Origin: Dehalococcoidia bacterium
GTDB taxonomy: Bacteria > Chloroflexota > Dehalococcoidia > DSTF01 > JACRBR01
Length of the DNA stretch: 47,094 nt
Direction: 5' to 3'
Assembly (NCBI GenBank): GCA_041494685.1
Contig: JBGQBE010000022.1
Location: 1 to 47,094 of the forward strand
Each line of letters starts with the position of its first letter. The first letter of the stretch is position 1. The notes beneath the pieces are model-generated. The model did not search any database. It saw only the letters and a list, made by a program, of their open reading frames with translations, and had not been told where the DNA came from. The translations under genes and the position numbers were made by a program. Below are positions 1 through 47,094 of the stretch, piece by piece.

Positions 1-142
1 CGGACGTGGTGCCTGCGGCGCTGCGCGCGCCGGCGATGGCAGCGGCTGGTTAGCGGGATGCAACACAGATGCATCTGTGTTGCATCCCGCTAACCAGCCG
101 CTGCCATCGCCGGCGCGCGCAGCGCCGCAGGCACCACGTCCG
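1..142. repeat. Perfect 142-bp palindrome with no loop at the window start
   Basis: Base i pairs with base 143-i throughout; the centre is ...CACAGATG|CATCTGTG... at 71/72. Bases 1-53 are the reverse complement of the end of the 90..1424 gene. Confidence 0.95.
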
Positions 143-1424
143 CAACCTCCAGCGCCGACACCAGCGCGCCCTGCGCCAGCGCGTAGCCGGTGTCGCGGCC
201 GTCGCCCGCGAAGTAGAGGTTCTCCACCACCGACGACCGCGGCGGCACGCGCGCGCCGCCCTGCTGCTCAGGCGTCTCTCGCGCGGGCGACACGCGCGCG
301 CTCGGCAGCTCGCGCCGCACGGTAGCAGCCTCGCGCCAGCCCGCGAAGTAGCGGTCCAGCCCCGCCTCCAGGTCCGTGCGCCGCGCGGCGATGCCCGCGT
401 CGGTCGCCGCGTCTTCCGGCGAGAGGTATGCCATCGCGTGCAGCATCTGGCCGCCCGCCGGCGCGAGGTCCGGCGCGATGGCCGAATGGATGCTGAAGTA
501 CAGGTCGTGCTCCATGTCGAACACCGCCGTCAGGTCGTCCCGCAACACGCGCTCGAACCCCAGGTCGATGCACAGCGCGCGCACGTCCTGCAGCCCCGAC
601 CAGCGCGCCAGCTCCGCCGCCAGCGGCGACCCCGCCGCGGCGATCGACGGCGCGTCCTGCGGCGCCAGCGTGCACACGAAGGCGGCCGCCTCGTACCGCC
701 GCCCACCGGCGATCGCCGCGGTCACGCGTCCGCCGTCCGTCTCCAGCCGTTCGACGCCGGCGCCCGTCACCAGCTCGCCGCCGGCCGCGCGGAGCGACTC
801 GATGAAGCCGCCGTAGATCGCCCCCCAGCCGCCGCTCACGTACCCCACGTAGTCCTTCGCGAACAGGTGCCGCTGCAGGTGGCCGATGGCGAAGCGCGCG
901 CTCAGATCCTCCGGGTTGCGCGTGTACGTGTTGACGGTGATCAGCATCCGCAGAAAGCGCGTCAGCTCCGCGTCGCCGCCCGCCTGCTCGCGCAGCCACG
1001 CGCCCACCGTCATCTCGCCCAGCATTTCAGACTTCGCGCCGCGCAGGCCCAGCATGACCTGCCCGAGCCGCACCTTCGTCTTCAACGAGAACAACTTCGT
1101 CGTCAGCACCTGGTGCGTCTTGTCGCCGATTACCGCGAATCGGCGCCCGCCCGCCCAGTACGTGCGCATCGCGTCCGGCGCGCCCCACGCGATCACCGGC
1201 CGGCCGAGGCGGCGCAGCACGTCGCCCAGCGGCCCGCTGTCCGGGCGGTACATCGCGTGCGGGCCGTAGTTCAGCGTGAAACCCTGCTCCATGTAGGTGT
1301 AGGCGCGCCCGCCCGGCCGGTTGCCCTTCTCCAGCACCGCCACGCGCAGCCCCTGCTTCGCCAGGAGCGCGCCGCTCGCCAGCCCCGCCATGCCGCCGCC
1401 GATCACGATCACGTCCGTCTTCAT
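90..1424 (-). CDS. FAD-dependent oxidoreductase, phytoene dehydrogenase-like
   Basis: N-terminal Rossmann motif VIVIGGGMAGL...E..PGGRA, then GFTLNYGPH and C-terminal NLYFAGD; GGAGG RBS. Confidence 0.85.
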   Translation of the reverse strand: MKTDVIVIGGGMAGLASGALLAKQGLRVAVLEKGNRPGGRAYTYMEQGFTLNYGPHAMYRPDSGPLGDVLRRLGRPVIAWGAPDAMRTYWAGGRRFAVIGDKTHQVLTTKLFSLKTKVRLGQVMLGLRGAKSEMLGEMTVGAWLREQAGGDAELTRFLRMLITVNTYTRNPEDLSARFAIGHLQRHLFAKDYVGYVSGGWGAIYGGFIESLRAAGGELVTGAGVERLETDGGRVTAAIAGGRRYEAAAFVCTLAPQDAPSIAAAGSPLAAELARWSGLQDVRALCIDLGFERVLRDDLTAVFDMEHDLYFSIHSAIAPDLAPAGGQMLHAMAYLSPEDAATDAGIAARRTDLEAGLDRYFAGWREAATVRRELPSARVSPARETPEQQGGARVPPRSSVVENLYFAGDGRDTGYALAQGALVSALEVADVVPAALRAPAMAAAG

Positions 1425-1527
1425 CGCACCCTCCGATCTGCTCCGGCCGTGCGCCGCCCGCCCGCGCGCGCCATGCCGGCACCCGCGCCCTGCGACGCTC
1501 CCTCTTGCCCCTGGAATCAGTACCGCG

Positions 1528-1824
1528 TTAGCGCTGCGGCGGCCGCCCGAACACGGCCTCGACGATTACGTCCGTCCCGCTGCGCTCGTACGCCTCGTCC
1601 GCGAGCGCGCGCGTGAAGTCCATGTACACACCGCCGGGCGTGCCGGGCGTCAGCGCCGCCCTGCTGTTCGCCCGGACGAAGCGCACCGTCCGCAGCAGCG
1701 CCCGATGCTCCGCCGCGCACGCCTCGCACGCGGCCAGGTGCGACTCCACCGCGGCGCGCGCGCCCTCCGCCAGCTCGCCGTCGATCAGGTCGGACAGCAG
1801 CTCCTGGATCTGCTCACACGTCAT
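1528..1824 (-). CDS. Soluble zinc-binding anti-sigma factor (zf-HC2)
   Basis: MTCEQIQELLSDLIDGEL...HLAACEAC (HxxxCxxC); its start overlaps the sigma factor stop (ATGA). Confidence 0.85.
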   Translation of the reverse strand: MTCEQIQELLSDLIDGELAEGARAAVESHLAACEACAAEHRALLRTVRFVRANSRAALTPGTPGGVYMDFTRALADEAYERSGTDVIVEAVFGRPPQR

Positions 1825-2492
1825 CGCGCACGCTCCTTCGGCCCGCCGCCGCGCTGGACGCGCCCCGCGGCGAGACAGCCGTCACACTCGTTCTGCTCGT
1901 CCACCAGCGCGCAGTGCTTCGCGAACACGTCGGTCATCGTCTTGCGCGCGCGGTGCAGCTCCGTCTTCACCGCCGCCACCGACGCGTTCATCGACTTCGC
2001 CGCCTCCTCGCGCGACAGCCCCACCTGGTCGCAGAGCACCAGCGCGGCGCGCTGCTTCGCCGGCAGCGACATGGCGACGCAGTTCACGCAGGTCGCGGCG
2101 ACTTCCTTCACCTCCGCCGCGCGCTCCGGGGAGAGGTAGAGCGTCTGCTCCATCTGCCGCACCAGCTCGCCGTTCTCGCGGAACCACTTCCAGCGGCTCT
2201 CCAGGTCCCACGGCTTCTTGCCGCGCTGGTGGTCCAGGCAGGCGTTCGTCGCGATGCGGAACAGCCACGTCGAAAGCGACGCCCGCAACTCGAACTCGGC
2301 GATGTGCGTGTACGCCTTGAGCAGCGTCTCCTGCACCAGATCTTCTGCCTCTTCGGGCGAACCGGTCATCTTGAAACACAGGCGCAGCAGCCCGGCGCGA
2401 TGCTCTTCGGCCAGGAGCCCGAAGGCGTCCTTGTCGCCGGACCTCGCGCGCTCCAGGAGCGCCATGCCAGGTGCCGTCCCTCGCTGCTCCAT
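1821..2492 (-). CDS. ECF RNA polymerase sigma-70 factor with extra Cys motifs
   Basis: Region 2 AEDLVQETLLKAY...STWLFRIATNACLD; region 4 LPAKQRAALVL...VKTELHRAR. Confidence 0.92.
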   Translation of the reverse strand: MEQRGTAPGMALLERARSGDKDAFGLLAEEHRAGLLRLCFKMTGSPEEAEDLVQETLLKAYTHIAEFELRASLSTWLFRIATNACLDHQRGKKPWDLESRWKWFRENGELVRQMEQTLYLSPERAAEVKEVAATCVNCVAMSLPAKQRAALVLCDQVGLSREEAAKSMNASVAAVKTELHRARKTMTDVFAKHCALVDEQNECDGCLAAGRVQRGGGPKERAR

Positions 2493-2519
2493 CGTCTGTC
2501 CTGTGCCCCTTTCACTCCG

Positions 2520-2549
2520 TTAGACGGAGCCGGACACGAAAAGGTTACA
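2520..2549 (-). promoter_or_regulatory. ECF-type promoter, probably autoregulatory: TGTAACC-N16-CGTCTAA
   Basis: Minus strand reads TGTAACC ttttcgtgtccggctc CGTCTAA about 28 nt upstream of the sigma ATG; matches the AAC/CGT signature of ECF promoters. Confidence 0.7.
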
Positions 2550-2723
2550 ACCGCCGCCGATCCCGCTGGCGGGCCTGTGCCTGTAAAGGAAGCGAACGCT
2601 ACCCCTCCTGCCACCCGGCGTCAGCAGTCTTCCGCTCCGCCCGCGGGAACCGTCCTCCGGCCATCCTGAACCCCCCCTCGGCGCCTCGGCGTCCCTGCGC
2701 CCCAAGCCGTACACTGGAGCACC

Positions 2724-5700
2724 ATGGACGCTCTGCAGCACTTCCACCCCGCCGTCCGCGCGTGGTTCGAGCGGCGCTTCGACGCCGCTACCGACGCCCA
2801 GGCACGCGGCTGGGATGCGATCGCGCAGGGCCGCGACGCCCTGATCGCCGCCCCCACCGGCTCCGGCAAGACGCTCACAGCGTTCCTCTACAGCATCGAT
2901 AGCCTGCTACGCCGCGGCCTCGACGGCGCGCTGCCGGACGGCATCGACGTCGTCTACGTCTCGCCGCTGAAAGCGCTGAGCGGCGACATCCAGCGCAACC
3001 TGGAGGAGCCGCTCGCCGGCATCCGCGACGCCGCGCGCGAGCTGGGCTTCGCGGCGCCGGAGATCCGCACCGCGCTGCGCACGGGCGACACGACGCCGTC
3101 CGCGCGTGCCGCGATCCTTCGCCACGCGCCGCACATCCTCATCACTACGCCCGAGTCGCTCTACCTCATGCTCACCGCCGAGCGCAGCCGCGCGCTGCTG
3201 CGCAACGTCCGCACCGTCATCGTCGACGAGCTGCACGCGCTGATGCGCGACAAGCGCGGCAGCCACCTCGCGCTTTCGCTCGCCCGCCTCGACGCGCTGT
3301 GCGAGCAGCGGCCGCTGCGCATCGGCCTTTCCGCCACGGTCCATCCGATCGAAGAGGCGGCGCGCTTCCTCGTGGGAGGCGGCCGTGACGACGAGCACGG
3401 GGCGCCGCGCTGCACCGTCGTCAACGTCGGCCACCGCCGCGATCTCGACCTGCTGGTCGAGGTGCCGCCGACAGACCTGGGCGCGGTCGCCACGCACGAG
3501 CAGTGGGGCGAGATCTACGACCGCCTAGCGGAGCACATCGCCGAGCACCGCACGACGCTCGTCTTCGTCAACACGCGGCGCATGGCGGAGCGCGTGGCGC
3601 ACAACCTGGGCGAGCGCCTGGGCGGGGAGCACGTCGCCGCCCACCACGGCAGCCTGTCGAAGGACCGCCGCCTGCGCATCGAGCAGCGCCTCAAGGCCGG
3701 CGAGATGCGCGCGATCGTCGCCACGGCGTCGCTGGAACTGGGCATCGACGTCGGCTCGGTCGATCTCGTGTGCCAGATCGGCTCGCCGCGCGCGATCACC
3801 ACGTTCCTGCAGCGCATCGGCCGCTCCGGCCACGCGCTCGGGCGCACGTCGCGCGGCCGCCTCTTCGCCACCTCGCGCGACGAGCTCATGGAGTGCGCCG
3901 CGCTCGTGCGCGCCGTCCACGCGGGCCGCCTCGACCGCGTCGAGCCGCCGGTCGCGCCGCTCGACATCCTGGCGCAGCAGATCGTCGCGGAGTGCGCGAC
4001 GCGCGACTGGGACGAGGACGCGCTCTACGACCTGGTGCGCACCGCCGCGCCGTACGCCGCGCTCGCCCGCGCCGACTTCGACGACGTGGTCGAGATGCTG
4101 AGCGAGGGCGTCGCGCCGCGCATCGGCCGCGGCCCGGCGCTGTTGCACCGCGACCGCATCAACCGCACGCTCCGCGGCCGCCGTGCCGCGCGCATCACCG
4201 CGCTCACCGCCGGCGGCGCGATCCCGGAGGTCGCCGACTATCGCGTCGTGCTCGACCCCGACGAGACGTTCATCGGCACCGTGAACGAAGACTGGGCGGT
4301 CGAGAGCATGGCGGGCGACATCTTCCTGCTGGGGTCGCACGCGTGGAAGATCCGCCGCGTCGAATCGGCGCGCGGCATCCTCCGCGTCGAGGACGCGCAG
4401 GGCCGGCCGCCCAGCGTCCCGTTCTGGCTGGGCGAAGCGCCCGCACGCACGTGGGAGCTTTCGGAGGAGGTCAGTCGCCTGCGGCGCGACCTCGCCGCCC
4501 GGCTCGACGGCTCCGACGCCGCTGGCTGGCTGGCCGAGGAAGCATCGCTGCCCCGCGCCGCCGCGCTCCAACTCGTCGAGTACGTCGCCGCGCAACGCGC
4601 CGCTCTAGGCGTCGTGCCGTCGGACACCGACGTCGTGTTCGAGCGCTTCTTCGACGACGCGGGCGGTATGCAACTCGTCGTGCACGCGCCCTTCGGCGGG
4701 CGCGTGAACCGCGGCTTCGGGCTGGCGCTGCGCAAGCGCTTCTGCGTGAACTTCGACTTCGAACTGCAGGCCGCCGCGACGGACGACGCCGTCGTGCTCA
4801 GCATGGGACCGCAGCACAGCTTCCCGCTGGAGGACGCGTTCTCGTTCGTGCGCGCCAGCGTCCTGCGCGAGTCGCTGGAGCAGGCGATGCTCGTCGCGCC
4901 GATGTTCGGCGCCCGCTGGCGCTGGAACGCGACGCGCGCGCTCGCCGTGCTGCGCCAGCAGGCCGGCAAGAAGGTGCCCGCGCCCATCCAGCGCATGCGG
5001 TCCGACGACCTGCTGGCGGCCGTCTTCCCGGAGCAGGTCGGCTGCCAGGAGAACCTCACCGGCCCGCTGCCCATCCCCGACCACCCGCTGATCCGCCAGA
5101 CCGTGGACGACTGCCTCTTCGAAGCGATGGACTTCGCGCGCCTGTACACCGTCATCGAGCGCATGGAGCGCGGCGAGATCACGCTGCACGCCCGCGACAC
5201 GACCGAGCCGTCGCCGTTCGCGCACGAGATTCTGAACGCGAAGCCCTACGCGTTTCTCGACGACGCGCCGCTCGAGGAGCGCCGCACGCAGGCCGTCTCC
5301 ATGCGCCGCACGCTGCCCGAGAGCCAGCGCAATCTCGGCGCGCTGGACGCCGCCGCGATCGACCGCGTGCGCGACGACGCGCGCCCGGAGCCGCGCGACC
5401 CCGACGAGCTGCACGACGTCTTGCTCGGCCTGGTCGTCGCGCGCGAGACGCCGGCCTGGCGGGACTGGTTCGACGCGCTCGCGGACGCCGGGCGCGCCGC
5501 CGCCGTGCGCACGGCCGCCGGCGCGCTGTGGTTCGCCGCGGAGCACTTGCGCGCGGTCGAAGCGCTCTATCCCGGCGCCGCGATCTCGCCGTCCGTGACG
5601 CTGCCGCCGCACCTCGACGCGCCTCACCCGGAACGCGAGGCCGCCGTGCTCGCGGCTGTGCGCGGCCACATGGAGTACCTGGGCCCCGCCACCGCGGCCG

Positions 5701-7016
5701 GCGTCGCCGCGATGCTTGCCTTCGGCGCGCGCGAAGTCACGTCGGCGATGGCGCGGCTGGAGGGCGAAGGTATCGTCCTGCGCGGGCGCTTCACCCCGGG
5801 CACGGACGAGGAAGAGTGGTGCGACCGGCGTCTGCTCGCGCGCATCCACCGCCTAACGCTCGATCGGCTCCGCAGCGAGATCGAGCCGGTCAGCGCGCAG
5901 GACTTCGTGCGCTATCTCTTCGTGCGCCAGCACGTCGCGGGCGGGCGGCGGCTCGAAGGCAAGCGCGGCTTGCTGGAGGCGATCGCGCAGCTCCAGGGGT
6001 TCGAAGCGGCCGCGGCGTCGTGGGAGCGCGACGTGCTGCCCTCGCGCGTCATCAACTACAACCCGCAGTGGCTCGACGAGCTCTGTCTCGCCGGCGACGC
6101 GGCCTGGGGCCGGCTCTCGCTGCGCAAGGGCAACGTCGCGCGCGGCGTGTCGCCGTCGCGCGCGACGCCGATCACGCTGGCACTGCGGCGCGACCTCGGC
6201 TGGCTGCTGGAGTCGGTGCGCGGCACGCAGGCGCCCGATGATCCGCAGACCGGCGCCGCAGCCGCCACGCTCGAAGCGTTGCGCGCGCACGGCGCCCTGT
6301 TCTTCGACGACCTCGCCGCGGCGACGCGGCAGTTGCCGTCCCAGCTCGAAGAGGCGCTCTGGGATCTCGTGTCGCGCGGCATCGTCACGGGCGACGGCTT
6401 CCAGTCGCTGCGGCAGATCATGACGCCCGCAGGATCGGCGCGGGCACGCAGCGCGCGCCGGCACGCGCGCTACGCCGGCGCGCGCCTTCCCCGCGCGACG
6501 CAGCCGCAGGGGCGCTGGTCGATCCTCCACCGCTTCCAGCCGGAAGCGTCACCGGCGGACGAACTCGCCCAGTCGGTCGCGATGCAGCTGCTCGCCCGTT
6601 ACGGCGTCGTCTTCCGCGATCTCGTCGCGCGCGAGAGCTTCGCCGTGCCCTGGCGCGACGTGCTCCGGGCGCTGCGCCGCCAGGAGGCGCGCGGCATCGT
6701 GCGCGGCGGCCGCTTCGTGGCCGGCTTCATGGGCGAGCAGTACGCCATGCCGGACGCGGTGGACGGCCTGCGCCGGGTGCGGCGCGAAGATCGCGGGGGC
6801 GAACTGGTGCGCGTCAGCGCCGCCGACCCGCTGAACCTCGCGGGCGTCATCGTGCCCGGCCCGCGGGTACCGTCGCTGCACACCAACGCCCTGCTCTACC
6901 GCGACGGCCTGCTCGTGGCCGTCGAAGAGGGCAAGGGTCTGACCCCGCGCGGCGAGGCGGGCGAAGCCGCGTTGCGAGAGATAGCGTCAGACCGCCACGC
7001 GGCCCTGTCGAACTGA
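2724..7016 (+). CDS. lhr: ATP-dependent DEAD/DEAH helicase Lhr, long form with C-terminal winged-helix/AlkZ-like domain
   Basis: APTGSGKT, YVSPLKAL, DELH, GLSATV, SLELGID, QRIGRSGH, PFWLGE and C-terminal RGGRFVAGFMGEQYA; 1430 aa. Confidence 0.92.
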   Translation: MDALQHFHPAVRAWFERRFDAATDAQARGWDAIAQGRDALIAAPTGSGKTLTAFLYSIDSLLRRGLDGALPDGIDVVYVSPLKALSGDIQRNLEEPLAGIRDAARELGFAAPEIRTALRTGDTTPSARAAILRHAPHILITTPESLYLMLTAERSRALLRNVRTVIVDELHALMRDKRGSHLALSLARLDALCEQRPLRIGLSATVHPIEEAARFLVGGGRDDEHGAPRCTVVNVGHRRDLDLLVEVPPTDLGAVATHEQWGEIYDRLAEHIAEHRTTLVFVNTRRMAERVAHNLGERLGGEHVAAHHGSLSKDRRLRIEQRLKAGEMRAIVATASLELGIDVGSVDLVCQIGSPRAITTFLQRIGRSGHALGRTSRGRLFATSRDELMECAALVRAVHAGRLDRVEPPVAPLDILAQQIVAECATRDWDEDALYDLVRTAAPYAALARADFDDVVEMLSEGVAPRIGRGPALLHRDRINRTLRGRRAARITALTAGGAIPEVADYRVVLDPDETFIGTVNEDWAVESMAGDIFLLGSHAWKIRRVESARGILRVEDAQGRPPSVPFWLGEAPARTWELSEEVSRLRRDLAARLDGSDAAGWLAEEASLPRAAALQLVEYVAAQRAALGVVPSDTDVVFERFFDDAGGMQLVVHAPFGGRVNRGFGLALRKRFCVNFDFELQAAATDDAVVLSMGPQHSFPLEDAFSFVRASVLRESLEQAMLVAPMFGARWRWNATRALAVLRQQAGKKVPAPIQRMRSDDLLAAVFPEQVGCQENLTGPLPIPDHPLIRQTVDDCLFEAMDFARLYTVIERMERGEITLHARDTTEPSPFAHEILNAKPYAFLDDAPLEERRTQAVSMRRTLPESQRNLGALDAAAIDRVRDDARPEPRDPDELHDVLLGLVVARETPAWRDWFDALADAGRAAAVRTAAGALWFAAEHLRAVEALYPGAAISPSVTLPPHLDAPHPEREAAVLAAVRGHMEYLGPATAAGVAAMLAFGAREVTSAMARLEGEGIVLRGRFTPGTDEEEWCDRRLLARIHRLTLDRLRSEIEPVSAQDFVRYLFVRQHVAGGRRLEGKRGLLEAIAQLQGFEAAAASWERDVLPSRVINYNPQWLDELCLAGDAAWGRLSLRKGNVARGVSPSRATPITLALRRDLGWLLESVRGTQAPDDPQTGAAAATLEALRAHGALFFDDLAAATRQLPSQLEEALWDLVSRGIVTGDGFQSLRQIMTPAGSARARSARRHARYAGARLPRATQPQGRWSILHRFQPEASPADELAQSVAMQLLARYGVVFRDLVARESFAVPWRDVLRALRRQEARGIVRGGRFVAGFMGEQYAMPDAVDGLRRVRREDRGGELVRVSAADPLNLAGVIVPGPRVPSLHTNALLYRDGLLVAVEEGKGLTPRGEAGEAALREIASDRHAALSN

Positions 7017-7193
7017 AGCACTCTCGACCTATATCCTCCGGCCCGTATCCTCCGGCCCCGGAGTCAAGCCAGACAGCCCTTGACGTATGGATCACCACGC
7101 CCCGTTCCGAGTATGCTATGGGGCAGGCCGCCGGTGCGGCCCGACCTTAGCAAGCGCTTGCATAGATAACTGACACCCACAGGAGGACCGCCG

Positions 7194-8282
7194 ATGGCCA
7201 TGCAACAGGACATCCTTGATCAGCTCCGCAAGGAGCCGGGGGGCGAAGATCTCGATCTGAGCTGGCTGGACCAGCCGCTCGCGGAGCGTGGTCTCCGGGT
7301 CGCCCCGGGCAAGCGCGGCCTCACGCTGGAGGAGCTGCAGACCTCCTCCTACGGCGACATCCCGTCCTCCACCACGAACCAGAGCGGCCGCCTCCGCGGC
7401 TCCGCCCCGCGCAGCGACTCGCAGCGCACGCAGCAGCTCTGGAACATGAAGTCCGCCACGTGGTCGGAATCCGCCACCCTCCTGTACGAAGAGGCTGTGC
7501 AGCGCCAGTGGTCTTCCGCCACCGATATCCCGTGGGCGGACCTGCCGGACCTGCCTGAAGAGATGGAGCTCGCGATGTCGCAGCTCTGCACCTTCCTCAC
7601 CCAGGTCGAGTTCATCGCCGGCGACGTCCCGGGCAAGTACGCCCCCAACGTCAGCGGCGAGTACTTCGAGGTCGGCCTCTTCCTCGCCTCTCAGATCATG
7701 GACGAGGCGCGCCACCTGGACGTGTTCCGCAAGCGCGCGCTGGCGAACGGCATCGGCCTGCTGAAGGCCGGCCCCGGCGCCATCGGCCTGCTCACGGCGC
7801 AAGACTTCACCGAGATGGCCTCCACGCTGCACCTCGTCGGAGAGGGCTTCGTGCAGTCCATGTTCCGCATGGGCGAGATGTTCGCCCAGAGCGAAGTCGA
7901 CAAGCGCATGTTCCGCCTGGCTGCGCAGGACGAGAGCCGCCACGTCGCCTTCGGCGTCATGCACATGAAGTACGTGATGGAGACCCAGCCGGAGCGCCGC
8001 GACGAGATCCACACCTACCTGGACCGCATGGAAGGCAACCTCGGCGCGGGATCGACGCAGGCCGGACTCACCGGCGGCGGCGAGACGGGCGAGGCGCTGG
8101 CCATCCTGCTGGGCGGCGGCACCACCGAGGCGCAGCTGCGCGAGGGCTATATGAAGCTGCTCGCCATCCGCAAACGCCAGGTCAACGAGTACATGCACCG
8201 GCTTGAGGTCGTCGGCCTCGGCGACCGCCGCCAGCGCATGAACCCGTTCATGGCGATGCTGCTGGACCCGCCGCGGAACTAA
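7194..8282 (+). CDS. Ferritin-like diiron-carboxylate protein with a complete ligand set
   Basis: QVE...DEARH...VGE...DESRH gives the E/ExxH/E/ExxH pattern; AGGAGG RBS. Confidence 0.8.
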   Translation: MAMQQDILDQLRKEPGGEDLDLSWLDQPLAERGLRVAPGKRGLTLEELQTSSYGDIPSSTTNQSGRLRGSAPRSDSQRTQQLWNMKSATWSESATLLYEEAVQRQWSSATDIPWADLPDLPEEMELAMSQLCTFLTQVEFIAGDVPGKYAPNVSGEYFEVGLFLASQIMDEARHLDVFRKRALANGIGLLKAGPGAIGLLTAQDFTEMASTLHLVGEGFVQSMFRMGEMFAQSEVDKRMFRLAAQDESRHVAFGVMHMKYVMETQPERRDEIHTYLDRMEGNLGAGSTQAGLTGGGETGEALAILLGGGTTEAQLREGYMKLLAIRKRQVNEYMHRLEVVGLGDRRQRMNPFMAMLLDPPRN

Positions 8283-8401
8283 CGGCAGCGCGCCGGGCTT
8301 GGGCTCCGGCGCACCTCATCGAGCACTGAGCATCAGGGGCACGGCTATCGTGCCCTTGCGTTCCGCGAAGCGAAGACGCGCCGCGGAAGAAAGCGAATGA
8401 C

Positions 8402-9478
8402 ATGGCAGACGGAGACACACAGACACCAGAACAGGTCGCGCCGGAGATCCCCGGCATCCTCACGCTCCCCGCGCTCGACATGAGCTGGTCGAAGGTGCCG
8501 ACCGAGCGCCCGCCCAAGCCCGTGCTCGGCGCCGAGGGCTTCACCCTGCGCCTGGCCGACCACGGCGCCTACGCCTGGGCGCCCGACCACTGGCCCTACG
8601 AGAACGACACGCCCCGCGGCTCCTTCCCGTCGAAGGACATCGGCCTGCCTGCGCCCTACACAATCTACGACAAACTCGAAGTCTGGGCCGAGAACGCCGC
8701 CGACCTGTACGAGGCTGGCATCCGCGAGCAGTGGAAGCCCTCCACCCAGATCTCGTGGAGCAGCATCGAGCCGCTGGCCGACCACGTCGAGGCGGCGATC
8801 GACCAGATCGCGTCCAACATCTCGGAGCAGGCCTACAACTCCAACCAGGTCCTCATGGGCTGGCTGCAGCAGATCTCCTACGGCTACCACGAAGTCAAGC
8901 TCTACCTGGCCACGCAGGTCTTCGACCACGCCCGCCACGTCGAGGCGTTCCGCAAGCGCGCCCTGGCCAACGGCGGCGGCCTTGGCTTCGAGACGCCGGG
9001 CTTCTTCGGCCGCACCGTGCGCGCCTCGTTCAAGTTCACCGAGCTCGTCTGCTACGTGAACATCATCCGCACGACCTTCCTGCTCGCCGTCTGCGAGATG
9101 GGCGACACGATCGGCCGCTCGCAGGCTGACCGCCAGCTCTTCGAGCTGACGGCCAGCGACCTGCGCCGCCACCTGGCGTACGGCGTCGAGCACCTGCGCT
9201 ACTACCTGCTGAACGGCGGCTCGCAGAAGCGCCGCAACGTCCGCACCTGGCTGGAGCGGGGCGAGATCATGCTGGCCGCCGACCTCAAGCGCGACAAGCC
9301 GCTGCGCGAGGCGTACATCCTGGCGATGGGGAAGACCGTCGCCCAGGGCAAGGAAGGCCTCAAGGCCCTCCGCGATGCCCAGCTCAAGCGCTATTTGCAG
9401 GCGCTGCAGTCGGCCAACTTCGTCGACCACGCCGCGAACGTGAACCCCAGCCTGATGGAGGTCATCAACACACCCTGA
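8402..9478 (+). CDS. Ferritin-like protein, paralog of the upstream gene with degenerate iron ligands
   Basis: Shares LYE..QW and FRKRALANG with the upstream protein, but the motifs read DHARH and DLRRH. Confidence 0.75.
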   Translation: MADGDTQTPEQVAPEIPGILTLPALDMSWSKVPTERPPKPVLGAEGFTLRLADHGAYAWAPDHWPYENDTPRGSFPSKDIGLPAPYTIYDKLEVWAENAADLYEAGIREQWKPSTQISWSSIEPLADHVEAAIDQIASNISEQAYNSNQVLMGWLQQISYGYHEVKLYLATQVFDHARHVEAFRKRALANGGGLGFETPGFFGRTVRASFKFTELVCYVNIIRTTFLLAVCEMGDTIGRSQADRQLFELTASDLRRHLAYGVEHLRYYLLNGGSQKRRNVRTWLERGEIMLAADLKRDKPLREAYILAMGKTVAQGKEGLKALRDAQLKRYLQALQSANFVDHAANVNPSLMEVINTP

Positions 9479-9503
9479 CCGGTGTGCTGCTCGCTGATAC
9501 GCA

Positions 9504-9540
9504 AGGACGGGCCCACGATGTGCGGGCCCGTCCTCTTTCC
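9504..9540 (+). terminator. Intrinsic terminator-like hairpin after the ferritin-like pair
   Basis: AGGACGGGCCC-N9-GGGCCCGTCCT followed by CTTTCC. Confidence 0.6.
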
Positions 9541-9636
9541 CCTAATCGCCCGCCGTGCTCTGATCCACCTGCCCTGGTCGGTGCGCCGATCGCCGCGCGC
9601 TCGCCGCACGCCCCGCACGCCGAAGGAGCCGACGCC

Positions 9637-10440
9637 ATGACCGCCTATACCTACCTCCAGACCCGCCGCGAGGACGACGCGCTCGTCGCCGTCATGTCCA
9701 ACCCTCCGCGGCATACGCTGAATGCGGCGATGGTCGAGGAGCTGCACGCCCTCGCCGACGAGGTCGCCGGAGACGCCGGCGTGCGCGCGCTGATCCTCAC
9801 GGGCGGCGCCGAGGGCACGTTCATCACGCACTACGACGTCGGCGAACTCGCCGGCGTCTCCGACGCCGCGCGCACGCGCAGCGACGTCGGCGCGGGACCG
9901 GAGCTGCACGGCATGCACAAGCTCCTGCTCAAGCTGCAGGCGCTGCCGCAGCCCGTCATCGCCGCGATCAACGGCACGGCGATGGGCGGCGGCTGCGAGC
10001 TCGCGCTCGCGTGCGATTTCCGCCTGATGGCGGCCGGCGACGGCGTCATGGGCTTGCCGGAGGTGCGCGTCGGCATCCTGCCCGGCGCGGGCGGCACGCA
10101 GCGCATGACGCGCCTGCTCGGGACCGCGAGGGCGCTGGAGATGATGCTGCTCGGCGAGACCGTGGACGCAGTGGAGGCGGCGCGCATCGGCCTGGTGCAC
10201 CGCGCCGTCGAGTCCTCCCGGCTGATGGAGCAAGCGCTCGCGCTGGCGGCGGAGCTGGCGGCGCGTCCGGCGCTCAGCATCGCGCTGATCAAGCAGTGTG
10301 TGCTGCAGGGCGCCGAGCTGCCGCTGGAGGACGGCCTGCGCTTCGAGCAGGAGCGCTTCTGGCGCACCATGCGCAGCGAGGACGCCGGCCGCCTGATGCG
10401 CGCTTACCTCCAGGGCAACACCCGCCTCGACCAGCAGTAG
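9637..10440 (+). CDS. Enoyl-CoA hydratase/isomerase (crotonase family)
   Basis: PVIAAINGTAMGGGCELALACDFR and GLPEVRVGILPGAGGTQR; AAGGAG RBS before ATG 9637. Confidence 0.92.
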   Translation: MTAYTYLQTRREDDALVAVMSNPPRHTLNAAMVEELHALADEVAGDAGVRALILTGGAEGTFITHYDVGELAGVSDAARTRSDVGAGPELHGMHKLLLKLQALPQPVIAAINGTAMGGGCELALACDFRLMAAGDGVMGLPEVRVGILPGAGGTQRMTRLLGTARALEMMLLGETVDAVEAARIGLVHRAVESSRLMEQALALAAELAARPALSIALIKQCVLQGAELPLEDGLRFEQERFWRTMRSEDAGRLMRAYLQGNTRLDQQ

Positions 10441-10453
10441 CGGATGCAACACA

Positions 10454-10487
10454 AAGAGGGGGCGGACCGAATGGTCCGCCCCCTCTT
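10454..10487. terminator. Bidirectional terminator hairpin
   Basis: AAGAGGGGGCGGACC-GAAT-GGTCCGCCCCCTCTT, a 15-bp perfect stem between convergent genes. Confidence 0.8.
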
Positions 10488-10507
10488 GCTTAGGCTGTCC
10501 GCGCGCC

Positions 10508-11548
10508 CTACGCCGTGACGGCGCTGCGCTCCATCTTCTTGCCGACCGCCGCCGCCACCTTCGCCACGTTTTCCATCACGCTCGAGAAGATGTCGAACGT
10601 CAGCGACTGCGCGCCGTCGCTCAACGCGTGCTCCGGGTCCGGGTGCACCTCCAGGATCAGGCCGTCGGCGCCCGCCGCGACCATGCCCAGGCTCACCGGC
10701 TCGACCAGCTTGCGCTTGCCCGTGCCATGGCTCGGGTCGGCGACCACCGGCAGGTGGCTCAGCTCCTTGATCAGCGGGATGGCGTTGATGTCCATCGTGT
10801 TGCGCGCCGCCGTCTCGAACGTACGGATGCCGCGCTCGCACATGATCACGTTACTGTTGCCCTTGGCCAGGATGTACTCCGCCGCCAGCAGCCATTCCTG
10901 GATCGACGACGACATACCGCGCTTCAGCAGCACCGGCTTGCCGGCCAGCGCCACCTCCTCCAGCAGGAAGAAGTTCTGCGCGTTGCGCGTGCCGATCTGC
11001 AGCACGTCGGCGTACTTGGCGACGAGCTGCACCGTGGCCTCCGACATCACCTCGGTGACGATCGGCAGGCCCGTCTCCGCGCGCGCCTCGGCCAGCAGCT
11101 TCAGCCCTTCCTCTTCCAGGCCGCGAAAGCTGTACGGCGACGTGCGCGGCTTGAACGCGCCGCCGCGCAGCATCGATGCCCCGCGCGCCCGCATGGCGCG
11201 CGCCGTCAGCATCAGTTGCTCCGCGCTCTCGACGGCGCACGGCCCGGCGATGACCGTGACGGTCCCTTCTCCCACCTTGACGCCGTTGACGTCCACGATC
11301 GTGTCCGTGGGGTTGAACTCGCGGCTGCTCAGCTTGTACGGGCTGCTGATTGGCACCGTGCCCTCTACGCCGGGCATCACCTCGATGTCGTCCGCCAGCT
11401 CCGGGTGCATGCGGTCCAGCCCCACCACGCCGATCACGGTGCGCTCGACGCCCATGATCGGGTGGCCGTCCAGCCCCGCCTCTTTGATACGCGTCATGAC
11501 GTCGTCGAACTCTTCACGGGTATGTCCCGGTTTCATGATGACCATCAT
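10508..11548 (-). CDS. aroF: DAHP synthase, class I-beta with N-terminal regulatory domain
   Basis: IAGPCAVES, RGGAFKPRTSPYSF, KPVLLKRG, CERGIRTFE, DPSHGTG. Confidence 0.95.
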   Translation of the reverse strand: MMVIMKPGHTREEFDDVMTRIKEAGLDGHPIMGVERTVIGVVGLDRMHPELADDIEVMPGVEGTVPISSPYKLSSREFNPTDTIVDVNGVKVGEGTVTVIAGPCAVESAEQLMLTARAMRARGASMLRGGAFKPRTSPYSFRGLEEEGLKLLAEARAETGLPIVTEVMSEATVQLVAKYADVLQIGTRNAQNFFLLEEVALAGKPVLLKRGMSSSIQEWLLAAEYILAKGNSNVIMCERGIRTFETAARNTMDINAIPLIKELSHLPVVADPSHGTGKRKLVEPVSLGMVAAGADGLILEVHPDPEHALSDGAQSLTFDIFSSVMENVAKVAAAVGKKMERSAVTA

Positions 11549-11613
11549 CGTGCTGTCTCCTTCATCCCTGCTCTTCGCGCGGGAAGTACTCGCTCTTCGG
11601 CTTGAGACCCACG

Positions 11614-11991
11614 CTACGCGCCGGCCGTCTCATCCGCCAGGTCCTGCCGGAGAACGCGCGCCCCGCGCAGGTAGATGAATCGCAGTTCCTCCTGCGGCCG
11701 CTCCGTGTTCACGTGCATCATGATGCGCAAACACATCGGCAGGCTGCCGGGGACGTTCATCTCGTGCGCGCACATCAGCGCCACGTGACTCCAGCCCATC
11801 TGGCGTGCCGCAACGGCGGGGAATTCAGCGTTCAGGTCGGGCGTCGTTGAGAAGAAGACGCTCGCGACATCGTCGCGCTGGATGCCGTTAGCCTGGATGA
11901 TGGCGGAGAGGAGTTCGGCCGCCGCGTCGAGAATCGCTTCCCTGGTGTTGGCGTCGACCGTAGTCGCGCCGCGAATCCCCCGCAGCCTCAT
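11614..11991 (-). CDS. aroH: Chorismate mutase, AroH type
   Basis: MRLRGIRGATT...FSTTPDLNAEFPAVAAR...CAHEMNVPGSLPMCLR...YLRGARVLRQDL; start placed at the Met where homology begins. Confidence 0.92.
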   Translation of the reverse strand: MRLRGIRGATTVDANTREAILDAAAELLSAIIQANGIQRDDVASVFFSTTPDLNAEFPAVAARQMGWSHVALMCAHEMNVPGSLPMCLRIMMHVNTERPQEELRFIYLRGARVLRQDLADETAGA

Positions 11992-12152
11992 CGCCTCGCT
12001 CGAATCTCCAGGTGCTCCGCCAGCAACCGCAGGCCCTTCGCCGTGCGGCGGTCCGTCCGCTTCAGGCGGACGGTTGCCGGCGCCCAAATGCGCCGGCCGC
12101 GGAATAGCCATAGACGCGGCCATCAAGGTCGCCGGTGGCGACGTCGATGGCC

Positions 12153-12956
12153 TTACGCCATGTCCTCCTTGCGGCCGGTGAGCACCCCAACATAGTCCCG
12201 TACTCGCTCTACTCGTTCATTCGCGGGCGATGACTCGACAATGTCAATCAGCGCGCTCGCCACGATCGCCGCGTCGGCCAGGCCGCGCAGCGCCAGCACG
12301 TGCTCGCGCTTCGATATCCCGAACCCGACCGCCAGCGGCAGGTCAGTCCGCCGCCGCAGGCGCCGCAGAAAGTCCGGCAGTTCGTCCGCCATCTGCGCCC
12401 GGGCCCCCGTCACACCCACTACGCCTACGCAGTAGATGAAGCCGCCGGCCCGCGGCACGACTTCCGCGATGCGCCCGTCGTCCGAAGTTGGGGCCAGCAG
12501 GTAGATCAGGTCCAGCCCGAGCTTCCGGCAGTGCCCCAGGACCCCGTCCGACTCCTCCGGTGGCAGGTCCACGATGATGAACCCATCCGCACCGGCGGCC
12601 GCCGCGTCCGAGACAAATCGATCCTCGCCGGCGGCGAGGAACGTGTTGCAGTATCCCATAAGGATCAGCGGCACGGCAACCCCGGCTCGACGTAACGAGG
12701 CCACCATGTCAATGGCGTGGCGGGGCGTCGTGCCCTGCTGGAGCGCCCGGTACGAGGCTTTCTGGATGGTCGGCCCGTCCGCCAGCGGGTCGCTGAACGG
12801 CACCCCAAGCTCGATGGCGTCGGCCCCGGCCTCGACCATCGCCTTCACGAGCTGGATGCTGGTCTCCAGGTCGGGGTAACCGACCGTCATAAACGGCATG
12901 AATGCCACGCGCCCCTCCGCCCGCGTCCGCGCGAACAGCTCCGCCAGCCGGCTCAT
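12153..12956 (-). CDS. trpA: Tryptophan synthase alpha chain
   Basis: IELGVPFSDPLADGPTIQ, LLAPTS, GVTGAR, AVGFGIS; the start overlaps the upstream stop (ATGA). Confidence 0.95.
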   Translation of the reverse strand: MSRLAELFARTRAEGRVAFMPFMTVGYPDLETSIQLVKAMVEAGADAIELGVPFSDPLADGPTIQKASYRALQQGTTPRHAIDMVASLRRAGVAVPLILMGYCNTFLAAGEDRFVSDAAAAGADGFIIVDLPPEESDGVLGHCRKLGLDLIYLLAPTSDDGRIAEVVPRAGGFIYCVGVVGVTGARAQMADELPDFLRRLRRRTDLPLAVGFGISKREHVLALRGLADAAIVASALIDIVESSPANERVERVRDYVGVLTGRKEDMA

Positions 12957-13798
12957 CGCCACCCCCCCGCGCGCAGCGCCCCAAGCGCGACCTGCGCCGC
13001 GCCCAGCCACGGCGTGCCGATGCTGCTGCCCTTGTCGCACGAACCGGCGGCGATCGCCGCGATCGAGATGCTGTTGAACGCCACGTGCGCCGCCATCGTT
13101 GACAGGATGTTGCGGCTGCGCGAGTAGGCGAACGCGAAGCACGCGCCCACGCCCAGGATCGGCACGAACGACTTGTAGTCCACGTGCGCCCCGGCGAACA
13201 GCAGCGCGCTCACGGCGATGCCGGCGGCCAGTCCCCATTTCTTCGCCAGGCCCGTGAACAGGAAGCCGCGGAAGAAGATCTCCTCGCACGGCGGGGCGAC
13301 CGCGATCACCATGAACGCGGCGATCGCCAGCACCCAGCGGTGCTCTCGCACGACCCGCGGGATCTGTTGCGCACAGTCGGTCCGCAGGAAGTGCAGCGCG
13401 CCGATTTGATCGACCAGCAGCCCGTACGCGATGGAGACCGCCATCGCACCGGAGAACGCCGCCAGTGCCCATCCGGCGGCGTTCCAGCCCGGCACGGCGA
13501 ACCCGAGCCGGCCCCAGCCGCCGCCGTACTTGCGGAACGTCAGCATCGCCGCGGCCGCGACGATCCCCAGCTCCGATCCGGCGCTCACGATGAACGTGCC
13601 CGCCGCGAGGCCCGGAGAACCGCGGTCGTAGAACAGCAGCATCACCCCGACGATCGGCAACGGGATGACTACGAAAGCCGCAATGAACCAGACGATGCCG
13701 AGGATGAGGTCGATCCCCGTCCAGTCGATGCGGCGGCCGGCGACCACGTGCCCGGAAGGGCCGTAGGGGGCGATCGATGCTTCGGGGGAGGTCTCCAT
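12953..13798 (-). CDS. CPBP (CAAX/Abi) family intramembrane glutamic protease
   Basis: PPCEEIFFRGFL, LFAGAH and AAHVAFN motifs; multiple TM segments. Confidence 0.88.
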   Translation of the reverse strand: METSPEASIAPYGPSGHVVAGRRIDWTGIDLILGIVWFIAAFVVIPLPIVGVMLLFYDRGSPGLAAGTFIVSAGSELGIVAAAAMLTFRKYGGGWGRLGFAVPGWNAAGWALAAFSGAMAVSIAYGLLVDQIGALHFLRTDCAQQIPRVVREHRWVLAIAAFMVIAVAPPCEEIFFRGFLFTGLAKKWGLAAGIAVSALLFAGAHVDYKSFVPILGVGACFAFAYSRSRNILSTMAAHVAFNSISIAAIAAGSCDKGSSIGTPWLGAAQVALGALRAGGWR

Positions 13799-13897
13799 GC
13801 CCGGGAAGTATGGCGAATCGGCGATTCCGGCGCGAACAGGGCCGCCATGGCTCCCCGGCGCGCTGCCCGGACGCCGCCCGCCTGCCGATACTCCTGC

Positions 13898-15325
13898 ATG
13901 CGGATCCGCAGGCCGTCCCTACTGGTCGCTGGTGCCCTATTGCTGCCGCTCGTCATCGCGGCGCAATGGGTGATCCCGGACCCCGGCTCCTCGCCCCGCA
14001 AGGGCGCGCCGCCGCTTTCCGCCATCGAGCCGGGCGGCGCGCAGGAGTTCTCCGCGCGCACGCATGCTCCGGTCGCGGCGCCCGGCAGCACCGCGCAGGC
14101 CGAGGCCGCCGATGCCCCCGCCGGCGCCATCTCCGCGCCGCTCTTCCTCGATCACGTCGCCGTCGACCCGAACGCCCGCGACCGCTACGGCAACCCGCCG
14201 CGCCGCGACTTCACGCCGGACGAACTGGGCCAGATCGCCGCCGAGTACGACATCGTCATCGACAACCTGGAGCACCAGCCCGACGGCGTCGAGCTCAGCG
14301 ACACCGATCTCGCGACGCTGCGCGCCCTCAACCCGCGCATCAAGATCCTGCGCACGCTCTGGACGCTCAGCAGCAACGACGGCACGCTGCAGGGCATCGA
14401 GCCCGGCGACGGCAGCCACGAGTCGTGGTTTCTGCGCGACGCCGGCGGCGCCTTCGTACGCGCCTACAGCGACGTCGCGCCGTGGAACGGCCACGTCAAC
14501 TACGTGCTCGATCCCTCGAACGAGAACGTCCGGCTGCAGATCGCCGCGCAGACCCGCATCATCCGCCGCATGGGGTACGACGGCGTCGTGCTCGACGACG
14601 TGATCCCGTACGTCGCCGCGCCCGATGGCTCGTTTTCGCGCAAGGTGCTGCTCTCGCATCCGGTGAGCCGCGCCACCGGGCAGCCATACACCGACGACGA
14701 GTGGCGCGGCGACGTGCTGGGACTCGTCTCGAAGGCACGCCAGATCGCCGGCCCGGACGCCTACATCGCCATCGAGGGCATCGGCGACGGAAGCGACTAT
14801 CTGCGCTCCAACGCCTCGCTGCTGCTCGACAGCGCCGACGCCGTCGTGTTGCGCCCCTTCGCCGGCGACGGCAGCGCGACGGCGGACCCCGCGCGCTGGG
14901 CCGACGACGTGGACGCGCTCACCCAGATCAGCCGCCTCGGGAAGACCATGCTGGCGTACGGCACCGGCGCGCCGGCGCCCCTGCAGGAGCGCGCCGGCCG
15001 CTTCGCCTTCGCGTCGTTCCTGCTGGGGGTCCAGGGCGCAGCATCGGCCTTCGGCCAGGGCACGCCCATCGGCGCGCTGCCGGACCGCTACCCCCCGCAG
15101 CCCGCGTACACCCGCGCTCCGCTCGGCGCGCCCACCGGCGAGCGCGTCGAGCGCGCCGGCCTCCAGATTCGAAACTTCGCGCACGGCATCGTCGTCGTCA
15201 ACCCCGGCCCCAACGACGCTGACCTCGACGTCGGCCCCGGCTACCGCACGCCGGCGGGCGCGGCCGTCAGCCACCTGCGCCTGAACCCGCTCGACGCCGC
15301 CATCCTGGTGCGCACGGCAGAGTAG
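13898..15325 (+). CDS. Secreted or anchored putative glycoside hydrolase (TIM-barrel, GHL15-like)
   Basis: Hydrophobic N-terminus MRIRRPSLLVAGALLLPLVIAA; LRALNPRIKIL, ESWFLRD, GYDGVVLDD and C-terminal RNFAHGIVVVNP. Family call is from motif recollection. Confidence 0.6.
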   Translation: MRIRRPSLLVAGALLLPLVIAAQWVIPDPGSSPRKGAPPLSAIEPGGAQEFSARTHAPVAAPGSTAQAEAADAPAGAISAPLFLDHVAVDPNARDRYGNPPRRDFTPDELGQIAAEYDIVIDNLEHQPDGVELSDTDLATLRALNPRIKILRTLWTLSSNDGTLQGIEPGDGSHESWFLRDAGGAFVRAYSDVAPWNGHVNYVLDPSNENVRLQIAAQTRIIRRMGYDGVVLDDVIPYVAAPDGSFSRKVLLSHPVSRATGQPYTDDEWRGDVLGLVSKARQIAGPDAYIAIEGIGDGSDYLRSNASLLLDSADAVVLRPFAGDGSATADPARWADDVDALTQISRLGKTMLAYGTGAPAPLQERAGRFAFASFLLGVQGAASAFGQGTPIGALPDRYPPQPAYTRAPLGAPTGERVERAGLQIRNFAHGIVVVNPGPNDADLDVGPGYRTPAGAAVSHLRLNPLDAAILVRTAE

Positions 15326-15452
15326 GGGCGCGGGGTCAGGTCGGCCCCCCGTCAAGACGGGTCGCATGACGCTGGCGTGGCGCGGCGGGCGTGTGTACGC
15401 TCTGCCGGGGTGCCGCAACGCAACATAGGCGGCCCGCCCAAAGGAGAGCGAC

Positions 15453-16118
15453 GTGCGCGACTTGGTCTTCATGATCGACCTCGACAACACCATCCTCGAC
15501 AACGACGGCGTCAAGAAGGACATGCAGGCGAGACTCCTCGCGATCCTCGGCGATCAGATCGCCGCACGCTTCTGGGAGCTGTACGAGGTCGTCCGTAAGG
15601 AGATCGACATCATCGACTTCTACGAGACGATGCGCCGCCTGCGCGAAGAGTTCCCCGCCCAGGCCGCGACCGTCGACGCCGGCATGGACGCGCTGATGGA
15701 GTGGGACTTCCGCGCCCGCCTGTACCCGAAGGCGATCGAGACGGTGCTCCACCTCAAGAGCATCGGCCTCCCCATCGTCGTGTCCGACGGCGACCCCGTC
15801 TTCCAGCCCGGCAAGATCCACCAGTGCGGCGTCACCGAGGCGGTCGATGGCCGCGTGCTGATCTTCGTCCACAAAGAGAAGTACCTGCCAGCCGTCGAGG
15901 CCCGCTTCAAGGCCGGCCACTACGTGCTGATCGATGACAAGCCCGGCATCCTCATGCGCTCCAAGGCGGCGCTCGGCAGCAAGCTCACGACGGTGCAGGT
16001 GCTCCAGGGCAAGTACGCGCTCGACCCCAAGAACGCCGTTGACTACACGCCGGACATCGTCGCCAAGAACTTCAGCGACCTGCTGGGCTACGGCGCGGCC
16101 GACTTCCACAAGGGTTAA
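15453..16118 (+). CDS. HAD-superfamily hydrolase
   Basis: DLDNT motif I, VSDGD, LIDDK; GTG start with AAGGAG RBS. Confidence 0.8.
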   Translation: MRDLVFMIDLDNTILDNDGVKKDMQARLLAILGDQIAARFWELYEVVRKEIDIIDFYETMRRLREEFPAQAATVDAGMDALMEWDFRARLYPKAIETVLHLKSIGLPIVVSDGDPVFQPGKIHQCGVTEAVDGRVLIFVHKEKYLPAVEARFKAGHYVLIDDKPGILMRSKAALGSKLTTVQVLQGKYALDPKNAVDYTPDIVAKNFSDLLGYGAADFHKG

Positions 16119-16256
16119 GGGCGGAAAAAGAGCGCGCCCGCGGGCCATTCGGCGATTGCCCGCACGGGTCATCGGATCAGATAATTGGAGCGGCCACTGG
16201 GCCCGCCGCGGCTGCCCTGGCGGGGCGCCGGAAGCACGAACACGGAGGGAACACAG

Positions 16257-17207
16257 ATGACGCGGCTACTGACGAAGGTGGGCGTACCGGCGGATGTCCC
16301 GGCCGCGCAGAAAGCGCGGTACGAGGAGAACTTCCAGACCATGACGAAGGGCACCGGCCGCCTCATGCTCTTCGCCGGCGACCAAAAGGTCGAGCACCTC
16401 AACGACGACTTCTACGGCACGCTGAGCAGCGGCGAAGTGATCGCGGCCGACGACGCCGGCCCGGAGCACCTGTTCCGCATCGCGCGCGACGGCGTCATCG
16501 GCTGCTACGCCACGCAGTTCGGCCTGATCGCCCGCTACGGCCGCGACTACCCGACGATCCCCTACCTCGTGAAGCTCAACTCCAAGTCGCACCTGATCAA
16601 GACGTCGCAGCGCGACCCGCAGAGCCTGGGCTGGGTCGCCGTCGACGACGCGCTCACTCTGCGCGAGGCCGGCCTCAACATCGTCGCCGTCGGCTACACC
16701 GTGTACCCGGGCAGCGAGTTCGAATCGGAGCAGACGCGCGAGGCCGCGCAGGCGTGCATGCAGGCGCACCGCAACGGCATGCTGGCCGTGCTCTGGATCT
16801 ACCCGCGCGGCAAGGCCGTCCCCAAGGAGCAGGACCCGCACCTCATCGCCGGCGCGACCGGCCTGGGCGCGACGCTCGGCGCCGACTTCGTGAAGGTGAA
16901 CTACCCGAAGCCGGAGGACGGCACGCCGCCCGCCGAGGCGTTCAAGGAAGCGGTGAAGGCCGCCGGCCGCACCCGCGTCATCACCGCCGGCGGCGGCAGC
17001 ACCGACGTCCGCAAGTTCCTCCAGACGCTGCACGACCAGATCTTTGTCTCCGGCGCGTTCGGCAGCGCTACCGGCCGCAACATCCACCAGAAGCCGCTGC
17101 ACGAGGCGGTGCAGATGACGAACGCCATCTCCGCCATCACCTACGGCGGCCACAGCGTCGACGAAGCGATGGCGGTCTACGAGGGCCGCGAGAAGTTCTC
17201 GCTCTAG
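16257..17207 (+). CDS. Class I (DhnA/FbaB-type) aldolase, probably fructose-bisphosphate aldolase
   Basis: LFAGDQKVEH, LWIYPRG, LGADFVKVNYP (Schiff-base Lys), GRNIHQ; GGAGG RBS. Confidence 0.85.
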   Translation: MTRLLTKVGVPADVPAAQKARYEENFQTMTKGTGRLMLFAGDQKVEHLNDDFYGTLSSGEVIAADDAGPEHLFRIARDGVIGCYATQFGLIARYGRDYPTIPYLVKLNSKSHLIKTSQRDPQSLGWVAVDDALTLREAGLNIVAVGYTVYPGSEFESEQTREAAQACMQAHRNGMLAVLWIYPRGKAVPKEQDPHLIAGATGLGATLGADFVKVNYPKPEDGTPPAEAFKEAVKAAGRTRVITAGGGSTDVRKFLQTLHDQIFVSGAFGSATGRNIHQKPLHEAVQMTNAISAITYGGHSVDEAMAVYEGREKFSL

Positions 17208-17272
17208 CAGGCAAGATCAGCGCACCAGCAAGGGGGCCGGCGTCACGACGTCCGCGATCGCGCCGGTCGCGC

Positions 17273-18340
17273 TTACCCCACGCGCCGATACCGATACACA
17301 CGGTCTCTCGTCCGGCCCTCAGCGATCAACAACCCCCGCTCCGTGAGATCGTGCAGGTCGCGTGATGCCGTGACGGGCGAGACGTTCGTGATCTCCATGT
17401 AATCCGATCTGGTCAGCGAGCCGGCGCGCATGGCGAAGATCAGCCCGTCCACCTGCCGATGGTTGAGCTGGAGCCCGTCGAAATCCCTGTACGCCTCATC
17501 CATCATCCTGCGCCAGTCAGTCAGCGTCTGGGCAAGCACCTTCGTCTGCTCCACGATCGCATCCGCCCAGAACTCCAACCACTGCGTGGCGTCGTAGCCC
17601 TGCTCGTAGCGGCTTCCGAGCGACCGCTCGATCGCCGAGAAGTACGCGTCGCGCACGGACCACAGGTGCTTCTCGAACGACAGCAGCTTCTTGAACCCGA
17701 ACCCGGATCGCTGCAGAACCAGCGTCGCGAGCGCGCGCGCGACGCGGCCGTTGCCGTCCCAGAACGGATGAATCGCCACCAGCTCGAGGTGCGCGAGGCC
17801 AGCCCTGATCACCGGGTGTGTCTCTACGTCGGAGTTGAGCCACAACGCGAACGCGCGCATCCGTTGCGGCACGTCACCCTGGTCGGGCGGAAGATAGGTG
17901 CTCCCCACGCGGTTCTGGCCGTTGCGATACGTCCCGGGCATCTCTCCCGGCGTATTGTCGCCGCCGATCTCCGCCAGGAACTCGCGGTTCAGTTGGCGCA
18001 TGACCATCTCATCAACGGGCTGATCCTGCAGGTCGCTCAGGTAATCGACGAACTTGTACGCGCGAATCGCGTTGATGTTCGCTTGCTCGTCTTCGGTCAG
18101 CTTCGTGCTGCCGGAGCCGCGCTTCACCAAGTCCCGCACCGCGGCCTCGTCGAGGTCGGCGCCCTCGATGCGAGTCGTCGCGGCTGCGCGCTCCACTGAC
18201 ACCTCGCGGCGCATCCAGGCTTCGTGCTTGGGCATCAGAAGCACGTTCTCGACCAGCCACTGGTTGCGCTCCACGCACTCGATCGAGTCCTTGATGCGTG
18301 GGGTGTAAGTGAAACGGGGGCGGAAGATAGTATCAGTCAT
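17273..18340 (-). CDS. Fic family protein with N-terminal inhibitory helix and C-terminal HTH
   Basis: HPFWDGNGRVAR catalytic motif; TTRIEGA inhibitory-type motif; C-terminal VSPVTASRDLHDL helix-turn-helix. Confidence 0.9.
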   Translation of the reverse strand: MTDTIFRPRFTYTPRIKDSIECVERNQWLVENVLLMPKHEAWMRREVSVERAAATTRIEGADLDEAAVRDLVKRGSGSTKLTEDEQANINAIRAYKFVDYLSDLQDQPVDEMVMRQLNREFLAEIGGDNTPGEMPGTYRNGQNRVGSTYLPPDQGDVPQRMRAFALWLNSDVETHPVIRAGLAHLELVAIHPFWDGNGRVARALATLVLQRSGFGFKKLLSFEKHLWSVRDAYFSAIERSLGSRYEQGYDATQWLEFWADAIVEQTKVLAQTLTDWRRMMDEAYRDFDGLQLNHRQVDGLIFAMRAGSLTRSDYMEITNVSPVTASRDLHDLTERGLLIAEGRTRDRVYRYRRVG

Positions 18341-18347
18341 AGCATAA

Positions 18348-18407
18348 GTAGCCAGAAGAATCGATTACTTCTGCTACGATGCTATCGCGGACAACCGGGT
18401 CTGTCAA
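18348..18407 (-). promoter_or_regulatory. Sigma-70 promoter of fic (TTGACA-N17-TAGCAT) with a downstream inverted repeat
   Basis: -35 at 18402-18407 and -10 at 18379-18384 on the minus strand; imperfect palindrome GTAGCCAGAAG-AATCGATT-ACTTCTGCTAC begins at 18348. Confidence 0.7.
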
Positions 18408-18527
18408 GCGGGCAGGTGCGCTAGGGTCGTACCTGGCGGACTCGCCTGCACCTCCCGACCCCCTCTCCCACAAGGGGGAGCAGTCTCCACCCCCAACCTC
18501 CGGCCTCCGACCTCCACCCGCCCGGGG

Positions 18528-20894
18528 CTACCCCCACCAGCCGCGGTCGATGCCCGTGAACAGCACCAGCGGCACCACCAGCACCAGCGTCGCCAGCGCC
18601 ATGCCCAGCGCCGGCCCCGCGTTCGCCGACCAGAACGCGCGCGCGTTCCGCTCGTCGTACGTGTTGCCGCTGCGCCGGGCGATGCGCGGCGCCTGCGACC
18701 GCAGCCGCAGGCTGTTACTCATCACCGAGACGCTGCTGAACGCCATCGCCCCGCCCGCGATCACCGGGTTCAGCAGCCCCAGCGCCGCGATCGGGATCGC
18801 CACGACGTTGTAGCCGAACGCCCACACGAGGTTCTGCTTGATCGTGCCGAGCGTCGCGCGGCTCAGCGCGATCGCCTCCGCCACCTTCGAGATGTCGCCG
18901 TGCAGCAGCGTGATGTCGCCCGCCTCGATCGCCACGTCCGTGCCGGTGCTCATCGCGATGCCGATGTCGGCCTGCGCCAGCGCCGGCGCGTCGTTGACGC
19001 CGTCTCCCCCCATCGCCACGCGCAGCCCCTGCGCCTGCAACTCGCGCACGAACGCCAGCTTGTCCTCTGGCCGCGCCGACGCGCGCCACTCGCGCACGCC
19101 CGCCGCCTGCGCCACGCTCGCCGCGGCGCGCTCGTTGTCGCCGGTCATCATCACGACGCGCAGGCCCAGCGCGTGCAGCGCTTCCACCGCGCGCGGCGCG
19201 TTCTTCTTCACTTCGTCGGCGATGCCGACGACGCCCTCGATGCGCCCGTCCACCGCCGCGAAGATCACCGTCCGCCCGGCCTGCTCCAGCCGCTCAAACT
19301 CCGCCTCGGCATCCGCATCCACCGCGATGCCATGCTCGTCGATCAGCCGCCGGTTGCCCGCCACAACGCGGCGGCCCTCCACTGTCGCCAACACGCCGCG
19401 CGCCGTCGCCGACGCGAAGTCGGCCGCCGCCGGCAGCGCGTAGCCCGCGTCCACCGCCGCATCGACGATCGCGCGGCTCAGCGGGTGGTCACTGCCCTGC
19501 TCCGCCGCGGCGACCAGCGTCAGCAGCGCGCCCTCCGGCATCACGCCGATCGGCACTACGTCCGTCACCTGCGGGCGGCCCTCCGTCAGCGTGCCGGTCT
19601 TGTCCAGCACGATGACGTCCAGCGTGCGCGTCGCCTCCAGCACCTCCGCGTTGCGGACCAGGATGCCGCGCTCGGCGCCCAGGCCGGTGCCGACCATGAT
19701 CGCTGTCGGCGTCGCCAGCCCCAGCGCGCACGGGCAGGCGATCACCAGCACCGCCACCGCGGCGCGCATCGCCGTCACCCAGCCGCCGCCGCCCAGCCCC
19801 CACGCCAGGAATGTCGCCAGTGCGATCGTGATCACGACCGGCACGAACACCGCCGCGACCTGGTCCACCAGCTTCTGGATCGGCGCCTTCGAGCCCTGCG
19901 CCTCCTCCACCAGCTTCGCCATGCGCGCCAGCGTCGTCGCCGCGCCCACCGCCGTCGCCTCCACGCGCAGCACGCCGTCCTGCGCCACCGTGCCGCCGAT
20001 CACCGCGTCGCCCGCGCGCTTCTCGACCGGGATCGACTCGCCGGTGATCATCGCCTCGTCCACTGCCGCGTGCCCGTCGCGTACCACACCGTCCACGGCG
20101 ATGCGCTCGCCGGGCCGCACGACGAACACGTCGCCCGCGCGCACCTGCTCGACCGGGATCTCCACCTCCGCACCGTCGCGCAGCACACGCGCCGACTTCG
20201 CCGTCAGTCCCAGCAGCATGCGGATCGCCGAAGATGCCGCGCCCTTCGAGCGCTCCTCGAAGTACTTGCCCATCGTGATGAACACCAGCACCGCCACCGA
20301 CACGTCGAAGAACATGTCGTACGGCCGCTGCCAGATCACCACCCACGCGCCGAACGCGAACGCCACGCTCGTGCCCAGCGCGATCAGCACGTCCATGTTC
20401 GGGTTCAGGTGCCGCAGCGATATCCAGGAGCCGCGGTAGTAGCGCCAGCCCAGCACCGCCTGCACCGGCGTCGCCAGCGCCAGCACGATCCAGCCGTGCA
20501 GCGTCGCGTTGTCCGCGATCATCAGCCCGGCGATGTCCATCGCCATCGCCAGGATCACCGCCGGCGCGCCCAGCGCCGCGCCGAACAGCACCAGCAGCAG
20601 CGTGCGGCGCGCGTGGTCCTCGCGCTCGTTCCCGCGGCCGCGGTCCGGCGCCGACTCCGCCGCGTGGTAGCCGGCCTTCTCGACCGCGGCGATCAGCGCG
20701 TCGATCGGCACGCCGGCGGGCGCCGTAACGAGCGCCGTCTCCGCGGCGAAGTTGACGTTCGCCGACTCGACCCCGTCGACCTTGCTCAGCGCGCGCTCGA
20801 CGCGCCGCACGCACGACGCGCAGGTCATGCCGGTGATGTCCAGCGTCGCCGCGCTCGCGGTCCTGCCGGGTGCGGGTTTGGTTGCGACGGCCAT
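18528..20894 (-). CDS. copA: Copper-translocating P1B-type ATPase
   Basis: GMTCASC HMA domain, [43 protein letters not shown]. Confidence 0.95.
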
Positions 20895-20930
20895 GGCGGC
20901 CTCCCGTGTGATCTCTGGTGCGGACGAGCG

Positions 20931-21146
20931 CTACGCCTTCACGCTCGCCTCGTAGCCCTCTTCTTCGATCGCGGCGATGATCGCCTGCACGTCGAACTCG
21001 CCATCGACGCGCGCGGCGTTCTCGGCCAGCGACACCTGCGCGTCCTTCACGCCGGCCACGCCCTTCACGGCCTCGGTGACATGGTGCACGCAGTTGTCGC
21101 AGGTCATCCCCTTGACGGCGAATGTGATGGTCTTGCCGGTGGTCAT
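20931..21146 (-). CDS. copZ: Copper chaperone (HMA domain)
   Basis: GMTCDNC; AGGAGG RBS before ATG 21146. Confidence 0.88.
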   Translation of the reverse strand: MTTGKTITFAVKGMTCDNCVHHVTEAVKGVAGVKDAQVSLAENAARVDGEFDVQAIIAAIEEEGYEASVKA

Positions 21147-21189
21147 CTCGATCCTCCTGTGCATGCCCTCGCGGGCTCCCCCTCGCCGG

Positions 21190-21456
21190 CTACTTGCCGG
21201 CCATCTCATACAGTTCGCTCAGCTCCGCCAGCACGGCGTCCTCGCGGCCGTCGCGGATGCCTTCGACCACGCAGGTGTGCAGGTGCCCGCCGAGCATGAT
21301 GCTGTCCATCTTCTCGATGGCGCGGCGCACGGCATACGTCTGCTTCAGGATGTCGACGCAGTACTTGTCCTGCTCCACCATGCGGCGGATCCCGGCCAGG
21401 TGCCCGTCGATGAAGTTGAGCCGCTTCAGGACGTCGGTTTTCGTATCTGGCAGCAT
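21190..21456 (-). CDS. csoR: Copper-sensing repressor, CsoR/RcnR family
   Basis: KRLNFIDGHLAGIRRMVEQDKYCVDILKQ...GHLHTCV with C-H-C ligands; GGAGG RBS before ATG 21456. Confidence 0.9.
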   Translation of the reverse strand: MLPDTKTDVLKRLNFIDGHLAGIRRMVEQDKYCVDILKQTYAVRRAIEKMDSIMLGGHLHTCVVEGIRDGREDAVLAELSELYEMAGK

Positions 21457-21467
21457 AGCATTCCTCC

Positions 21468-21489
21468 CATACCCCCTGGGTAGGGGTGT
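21468..21489 (-). promoter_or_regulatory. CsoR operator-like site
   Basis: Minus strand ACACCCCTACCCAGGGGGTATG, a C-tract/G-tract pseudo-palindrome directly upstream of the csoR RBS, like known CsoR operators. Confidence 0.75.
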
Positions 21490-21645
21490 CCGCGCAGGAT
21501 ACGATCCCCTGCCCGTCGCGAGCAAGTGCTGATCGGCCCTCGACTAACTACAACCCCTCCGTGCCTCTGTGTTGAGTCCCCGATCACCTCCAACCTCCGG
21601 ACCACGTTTCCCGCTTCCAACCGCATCCGCTACCATATGCCCGAT

Positions 21646-21702
21646 ATGGCAGATCGGACCGGCAGCAGCGTAGTAGTCGTATCGGTACGGCAGGCCCGTT
21701 GA
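21646..21702 (+). CDS. valS leader (attenuator) peptide MADRTGSSVVVVSVRQAR
   Basis: ATG GCA GAT CGG ACC GGC AGC AGC GTA GTA GTC GTA TCG GTA CGG CAG GCC CGT TGA: five Val in six codons, four of them GTA. An alternative in-frame ATG lies at 21637 and a TACCAT -10-like hexamer at 21631-21636. Confidence 0.8.
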   Translation: MADRTGSSVVVVSVRQAR

Positions 21703-21760
21703 CCGTCGGCTGAACCACGGCCGGCACAGCGGGCCCCTCGTGCGTGCGAGGGGCTTCTTC
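21693..21760 (+). terminator. Attenuator with mutually exclusive antiterminator and terminator
   Basis: Terminator GCCCCTCG-TGCGTG-CGAGGGGC-TTCTTC (21733-21760). Antiterminator GGCCCGTTG (21693-21701) pairs with CAGCGGGCC (21727-21735) and overlaps the terminator 5' arm. Confidence 0.75.
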
Positions 21761-21802
21761 GTGCCCGCGACGGCCTGTAGCACCCGGTGATGGAGCGAGC
21801 GC

Positions 21803-24652
21803 ATGACGCAGCAGCCTGAACCCGCGAATACTCCCCCGATGGCGAAGTCGTACGACCCGCGCGCCACCGAGGACCGCGTCTACCACTTCTGGGAGTCGCG
21901 CGGCTACTTCAAGCCCCGCATCGACCCCGCGAAGCAGCCGTTCTGCATCATCATGCCGCCGCCCAACGTCACAGGTGAGCTGCACATCGGCCACGCGCTC
22001 ACCGACACCGTGGAGGACATCCTGGTCCGCTGGCACCGCATGCTCGGCGACCCCACGCTCTGGGTGCCCGGCGTCGACCACGCCGGCATCGCGACGCAGA
22101 ACGTCGTCGAGAAGCAGCTGGCGAAGGAGGGACTCACGCGCCACGACCTGGGCCGCGACGAGTTCGAGAAGCGCGTCTGGCAGTGGGTCGGCCGCTACCG
22201 CCCGATCATCGGCAACCAGCACCGCCGCCTCGGCGCGTCCGCCGACTGGTCGCACGAAGTCTTCACGCTCGACGACGGCCCCCAGGCCGCCGTCCGCACG
22301 ACGTTCAAGAAGCTCTACGACGACGGCCTGGTCTACCGCGGCGAGCGCATGATCAACTGGTGCCCGCGCTGCCGCACCGCCCTCAGCGACCTCGAGGTCG
22401 AGCACGAGGACGAGCTGCGCAGCCTCTGGCACATCCGCTACCCCATCGTCACCGGACACGACGCCGAGGGCCGCCCGCAGACCGGCGACGAGCACATGAC
22501 CGTCGCCACTACGCGGCCCGAGACGTTCGTCGGCGACGTCGCCGTCGCCGTCAATCCGGACGACCCGCGCTACAAGGACAACGTCGGCCGCACCGTGCTG
22601 CTGCCCGTCATCCTGCGCGAGATCCCGATCGTCGCCGACGAGGCGGCCGAGGTGGAGTTCGGCACCGGCACCCTGAAGGTGACGCCCGGCCACGACCCGA
22701 CCGACTTCGAGATCGCGCAGCGCGCCGGCCTGCCGATCCTCAACGTCATGAACCTGGACGCCACGCTCAACAAGGAGGCCGGCCCCTACGCCGGCATGGA
22801 CCGCTACGAGGCGCGCGAGGTGATCCTGCGCGACCTCGAAGAGCTCGGCTACCTGGCGAAGACCGAACCGCACGAGATGCAGATCGGCGTCTGCACGCGC
22901 TGCCACACCGTCGTCGAGCCGCTCATGTCGTGGCAGTGGTTCGTGAACCAGCGCGCCCTCGCGCAGCCCGGCATCGACGCGGTGAAGGCGGGCCGCATCA
23001 AGTTCGTGCCGGACCGCTTCGAGCGCGTCTACCTGAACTGGATGGAGAACATCCGCGACTGGTGCGTCTCCCGCCAGCTCTGGTGGGGCCACCGCATCCC
23101 CGTCTGGTACAGCGCCGACGACGACGGCGACAAGATTATCGTCACCCTGCGCGACCCCGCCGCCGGCGTCACCGCCGAGCCGCGCGTCGGCACCTACAAC
23201 GAGCTGCGCGCGCAGGGCGTCACGCACGACGAGATCCTGCGCCACGGCACCTGGTCCGGCGTCGAGGCCACGCCCATCGTCGGCATCGAGACGCCGGAGC
23301 GCTCGCCGAAGGGTGGCGGCCACCTGCTGCAGGAGAACGACGTGCTCGACACGTGGTTCTCGTCCGGCCTCTGGCCGTTCTCGACGCTCGGCTGGCCCGC
23401 GCGGACCGAGGAGCTGACGTACTGGTACCCCACCTCCGTCATGGAGACGGGCTACGACATCATCTTCCTCTGGGTCGCCCGGATGATCATGCTCGGCCTC
23501 TACAACATGGACGAGATCCCGTACTCCGTCGTCTACCTGCACGGCACCGTCCGCAACGAGCACGGCCAGCGCATGAGCAAGTCGCTCGGCACCGGCGTTG
23601 ACCCGCTGGAGGTCGTCGAGAAGTTCGGCGCCGACGCGCTGCGCTACACGCTGATCACGTCCAGCGGCCCCGGCAACGACATGCGCCTCGCCGAGCAGCG
23701 CGTCGAGGCCGGCCGCAACTTCGCCAACAAGCTGTGGAACGCCGCCCGCTTCGTCATCTCGATGATCGGCAACGGAACCGTGCGGCTGCCCGACGCGATG
23801 CCCGGCCCGGACGCTCCGCTCGAGGACCGCTGGATCATGTCGCGCGTCGAGGGCCTCGCCCGCGGCGTCGACGACCTCATGCGGCGCTTCGAGTTGGGCG
23901 AGGCCGCGCGCCAGGTGTACGAGTTCGTCTGGGGCGAGTTCGCCGACTGGTACATCGAGATCGCCAAGGTGCGCGTGCGCGGCGAGAACCAGCGCGGCCC
24001 GTCGCCGCTGCCCGTGCTCGCGTATGTGCTGGACCGCTGCCTCCGCATGCTCCACCCGGTGATGCCGTTCGTCACGGAGGAGATCTGGCAGGCGCTGTCG
24101 CAGAAGATCGACGGCGTCGGCGAGGAGGCGCTGATCGTCGCCGCCTTCCCGCGCGGCGAAAGCGGCTACGCCGACGCCGCGGCGGAGCGCGATATGACGC
24201 TGCTGATCGAGATCGTCCGCGCCATCCGCAACATCCGCGCCGAGAAGAAAGTCGAGCCAGCGCGGCTGATCGAGGCCTACGTCGCAGGCGGCGCGGACGC
24301 GCCCATGCTGGAGGCGGGCCGCGCCTACATCGAGATCCTCGCGCGCGCCAAGCCCGTGCGCATCATCGCCGACGCCGCCGACGCGCCGCGCGACCAGGTC
24401 GCCACCGCCGTGCTGGAAGGCGCGACGGTCGTCGTGCCGCTCGCCGGCCTCTTCGACGTCGCGGCGGAGCGCGCTCGCCTCGAAAAGCAGATCGCCGACG
24501 CCGAGGCCGAGGCCGGCCGCATCGCGGAGAAGCTGGCGAACGAAGGGTTTCGCGCGAAGGCCCCCGCGAAGATCATCGCGACGGAAGAGGAGCGCCTCGC
24601 CGCAACGCGCGCCCGCATCGAAGGCCTCCGCGCCGGCCTGGCGGATCTGTAG
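21803..24652 (+). CDS. valS: Valine--tRNA ligase
   Basis: PPPNVTGELHIGHA, DHAGIATQ, DWCVSRQLWWGHRIP, DVLDTWFSS, RMSKS, C-terminal coiled coil. Confidence 0.97.
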   Translation: MTQQPEPANTPPMAKSYDPRATEDRVYHFWESRGYFKPRIDPAKQPFCIIMPPPNVTGELHIGHALTDTVEDILVRWHRMLGDPTLWVPGVDHAGIATQNVVEKQLAKEGLTRHDLGRDEFEKRVWQWVGRYRPIIGNQHRRLGASADWSHEVFTLDDGPQAAVRTTFKKLYDDGLVYRGERMINWCPRCRTALSDLEVEHEDELRSLWHIRYPIVTGHDAEGRPQTGDEHMTVATTRPETFVGDVAVAVNPDDPRYKDNVGRTVLLPVILREIPIVADEAAEVEFGTGTLKVTPGHDPTDFEIAQRAGLPILNVMNLDATLNKEAGPYAGMDRYEAREVILRDLEELGYLAKTEPHEMQIGVCTRCHTVVEPLMSWQWFVNQRALAQPGIDAVKAGRIKFVPDRFERVYLNWMENIRDWCVSRQLWWGHRIPVWYSADDDGDKIIVTLRDPAAGVTAEPRVGTYNELRAQGVTHDEILRHGTWSGVEATPIVGIETPERSPKGGGHLLQENDVLDTWFSSGLWPFSTLGWPARTEELTYWYPTSVMETGYDIIFLWVARMIMLGLYNMDEIPYSVVYLHGTVRNEHGQRMSKSLGTGVDPLEVVEKFGADALRYTLITSSGPGNDMRLAEQRVEAGRNFANKLWNAARFVISMIGNGTVRLPDAMPGPDAPLEDRWIMSRVEGLARGVDDLMRRFELGEAARQVYEFVWGEFADWYIEIAKVRVRGENQRGPSPLPVLAYVLDRCLRMLHPVMPFVTEEIWQALSQKIDGVGEEALIVAAFPRGESGYADAAAERDMTLLIEIVRAIRNIRAEKKVEPARLIEAYVAGGADAPMLEAGRAYIEILARAKPVRIIADAADAPRDQVATAVLEGATVVVPLAGLFDVAAERARLEKQIADAEAEAGRIAEKLANEGFRAKAPAKIIATEEERLAATRARIEGLRAGLADL

Positions 24653-24746
24653 CGGCCGCAGCCGCTATCGCCGCCGAGAACAGACAACAGAGAGCAGACA
24701 ACAGAAACGCAAGGCGAGGACCCCCTGCTGTCTGCTGTCGGCGGCT

Positions 24747-25127
24747 TCAGCCGCCGGCGCCGATCTCCGCGATCAGCCCGCCTGGATCCTCCACCGTGAT
24801 ATCGATGCGCTCGACGCGCGTCGTCGGCACGGGCAGCGGCGGCAGCAGCGGCATGCTGATCCGCTCGCGGAAGTGGATCGACACGACGCCGCCGCCCGCG
24901 GCGATCATGCCGATCGCGCCCGGACGCCAGCGCCAGCCGCGGCTCAGCCAGTAGCCCGGTCCGGGCGTGGCGCGCGCCACTTCGGAGCGCGGGAAGTTGC
25001 GATGGTAGAGGCCGAACGCCACGCGCACGCTGTCGGGCGTCACCTCCACGTACGAATTGCCGGGTGTCGCGCCCAGCACCAGCAGCGCCACCCGCGAGAA
25101 CGCATCGAACCGCACCGGATACCGCAT
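24747..25127 (-). CDS. Hypothetical protein of about 126 aa
   Basis: AAGGAGG RBS before ATG 25127; this is the protein-like C-terminal part (MRYPVRFD...TVEDPGGLIAEI) of the 982-aa shadow ORF. Confidence 0.65.
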   Translation of the reverse strand: MRYPVRFDAFSRVALLVLGATPGNSYVEVTPDSVRVAFGLYHRNFPRSEVARATPGPGYWLSRGWRWRPGAIGMIAAGGGVVSIHFRERISMPLLPPLPVPTTRVERIDITVEDPGGLIAEIGAGG

Positions 25128-25262
25128 GCCGCGCCTCCTTTCGCCTCGCGCGATCAGTCTAGATCGGCCGCGCAAGGCGCAGCGGCATCCGTCCCCCCAA
25201 TCTCCAGTCTCCGACGCCCAGTGAAGTTGCCCGCCCAGCCGCCGCGCCATACGATGTACAGC

Positions 25263-25565
25263 GTGACGACACCACAAACGACCGCGAAGGACGCGCACGA
25301 GACCTTCCTCGCGGAGATCGACTCCTGCCTCGACGAGATGCGCCCCTACGTCCATTCGCACGGCGGCGAGCTGAACCTCGTCGACTGGGAGCCGGAGGAA
25401 GGGCGGCTGCGCCTGCAGCTCGCCGGCTCGTGCCACGGCTGCCCGATGAGCATGGTCACCATGAAGCTCGGCATCGAGCGCATCGTCCAGGACCGCTTCC
25501 CCCAGGTGAAAATCGTCCAGGCGGTCAAAGTGGACGACTTCGACTACCCCGAACTGGGCGAGTAG
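25263..25565 (+). CDS. NifU/Nfu C-terminal domain Fe-S carrier protein
   Basis: LDEMRPYVHSHGGELNLV...LAGSCHGCPMSMVTMKLGIE; start is GTG 25263 or ATG 25254. Confidence 0.88.
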   Translation: MTTPQTTAKDAHETFLAEIDSCLDEMRPYVHSHGGELNLVDWEPEEGRLRLQLAGSCHGCPMSMVTMKLGIERIVQDRFPQVKIVQAVKVDDFDYPELGE

Positions 25566-25694
25566 CGCCCGCAAGCACTCCGCGCCATCACGGTCATTTC
25601 GATCTCCTCGCGCACTCGCCTTGCGCCGCGTACCGCGCCGTCCCGCATAATGCGGTGACCTCTCCCGCACAGTAGCGATCCCAGGAGGCTCCGC

Positions 25695-26705
25695 ATGATC
25701 GCCCCGTCCCGCCGCACTTCCGCACGCGCACGCTTCGCCATCATCCTGCTCGCCGCGTTCGCCGTCGCGGCCGCATCCTGCTCGCTCGTCGGCCAGGGCG
25801 ACCTGCACGTCTCGAACGACCTCAGCGGCATCGGCGCCGACAATACGACGCTGCGCGCCTTCGCGCCCGGCTCCGGCGACAGCTTCCCGCCGCCCGGCTG
25901 GCTCAGCCTCTTCGTCAAGGGCGACGACTTCGGCAGCCCGCCCGCGTACGGTATGAACGGCTACCTCTACCTCGTGCGCACGAACCTCGCCTGCCCGCAG
26001 TCTGAGGGCGCGCCCGAGACGTTCACCCTCGCCCAGGTGACGATCACCGGCGTCGTCACCGTGACGAGCGGGAGCGTGAACCAGTTCCTGCTCATGCAGG
26101 ACACGCCCGCCAACCGCCAGTCGAACTGGGCGCTGATGGAGATCAACGAGTTCGCCGGCTACCCCGGCGAGCACTTCATCCACCGCTGCGGCGCGGTCAC
26201 GTGGACCGGCACGTCGGCGTTGCTCGATCCCTGCACGCTGCGCACGTCGATCAGCGGCCAGCCGCTCAGCGACGGCAGGGTGTTCGCGCTGGACGCCAAC
26301 ACGAAGTGGCAGTTCTGCTACGGCGGCGCGGCGGCGGGCAGCAACGAGAAGTTCCTCTTCCACACCGACGACGGCGGCGCGACGTGGGCGCTGATCAGCC
26401 GCACGACCCTTGGCAGTCCGCCCGCCGAGGCAGGCGTCGGCGGACTGCCGAACGGCACCGGCGTCAGCGCGCTCTTCTTCCAGGACGCGAACAAGGGCTG
26501 GCTCGGCCTCAGCAGCCCCGGCCACAACCTGCTCCGCTCCACTGACGGCGGTCACAACTGGTCCGAGGTGGTAGTGCCGGACCTCGACCCCGGCGTGCCC
26601 GTCGAGTTCATCACGTTCACGACCAGCCTGAGCGGCTACTTCACCGCGCCCGCCGGCACGTGGACCACGTCCGACGGCGGCGCGAACTGGACGAAGTCGC
26701 CGTAG
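25695..26705 (+). CDS. Putative lipoprotein with BNR/Asp-box repeats
   Basis: Signal peptide with lipobox-like AAASC; Asp-boxes TDDGGATW, STDGGHNW and TSDGGANW; AGGAGG RBS. Confidence 0.7.
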   Translation: MIAPSRRTSARARFAIILLAAFAVAAASCSLVGQGDLHVSNDLSGIGADNTTLRAFAPGSGDSFPPPGWLSLFVKGDDFGSPPAYGMNGYLYLVRTNLACPQSEGAPETFTLAQVTITGVVTVTSGSVNQFLLMQDTPANRQSNWALMEINEFAGYPGEHFIHRCGAVTWTGTSALLDPCTLRTSISGQPLSDGRVFALDANTKWQFCYGGAAAGSNEKFLFHTDDGGATWALISRTTLGSPPAEAGVGGLPNGTGVSALFFQDANKGWLGLSSPGHNLLRSTDGGHNWSEVVVPDLDPGVPVEFITFTTSLSGYFTAPAGTWTTSDGGANWTKSP

Positions 26706-26840
26706 CGCGCGAGGCGACCACGTTCGCGACGCTGCGAAAAGCGCAGCAGGATGCCACCGGCCGGTAGCTGACGTCCCCGGCAGCGCCGTGCTACGATCGC
26801 CAACCACGGCGGCGGACAGCACGCCACCGGAGGAGGGCGC

Positions 26841-27728
26841 ATGACCGCCGGCACCAGCATCACGCCGAAGACCGACAACCAGCTCCGCCTGAGCGACGGC
26901 CGCATTCTCGGCTACGCCGAGTACGGCGACCCGGAGGGCGCGCCCGTGTTCTTCTTCCACGGCATGCCCGGCTCCCGGCTGGAAGGCGCGCTCGGCCACG
27001 ACGCCGCGGTCCGCCATCACGTCCGCGTCATCTCGACCGACCGCCCCGGCTACGGCCTCTCCACCTTCCAGCCAAAGCGCACGTTCCTGGATTGGCCCGG
27101 CGATGTCACGCAGCTCGCCGGCTCGCTCGGCATCGACCGCTTCGCGATCGCCGGTATCAGCGGCGGCGGCCCCTATGTCGCCGTCTGCGCGCTGCAAATC
27201 CCCCAGCGGCTCACGCACGCCGTGATGATCAGCGGCGTCGGCCCGTTCGACGTCCCGGGCGCCACGCAGGGGATGAGCCGTCAAAACCGCATGCTCTTCG
27301 CCGCGTCGCGCCGCGCGCCGATCCTCGTCCGCGTCGTCATGGCGTTCATGGCGCGCTCCATGAAGCGCTCGCCGGATCGCTTCATGGACCAGATGCTGAA
27401 GTCGCTGCCGGAACCGGATCGGAAGGTGCTGGCGGACCCCGCCCTGCGCGAGCTGTTCAAGCAGGACGCGCTGGAGTCGATGCGGCCCGGCGCGCGCGGC
27501 GCCGCGTACGAATCCGTCATGTACGCGCGCCCGTGGGGCTTCCGCCTCGAAGACATCACCATGCCCGTCACGCTCTGGCAGGGCGACGCCGATGTGAACG
27601 TGCCCGTCGTCATGGGCCGTTACCAGGCGACGGCGATCCCCAACTGCGACGCTCGCTTCTTCCCCGGCGAAGGCCACATGCTGATCTTCTCGCACATGGA
27701 CGAGCTCTTCGCGCTGACCGCGCGGTAA
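26841..27728 (+). CDS. Alpha/beta fold hydrolase
   Basis: FFHGMPGSR, DRPGYGLS, GISGGG nucleophile elbow, WQGDAD, EGH. Confidence 0.9.
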   Translation: MTAGTSITPKTDNQLRLSDGRILGYAEYGDPEGAPVFFFHGMPGSRLEGALGHDAAVRHHVRVISTDRPGYGLSTFQPKRTFLDWPGDVTQLAGSLGIDRFAIAGISGGGPYVAVCALQIPQRLTHAVMISGVGPFDVPGATQGMSRQNRMLFAASRRAPILVRVVMAFMARSMKRSPDRFMDQMLKSLPEPDRKVLADPALRELFKQDALESMRPGARGAAYESVMYARPWGFRLEDITMPVTLWQGDADVNVPVVMGRYQATAIPNCDARFFPGEGHMLIFSHMDELFALTAR

Positions 27729-27840
27729 CTGCTCTTCTTCGCGGCGGGGTTCTTCAGCCCACGCCGCCCGATTGAGAACGGCGCCGCTCCTGGCGCGCCG
27801 CTTCGATCGTGCGGCGGCGCTCTGCTACCCTGCCTGCACG

Positions 27841-28323
27841 ATGACCGGCACCCACACAGACACCGCAGCTAACGACTTCGACTGGGACGCGTGGATCGAG
27901 GCGCGCCGTGAGCTCTTCGAGCGCCGCCGCTGCTTCAACCAGTACGTCGGCATGCTGATGGACTCCGCCGGCCCCGGCTGGGCGCGGCTGCGCATGGCGC
28001 TCACACCCGACGTCATGAACCCCTTCGCCGCCGTGCACGGCGGCGCCATCAGCGCGCTGATCGACTCCGCCGCCGGCAGCGCCGTCGCCGCCGGCACGCT
28101 GCCCGACGACCGCATCATGGGCACGATCGACATGCAGGTGCACTTCCTTGAGCGCGCCCGCGGCGCCGCCCTCGTCGCCGAGGGTCGCATGGTGCGCGCC
28201 GGCAGAGCGATCGCGATCGCGCACGTCGACGTCCGCGACGATGCCGGCTCGCTCGTGGCGATGGGTACCGCGACGTTCCGCATGGGCGCGCCCGGCTCGC
28301 AGCGCCACCGCAACGAGGACTGA
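27841..28323 (+). CDS. PaaI family (hotdog-fold) thioesterase
   Basis: NPFAAVHGGAISALIDSAAG. Confidence 0.85.
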   Translation: MTGTHTDTAANDFDWDAWIEARRELFERRRCFNQYVGMLMDSAGPGWARLRMALTPDVMNPFAAVHGGAISALIDSAAGSAVAAGTLPDDRIMGTIDMQVHFLERARGAALVAEGRMVRAGRAIAIAHVDVRDDAGSLVAMGTATFRMGAPGSQRHRNED

Positions 28324-28357
28324 CGCCCGCACCGGCGACCACGCAGGAGGCATGGCG

Positions 28358-29140
28358 ATGCCCGCAACGAAACAGAAGCCCCCGTCCACCGGCGAGAAGT
28401 GGTCCGCCTACAAGCGAGCGCTGATCGTCACGGCCCATCCGGACGACGCCGAGTTCATGGCCGGTGGCACGATCGCGAAGCTCTGCGGCCTCGGCATCGA
28501 AACGACGATCTGCGTCGCCACCAGCGGCGATAAGGGCACGCGGGACGCCAGCCTGCGCCCCCAGGAACTCGCAGCAATCCGCGAGGCCGAGCAGCGCGCC
28601 GCGGCGAAGGTGTTGGGCCTGAAAGAGTGCATCTTCTGGGGCATGCCCGACGGCTTCCTGGAGGAGACACACGAGCTGCGCGGCCTCGTCGTCAAGCTGA
28701 TCCGTGACCTCCGTCCCGATATCATGATCACCTGGGACGGCTTCCGCCCCGCCTTCAACCACACCGACCACCGCGTCATCGGCCGCGTCGTCCGCGACGC
28801 GCTCTACCCCGCCGCGCACGACCCCCACTACTACCCGGAGCACCGCGAGTCCGGCCTTGGCCCGCACCGCGCGGCCGAGCTGCTGCTTGCCGGGGCGCCG
28901 GAGCCTGACTACCATGTTGACATAGGGCCCTATCTGGACAAGAAGATCGACGCGATCCTCTGCCACACCAGCCAGATCGAAGCCCGTACCCGCGACGACA
29001 TCCGCAAGAACTGGTTCGGCGCGGACGCGAAGAAACGCCTGCGGGAGACCCGCAAGCGCACCGGCTACGACTACGCCGAGTCGTTCCGCCGCATCGAATT
29101 CAGGCGGCCGCCGGGCGCGCCCGGCACGCCGACAAGCTGA
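28358..29140 (+). CDS. PIG-L/LmbE family deacetylase
   Basis: AHPDDAE, TSGDKG, REAEQRAAA, HTDHR, HTSQ; AGGAGG RBS. Confidence 0.9.
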   Translation: MPATKQKPPSTGEKWSAYKRALIVTAHPDDAEFMAGGTIAKLCGLGIETTICVATSGDKGTRDASLRPQELAAIREAEQRAAAKVLGLKECIFWGMPDGFLEETHELRGLVVKLIRDLRPDIMITWDGFRPAFNHTDHRVIGRVVRDALYPAAHDPHYYPEHRESGLGPHRAAELLLAGAPEPDYHVDIGPYLDKKIDAILCHTSQIEARTRDDIRKNWFGADAKKRLRETRKRTGYDYAESFRRIEFRRPPGAPGTPTS

Positions 29141-29168
29141 GACCGCCCGGGGCGGCTGCGGGAGCACG

Positions 29169-30053
29169 ATGGAGCGCCTGGCATACGACTTCTTCATCGC
29201 CGCCTACGCGCTCGCGCTGGCCGCAACCGCCGCCTACGTCGCGCAGCCGCTCTGGCCGCGCGTCGCCTACCGCGCCGCCGCGACCACCGCCGGCACCAGC
29301 ATGACCATCGCGACGAAGAGCGAGCCGCCCGGCTGGCTGGCGCCGCTCTCCACCGGCGCGAGCTGGCTGATGCTCGCCGCGCTCACGCTCTCGCTCGCCT
29401 TCCGCTGGGACGCCACCGGTCACCCGCCCTACGCCAATATGTACGAGTACACCATCGCGCTGGGCTGGGGCTGCTCGCTCTTCTACGTGATCTTCGAGCG
29501 CGTCTACCGCCAGCGCTCGATCGGCGCTGTGCTCTTCCCGGGCATCGCGACGCTCTTCACGGTCTCACTCGTCTACTTCCCGTCGAAGGTGACGCCGCTG
29601 ATCCCGGCGCTGCAGGCGAACCGCATCCTTGCGATCCACGTCGGCATGATGATGCTCTCCTACAGCGCGCTGTCGGTCTCGTTCGGCGCGGCGGTGCTGT
29701 ACCTGGTGCAGGACGGCAAGCGCCGCTTCGCCCGCCTCCCCTCCGCCAACACGCTCGAGGAGATCGCGCACAAGTCGGTGCTGGTCGGCTTCCCGATGCT
29801 CGCGCTCGGCATCGCCCTCGGCGCCTGGTGGGCGAACTCCGCCTGGGGCCGCTATTGGGGGTGGGACCCGAAAGAGACCTCTGCGCTGGTCACGTGGCTG
29901 ATCTACGCCGGCTACCTGCACGCGCGCGGCCTGCGCGGCTGGCGCGGCAAGCGCGCCGCCGGCATCCTCATCTTGGGTTACGTCGGCGTCATGTTCACCT
30001 ACTTTGCCGTGAACCTCTGGGTGAGCGGCCTGCACAGCTACGCCGGCGTGTAG
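29169..30053 (+). CDS. ccsA: System II cytochrome c biogenesis heme-handling protein (CcsA/ResC type)
   Basis: GHPPYANMYE, IHV, WANSAWGRYWGWDPKET (WWD domain), GLHSYA. Confidence 0.92.
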   Translation: MERLAYDFFIAAYALALAATAAYVAQPLWPRVAYRAAATTAGTSMTIATKSEPPGWLAPLSTGASWLMLAALTLSLAFRWDATGHPPYANMYEYTIALGWGCSLFYVIFERVYRQRSIGAVLFPGIATLFTVSLVYFPSKVTPLIPALQANRILAIHVGMMMLSYSALSVSFGAAVLYLVQDGKRRFARLPSANTLEEIAHKSVLVGFPMLALGIALGAWWANSAWGRYWGWDPKETSALVTWLIYAGYLHARGLRGWRGKRAAGILILGYVGVMFTYFAVNLWVSGLHSYAGV

Positions 30054-30143
30054 CGCGGCGTCACCCTCCACCGTTCCCCGTCCCCTCACCGCCCGCTACC
30101 ATCGCAGCACGCGGATGATCGCGGCACGCGACGGAGGTGGCGC

Positions 30144-30701
30144 ATGGCACGGGTGCGGCTGAACGAGACGAACGATCTGCCGGAGGACTACCGCTGGCTC
30201 TTCGAGCGCATGGAGCGCCGGGGATCGCTGCTCAACATCTTCCGCGCCCTCTCGCACAGCCCGGAGGCGCTCCGCCGCTTCATGAAGTTCGGCGACTACC
30301 TGCTCTCCGACGGCAAGCTGGATCCGGCCCTCCGCGAGCTGGCGATCCTCCGCGCCGGCTACCTCTGCCGCTCGCCGTACGAGTTCTCGCAGCACATCTC
30401 GTTCGCCCGCCGCGTCGGCCTCACCGACGCCCAGATCCGCGGCGTCGCCTCGCCGACGATCCAACTCTTCAACCCGCAGCAGATGGCCGTGCTCGACTAC
30501 GCCGGTGAACTCACGTCGGAGTCGCGCGCGTCCGACGCCGCCTGGGACGCCCTCCGCTCCTTCCTCAACGAGGAGGAGATCGTCGAGCTGACGCTGGTTA
30601 TCGGCTACTACAACATGGTGAGCCGTGCGCTCAACGCCCTGCAAGTCGATATCGACCCGCCCGCCGCCGCCGATCTCCGCGCGCTGGAGATCGAGCTGTG
30701 A
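30144..30701 (+). CDS. Carboxymuconolactone decarboxylase/AhpD-like protein
   Basis: NIFRALSHSP...LDPALRELAILR...SPYEFSQH...IVELTLVIGYYNMVSR. Confidence 0.85.
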   Translation: MARVRLNETNDLPEDYRWLFERMERRGSLLNIFRALSHSPEALRRFMKFGDYLLSDGKLDPALRELAILRAGYLCRSPYEFSQHISFARRVGLTDAQIRGVASPTIQLFNPQQMAVLDYAGELTSESRASDAAWDALRSFLNEEEIVELTLVIGYYNMVSRALNALQVDIDPPAAADLRALEIEL

Positions 30702-30724
30702 CGGGCGCGGCCGTCGGGCGCGGT

Positions 30725-31435
30725 TCACACGCTCGTACGGACGGCCTGCGGGCTCGGCGTCTCCTCCCCTACGACGCGTCCGTCGAGCATGCGGATGATC
30801 CGGTCGGCATGCTCCGCAACGTCCGGATCGTGCGTCACCATGACGATCGTCAGTCCCGTCTTCACGCGGATGTCCTGCAGCAACGCCAGCACGCGATGCC
30901 CCGCGACTGAATCGAGGCTGCCGGTCGGTTCATCGGCCAGCAGGATCGGCGGCTCCGTCACCAGCGCCCGCGCCACGGCAACGCGCTGGCGCTCGCCGCC
31001 CGACAGCTCCGTCGGCCGGTGCGTCTCCTTGCCGGCCAGGCCGACGAGATCCAGCATGCGATCTGCCCGCTCGCGCCGCTGACGCGCAGAGAGTCCCATC
31101 TCGAACAGCGGCACCTGCACGTTCTCGCTCGCCGACAAGGTCATCAGCAGGTTGTGGAGTTGGAAGACCAGTCCCACCTCGCGCGAGCGATAGTGGTTCA
31201 GGTCGCGCTCCGTCGCCAGGTCGCGCCCGTTGACGCGGATGGTGCCCTCGTCGGGCCGGTCGAGCGCGCCCAGCAGGTGCAGCAGCGTCGACTTCCCGCA
31301 GCCGGACTTTCCGACGATCGCGATCCACTCGCCGCGCCGCACCGTGAGATCCGTGCCGTTGAGCGCCGGGATCAGCCCCTTCTCGTACTTCTTCACTACG
31401 CCGGAGACGTCGATGATCGGCTCGCCGTCACTCAT
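30725..31435 (-). CDS. ABC transporter ATP-binding protein (MacB/LolD type)
   Basis: GKSGCGKST, LSGGERQR, LLADEPTGSLD, VTHD. Confidence 0.92.
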   Translation of the reverse strand: MSDGEPIIDVSGVVKKYEKGLIPALNGTDLTVRRGEWIAIVGKSGCGKSTLLHLLGALDRPDEGTIRVNGRDLATERDLNHYRSREVGLVFQLHNLLMTLSASENVQVPLFEMGLSARQRRERADRMLDLVGLAGKETHRPTELSGGERQRVAVARALVTEPPILLADEPTGSLDSVAGHRVLALLQDIRVKTGLTIVMVTHDPDVAEHADRIIRMLDGRVVGEETPSPQAVRTSV

Positions 31436-32543
31436 GGCGCAGCGCCTCCATCGGCGCCAGGCGTACCGCCCGGATCGCCGGGTACGCCGCGCCCACCAGC
31501 GCCACCGCGATGGCTACGCCAAGCGCACGCGCGAAAATGTTCACCGTATACTGCGGATCCAGCACCGACTGCACCGCGGGGATCATCAGCACCGCCCGCG
31601 AAGCCGCCACCCCCAGCGCAGAGCCGACCACCGTCGCGATCAAGCACAGGATCAGCGACTCCCCCACGATCATCCGCATGATGCGGCTGCCGCGCCATCC
31701 GACTGCGCGCAGGATGCCGATCTCGCGCGTCCTCTCGAACACCGACATCACCATCGTGTTCATCACGCCGATCGCGCCGATGCCCACCGCCAGCGCCGTG
31801 ATCGCCAGGTCCAGCGCGTCCATCAGCACGATGCCCTGGTCCACGCGCGAGACCTCGGAGATATTCGCCACCGTCGTCAGCAACGGCGAGTCGTCGCGGA
31901 TGCTCTGGGCCACCTGCACCGGGTCCAGTCCCGCCTTGACCACTACGTACACCCCGGTCACCGTGTTCGCCTTGCCCGCCGCGTCCTGCACCGCGCGCAG
32001 CGGCGCCATCGCGCCGTTGTCCTGGTACGTGTTGCCTGTGTGATAGATGCCCACCACGCGGAAGCTCCGCCCTTGCAGCTCCACGGTGCTGCCGACGCTC
32101 GCGTGCAGGTTCGCTGCGCCGGCATCGCCCAGCAGGATCTCTTCCGTCGTCCCCGCGCTCAGGATCGTCCCGGCAACCAGCGCCGGCGGTGCCAGCGCCA
32201 GGTCCTGCGGCCGCACCCCCATCGTCGCGAAGAACGGGTTGTCGCCGACCTGCGTGATGTCGAACAGCGCACGGATCGTGTGATCCACGTCCGGCCGCCG
32301 CGCGATCTCGTCCGCCTCCTGCTCCGTCACCGTGCTCAACGACAGGTCCGCGGCGCCTTTCCGCGCGACGATGAAGTCGGAGTTGTACGCGCGCAGGATC
32401 TGACTCGTCGTCGCCTTCATCCCGCCCACGATCACGCCCAGCGCCACGACCGTGGTGATGCCGATGCTGATGCCCAGCACCGTCAGCGCGGTGCGGACCG
32501 GCTGGCGAACGAGGTTCTTTGTGATCAGTGCGATGAAGGTCAT
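31428..32543 (-). CDS. ABC transporter permease (FtsX/MacB type)
   Basis: RTALTVLGISIG; GVMNTMVMSVFERTREIGILRAVG; YPAIRAVRLAPMEALRHE. Confidence 0.9.
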   Translation of the reverse strand: MTFIALITKNLVRQPVRTALTVLGISIGITTVVALGVIVGGMKATTSQILRAYNSDFIVARKGAADLSLSTVTEQEADEIARRPDVDHTIRALFDITQVGDNPFFATMGVRPQDLALAPPALVAGTILSAGTTEEILLGDAGAANLHASVGSTVELQGRSFRVVGIYHTGNTYQDNGAMAPLRAVQDAAGKANTVTGVYVVVKAGLDPVQVAQSIRDDSPLLTTVANISEVSRVDQGIVLMDALDLAITALAVGIGAIGVMNTMVMSVFERTREIGILRAVGWRGSRIMRMIVGESLILCLIATVVGSALGVAASRAVLMIPAVQSVLDPQYTVNIFARALGVAIAVALVGAAYPAIRAVRLAPMEALRHE

Positions 32544-32715
32544 AGCCGGACCCCTCCATTGATCGTCAGCCGATCGCCTCTCCGCCCGCCAGTGCCTGTT
32601 AGCCCCGTCCGGCGGCCCTTCCGGCCCCTGCGCCGCCAGGCGCCGGCGAGCGGTGCGCCGCGCTGATTCCGCATGCTAGTCTGTCTCGCGCCGGTCCTTC
32701 ACATCGGGAGCTGCG

Positions 32716-34953
32716 ATGCAACGCAACGACGGAGCCGCTGATCCGAGCCACGACCGTTACCGCCTGCTCGTCGAGCAGTCGAACGACGGCATCTTCCTGG
32801 CCGACGCCCAGGGCAACTACCTCGAAGTCAACCCCGCCGGCTGCGCCATGCTCGGCTACACCGAGGCCGAGCTCATCGGCATGAACCTGCGCGATCTCAT
32901 CGCCGCGGACGACCGCGCGGCATCGGAAGCGCAGACCGCGCGGCTGGCCGCGGGAACGCCGGTCCGGTCGGAGCGCCGCCTCCGCCGCAAGGACGGCACG
33001 TTCATCGTCGCCGAGATCAGCGCCTGGCCGACCTCCGATGGGTTTCTCCACGCCAGCGTGCGCGACGTCACGCAGCACCGGGCCGCGGAAGAGCAGTTGC
33101 GCGTCAACGAAGAGCGCCTGCGTACCGTCATCTCCAACACCCCCGTCGTCCTTGCGGCTGTCGATCGCAACGGCATCTTCACGCTCTCCGAGGGCAAAGG
33201 CCTCGCCGCGGTCGGCATGGAACCCGGCCAGGCCGTGGGCATGTCCATCTTCGAGCTCTATGCAAACGACTCCGACAACGTGGAAGCCGCGCACCGGGTG
33301 CTGCGGGGCGAATCGTTCGTGGTGCAGATCAGGGTGGGCGAGGGCGTCTTCGAGTCGCACTACGAGCCCATTCGAGACGGCGACGGCAACGTCACGGGCG
33401 CCATCGCCGTGGGCATCGACGTCACCGACCGCGCCAACGCGCTGGAGGAGGCCCGCCGGAACCGCCAGTACCTGGAGTCGGTGATCTCCAGCGCGCCGCT
33501 CGTGCTCGCTGCCCTCGACCGCGACGGCATCTTCACGCTCGCCGAAGGCGCAGCGCTCGCGAACATCGGGCGGCAACGCGGAGACGCCGTCGGCGCGTCG
33601 GTGTGGGAGCGCTACCGGGACACGCCTGACCTGCTGGATGCCATCCGCCGGGCCTTGGGCGGGGCATCCTCCAAGCTCGAGGTGCGCCTGAGCGACCGCG
33701 TGTTCGATACCTACGCGTCCCCGCTGCGCGACGAACGGGGCGCGATCACGGGCGCCGTCCTCGTCGGCGTCGACGTCAGCGAACGCAAGCGGCTCGAGGA
33801 GCAGTTCCTGCAGGCGCAGAAGATGGAGACCATCGGCCGCCTCGCCGGGGGCGTCGCCCACGACGTCAACAACCTGATGACCGTGATCATCGGCACGACC
33901 GATCTCGTCCTCGACACGCTGGGGCGCGACCACCCCGCCGTCGCCGACGTGCGCGAGATCAGCGAAGTAGCACAGCGCGCCGGCACGCTCGCCAACCAGC
34001 TGCTCGCCTTCTCCCGCCGCCAGATGATCCAGCCGGGTGTGGTCAACCTCAACAACCTGGTCGCCAACACCCAGCGCATGCTCACCCGCCTCATCGGCGA
34101 GGATGTCGATCTGCAGACGGTGCTGGCGCCGGACCTGGGGCAGGTCAACGTGGACGTGAGCCAGTTCCAGCAGCTCCTGGTCAACCTCGCCGTGAACTCG
34201 CGCGACGCCATGCCCGACGGCGGCCGCCTGATCGTAGAAACCGAGAACGTCGTATTGGGCGCGAAGGACATGGTCCCGTACGGAGAGATGCAGCCGGGAC
34301 GCTACGTGATGCTGACCTTCTCTGACACCGGGACTGGCATGAGCGAAGACGTGCAGGCGCACGCCTTCGAGCCGTTCTTCACCACCAAGGAGGTCGGGCG
34401 CGGCACCGGCCTCGGCCTCGCCGCCGCCTACGGCATCGCGAAGCAGGCAGGCGGCGATATCTCGGTGCAGTCCGAAGTCGGACGCGGCACAACCTTCAAG
34501 ATCCTGCTCCCGCGCATCGACGCGGGGGCAGACGGTGCCGCACGCGCCGACGTGGGCGTGCCCGACTCTCTCCCACGCGGCGCCGAGACGATCCTCCTGG
34601 TCGAGGACGAGGCCGACGTGCGCGGCGTCGCCGCGCGCATCCTCCTCAGGCTCGGCTACTCGGTGATCGAGGCATCAGACGGCGCCACGGCGCTGCGCGT
34701 CGCAGCCACCGTCCCCGGCCGGATCGACCTGCTCCTCACCGACCTCGTCATGCCATCCATGGGCGGACGCGAGCTGGGAGTCCAGCTCACGGCGCTGCGC
34801 CCTTCCATGCGCGTGCTGCTCACGTCGGGCTACGCCGACGACGCCGCGCTGCGCATGGGCGCGGACGCCGCCGCCGTCGCGTTCCTGCGCAAGCCGTTCT
34901 CATCGCGGCTGCTGGCCGAGAAAGTGCGAGAGGTGCTGGACGCCCCCCGTTGA
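32716..34953 (+). CDS. Cytoplasmic hybrid histidine kinase with three PAS domains and a C-terminal receiver
   Basis: Repeated PAS segments, GRLAGGVAHDVNN, FEPFFTTKEVGRGTGLGL, receiver ILLVEDE...LLLTDLVMP...KPF. Confidence 0.92.
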   Translation: MQRNDGAADPSHDRYRLLVEQSNDGIFLADAQGNYLEVNPAGCAMLGYTEAELIGMNLRDLIAADDRAASEAQTARLAAGTPVRSERRLRRKDGTFIVAEISAWPTSDGFLHASVRDVTQHRAAEEQLRVNEERLRTVISNTPVVLAAVDRNGIFTLSEGKGLAAVGMEPGQAVGMSIFELYANDSDNVEAAHRVLRGESFVVQIRVGEGVFESHYEPIRDGDGNVTGAIAVGIDVTDRANALEEARRNRQYLESVISSAPLVLAALDRDGIFTLAEGAALANIGRQRGDAVGASVWERYRDTPDLLDAIRRALGGASSKLEVRLSDRVFDTYASPLRDERGAITGAVLVGVDVSERKRLEEQFLQAQKMETIGRLAGGVAHDVNNLMTVIIGTTDLVLDTLGRDHPAVADVREISEVAQRAGTLANQLLAFSRRQMIQPGVVNLNNLVANTQRMLTRLIGEDVDLQTVLAPDLGQVNVDVSQFQQLLVNLAVNSRDAMPDGGRLIVETENVVLGAKDMVPYGEMQPGRYVMLTFSDTGTGMSEDVQAHAFEPFFTTKEVGRGTGLGLAAAYGIAKQAGGDISVQSEVGRGTTFKILLPRIDAGADGAARADVGVPDSLPRGAETILLVEDEADVRGVAARILLRLGYSVIEASDGATALRVAATVPGRIDLLLTDLVMPSMGGRELGVQLTALRPSMRVLLTSGYADDAALRMGADAAAVAFLRKPFSSRLLAEKVREVLDAPR

Positions 34954-35162
34954 CGCGCGCCGCCCAGGCCGGCGCTTCGGACGCGTCCGGCAATCGCGGC
35001 CGCTTTCCGCGTCAGATCCACCCATGCGCACGGAACGGCCGCAGCACGACCGGCAGCCCTGCCTCGAACGACGTCGCCGCCCACCCCAGCTCCGCACGCG
35101 CCGAAGCCCGTCGCGTCGTCCTTTGTCCCGGGTTCCCGCGCAGGTATCCCGCCGATCGGCCG

Positions 35163-35191
35163 TTGACACCGCGCCTGCCGCACCGCACGAT
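35163..35191 (+). promoter_or_regulatory. Sigma-70 promoter TTGACA-N17-CACGAT
   Basis: Consensus -35 with a 17-nt spacer, about 30 nt upstream of the GNAT ATG. Confidence 0.6.
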
Positions 35192-35222
35192 GAAGCCCTG
35201 CGATCAGCCACGGAGGTGCCCC

Positions 35223-35885
35223 ATGCAACAGGCCGCCACGGACATCAAGATCGTCGACGCACGCCCCGAACACGCCTCGTTCGTCGCGTGGGTGATGCTG
35301 ACCGCCGCGCGGTCGCACGTCGAGAATGGCATGTGGGACTTCATGGCCGGGCCCGACGAGGACCGCGCACTACGCTTCCTCGAAGCACTCGCGAGTACCG
35401 AGCAGGCGCACTGGGCGCACCACTCGCTCTTCCTCGTCGCCGAAGTCGGCGGCCGCCCCGCGTCCGCGCTCTGCGGCTACTTCGACGAGCAGCACGCGCC
35501 GTCTACGATGCTGCCCGCGCTGCCGCTCGCCGCAGCCGCGGCGAAGATCCCGGAGAGCGTGTTCATGGCCGGGTGGCAGGACGGCGGCGCGTCGATCGTC
35601 CACGTCTCGCCGGAGCACGTACCCGGCGCGTGGATCGTCGAGCACGTCGCGACGTTGCCGGAGTTCCGGCGGCAGGGCCTCGTCGATCGGCTCCTCGCCG
35701 CCGTGCTGGACAGGGGCCGCGCACGCGGCGCGACCACGGCGGACATCGGCGTGCTCATCGGCAACGACCGCGCCCAGCGCGCGTACGAGAAGGCGGGCTT
35801 CGCCGTCATCGGCGAGAAGCTCCACCCGGAGTTCGAGGCGGCCTACCACTGCCCCGGCATCCGCGAGCTCAGGCGCGCGCTGTAG
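35223..35885 (+). CDS. GNAT family N-acetyltransferase
   Basis: VATLPEFRRQGLV and NDRAQRAYEKAGF; GGAGG RBS. Confidence 0.85.
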   Translation: MQQAATDIKIVDARPEHASFVAWVMLTAARSHVENGMWDFMAGPDEDRALRFLEALASTEQAHWAHHSLFLVAEVGGRPASALCGYFDEQHAPSTMLPALPLAAAAAKIPESVFMAGWQDGGASIVHVSPEHVPGAWIVEHVATLPEFRRQGLVDRLLAAVLDRGRARGATTADIGVLIGNDRAQRAYEKAGFAVIGEKLHPEFEAAYHCPGIRELRRAL

Positions 35886-36041
35886 CGCGGAGCGCCGCTA
35901 CTCCTTCGCGCGCCGCAACAACCCGCCTCCGCCTGTACAGCTGCGGAAACTGCAATCCCCGCGCGTCGCAACCGCCGCATTCGCAGACGCATACTGGTGC
36001 CCCAGACCCGCGTCCGGTCGACGCGGCACACGGAGGACGCC

Positions 36042-36947
36042 ATGGCCGCCCACGCCGCCGTCACCGATCTCGCACCCGCACCAGCGGATGCCGCGCTCGC
36101 GATCGACGTCCGCTCGCTGAGCAAGCGCTACGCCGGCGGCGTGCTCGCTAACGACGACATCAGCCTGCGCGTCGCCGCAGGCATGACGCTCGGACTGCTC
36201 GGCCACAACGGCGCCGGCAAGACCACGCTCGTCCGCCAGATCACCGGCGAGTTGCAGCCGACGTCCGGCGGCGTGCACGTCATGGGCATCGACGTCGTCC
36301 GCCACTACGGCCGCGCCCGCAAGCTGATGGGCGTCGTGCCGCAGGAAGCGATACCGTACGACCACCTCACCCCGCGCGAGCATCTGGCGTTCTTCGCCCG
36401 CCTCCGCGGCCTCAGCCGCGGCGACGCCGCTCGCCGCGCCGCCGAACTGATCGAGTCGCTCGGCCTCGGTCCGCACGCGTCAAAGTTGTCCCGCACACTC
36501 TCCGGCGGCCTCAAGCGCAAGCTCCTCGTCGGCAACGCGCTCGTCGGCGACCCGCCGGTGCTCGTGCTCGACGAGCCGACCACTGGCCTCGACCCGCATG
36601 CCCGCCGTGAAGTGTGGTCGCTGCTGCGCACGCTGCGCGGCCGCGGCCGCACCATCATCATGACCACGCATTACATGGAGGAGGCCGAAGAGCTCTGCGA
36701 CGAGGTCGCGCTGATCAGCGGCGGCCGCCTCGCCGTCCAGGGCACCGTCGAGCAGCTGCGCGCGCACGTCCGCAACCGCTTCAAGGCCACGTACGAGGGC
36801 GCCGACGGCCACGACGCCGTCTTCGGCGAGACCGCGGACGACGTGCTGGCCGAGCTGGCACGACGCGGCGTCGAGGAGTTCTCGTTGACGAAGACGAGCC
36901 TCGAAGACGTGTACATGGAACTGACCGCGCGGGCGCAGGAGGGATGA
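36042..36947 (+). CDS. ABC-2 type exporter ATP-binding protein
   Basis: GHNGAGKTT, LSGGLKRK, LDEPTTGLDP, TTHYMEEAE. Confidence 0.92.
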   Translation: MAAHAAVTDLAPAPADAALAIDVRSLSKRYAGGVLANDDISLRVAAGMTLGLLGHNGAGKTTLVRQITGELQPTSGGVHVMGIDVVRHYGRARKLMGVVPQEAIPYDHLTPREHLAFFARLRGLSRGDAARRAAELIESLGLGPHASKLSRTLSGGLKRKLLVGNALVGDPPVLVLDEPTTGLDPHARREVWSLLRTLRGRGRTIIMTTHYMEEAEELCDEVALISGGRLAVQGTVEQLRAHVRNRFKATYEGADGHDAVFGETADDVLAELARRGVEEFSLTKTSLEDVYMELTARAQEG

Positions 36948-36949
36948 CG

Positions 36950-37687
36950 ATGGCGAAGTTCTTCTCCGACGCGCTCGTGGTGTTCGAGATGGAGCTGCGC
37001 AAGCTGCGCGCGTGGGGTCCCATCTACCTGTTCTCGATCGTCATCGTCCCGATCGGGACGCTGCTGTTCGCGAAGGCGCTGACGCCTCCCGGCTCTGGCG
37101 ACCAGGTGGCGACGCGGTTGATGACCGGCTCGCTCGTCTTCGGCATCGGCATCATGACGGTGAACAACCTGGCGCAGCTGATGGCGATGGAGCGCTTCCA
37201 GCACATGCTCAAGCTGATCATCACGTCGCCGATCCACCCGCTGTCCTACGCGCTCGGCGTCGTCGTATTCGCCGTCGCGCAGGGTATGCTGACCGCGGGC
37301 GTCATCCTCAGCTTCGCGCCGGTCTTCGGCATCGGCATCCACCTCAACCTGTGGCTGATCCCGGTGCTCGTGCTCACGTCGTTGTCGATGACGGGCATGG
37401 GCATCGTCATCGCCACCTGGAGTCCGACGGCCGAGATCAGCAACATGCTCGCCAACACCGCGGGCATCATGCTCACGATGCTGTCGCCCGTCTACTACCC
37501 GATCGAGCGCCTGCCCCACTGGCTGCGCTGGGCCGCCCGCATGTCGCCGTACACCCACGCCGGCCAGGCCGTCGACGCGATCCTCTCCGGCCGCGGCGGC
37601 TTCGCGCAGGAGACGTTCATCCTGCTCGCGATCACCGCCGCCGGCCTGACGCTCGGCATCGGCGGCCTTCGCTGGCGCGAGCGCTAA
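36950..37687 (+). CDS. ABC-2 type exporter permease
   Basis: Multiple TM segments, LSPVYYPIERLPHWL...SPYT; start is ATG 36950 or 36944. Confidence 0.88.
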   Translation: MAKFFSDALVVFEMELRKLRAWGPIYLFSIVIVPIGTLLFAKALTPPGSGDQVATRLMTGSLVFGIGIMTVNNLAQLMAMERFQHMLKLIITSPIHPLSYALGVVVFAVAQGMLTAGVILSFAPVFGIGIHLNLWLIPVLVLTSLSMTGMGIVIATWSPTAEISNMLANTAGIMLTMLSPVYYPIERLPHWLRWAARMSPYTHAGQAVDAILSGRGGFAQETFILLAITAAGLTLGIGGLRWRER

Positions 37688-37710
37688 CGCGGGCCGTTCG
37701 CCATCGGAGG

Positions 37711-37739
37711 TTGTAAGTTGACACCCCGTACCCTAGGAT
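37711..37739 (+). promoter_or_regulatory. Sigma-70-like promoter TTGTAA-N17-TAGGAT
   Basis: Hexamers with a 17-nt spacer in an AT-rich patch upstream of the kinase gene. Confidence 0.5.
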
Positions 37740-37776
37740 AGAGAAAGTTCTAAGTTTCTAATCTCCGGCCGGCCTG

Positions 37777-38790
37777 ATGTGCGAAGAGCAATCCATGCTT
37801 CCAGACAAGATCTTCAGGGCCGTCGTTGAGGCACTGCCGGACGCCGTCGTCATCGCCAACGAGCGGGGCACGATCGAGCTGGTCAACGCGCAGGCCGAGG
37901 CGCTCTTCGGCTACGAGCGCGAGGAACTGATCGACCAGCCCGTCGAGATCCTGGTGCCCGACGAGGTCCGCGACGCCCACACCGGCCACCGCGATCAGTA
38001 CGTGCGCCACCCCGGCATACGGCCTATGGGCGTCGGCGTCGAACTGCTAGGGCGCCGGAAGTCCGGTGCGCTTTTCCCGGTCGAGATCAGTCTCAGCCCG
38101 CTCGTCCGCGGCACGCAGACCTTCATCACAAGCGTCATCCGCGACCTCTCCGAACGCAACCAGATGCGCAATGCGCTGGAGATGGAGCAGGAGCGCCAGC
38201 GCATCGCGATGGACCTCCACGACGGGACGATCCAGTCGATCTATGCCACCGCGCTGGGGCTCGAACTCGCACTCGGCGACATCGTCCAGGATCCGGTGAA
38301 CGCCGGGAAGCGCGTGGACGGCAGCATCACCCAGCTCAACGACGTAATCGGCGATATCCGCGCCTATATCTTCGACCTGCGCCCCGTGCACTCCTCCGGC
38401 GACCTCCTCCACGATCTCGCCGCCACCGTCGAAGAGTTCCGCGCCAGCACCGCGCTGCAGGTCTCGCCGCGGCTCCCGCGATCGATCTCCGAGCTGCGCG
38501 ACGACCGCGCGGCCGCCATGCTGCACATCGCGCGCGAGGCGCTGTCCAACGTCCGCAAGCACGCCCGCGCGTCGGCCATCTCCGTCGAAGTCACCGACCT
38601 CGACCACGTCATCCAGCTGCAGATCCACGACGACGGCGTCGGCTTTCACGCCGACGCCCAGCAGACGCAGACGCACCGCGGCCTGCGCAACATGCGCCTC
38701 CGCACCCAGCGCCTCGGCGGCGCCTTTGACCTCGAGAGCGCCCCCGGCGCAGGCACCACGCTCCGCCTCCGGATGCCCACCGGCGTCTGA
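37777..38790 (+). CDS. PAS-domain sensor histidine kinase (HisKA_3/NarX-like), orphan
   Basis: PAS domain, ERQRIAMDLHDGTIQ, EALSNVRKHA, DDGVGF, GLRNM; the start may be 37795. Confidence 0.9.
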   Translation: MCEEQSMLPDKIFRAVVEALPDAVVIANERGTIELVNAQAEALFGYEREELIDQPVEILVPDEVRDAHTGHRDQYVRHPGIRPMGVGVELLGRRKSGALFPVEISLSPLVRGTQTFITSVIRDLSERNQMRNALEMEQERQRIAMDLHDGTIQSIYATALGLELALGDIVQDPVNAGKRVDGSITQLNDVIGDIRAYIFDLRPVHSSGDLLHDLAATVEEFRASTALQVSPRLPRSISELRDDRAAAMLHIAREALSNVRKHARASAISVEVTDLDHVIQLQIHDDGVGFHADAQQTQTHRGLRNMRLRTQRLGGAFDLESAPGAGTTLRLRMPTGV

Positions 38791-38855
38791 CTGCCGCTTG
38801 TGACAGGCCGCACGAGTGGCCAGTTTGCGATCCGTTATAGTTACCGTAATCCAAT

Positions 38856-38975
38856 AGGCCGAATCCGCGTTAGCGCGGAGCGGGGGAACCACGTTTCGGG
38901 GTGAGTCTCGCATCAGCGAGTAGGCCAGCTTCTCAGGCCGAACCCGTCAGCTAACCTCGCAGGCACATGAGAGGG
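38856..38975 (+). ncRNA. c-di-AMP riboswitch (ydaO-yuaA class)
   Basis: Diagnostic blocks in order: GCCGAATCC...GGAGCGGGGGAACCA...TTTCGGGGTGAGTC...GTAGG...CCGAACCCGTCAGCTAACCTCGCAGGC. Confidence 0.9.
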
Positions 38976-39066
38976 AACCGCACCTCCTCCAACGCAGGAT
39001 GCGACGCCCTGCTCTTCCTGTCGCCATCGGCCCAAGCGCGCCCGGCGTGCCAGCGGAGGTTTTGCT

Positions 39067-41265
39067 ATGGATCGCGTCGTTATCATCGCAAACCGGCTCC
39101 CCGTCACCGCCCATTTCAACGGCGATCAACTCAGCGTCGAGCCCTCCAGCGGCGGCCTCGCGAGCGGGCTGCGCGGCCCCCACGGACAATCGGAGGGCCT
39201 CTGGATCGGCTGGCCCGGCGATCTCCCTCGCCTGAGCGCCGGCCAGCAACGCGCGCTTGAAGCGCGACTCGATGAACTGCGCTCCGTTCCGGTATACCTC
39301 ACACGCCGTGAAGTGAAGAGCTTCTACGAGGACGTTGCGAACGCCATCCTCTGGCCGATCTTTCACGACCGCCTCGATCAGCTCCCGACGCAACTCGGCG
39401 GCTGGGACGACTTCCGCGCCGTCAACGCCCGCTTCGCACGCGCCGCCGCGGAGCGGCACGAGCCCGGGGACCTCACCTGGGTGCACGACTACCAGCTCGT
39501 GCTCGTACCGGGCATGCTGCGCGAACTCGTCCCTGACGCGCGCATCGGCTTCTTCCTGCACATCCCATTCCCGTCCGACGACTTGCTCGACGTGCTGCCG
39601 TGGCGCGAGGAGCTCCTCCGCGGCATGCTCGGCGCGGACCTCGTCGGGTTCCACACCTTCTCCTACCTGCGACACTTCTGCGACGCGGTCCGCGGTCTGC
39701 TCGGCCTCGACGCGGAACTCGACGGCGTGTCCTACGAGGGTCGGCGCGTCCGCTTTGGTGTGTACCCGATGGGCGTAGACGCCGCGGACTGGGCGGCACG
39801 CGGCCAGGATCCTTGCGTCCTGGCCGAAGCGGACCGGATCAAGTCGGAGGGCCACGAGACGCGGCTCGTCGTCGGCATCGACAGGCTCGACTATACGAAG
39901 GGACTGCTGGGCCGGCTCCTCGCCTTCCAGCGGTTCCTCGAGCGCTCGCCGGAGCTTCGGGACAGCGTCCGTCTCATCCAGGTCACCGTGCCTTCGCGCG
40001 AGAAGGTCGAAGCCTACGCCGGCCTCCGCCGCCGCATCGATGAGCTCGTCGGGCGGATCAACAGCACCTACGCCACCGCCACATCCGAGCCGATCCATCG
40101 GCGGCACACCTCGCTCTCGCCGCACGAGATATCGGCCCTGTACCGCGCGGCGGACGTCATGCTCGTCACGCCCCTGCGCGACGGCATGAACCTCGTCGCC
40201 AAGGAGTTCGTCGCCACGCGCGTCGATGACGACGGCGTCCTGATCCTCAGCAAGTTCGCCGGCGCCGCGTCCGAGCTGGGCCAGGCGCTGATCGTGAACC
40301 CGTATGACGTCGGCGAGGTGGCCGCGGCGCTCACCAGTGCGCTGACCATGCCGCGGGAAGAGCGCCGGAGCCGCATGCAATCGATGCGGCGGCGTGTCGC
40401 CGCATACGACGTCCACCGTTGGGCCGCGTCCTTCCTCGATGATCTTCGGGAGCACGCAAAGGGCGCCGCCGTCAAGGCGACCTCCGCGGACGCGGGACCT
40501 GCCCTCACGCGTCTCGTGGCGCGGCTCCGGGAAGGCCGGCGCTTCCTCGTCATCCTCGACTACGACGGCACGCTGGTCCCGTTCGCCGACACGCCCGCCG
40601 AGGCCATCCCGGACGCGGACCTGCTCGCACTCGTCCGGCGCCTCGCCGACCGCCCGGAGACACGCGTCCACATCGTCAGCGGCCGCTCGCGCGACACGCT
40701 CACCCGGTGGTTCGGCGATCTGCCGGTCGGGCTCCATGCCGAGCATGGCCTGGCCTCTCGCCCCGACCCGGACGGCGACTGGATCGAGGCGAGGACGTTG
40801 TCGCGCGACTGGATGCTCCGGCTGCGCCCCATCCTCGACCATTTCGTCGCGACGACACCCGGCACCTTCGTCGAAGAGAAACCCGCGTCGATCGCCTGGC
40901 ACTACCGCCGCGCCGCGGCCAATCCCTATGCGACACGATTCGTGGAATCACAGGCGCGGGAATTGCGCGTCCTGATCGAGAGCATGGCGGCGAGTCTGCC
41001 GGTCGAGATGCTGCCCGGCAACATGGTCGTCGAGGCGCGGACGCGCGGCGTAAGCAAGCGCAACATCCTGCCCCGGCTGCTCTGCGACACCTCCGGCGCC
41101 GAGGTGATCGTGGCCATGGGCGACGACCAGACCGACGAAGAGCTCTTCGCGGCACTGCCGGACGGCAGCATCACGGTGCGTATCGGCGAGGGCGCGACGC
41201 GCGCGCTCTACCGTCTGCCCGACCCCGCCAGCGCCCGTCACGTGCTCGCGTCCCTGCTCGACTGA
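39067..41265 (+). CDS. Bifunctional trehalose-6-phosphate synthase/phosphatase (OtsA-OtsB fusion)
   Basis: [41 protein letters not shown] domain [18 protein letters not shown]. Confidence 0.93.
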
Positions 41266-41297
41266 CGCGCTCCCTGCGCTACCCTGTACGCAGGGTC

Positions 41298-41897
41298 ATG
41301 GCCGACGCGCTGATCACTCCACAGATGCAAGCCGTCCTCGCGCGCCTCGAAGCGCGCGACGCGTCCGAGCGCGCGCATGACGTCCCGCGCGCCGAGCGCC
41401 TGCGCCAGATCCCGCGGGACGTCGGCCGCTTCCTGCAAGCGCTCGTCCTCGCGTCCAGGCCGCGCACCATCGTCGAGATCGGCGCGTCCGGCGGCTACTC
41501 CACCACGTGGCTCGCCTCCGCCGCGCTGCATGTCGGCGCGCGCGTCGCCACGCTCGAGATCGACCCTGTGAAAGTCGCGCTCGCGTCCGCCGCGATCAAC
41601 GATGCCGGCTTCGCGTCCGTTGCCACCGTCGTCGCCGGCGACGCCTTCGCCTGGCTCCGCGCGCGCAAGGAGCCGATCGACTTCGTCTTCCTCGACGCCG
41701 AGAAGGAGGACTACGCCGCCTTCCTCGATCTCATCACGCCGCTCCTCCCGGCCGGCGGCGTCCTCGTCGCCGACAACCTGCTCTCCCACCCCGACGACCT
41801 CGCCGCCTTCCGCCAGCGCGCGCTCGCCGACCCCCGTCTCGCCGGCCTCGTGGTCCCCATCGGCCGCGGCGAACTCGTCGCCGTCCGGCTAGGGTGA
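41298..41897 (+). CDS. SAM-dependent O-methyltransferase
   Basis: VEIGASGGYSTTWL, FVFLDAEKEDY, VADN. Confidence 0.88.
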   Translation: MADALITPQMQAVLARLEARDASERAHDVPRAERLRQIPRDVGRFLQALVLASRPRTIVEIGASGGYSTTWLASAALHVGARVATLEIDPVKVALASAAINDAGFASVATVVAGDAFAWLRARKEPIDFVFLDAEKEDYAAFLDLITPLLPAGGVLVADNLLSHPDDLAAFRQRALADPRLAGLVVPIGRGELVAVRLG

Positions 41898-42117
41898 GGG
41901 CAGACCCCACCCGGGGGCGCCGGGCCGAGCGCAACCCCTATCCCGCCACCCTGATACGGTCCACATGGCCCGTGTCCCTTCGATGAACGAATCCAATTCA
42001 TCCCTGATTGGGGCCGTCTGGGCGCAAGCTACGTGACCAACGCCATTGTTGAGGGGCCGATTGGCGATCGACAATAAAGACGAAGCCTCGGGTGAAGGCA
42101 GAAAGAAGGAGGAGGCC

Positions 42118-42324
42118 ATGACGAAACTGACAGCACTGATCCTGGGTGTGGCCGCGTGGGCGGCCGTGGCGGGGCTGGCCGTGGTCATCGCATTCAACAT
42201 GGGGAACAAGAACCAGGTGTTGATGTTCCTGCCAATCCTCGTCGGCGTGGTCGTCGCGTGGGGCATCGGCGAAGTGGTGACGGAGCGCGTGTTCAACGAC
42301 AACGACAACAAGGAGGGGGTGTGA
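42118..42324 (+). CDS. Small two-TM membrane protein (68 aa)
   Basis: Strong AAGGAGGAGG RBS; two hydrophobic helices; its stop overlaps the DoxX ATG (TGATG). Confidence 0.7.
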   Translation: MTKLTALILGVAAWAAVAGLAVVIAFNMGNKNQVLMFLPILVGVVVAWGIGEVVTERVFNDNDNKEGV

Positions 42325-42965
42325 TGGCATTTCTTGGTCGCGCATTCGAGAAGAGAGAACTGCACGATCCCGGCGCCGTCCGCGCCGTCTTCAGCAACAC
42401 GTGGCTTGCGCCGCTGTGGCTCGTGGCGCGGGTGTACCTCGGCTACCAGTGGATCCTGGCCGGCTCCCACAAGGTGTGGGGCGACCAGCGCTGGATCGGC
42501 GTCGACGGGCCGGACGGGCTGGGGCTCAAGGCGTTCTGGGACCGCGCGATCGCGATCCCGGCCCAGGGTTCGCCGGCCATCAAGTACGACTGGTACCGCA
42601 CGTTCCTCAAGTACATGGACGACAACGCCTGGTACCACTGGTTCTCGTGGGTGATCGCCGTTGGCGAGATGACGGTCGGCGTCCTCCTGATCGTCGGCGC
42701 ATTCACCGGCCTGGCGGCGCTCGTCGGCGCGACGATGAACTTCAACTTCATGCTGGCCGGCTCGGCGAGCACGAACCCGGTGCTGTTCATCCTCGCCATC
42801 CTAATCCTGCTCGGCTGGAAGGTGTCGGGCTGGATCGGCGTCGACCGCTGGCTGCTGCCCGTACTGGGCACGCCGTGGGAGCCCGGCCGGGCCGTAGCTG
42901 CCCTCACCCACAACGGAGAAGGGAGAGCCGCCCCAGGGCTCACTCCGCGACGCGGACCCGCCTGA
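42324..42965 (+). CDS. DoxX/DoxD family membrane protein
   Basis: LWLVARVYLGYQWILAG.HK, GEMTVGVLLIVG, MNFNFMLAGSASTNP, GWIGVDRWLLP. Confidence 0.85.
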   Translation: MAFLGRAFEKRELHDPGAVRAVFSNTWLAPLWLVARVYLGYQWILAGSHKVWGDQRWIGVDGPDGLGLKAFWDRAIAIPAQGSPAIKYDWYRTFLKYMDDNAWYHWFSWVIAVGEMTVGVLLIVGAFTGLAALVGATMNFNFMLAGSASTNPVLFILAILILLGWKVSGWIGVDRWLLPVLGTPWEPGRAVAALTHNGEGRAAPGLTPRRGPA

Positions 42966-42986
42966 CCCGCTCAGACGAGCACAAGA

Positions 42987-43022
42987 AAGAAGAGGCGTGC
43001 GATGCACGCCTCTTCTTGTTTC
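42987..43022. terminator. Bidirectional intrinsic terminator
   Basis: AAGAAGAGGCGTGC-GAT-GCACGCCTCTTCTT-GTTT between convergent genes. Confidence 0.85.
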
Positions 43023-43082
43023 TCGCGCCGCCCGTACGCCGTTGTCGATCGATGAAGGTGGCGCACTCCAGTTGGAGCAGCG

Positions 43083-43481
43083 TCAACCCGGCGCGAAGAG
43101 GTCGAAGAACTTCGGGAAGGTGCCGGTGAAGCCGCCGCCGATCAACGCCGCCGCGACGATCGCGACGGGCGTCCATGGCAGGTTGCGCTTCCACAGCACC
43201 AGCGACAGCGCCACCCACGCGATGACAAACGCCAGCCCGGCGAATGTCACCTTGCCGGACAGCGGGCCGACGCGGTGCTGGAGGTTGATCTTGTCGGCGA
43301 ACCCTGTGTACGCCTCGGCCCACGTGGTGAGAATCCCCATCACGAGCGAACCGAACGCGGCCGCCAGCAACGCCGCCGCCGCGGGGCCGTTCGGCTTTTC
43401 TACGACGTTCAGTTCTTCGGCGCTCCAGACGATCTCGTCGATCTTCCTGCCGCCTTCGCTCCGTGGTTGGCTCATGGCCAT
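43083..43481 (-). CDS. Hypothetical three-TM membrane protein
   Basis: KPNGPAAAALLAA, GPLSGK, FPKFFDLF; AAAGGAG RBS. Confidence 0.75.
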   Translation of the reverse strand: MAMSQPRSEGGRKIDEIVWSAEELNVVEKPNGPAAAALLAAAFGSLVMGILTTWAEAYTGFADKINLQHRVGPLSGKVTFAGLAFVIAWVALSLVLWKRNLPWTPVAIVAAALIGGGFTGTFPKFFDLFAPG

Positions 43482-43509
43482 GGCGATGCTCCTTTCTCGT
43501 ACCGCGCGC

Positions 43510-44043
43510 TTACTGGAGCGGCGCAGCTTTCGTGATGAACGCGCCCATCAGGCCGGCCGCGCCCGCCGCGGCGAATGCCGCAACGAACAGGGTGATCGCG
43601 GCCCAGCGCAACCGCTTATCGACGATCAACTGGTTGCCGTAGTACAGCACGATGAACGCGGCGGCAGTGGCCAGCATCGGGGAGAGCCACGCGACATGCT
43701 CTTTCCACTCCATACCGAAATTGTGCCATTCCTCTTTTCCGGAGGTGGCGAGCAGTAGCGCTTTGGGGTAGTGCGTAAGGTCTGTCGTCCCTTTCGGCGC
43801 CGGCGCGCGGTACCACGGATACACGACGTACGTGCCTGTGATCGTTGTGACCCAGGCAACCAGCGCCATGCCGGTGACGCCGACCTTTAGCCGCAGCATG
43901 CGCTCACCCACGCCTGCGCGGGTCACCCATTCGGGCCGCAAGCTCCACAGCCCCGCAAGTCCGCCCGCGAATGCAAGCAAGAACAACGCGCCGAAGATCA
44001 TGCCGTGTGCGGCGGTCCATGCCTCACGATTGGTTAGTTCCAT
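43510..44043 (-). CDS. Hypothetical four-TM membrane protein with His residues near or in the helices
   Basis: HGMIFGAL, GTYVVYPWYRA, WHNFGMEWKEHVAW; AAGGAGG RBS. Confidence 0.8.
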   Translation of the reverse strand: MELTNREAWTAAHGMIFGALFLLAFAGGLAGLWSLRPEWVTRAGVGERMLRLKVGVTGMALVAWVTTITGTYVVYPWYRAPAPKGTTDLTHYPKALLLATSGKEEWHNFGMEWKEHVAWLSPMLATAAAFIVLYYGNQLIVDKRLRWAAITLFVAAFAAAGAAGLMGAFITKAAPLQ

Positions 44044-44352
44044 CTAACCCTCCTTCCCTGGCGGTCGCCGCGACCGGTCGCGGCTGATTAGTATGGTCAC
44101 ATGTGTTACGCGCCGCAAGGAAGGCAAGCGCTCCGCTTCCGCCCCCGACCGAGCGTCGATCTTGGGACCCAAGGGCCGTATCAGGTTCGCCACAGGAGAG
44201 TTCGAGCGCGCCCCCGCCGGCGTCCGGCGGCATGCTCCCCATCGACGCCGCGACGAGCTTCTGCCATACTCCCGGCACGTCTGAGATCTCGGGCCGCGCC
44301 ACGGGGCCGGCCGCCAGAGAGCAGCTAGTTCGGATTGAGGGGTGCACATTCT

Positions 44353-44868
44353 ATGGACGTAAAGACCACGCTGCGACAACAGATGCAGGCCATGCACGGC
44401 ACACTGGAGGCGGCGATCGGGGACTGCTCCGCGGACGCGCTCGCGCGCAAACTCCCCGGCTCGACGATCAACTCCATCGGGGCTATCTACGCCCACACCA
44501 TCTTCAGCGAAGACGGGCTCCTCAACGGGCTGGTCCGGGGCGGCGCACCCGTCTACTTCGCCGGCGGCTGGGCGCCGAAGGTCGGCCTCGACATGCCGAA
44601 GGGAGGCCTGGAGCCGGACTGGTCCGTCACGCTCGACCTCGGCCTCTTCCGCCAGTACGCCGCCGCGGTCTACCAGGCCACCGACGAGTACCTCGCCACC
44701 GTCAGCGACGCCGAACTCGACCGCGTCGTCGATCCGGGGTTCGCTCCCCCGATGCCCGTGCGGTCCTTCTTCGCGAACCTGCTCGCCTGGCACGCGGCCA
44801 CGCACCAGGGCGAGATCTCGGCCCTCAAGGGCGTCCAGGGCCTCAACGGCCTCAACCTGACCCACTAG
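44353..44868 (+). CDS. DinB superfamily protein
   Basis: SIGAIYAHTIFSED...WHAATHQGEISALKG, the three-His pattern. Confidence 0.8.
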   Translation: MDVKTTLRQQMQAMHGTLEAAIGDCSADALARKLPGSTINSIGAIYAHTIFSEDGLLNGLVRGGAPVYFAGGWAPKVGLDMPKGGLEPDWSVTLDLGLFRQYAAAVYQATDEYLATVSDAELDRVVDPGFAPPMPVRSFFANLLAWHAATHQGEISALKGVQGLNGLNLTH

Positions 44869-44947
44869 CGCGCCGGCCCCGCGCCCTCACCCGCGTCGAG
44901 GTTCGCACTCGCCCCCACCGGACGCACAACCGCCGCAAACAAGCGCC

Positions 44948-44977
44948 GGGCGCGACGGAGCCAGTCCCGTCGCGCCC
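44948..44977. terminator. GC-rich hairpin after the DinB gene
   Basis: GGGCGCGACGG-N8-CCGTCGCGCCC; no clear U tract. Confidence 0.45.
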
Positions 44978-44980
44978 AGC

Positions 44981-45018
44981 GCCGGCGTAGCCCAGCGGCA
45001 GAGCAACCGTTTCGTAAG
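44981..45018 (+). repeat. Degenerate 5' half of tRNA-Thr(CGT), probable att site
   Basis: GCCGGCGTAGCCCAGCGGCAGAGCAACCGTTTCGTAAG is 34/38 identical to 47057-47094; the following sequence cannot complete a tRNA. Confidence 0.85.
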
Positions 45019-45339
45019 GCCTCCCCATGCCGAGCGCTGTGCAACAGACGTGAAGTCCCCGCCGCGGGCCCACAGTTATCGGATTCGATGCGGCAGTTTC
45101 CACGGCAACATCGCTGTCGTCGGTGGAACAAGCGACATCGGCGTCGACTTTGTCCTGATGGTGACCGACGATCCCGATGGGATCATCGTGGGCACATTCC
45201 GTCCCAATTGCGACACAACGGGGTTCGGCGATCCGGCCAGTCTCCCGCTCTCCTCGGGCTTCATCAAAGTCATCGATCATTAAGACACCGGAGCTCTGCC
45301 CTCCGTGCTGCTAGGTGCCGGGCGCGGGCCCTGCGAACT

Positions 45340-45800
45340 GAAGCACCTTGGTGACGCTGGTCGTGAGAACCCCCGGTCCTTGGGCGACATCACCATGATG
45401 GCGATGCTGAGTCGGCAGCCGAGCACGTGCCCCGACTGGGACTCGTGGAGGTCATCGTGCCGCCCGGGCCGGCGATGCCTCCGCAGCACATCCACCACAA
45501 GTTCGAGGAGATCTTCATCGTCACCAAGGGCCGGCTTCGCTCACCTCCGGCGACGAGAGCGTCGACGTGGCGGCCGGATCCTGCGTGACGGTCCCCCTTG
45601 GCACGGCCCATACATTCTCTAACCCCTTCGACGAGCCGGCAACATTCATCAACACGCTGACGCCGGACCTTTACGTCGAGTACTTCCGTGATCTTGGCCG
45701 GCTGCCCGTCGATGAAAGGGGATTGCTCAGCCCGGCTGACATCGGTCGAACGATGGCCCGCTACCACACGGAGGTCGTGCGCAGCGAGGCACCCCGCTGA
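45340..45800 (+). pseudogene. Frameshifted cupin-domain gene
   Basis: RLGLVEVIVPPGPAMPPQHIHHKFEEIFIVTKGRLR continues in another frame as TSGDESVDVAAGSCVTVPLGTAHTFSNP...TPDLYVEYF; shift near 45541; the 5' end is also disrupted (start approximate). Confidence 0.75.
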
Positions 45801-45865
45801 TAACCTGACCATCGAGACTTCCGCCCATCCGTGAGGCGGCTGGGATCCACAGGAGGAACACCGCT

Positions 45866-46210
45866 ATGGCAACCGAACAAGAGGCACCCGAGACGAGAGG
45901 CGTCACGGTGGAGCAACTTGTAGCCCTTGACCTTGGCCCCGAAATCGAGGGCATGGCAGGGCGCCAGCTTCGAATGCGTATGGTGACCATCGAGCCTGGA
46001 GGGGTCCTCGGCCCGATTCACGACCACAGAGACAGACCGGGCCTGGTGTACATACTCCAAGGAACGATCACTGACCATCGAAATGGAGTGGCTACGGAGT
46101 ATGGGCCGGGGGTGGGCTGGCCCGAGGATAGGAACACCACGCACTGGCTTGAAAACAGAGGAACGACGCCGGCGGTCGAGATCTCGATCGACATATTCGG
46201 GCAGCCGTAA
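45866..46210 (+). CDS. Cupin domain protein
   Basis: TIEPGGVLGPIHDHRDRPGLVYILQG...HWLENRG; AGGAGG RBS. Confidence 0.85.
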   Translation: MATEQEAPETRGVTVEQLVALDLGPEIEGMAGRQLRMRMVTIEPGGVLGPIHDHRDRPGLVYILQGTITDHRNGVATEYGPGVGWPEDRNTTHWLENRGTTPAVEISIDIFGQP

Positions 46211-46382
46211 CAACTGTAAGCCGAGACACCCACAAAGGAGGAGTTGCTGCTGCCGGTCGCGAGCTAAGCGACGACGGGGATGACGCACTAGTACACCACC
46301 TTGCGGGACGTGACCCCGCAGCGCGACATAGATGTGCCGCGGGTTAGCGACACGGTAACGCCACAGTAAAGGAGCACAGACA

Positions 46383-46859
46383 ATGAACACGAAGGCAGAT
46401 GCGCTCGCCACGCGGTCCGAACAGGCCTGCCGGGACTTCGCCTCCACGATCCAGGGAATGAACGACCGGGCATGGAACTCGACAACGTCCGAAGAAGGCT
46501 GGACCGTAGCCGCGGTGGCGCATCACGCGGCCGGGTCTTCCGGCCCGATCTCGATGATGGCACAGGCTGCCGCCACCAGCGCGGCGATGCCAACCCTCAC
46601 GATGGACACGCTCGATCAGATGAACGCCGATCACGCAAAGCAGTACGCGAATGTCTCGCGTGAAGACACGCTGGCGTTGCTTCACGAGACCACGGCTCCA
46701 GCGGCCGCGATCATCCGCAGCCTCAGCGACGAGTAGCTCAACGGCAAGGCAGTGATGCCGTCTGGAGCGGAGATGACTGCCGAGCAAATCATCGAGAACG
46801 TGCTTATCGGGCATCTCATCGGACACCGCGCGAGCATCATGGCGGCAGTTCCCGCGTAG
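46383..46859 (+). pseudogene. DinB/MDMPI-like gene interrupted by an in-frame TAG at 46734-46736
   Basis: WTVAAVAHH in the N-terminal part; past the TAG the frame continues LNGKAVMPSGAEMTAEQIIENVLIGHLIGHRASIMAAVPA to a stop at 46859 and carries the HxxxH motif. Confidence 0.75.
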
Positions 46860-47056
46860 GCTTCGTGCTGTTCACGAGTGCGCGCGGTCGAGCGCGCCTC
46901 GGTCGTGCGGACGCGTACGGGTCGAACTAGCCGTGGCCCCTTGGCCAGCATTCATGGCCTGGGTCTACCTATTCGCTTATACTGCCGACAGGTCGCTCCG
47001 AGCGCTGTGCTGGGCGTGATACCGCAGTTATCTGGTGTAGCCAGATTCAAAACGAT

Positions 47057-47094
47057 GCCGGCGTAGCTCAGCGGTAGAGCAGCTGTTTCGTAAG
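47057..47094 (+). tRNA. tRNA-Thr(CGT), 5' part, cut by the window end
   Basis: GCCGGCG TA GCTC AGCGGTA GAGC A GCTGT TTCGTAA G: acceptor 5' strand, D arm and anticodon loop with CGT. Confidence 0.8.

Follow-up and report, generated by a model that had tools for sequence, protein, structure and literature searches.

An element upstream of the valine--tRNA ligase gene valS of a Dehalococcoidia bacterium probably represents a classical ribosome-mediated (leader-peptide) transcription attenuator, through which transcription of valS would depend on how much charged tRNA-Val is available; we put the probability of this reading at roughly 0.8. The element lies in a stretch of 47,094 nucleotides, referred to here as the window, and all of its parts are on the forward strand. 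The reading is carried by the anatomy of the element, its conservation, the covariation of its helices, the mutual exclusion of antiterminator and terminator, the codon bias of its short ORF and its exclusive link to valS. A valine-sensing attenuator had been proposed at this site in a first-pass annotation, and that proposal is now supported by the conservation of the upstream ORF, by covarying stems, by the lack of a T-box and by a switch in predicted folding when ribosome-covered segments are masked.

A Val-rich leader ORF precedes valS

The regulated gene, valS (21803..24652, + strand), starts with the ATG at 21803, with a GGAG at 21792-21795. It matches NCBIfam valine--tRNA ligase models above cut-off (1125 bits versus 704) and is the sole valS found in the genome. 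A distance of 100 nt separates it from a leader ORF of 18 codons plus TGA (21646..21702, + strand; MADRTGSSVVVVSVRQAR), which starts with the ATG at 21646 and stops with the TGA at 21700-21702. As originally described, five of the 18 leader codons in the window specify Val and four of these are GTA. The putative regulatory codons span 21670..21687 (+ strand) and read GTA GTA GTC GTA (21670-21681), TCG and GTA (21685-21687). GTA had been called rare in the surrounding genes, and this holds genome-wide, where it accounts for 2905 of 63939 Val codons (4.5%) counted over 1930 long ORFs. Based on this frequency, the binomial probability of finding at least four GTA among five Val codons is about 2e-5. 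Only a single gene for tRNA-Val(TAC) is present in the genome.

The ORF is preceded by a -10-like promoter hexamer, TACCAT (21631..21636, + strand), located 9 nt 5' of the ATG, with no Shine-Dalgarno sequence between the two. Similar boxes are present in relatives: 25 of 27 family copies possess a TANNNT box 4-9 nt (mode 7) 5' of an in-frame ATG, GTG or TTG, equally without a Shine-Dalgarno sequence, and TACCAT is the exact form of the box in 11 of these. A simple consensus scan flagged no promoter at this site, and no -35 element was recognized. The arrangement of box and start codon suggests that the leader ORF is leaderless or nearly so, with transcription starting at approximately 21643-21646, and backs the earlier notion of near-leaderless translation.

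The element is conserved within the family and linked to valS

A covariance model (R1) built from 16 published copies matched its own 3.29-Mb genome once (E = 2.5e-15). It matched 29 of 36 genomes of the family (28 of 35 without the unpublished genome G021), all of them kin, and such counts overstate independence. All 27 aligned copies are located upstream of valS, at distances of 16 to ~235 nt, and an additional strong match in G012 lies before a second valS 5' end. Weak matches away from valS were spurious, one being inside a coding sequence (G051:C89) and the other representing an ordinary terminator at the 3' end of a gene (G047:C202). Ten relatives had no strong R1 match, seven of them with no element recognized and three with a diverged form only, and no Rfam family was found upstream of valS in any of the ten.

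The Val-rich upstream ORF is retained in relatives, 25 of the 27 copies having both the box and an in-frame start. Frame, Val run and stop codon are kept across these 25 leaders, all of which precede valS, while the N-terminal residues vary. In relatives the ORF spans 17-21 codons, 18 being the length in 16 of the 25. GTA makes up 94 of the 113 Val codons of the 25 leaders and occupies the three codons of the run (alignment columns 7-15) in 19, 21 and 25 of the 27 copies. Of the 16 run codons that deviate from GTA, seven still specify Val (GTG or GTC). In other Dehalococcoidia families (L146, L170, L178, L091 and L077), valS likewise comes after an apparently leaderless Val-run ORF and a terminator. 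The putative valS attenuator is a family-wide motif, with looser versions in other families of the class.

A genome-wide scan for a second leaderless, run-rich ORF followed by a terminator yielded no convincing case. A Thr-rich ORF on C4 lies 25 nt ahead of a strong hairpin, with no threonine-related gene downstream, and a Trp-containing ORF of C11 seemed to run antisense to a gene instead of preceding one; both were rejected.

These observations bear on the question of what the leader would sense. A translated leader might control the terminator while responding to general translation speed, or to the level or modification state of the rare tRNA-Val(UAC), instead of to an insufficiency of valine or ValRS. 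The GUA run would then be a generic slow patch, an idea that fits both the dominance of rare GTA over mixed Val codons in the leaders and the single tRNA-Val(TAC) gene; sequence alone does not tell which signal slows the ribosome. We nevertheless consider this unlikely, because the element occurs only before valS, with one match per genome and 27 of 27 copies adjoining the gene, because the genome-wide scan revealed no second element of its kind and because close to half of the deviating run codons (7/16) still encode Val. Moreover, rare cognate codons are also used by classical attenuators, as exemplified by CUA in the E. coli leu leader.

T-boxes are found at other genes and in other families

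No T-box consensus had been noticed before valS initially, and the T-box covariance model indeed gave no match at E ≤10 in 21000-22300; among the other Rfam families, only three chance-level matches were obtained there. As a positive control, five T-boxes were matched elsewhere in the same genome, four of them preceding ilvB, ileS, thrS and a trpB-like gene and the fifth lying at a contig edge. T-boxes precede valS itself in three further families sampled from the Dehalococcoidia (L147, L148 and L151). The T-box motif GGUGGUACC, observed in L147 and L151, has no copy in the region studied here.

T-boxes at valS in three families and at four other identifiable genes of this genome raise the idea that the ORF is untranslated and that the element is an RNA-only switch, bound either by tRNA-Val, GUA being the specifier as in a T-box, or by ValRS itself, much as at the thrS operator of E. 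coli. GUA does complement the UAC anticodon. Still, this explanation appears very improbable to us: besides the missing Rfam match and T-box motif, the start codon with its spacing to the -10 box, the reading frame, the length of 18 codons and the stop codon in the antiterminator arm are all conserved, and an untranslated RNA would need no conserved start, frame, length or stop. In addition, the GUA run (columns 7-15) lies outside all three helices tested.

Antiterminator and predicted terminator share the base of a stem

When RNAalifold was applied to a plain MAFFT alignment, it returned the terminator and a 3-pair local stem only and did not recover the long-range antiterminator, because the 3' arm of the latter is misaligned in the MAFFT alignment. 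For this reason the structure was set by hand and the copies were then realigned with a covariance model. The helix counts below refer to 27 copies in this model-fitted alignment, which leans towards the model's own structure. Support was obtained for three helices, namely a candidate 1:2 hairpin, which is weak, a 2:3 antiterminator and a predicted 3:4 terminator.

The antiterminator (21693..21735, + strand; -30.6 kcal/mol) consists of an outer stem, in which GGCCCGTTG (21693-21701) pairs with CAGCGGGCC (21727-21735), and an inner stem, in which GTCGGCTG (21705-21712) pairs with CGGCCGGC (21718-21725). The pairing of the last leader codons with 21727-21735 and the inner stem had both been predicted by the first-pass annotation, and both are present in the computed folds. 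The stop codon at 21700-21702 sits within the 5' arm. Across the alignment, 87% of the antiterminator is paired (83% for the outer helix) and eight pairs are changed on both sides. These values were matched by none of 500 shuffles, and pairing was maximal at slide 0. The pair formed by columns 30 and 83, for instance, is CG in 16 copies, UA in six and UG in four.

The predicted intrinsic terminator (21733..21763, + strand; -17.4 kcal/mol) comprises a GC-rich stem of 8-9 bp (21733-21741/21746-21754), in which GCCCCTCG (21733-21740) faces CGAGGGGC (21747-21754), followed by the short and interrupted U-tract TTCTTCGTG (21755-21763). The stem is 99.5% paired in the 27 copies. Neither this hairpin nor its homologue in two relatives was called a terminator by a consensus scan, likely because a G-U extension of the stem would eat into the short U-tract. 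In the genome as a whole, 41 of 159 hairpins of this type fall within the stretches just past long ORFs, which make up 4.5% of the bases, an enrichment of ~5.7-fold.

Antiterminator and terminator had been thought to overlap. The overlap is real and amounts to just 3 nt, 21733-21735 (columns 84-86), so that the switch would act on the base of the terminator stem. To the original picture a further, weak 1:2 hairpin has to be added (21683..21705, + strand; -7.7 kcal/mol), formed by segment 1 and the 5' part of segment 2, CGGUACGG with CCGU..ACCG. In the 27 copies 80.6% of its cells are paired and one pair clearly covaries, columns 24 and 30 being GC in 15 copies, AU in seven and GU in three. We regard it as a candidate pause or anti-antiterminator hairpin. 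Column 30 covaries with column 24 in the 1:2 helix as well as with column 83 in the 2:3 helix; the A/T/A combination at columns 24, 30 and 83 is found in only four copies, at least three of which belong to one genus. Altogether, the alignment of relatives supports the covarying stems that the first-pass annotation had envisaged.

Masking by a ribosome switches the predicted fold in most relatives

We calculated masked partition functions for 17 published copies and expressed the result as the probability P that the bottom three terminator pairs form. Stalling of the ribosome at the first Val codon gave P ≤0.23 in 11 of the 17 copies, and its placement at the stop codon gave 0.59-0.98 in all 17. 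For the window the two states gave 0.07 and 0.88, respectively, the former corresponding to two stalled-state conformers ~1.5 kcal/mol apart. Four relatives (L012-L015) displayed no switch, P being ≥0.88 in all states, and two (L005 and L020) displayed a partial one with P ~0.5. Folding with and without the ribosome-covered segment thus changes the state of the predicted terminator in most relatives (11/17), in line with what the first-pass annotation had anticipated.

In unmasked, untranslated RNA, P was <0.4 in seven of the 17 copies, the window being one of them with 0.39. Since the 1:2 hairpin is weak (-7.7 versus -30.6 kcal/mol for the antiterminator), untranslated RNA is not predicted to terminate reliably. 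The unconstrained minimum-energy fold contains a shortened 2:3 helix beside the full terminator. The folding energy of 21631-21810 as such is unremarkable (z = -0.52), 57 of 200 shuffles folding at least as well.

The weak U-tract, which the consensus scan left unflagged here and in two relatives, might also indicate that hairpin and U-tract act as a constitutive stem-loop or stabilizing element at the 5' end and that the small ORF has no regulatory role. In one other family, L154, a similar hairpin comes right after a promoter, without any Val ORF, as this explanation would allow. We give it hardly any weight. It leaves unexplained the conserved GTA run, the conserved stop codon within a covarying helix, the sharing of 3 nt between two covarying helices and the state-dependent folds, and the enrichment of hairpins of this type just past gene ends is as expected of terminators.

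A model for attenuation of valS

In the attenuator model, the start of transcription, ORF translation, ribosome stalling, the efficiency of termination and the physiological response of the cell would be connected as follows. Transcription would begin a few bases past TACCAT and place the leader ORF at the 5' end of the RNA, where it would be read without a Shine-Dalgarno sequence. When Val-tRNA, namely the UAC isoacceptor reading GUA, is plentiful, the ribosome would reach the TGA at 21700-21702 and cover 21693-21712, the antiterminator's 5' arm. This would let the complete terminator (21733-21754 and U-tract) fold, and transcription would end before valS. When Val-tRNA is scarce, the ribosome would stall on the first GUA/GUC codons (21670-21681), cover the weak segment 1 (21683-21690) and leave segment 2 free. 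Segment 2 would pair with 21718-21735 and thereby capture 21733-21735, the bottom of the terminator stem on the side of the U-tract. With the base of the terminator lost, RNA polymerase would read through into valS.

More tentatively, and at somewhat less than even odds, leaderless Val leader-peptide attenuation may be an ancient, broadly distributed alternative to T-box control of valS across Dehalococcoidia, the two devices replacing one another between families. It would be a minimal module of ~120 nt that uses the 5' end of the mRNA as ribosome entry, the 18 codons as a ruler for timing and only the rare GUA, read by one minor tRNA-Val isoacceptor, as signal.

Aminoacyl-tRNA synthetase genes are usually described as being under the control of T-boxes in Gram-positive-type lineages, or of a few special mechanisms in E. 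coli. The mechanism proposed here is itself textbook; it would act here on a new gene, valS, and in a new bacterial group. We found no description of leader-peptide attenuation of valS, or of leader-peptide attenuation in Chloroflexota, in the literature searched; an article on how amino acid and aminoacyl-tRNA operons are attenuated (Lopatovskaya et al., 2010, Mol Biol 44:128) might already list valS. If the model is true, leader-peptide attenuation of synthetase genes would extend from pheST to valS, with the predicted leuS and trpS cases of Streptomyces as further members. One genome would then employ two devices, T-boxes at ilvB, ileS, thrS and the trpB-like gene and a ribosome-sensed switch at valS. 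Together with the T-box at valS in sister families, this would offer a natural setting in which to follow the replacement of one RNA sensor by another. The conserved motif can also be used to annotate valS leaders, together with the unannotated small ORF, in uncultured Dehalococcoidia.

Comparison with known systems

A close parallel in design is the pheST attenuator of E. coli, in which the pheM leader peptide with its cognate codons and a terminator/antiterminator switch let the level of the enzyme follow the charging of its own tRNA. The valS element would likewise place a leader peptide with cognate codons and such a switch before an aminoacyl-tRNA synthetase gene. It differs in the amino acid (Val, not Phe), the gene and the phylum, without any sequence relationship, as well as in its apparently leaderless ORF lacking a Shine-Dalgarno sequence and in an antiterminator/terminator overlap of 3 nt. 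The enterobacterial leaders of ilvBN (ivbL) and ilvGMEDA (ilvL) have short ORFs that contain runs of Val codons and control an intrinsic terminator. These leaders are multivalent (Val and Leu in ivbL; Ile, Leu and Val in ilvL), led by a Shine-Dalgarno sequence and regulate biosynthetic operons, whereas ilvB of the present genome has a T-box.

In the accessible part of Seliverstov et al. (2005, PMC1262725), pheST is cited as a gamma-proteobacterial example, and classical attenuators are predicted computationally for leuS and trpS of Streptomyces, alongside T-boxes at other synthetase genes such as ileS; the same part of the text contains no occurrence of valS or valyl. Streptomyces, a GC-rich Gram-positive, thus resembles the present case, as far as that source goes, in combining predicted synthetase leader-peptide attenuators with T-boxes in one lineage, and differs in the synthetases concerned and in phylum. 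Leaderless short polycysteine ORFs of mycobacteria are cysteine-responsive attenuators according to the accessible portion of a preprint (bioRxiv 10.1101/834739). So far as described there, their short ORF opens a leaderless mRNA and its run of cognate codons tunes downstream genes, as would be the case for the valS leader; they differ in amino acid, target genes and phylum. Finally, the T-box (RF00230), whose model does not match the valS leader, binds tRNA directly, where the element described here would rely on a stalled ribosome. Both devices nonetheless would follow the same logic on the same target, raising valS expression when tRNA-Val is uncharged.

A valine-rich short ORF upstream of valS

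The valS gene lies at 21803-24652 on the forward strand, where NCBIfam valine--tRNA ligase models exceed their cut-offs by a wide margin, and a search of the whole assembly found no other valS in this genome. Upstream, a gene for a metal-sensing repressor of the CsoR/RcnR family occupies 21190-21456 (RicR is the best NCBIfam match, though it falls short of the cut-off). As this gene runs the opposite way on the minus strand, the 345-nt gap between it and valS can be regarded as a divergent promoter region. Just beyond the start of the repressor gene is a near-palindrome, TACCCCCTGGGTAGGGGTGT (21470-21489), which we take to resemble CsoR-type operators; on the basis of this resemblance the repressor gene may be autoregulated.

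Within the gap, a TACCAT hexamer (21631-21636, forward strand) is followed, nine bases on, by the ATG of an 18-codon ORF, MADRTGSSVVVVSVRQAR, which extends on the same strand from 21646 to the TGA at 21700-21702. The ORF holds the Val codons GTA GTA GTC GTA (21670-21681) and a further GTA at 21685-21687. The first-pass annotation had proposed a valine-sensing leader-peptide attenuator here, and its description of hexamer, 18-codon ORF, Val codons and downstream valS matches the sequence of the window; the observation as a whole stands. A second in-frame ATG (21637-21639) directly abuts the TACCAT box and would lie outside any transcript if the box is a -10 element.

The host genome has a G+C content of 68%, and of the 63939 Val codons in its 1930 long ORFs, 2905 (4.5%) are GTA. 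At this frequency, a set of five Val codons would contain at least four GTA by chance with a probability of about 2e-5. GTA is decoded solely by tRNA-Val(UAC), and the assembly encodes one UAC, one GAC and one CAC isoacceptor. The leader exceeds chance in codon usage and conservation but not in folding energy, which was ordinary (z = -0.52; 57 of 200 shuffles were at least as stable). A consensus scan of the region flagged neither promoter nor terminator. The first-pass annotation saw no T-box consensus here, and the Rfam scan agrees: it yielded three hits in the region (best E = 1.9), matched no family and gave no T-box upstream of valS.

Conservation of the leader in the family

Genomes of the host's family carry short ORFs upstream of valS with VVVPVRQAR- or VVVPVRAAR-like endings; a GC-rich hairpin and a T-tract come after every one of these ORFs. 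A covariance model of the element (R1), built from 16 published copies, gave a single match in the 3.29-Mb host genome (E = 2.5e-15) and had hits in 29 of the 36 genomes of the family (28 of 35 once the unpublished genome G021 is set aside). This genome is included in the 29/36 tally, in the order-wide tally of 38/93 and in the following remark, and is excluded from all other counts. On one of its contigs (G021:C22) two strong matches lie on the same strand about 860 nt apart. Two of the seven negative family genomes (G001, G019) lack any valS in the assembly and two show nothing recognisable upstream of it (L008, L010). The other three belong to one genus; the one copy inspected there (L019) has diverged, though its TACAAT box and terminator are still present, as is an ORF containing three GTA codons. 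Elsewhere in the order, weak matches directly upstream of valS were confined to family f4 (2/2 genomes). All 27 published copies in the model-fitted alignment A3 sit 16 to about 235 nt upstream of the ValS N-terminus. The Val-rich uORF is thus conserved in relatives.

One metagenome-assembled genome with 6% contamination (G012) has two valS 5' ends, both preceded by a Val leader of their own (C359:1484-1587, MRIDAASQPVVVSVDEAR; C443:172-275, MRIDFASQAVVVSVAGAR), and a strong additional R1 match precedes the second. The two leaders probably reflect two strains binned together. Three family genomes (G050, G013, G014) share a conserved AT-rich insert between attenuator and valS (about 1700-1790 in L132, with an equivalent place in L134 and L121). 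It holds TTGAC, then TTATT and T-runs, and could serve as a second promoter, or as a binding site allowing the attenuator to be bypassed.

Signs of translation, probably from a leaderless mRNA

In 25 of the 27 copies a TANNNT box, reading TACCAT in 11, lies 4-9 nt (mostly 7) ahead of an in-frame start codon; of the other two, the first is truncated by a contig end and the second has no clear box. The 25 start codons comprise 19 ATG, five GTG and one TTG, and no Shine-Dalgarno sequence was present between box and start codon in these copies. As the spacing is what a transcription start at the start codon, or slightly ahead of it, would give, the leader mRNA would be leaderless, in line with the near-leaderless translation suggested in the first-pass annotation. 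Many copies retain the motif ATCCGNTANNAT around the TACCAT box; its role may go beyond that of a -10 element.

Roughly the first eight residues of the leader vary between copies, whereas the reading frame is conserved. Of the 25 leaders, 16 are exactly 18 codons long (range 17-21), and GTA accounts for 94 of the 113 Val codons across these 25 leaders. Three columns of the Val run, which lie outside all three tested helices, hold GTA in 19, 21 and 25 of the 27 copies; seven of the 16 non-GTA codons in them are synonymous GTG or GTC. Judged from the sequences, such a pattern would not be expected of an untranslated RNA element.

Alternative helices

Every copy showed the same layout when folded separately. 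Segments 1 and 2 can form a weak hairpin (21683-21690 with 21696-21705; -7.7 kcal/mol), segments 2 and 3 an antiterminator (outer helix 21693-21701 with 21727-21735, inner helix 21705-21712 with 21718-21725; -30.6 kcal/mol) and segments 3 and 4 a candidate terminator (21733-21741 with 21746-21754, then TTCTTCGTG; -17.4 kcal/mol), all on the forward strand. Counted in the 27 copies of A3, an alignment that leans towards the structure of the model, pairing reached 80.6% in the 1:2 hairpin, 83% in the outer antiterminator helix and 99.5% in the terminator. The observed antiterminator values were reached by none of 500 shuffles, and pairing was maximal at slide 0. Alignment columns 24 and 30 of the 1:2 hairpin pair as GC in 15 copies, AU in seven and GU in three, and columns 30 and 83 of the antiterminator as CG in 16, UA in six and UG in four. 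Column 30 thus covaries with a different partner in each helix; the full A/T/A change at columns 24/30/83 occurs in four copies, of which three or more come from a single genus. The stems of the proposed switch hence covary in relatives.

The leader stop codon falls within the 5' arm of the antiterminator, and positions 21733-21735 (columns 84-86) are common to antiterminator and terminator. In the host genome, hairpins of this type that carry a short T-tract show an enrichment of about 5.7-fold immediately downstream of long ORFs (41 of 159 in 4.5% of bases), as would suit a terminator even though the U-tract is weak.

Folding with a ribosome mask

We computed the Boltzmann probability (P) of the three bottom terminator pairs in 17 published copies, each truncated where the terminator stem ends. 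With a ribosome at the first Val codon, P was at most 0.23 in 11 copies, about 0.5 in two and at least 0.88 in four; with the ribosome at the stop codon it was 0.59-0.98 in all 17. The window copy gave 0.07 and 0.88, respectively. These predictions favour the switch put forward in the first-pass annotation, in which stalling on Val codons would let the antiterminator form and valS be transcribed. When the stall was placed at the last Val codon, inside segment 1, 14 of the 17 copies had a P of about 0.95 or higher; the exceptions (0.36, 0.06 and 0.05) have runs that end earlier. Because a last-codon stall predicts the terminator base, the regulatory Val codons would be the first three or four. 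In free RNA, P was at least 0.87 in ten copies and below 0.4 in seven.

Stalled-state conformers are separated by little energy, and antiterminator and terminator overlap by three bases. The 1:2 hairpin is too weak to keep segment 2 from 2:3 pairing; it may serve as a pause hairpin, keeping ribosome and polymerase in step. The three-base overlap and the weak U-tract are the main uncertainties of the switch, together with the transcript and its translation, which we infer.

Other sensors in the host genome and across the class

The host genome contains five T-box matches, all on the minus strand and one above the Rfam cut-off (C7:37444-37662, C49:9299-9552, C27:20939-21169, C57:13134-13403, C78:21-235). 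Four precede ilvB, ileS, thrS and a trpB-like gene and the fifth lies at a contig edge; the host would thus combine T-boxes with a leader-peptide attenuator. A scan of this genome for leaderless amino-acid-run ORFs with a terminator returned 21 distinct candidates, all of them unconvincing except the valS leader.

Sampling across 53 other Dehalococcoidia families gave 60 valS upstream regions, of which 59, from 52 families, were usable. Three of these have a leaderless Val-run ORF with a terminator (L146, MNGRASEVVVTS; L170, MKHYLTVLAVPVVVT; L178, MSNLQRLTVVVP) and three have a T-box (L147, 100.7 bits; L148, 79.5; L151, 81.3; families f8, f9 and f12), with no T-box in the other sampled regions. 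The other 53 gave no recognisable element in simple screens. One class therefore carries different RNA sensors at valS. The same design as in the window recurs in two Dehalococcoidia MAG records, L091 (leader MHTPVVVVPGGG, four GTA codons) and L077 (leader MKSNNSILVVVINT), the latter from a low-GC genome with canonical promoter and terminator. The region L154 (family f15), whose valS N-terminus is 75% identical, has a good promoter (TTGACC-18 nt-TACAAT) with a terminator-like hairpin directly behind it (GCCCCGAAGCCCGGTTCGGGGCC, TTTCATTCC) and no Val ORF between them; this leader may be degenerate or differently controlled.

Comparison with known attenuators

Our literature search found no description of a valS leader-peptide element or of leader-peptide attenuation in Chloroflexi; Lopatovskaya et al., 2010 may bear on priority. 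Chloroflexi are regarded as too sparsely sampled in the part of PMC4833913 available, and the accessible text of PMC4974804 mentions ValS only as erythromycin-induced. Conservation, helices, codon bias and masked folds together support the attenuator interpretation, and the most likely identity of the valS element is a classical attenuator of the leader-peptide type on a leaderless mRNA, read through the rare GUA codon. This kind of attenuator is already known and involves no new mechanism. Classical attenuators were predicted before leuS and trpS in Streptomyces by Seliverstov et al., 2005, who cite pheST in gamma-proteobacteria (PMC1262725; its text has no mention of valS), and mycobacteria are known to have leaderless short ORFs with a regulatory role (10.1101/834739).
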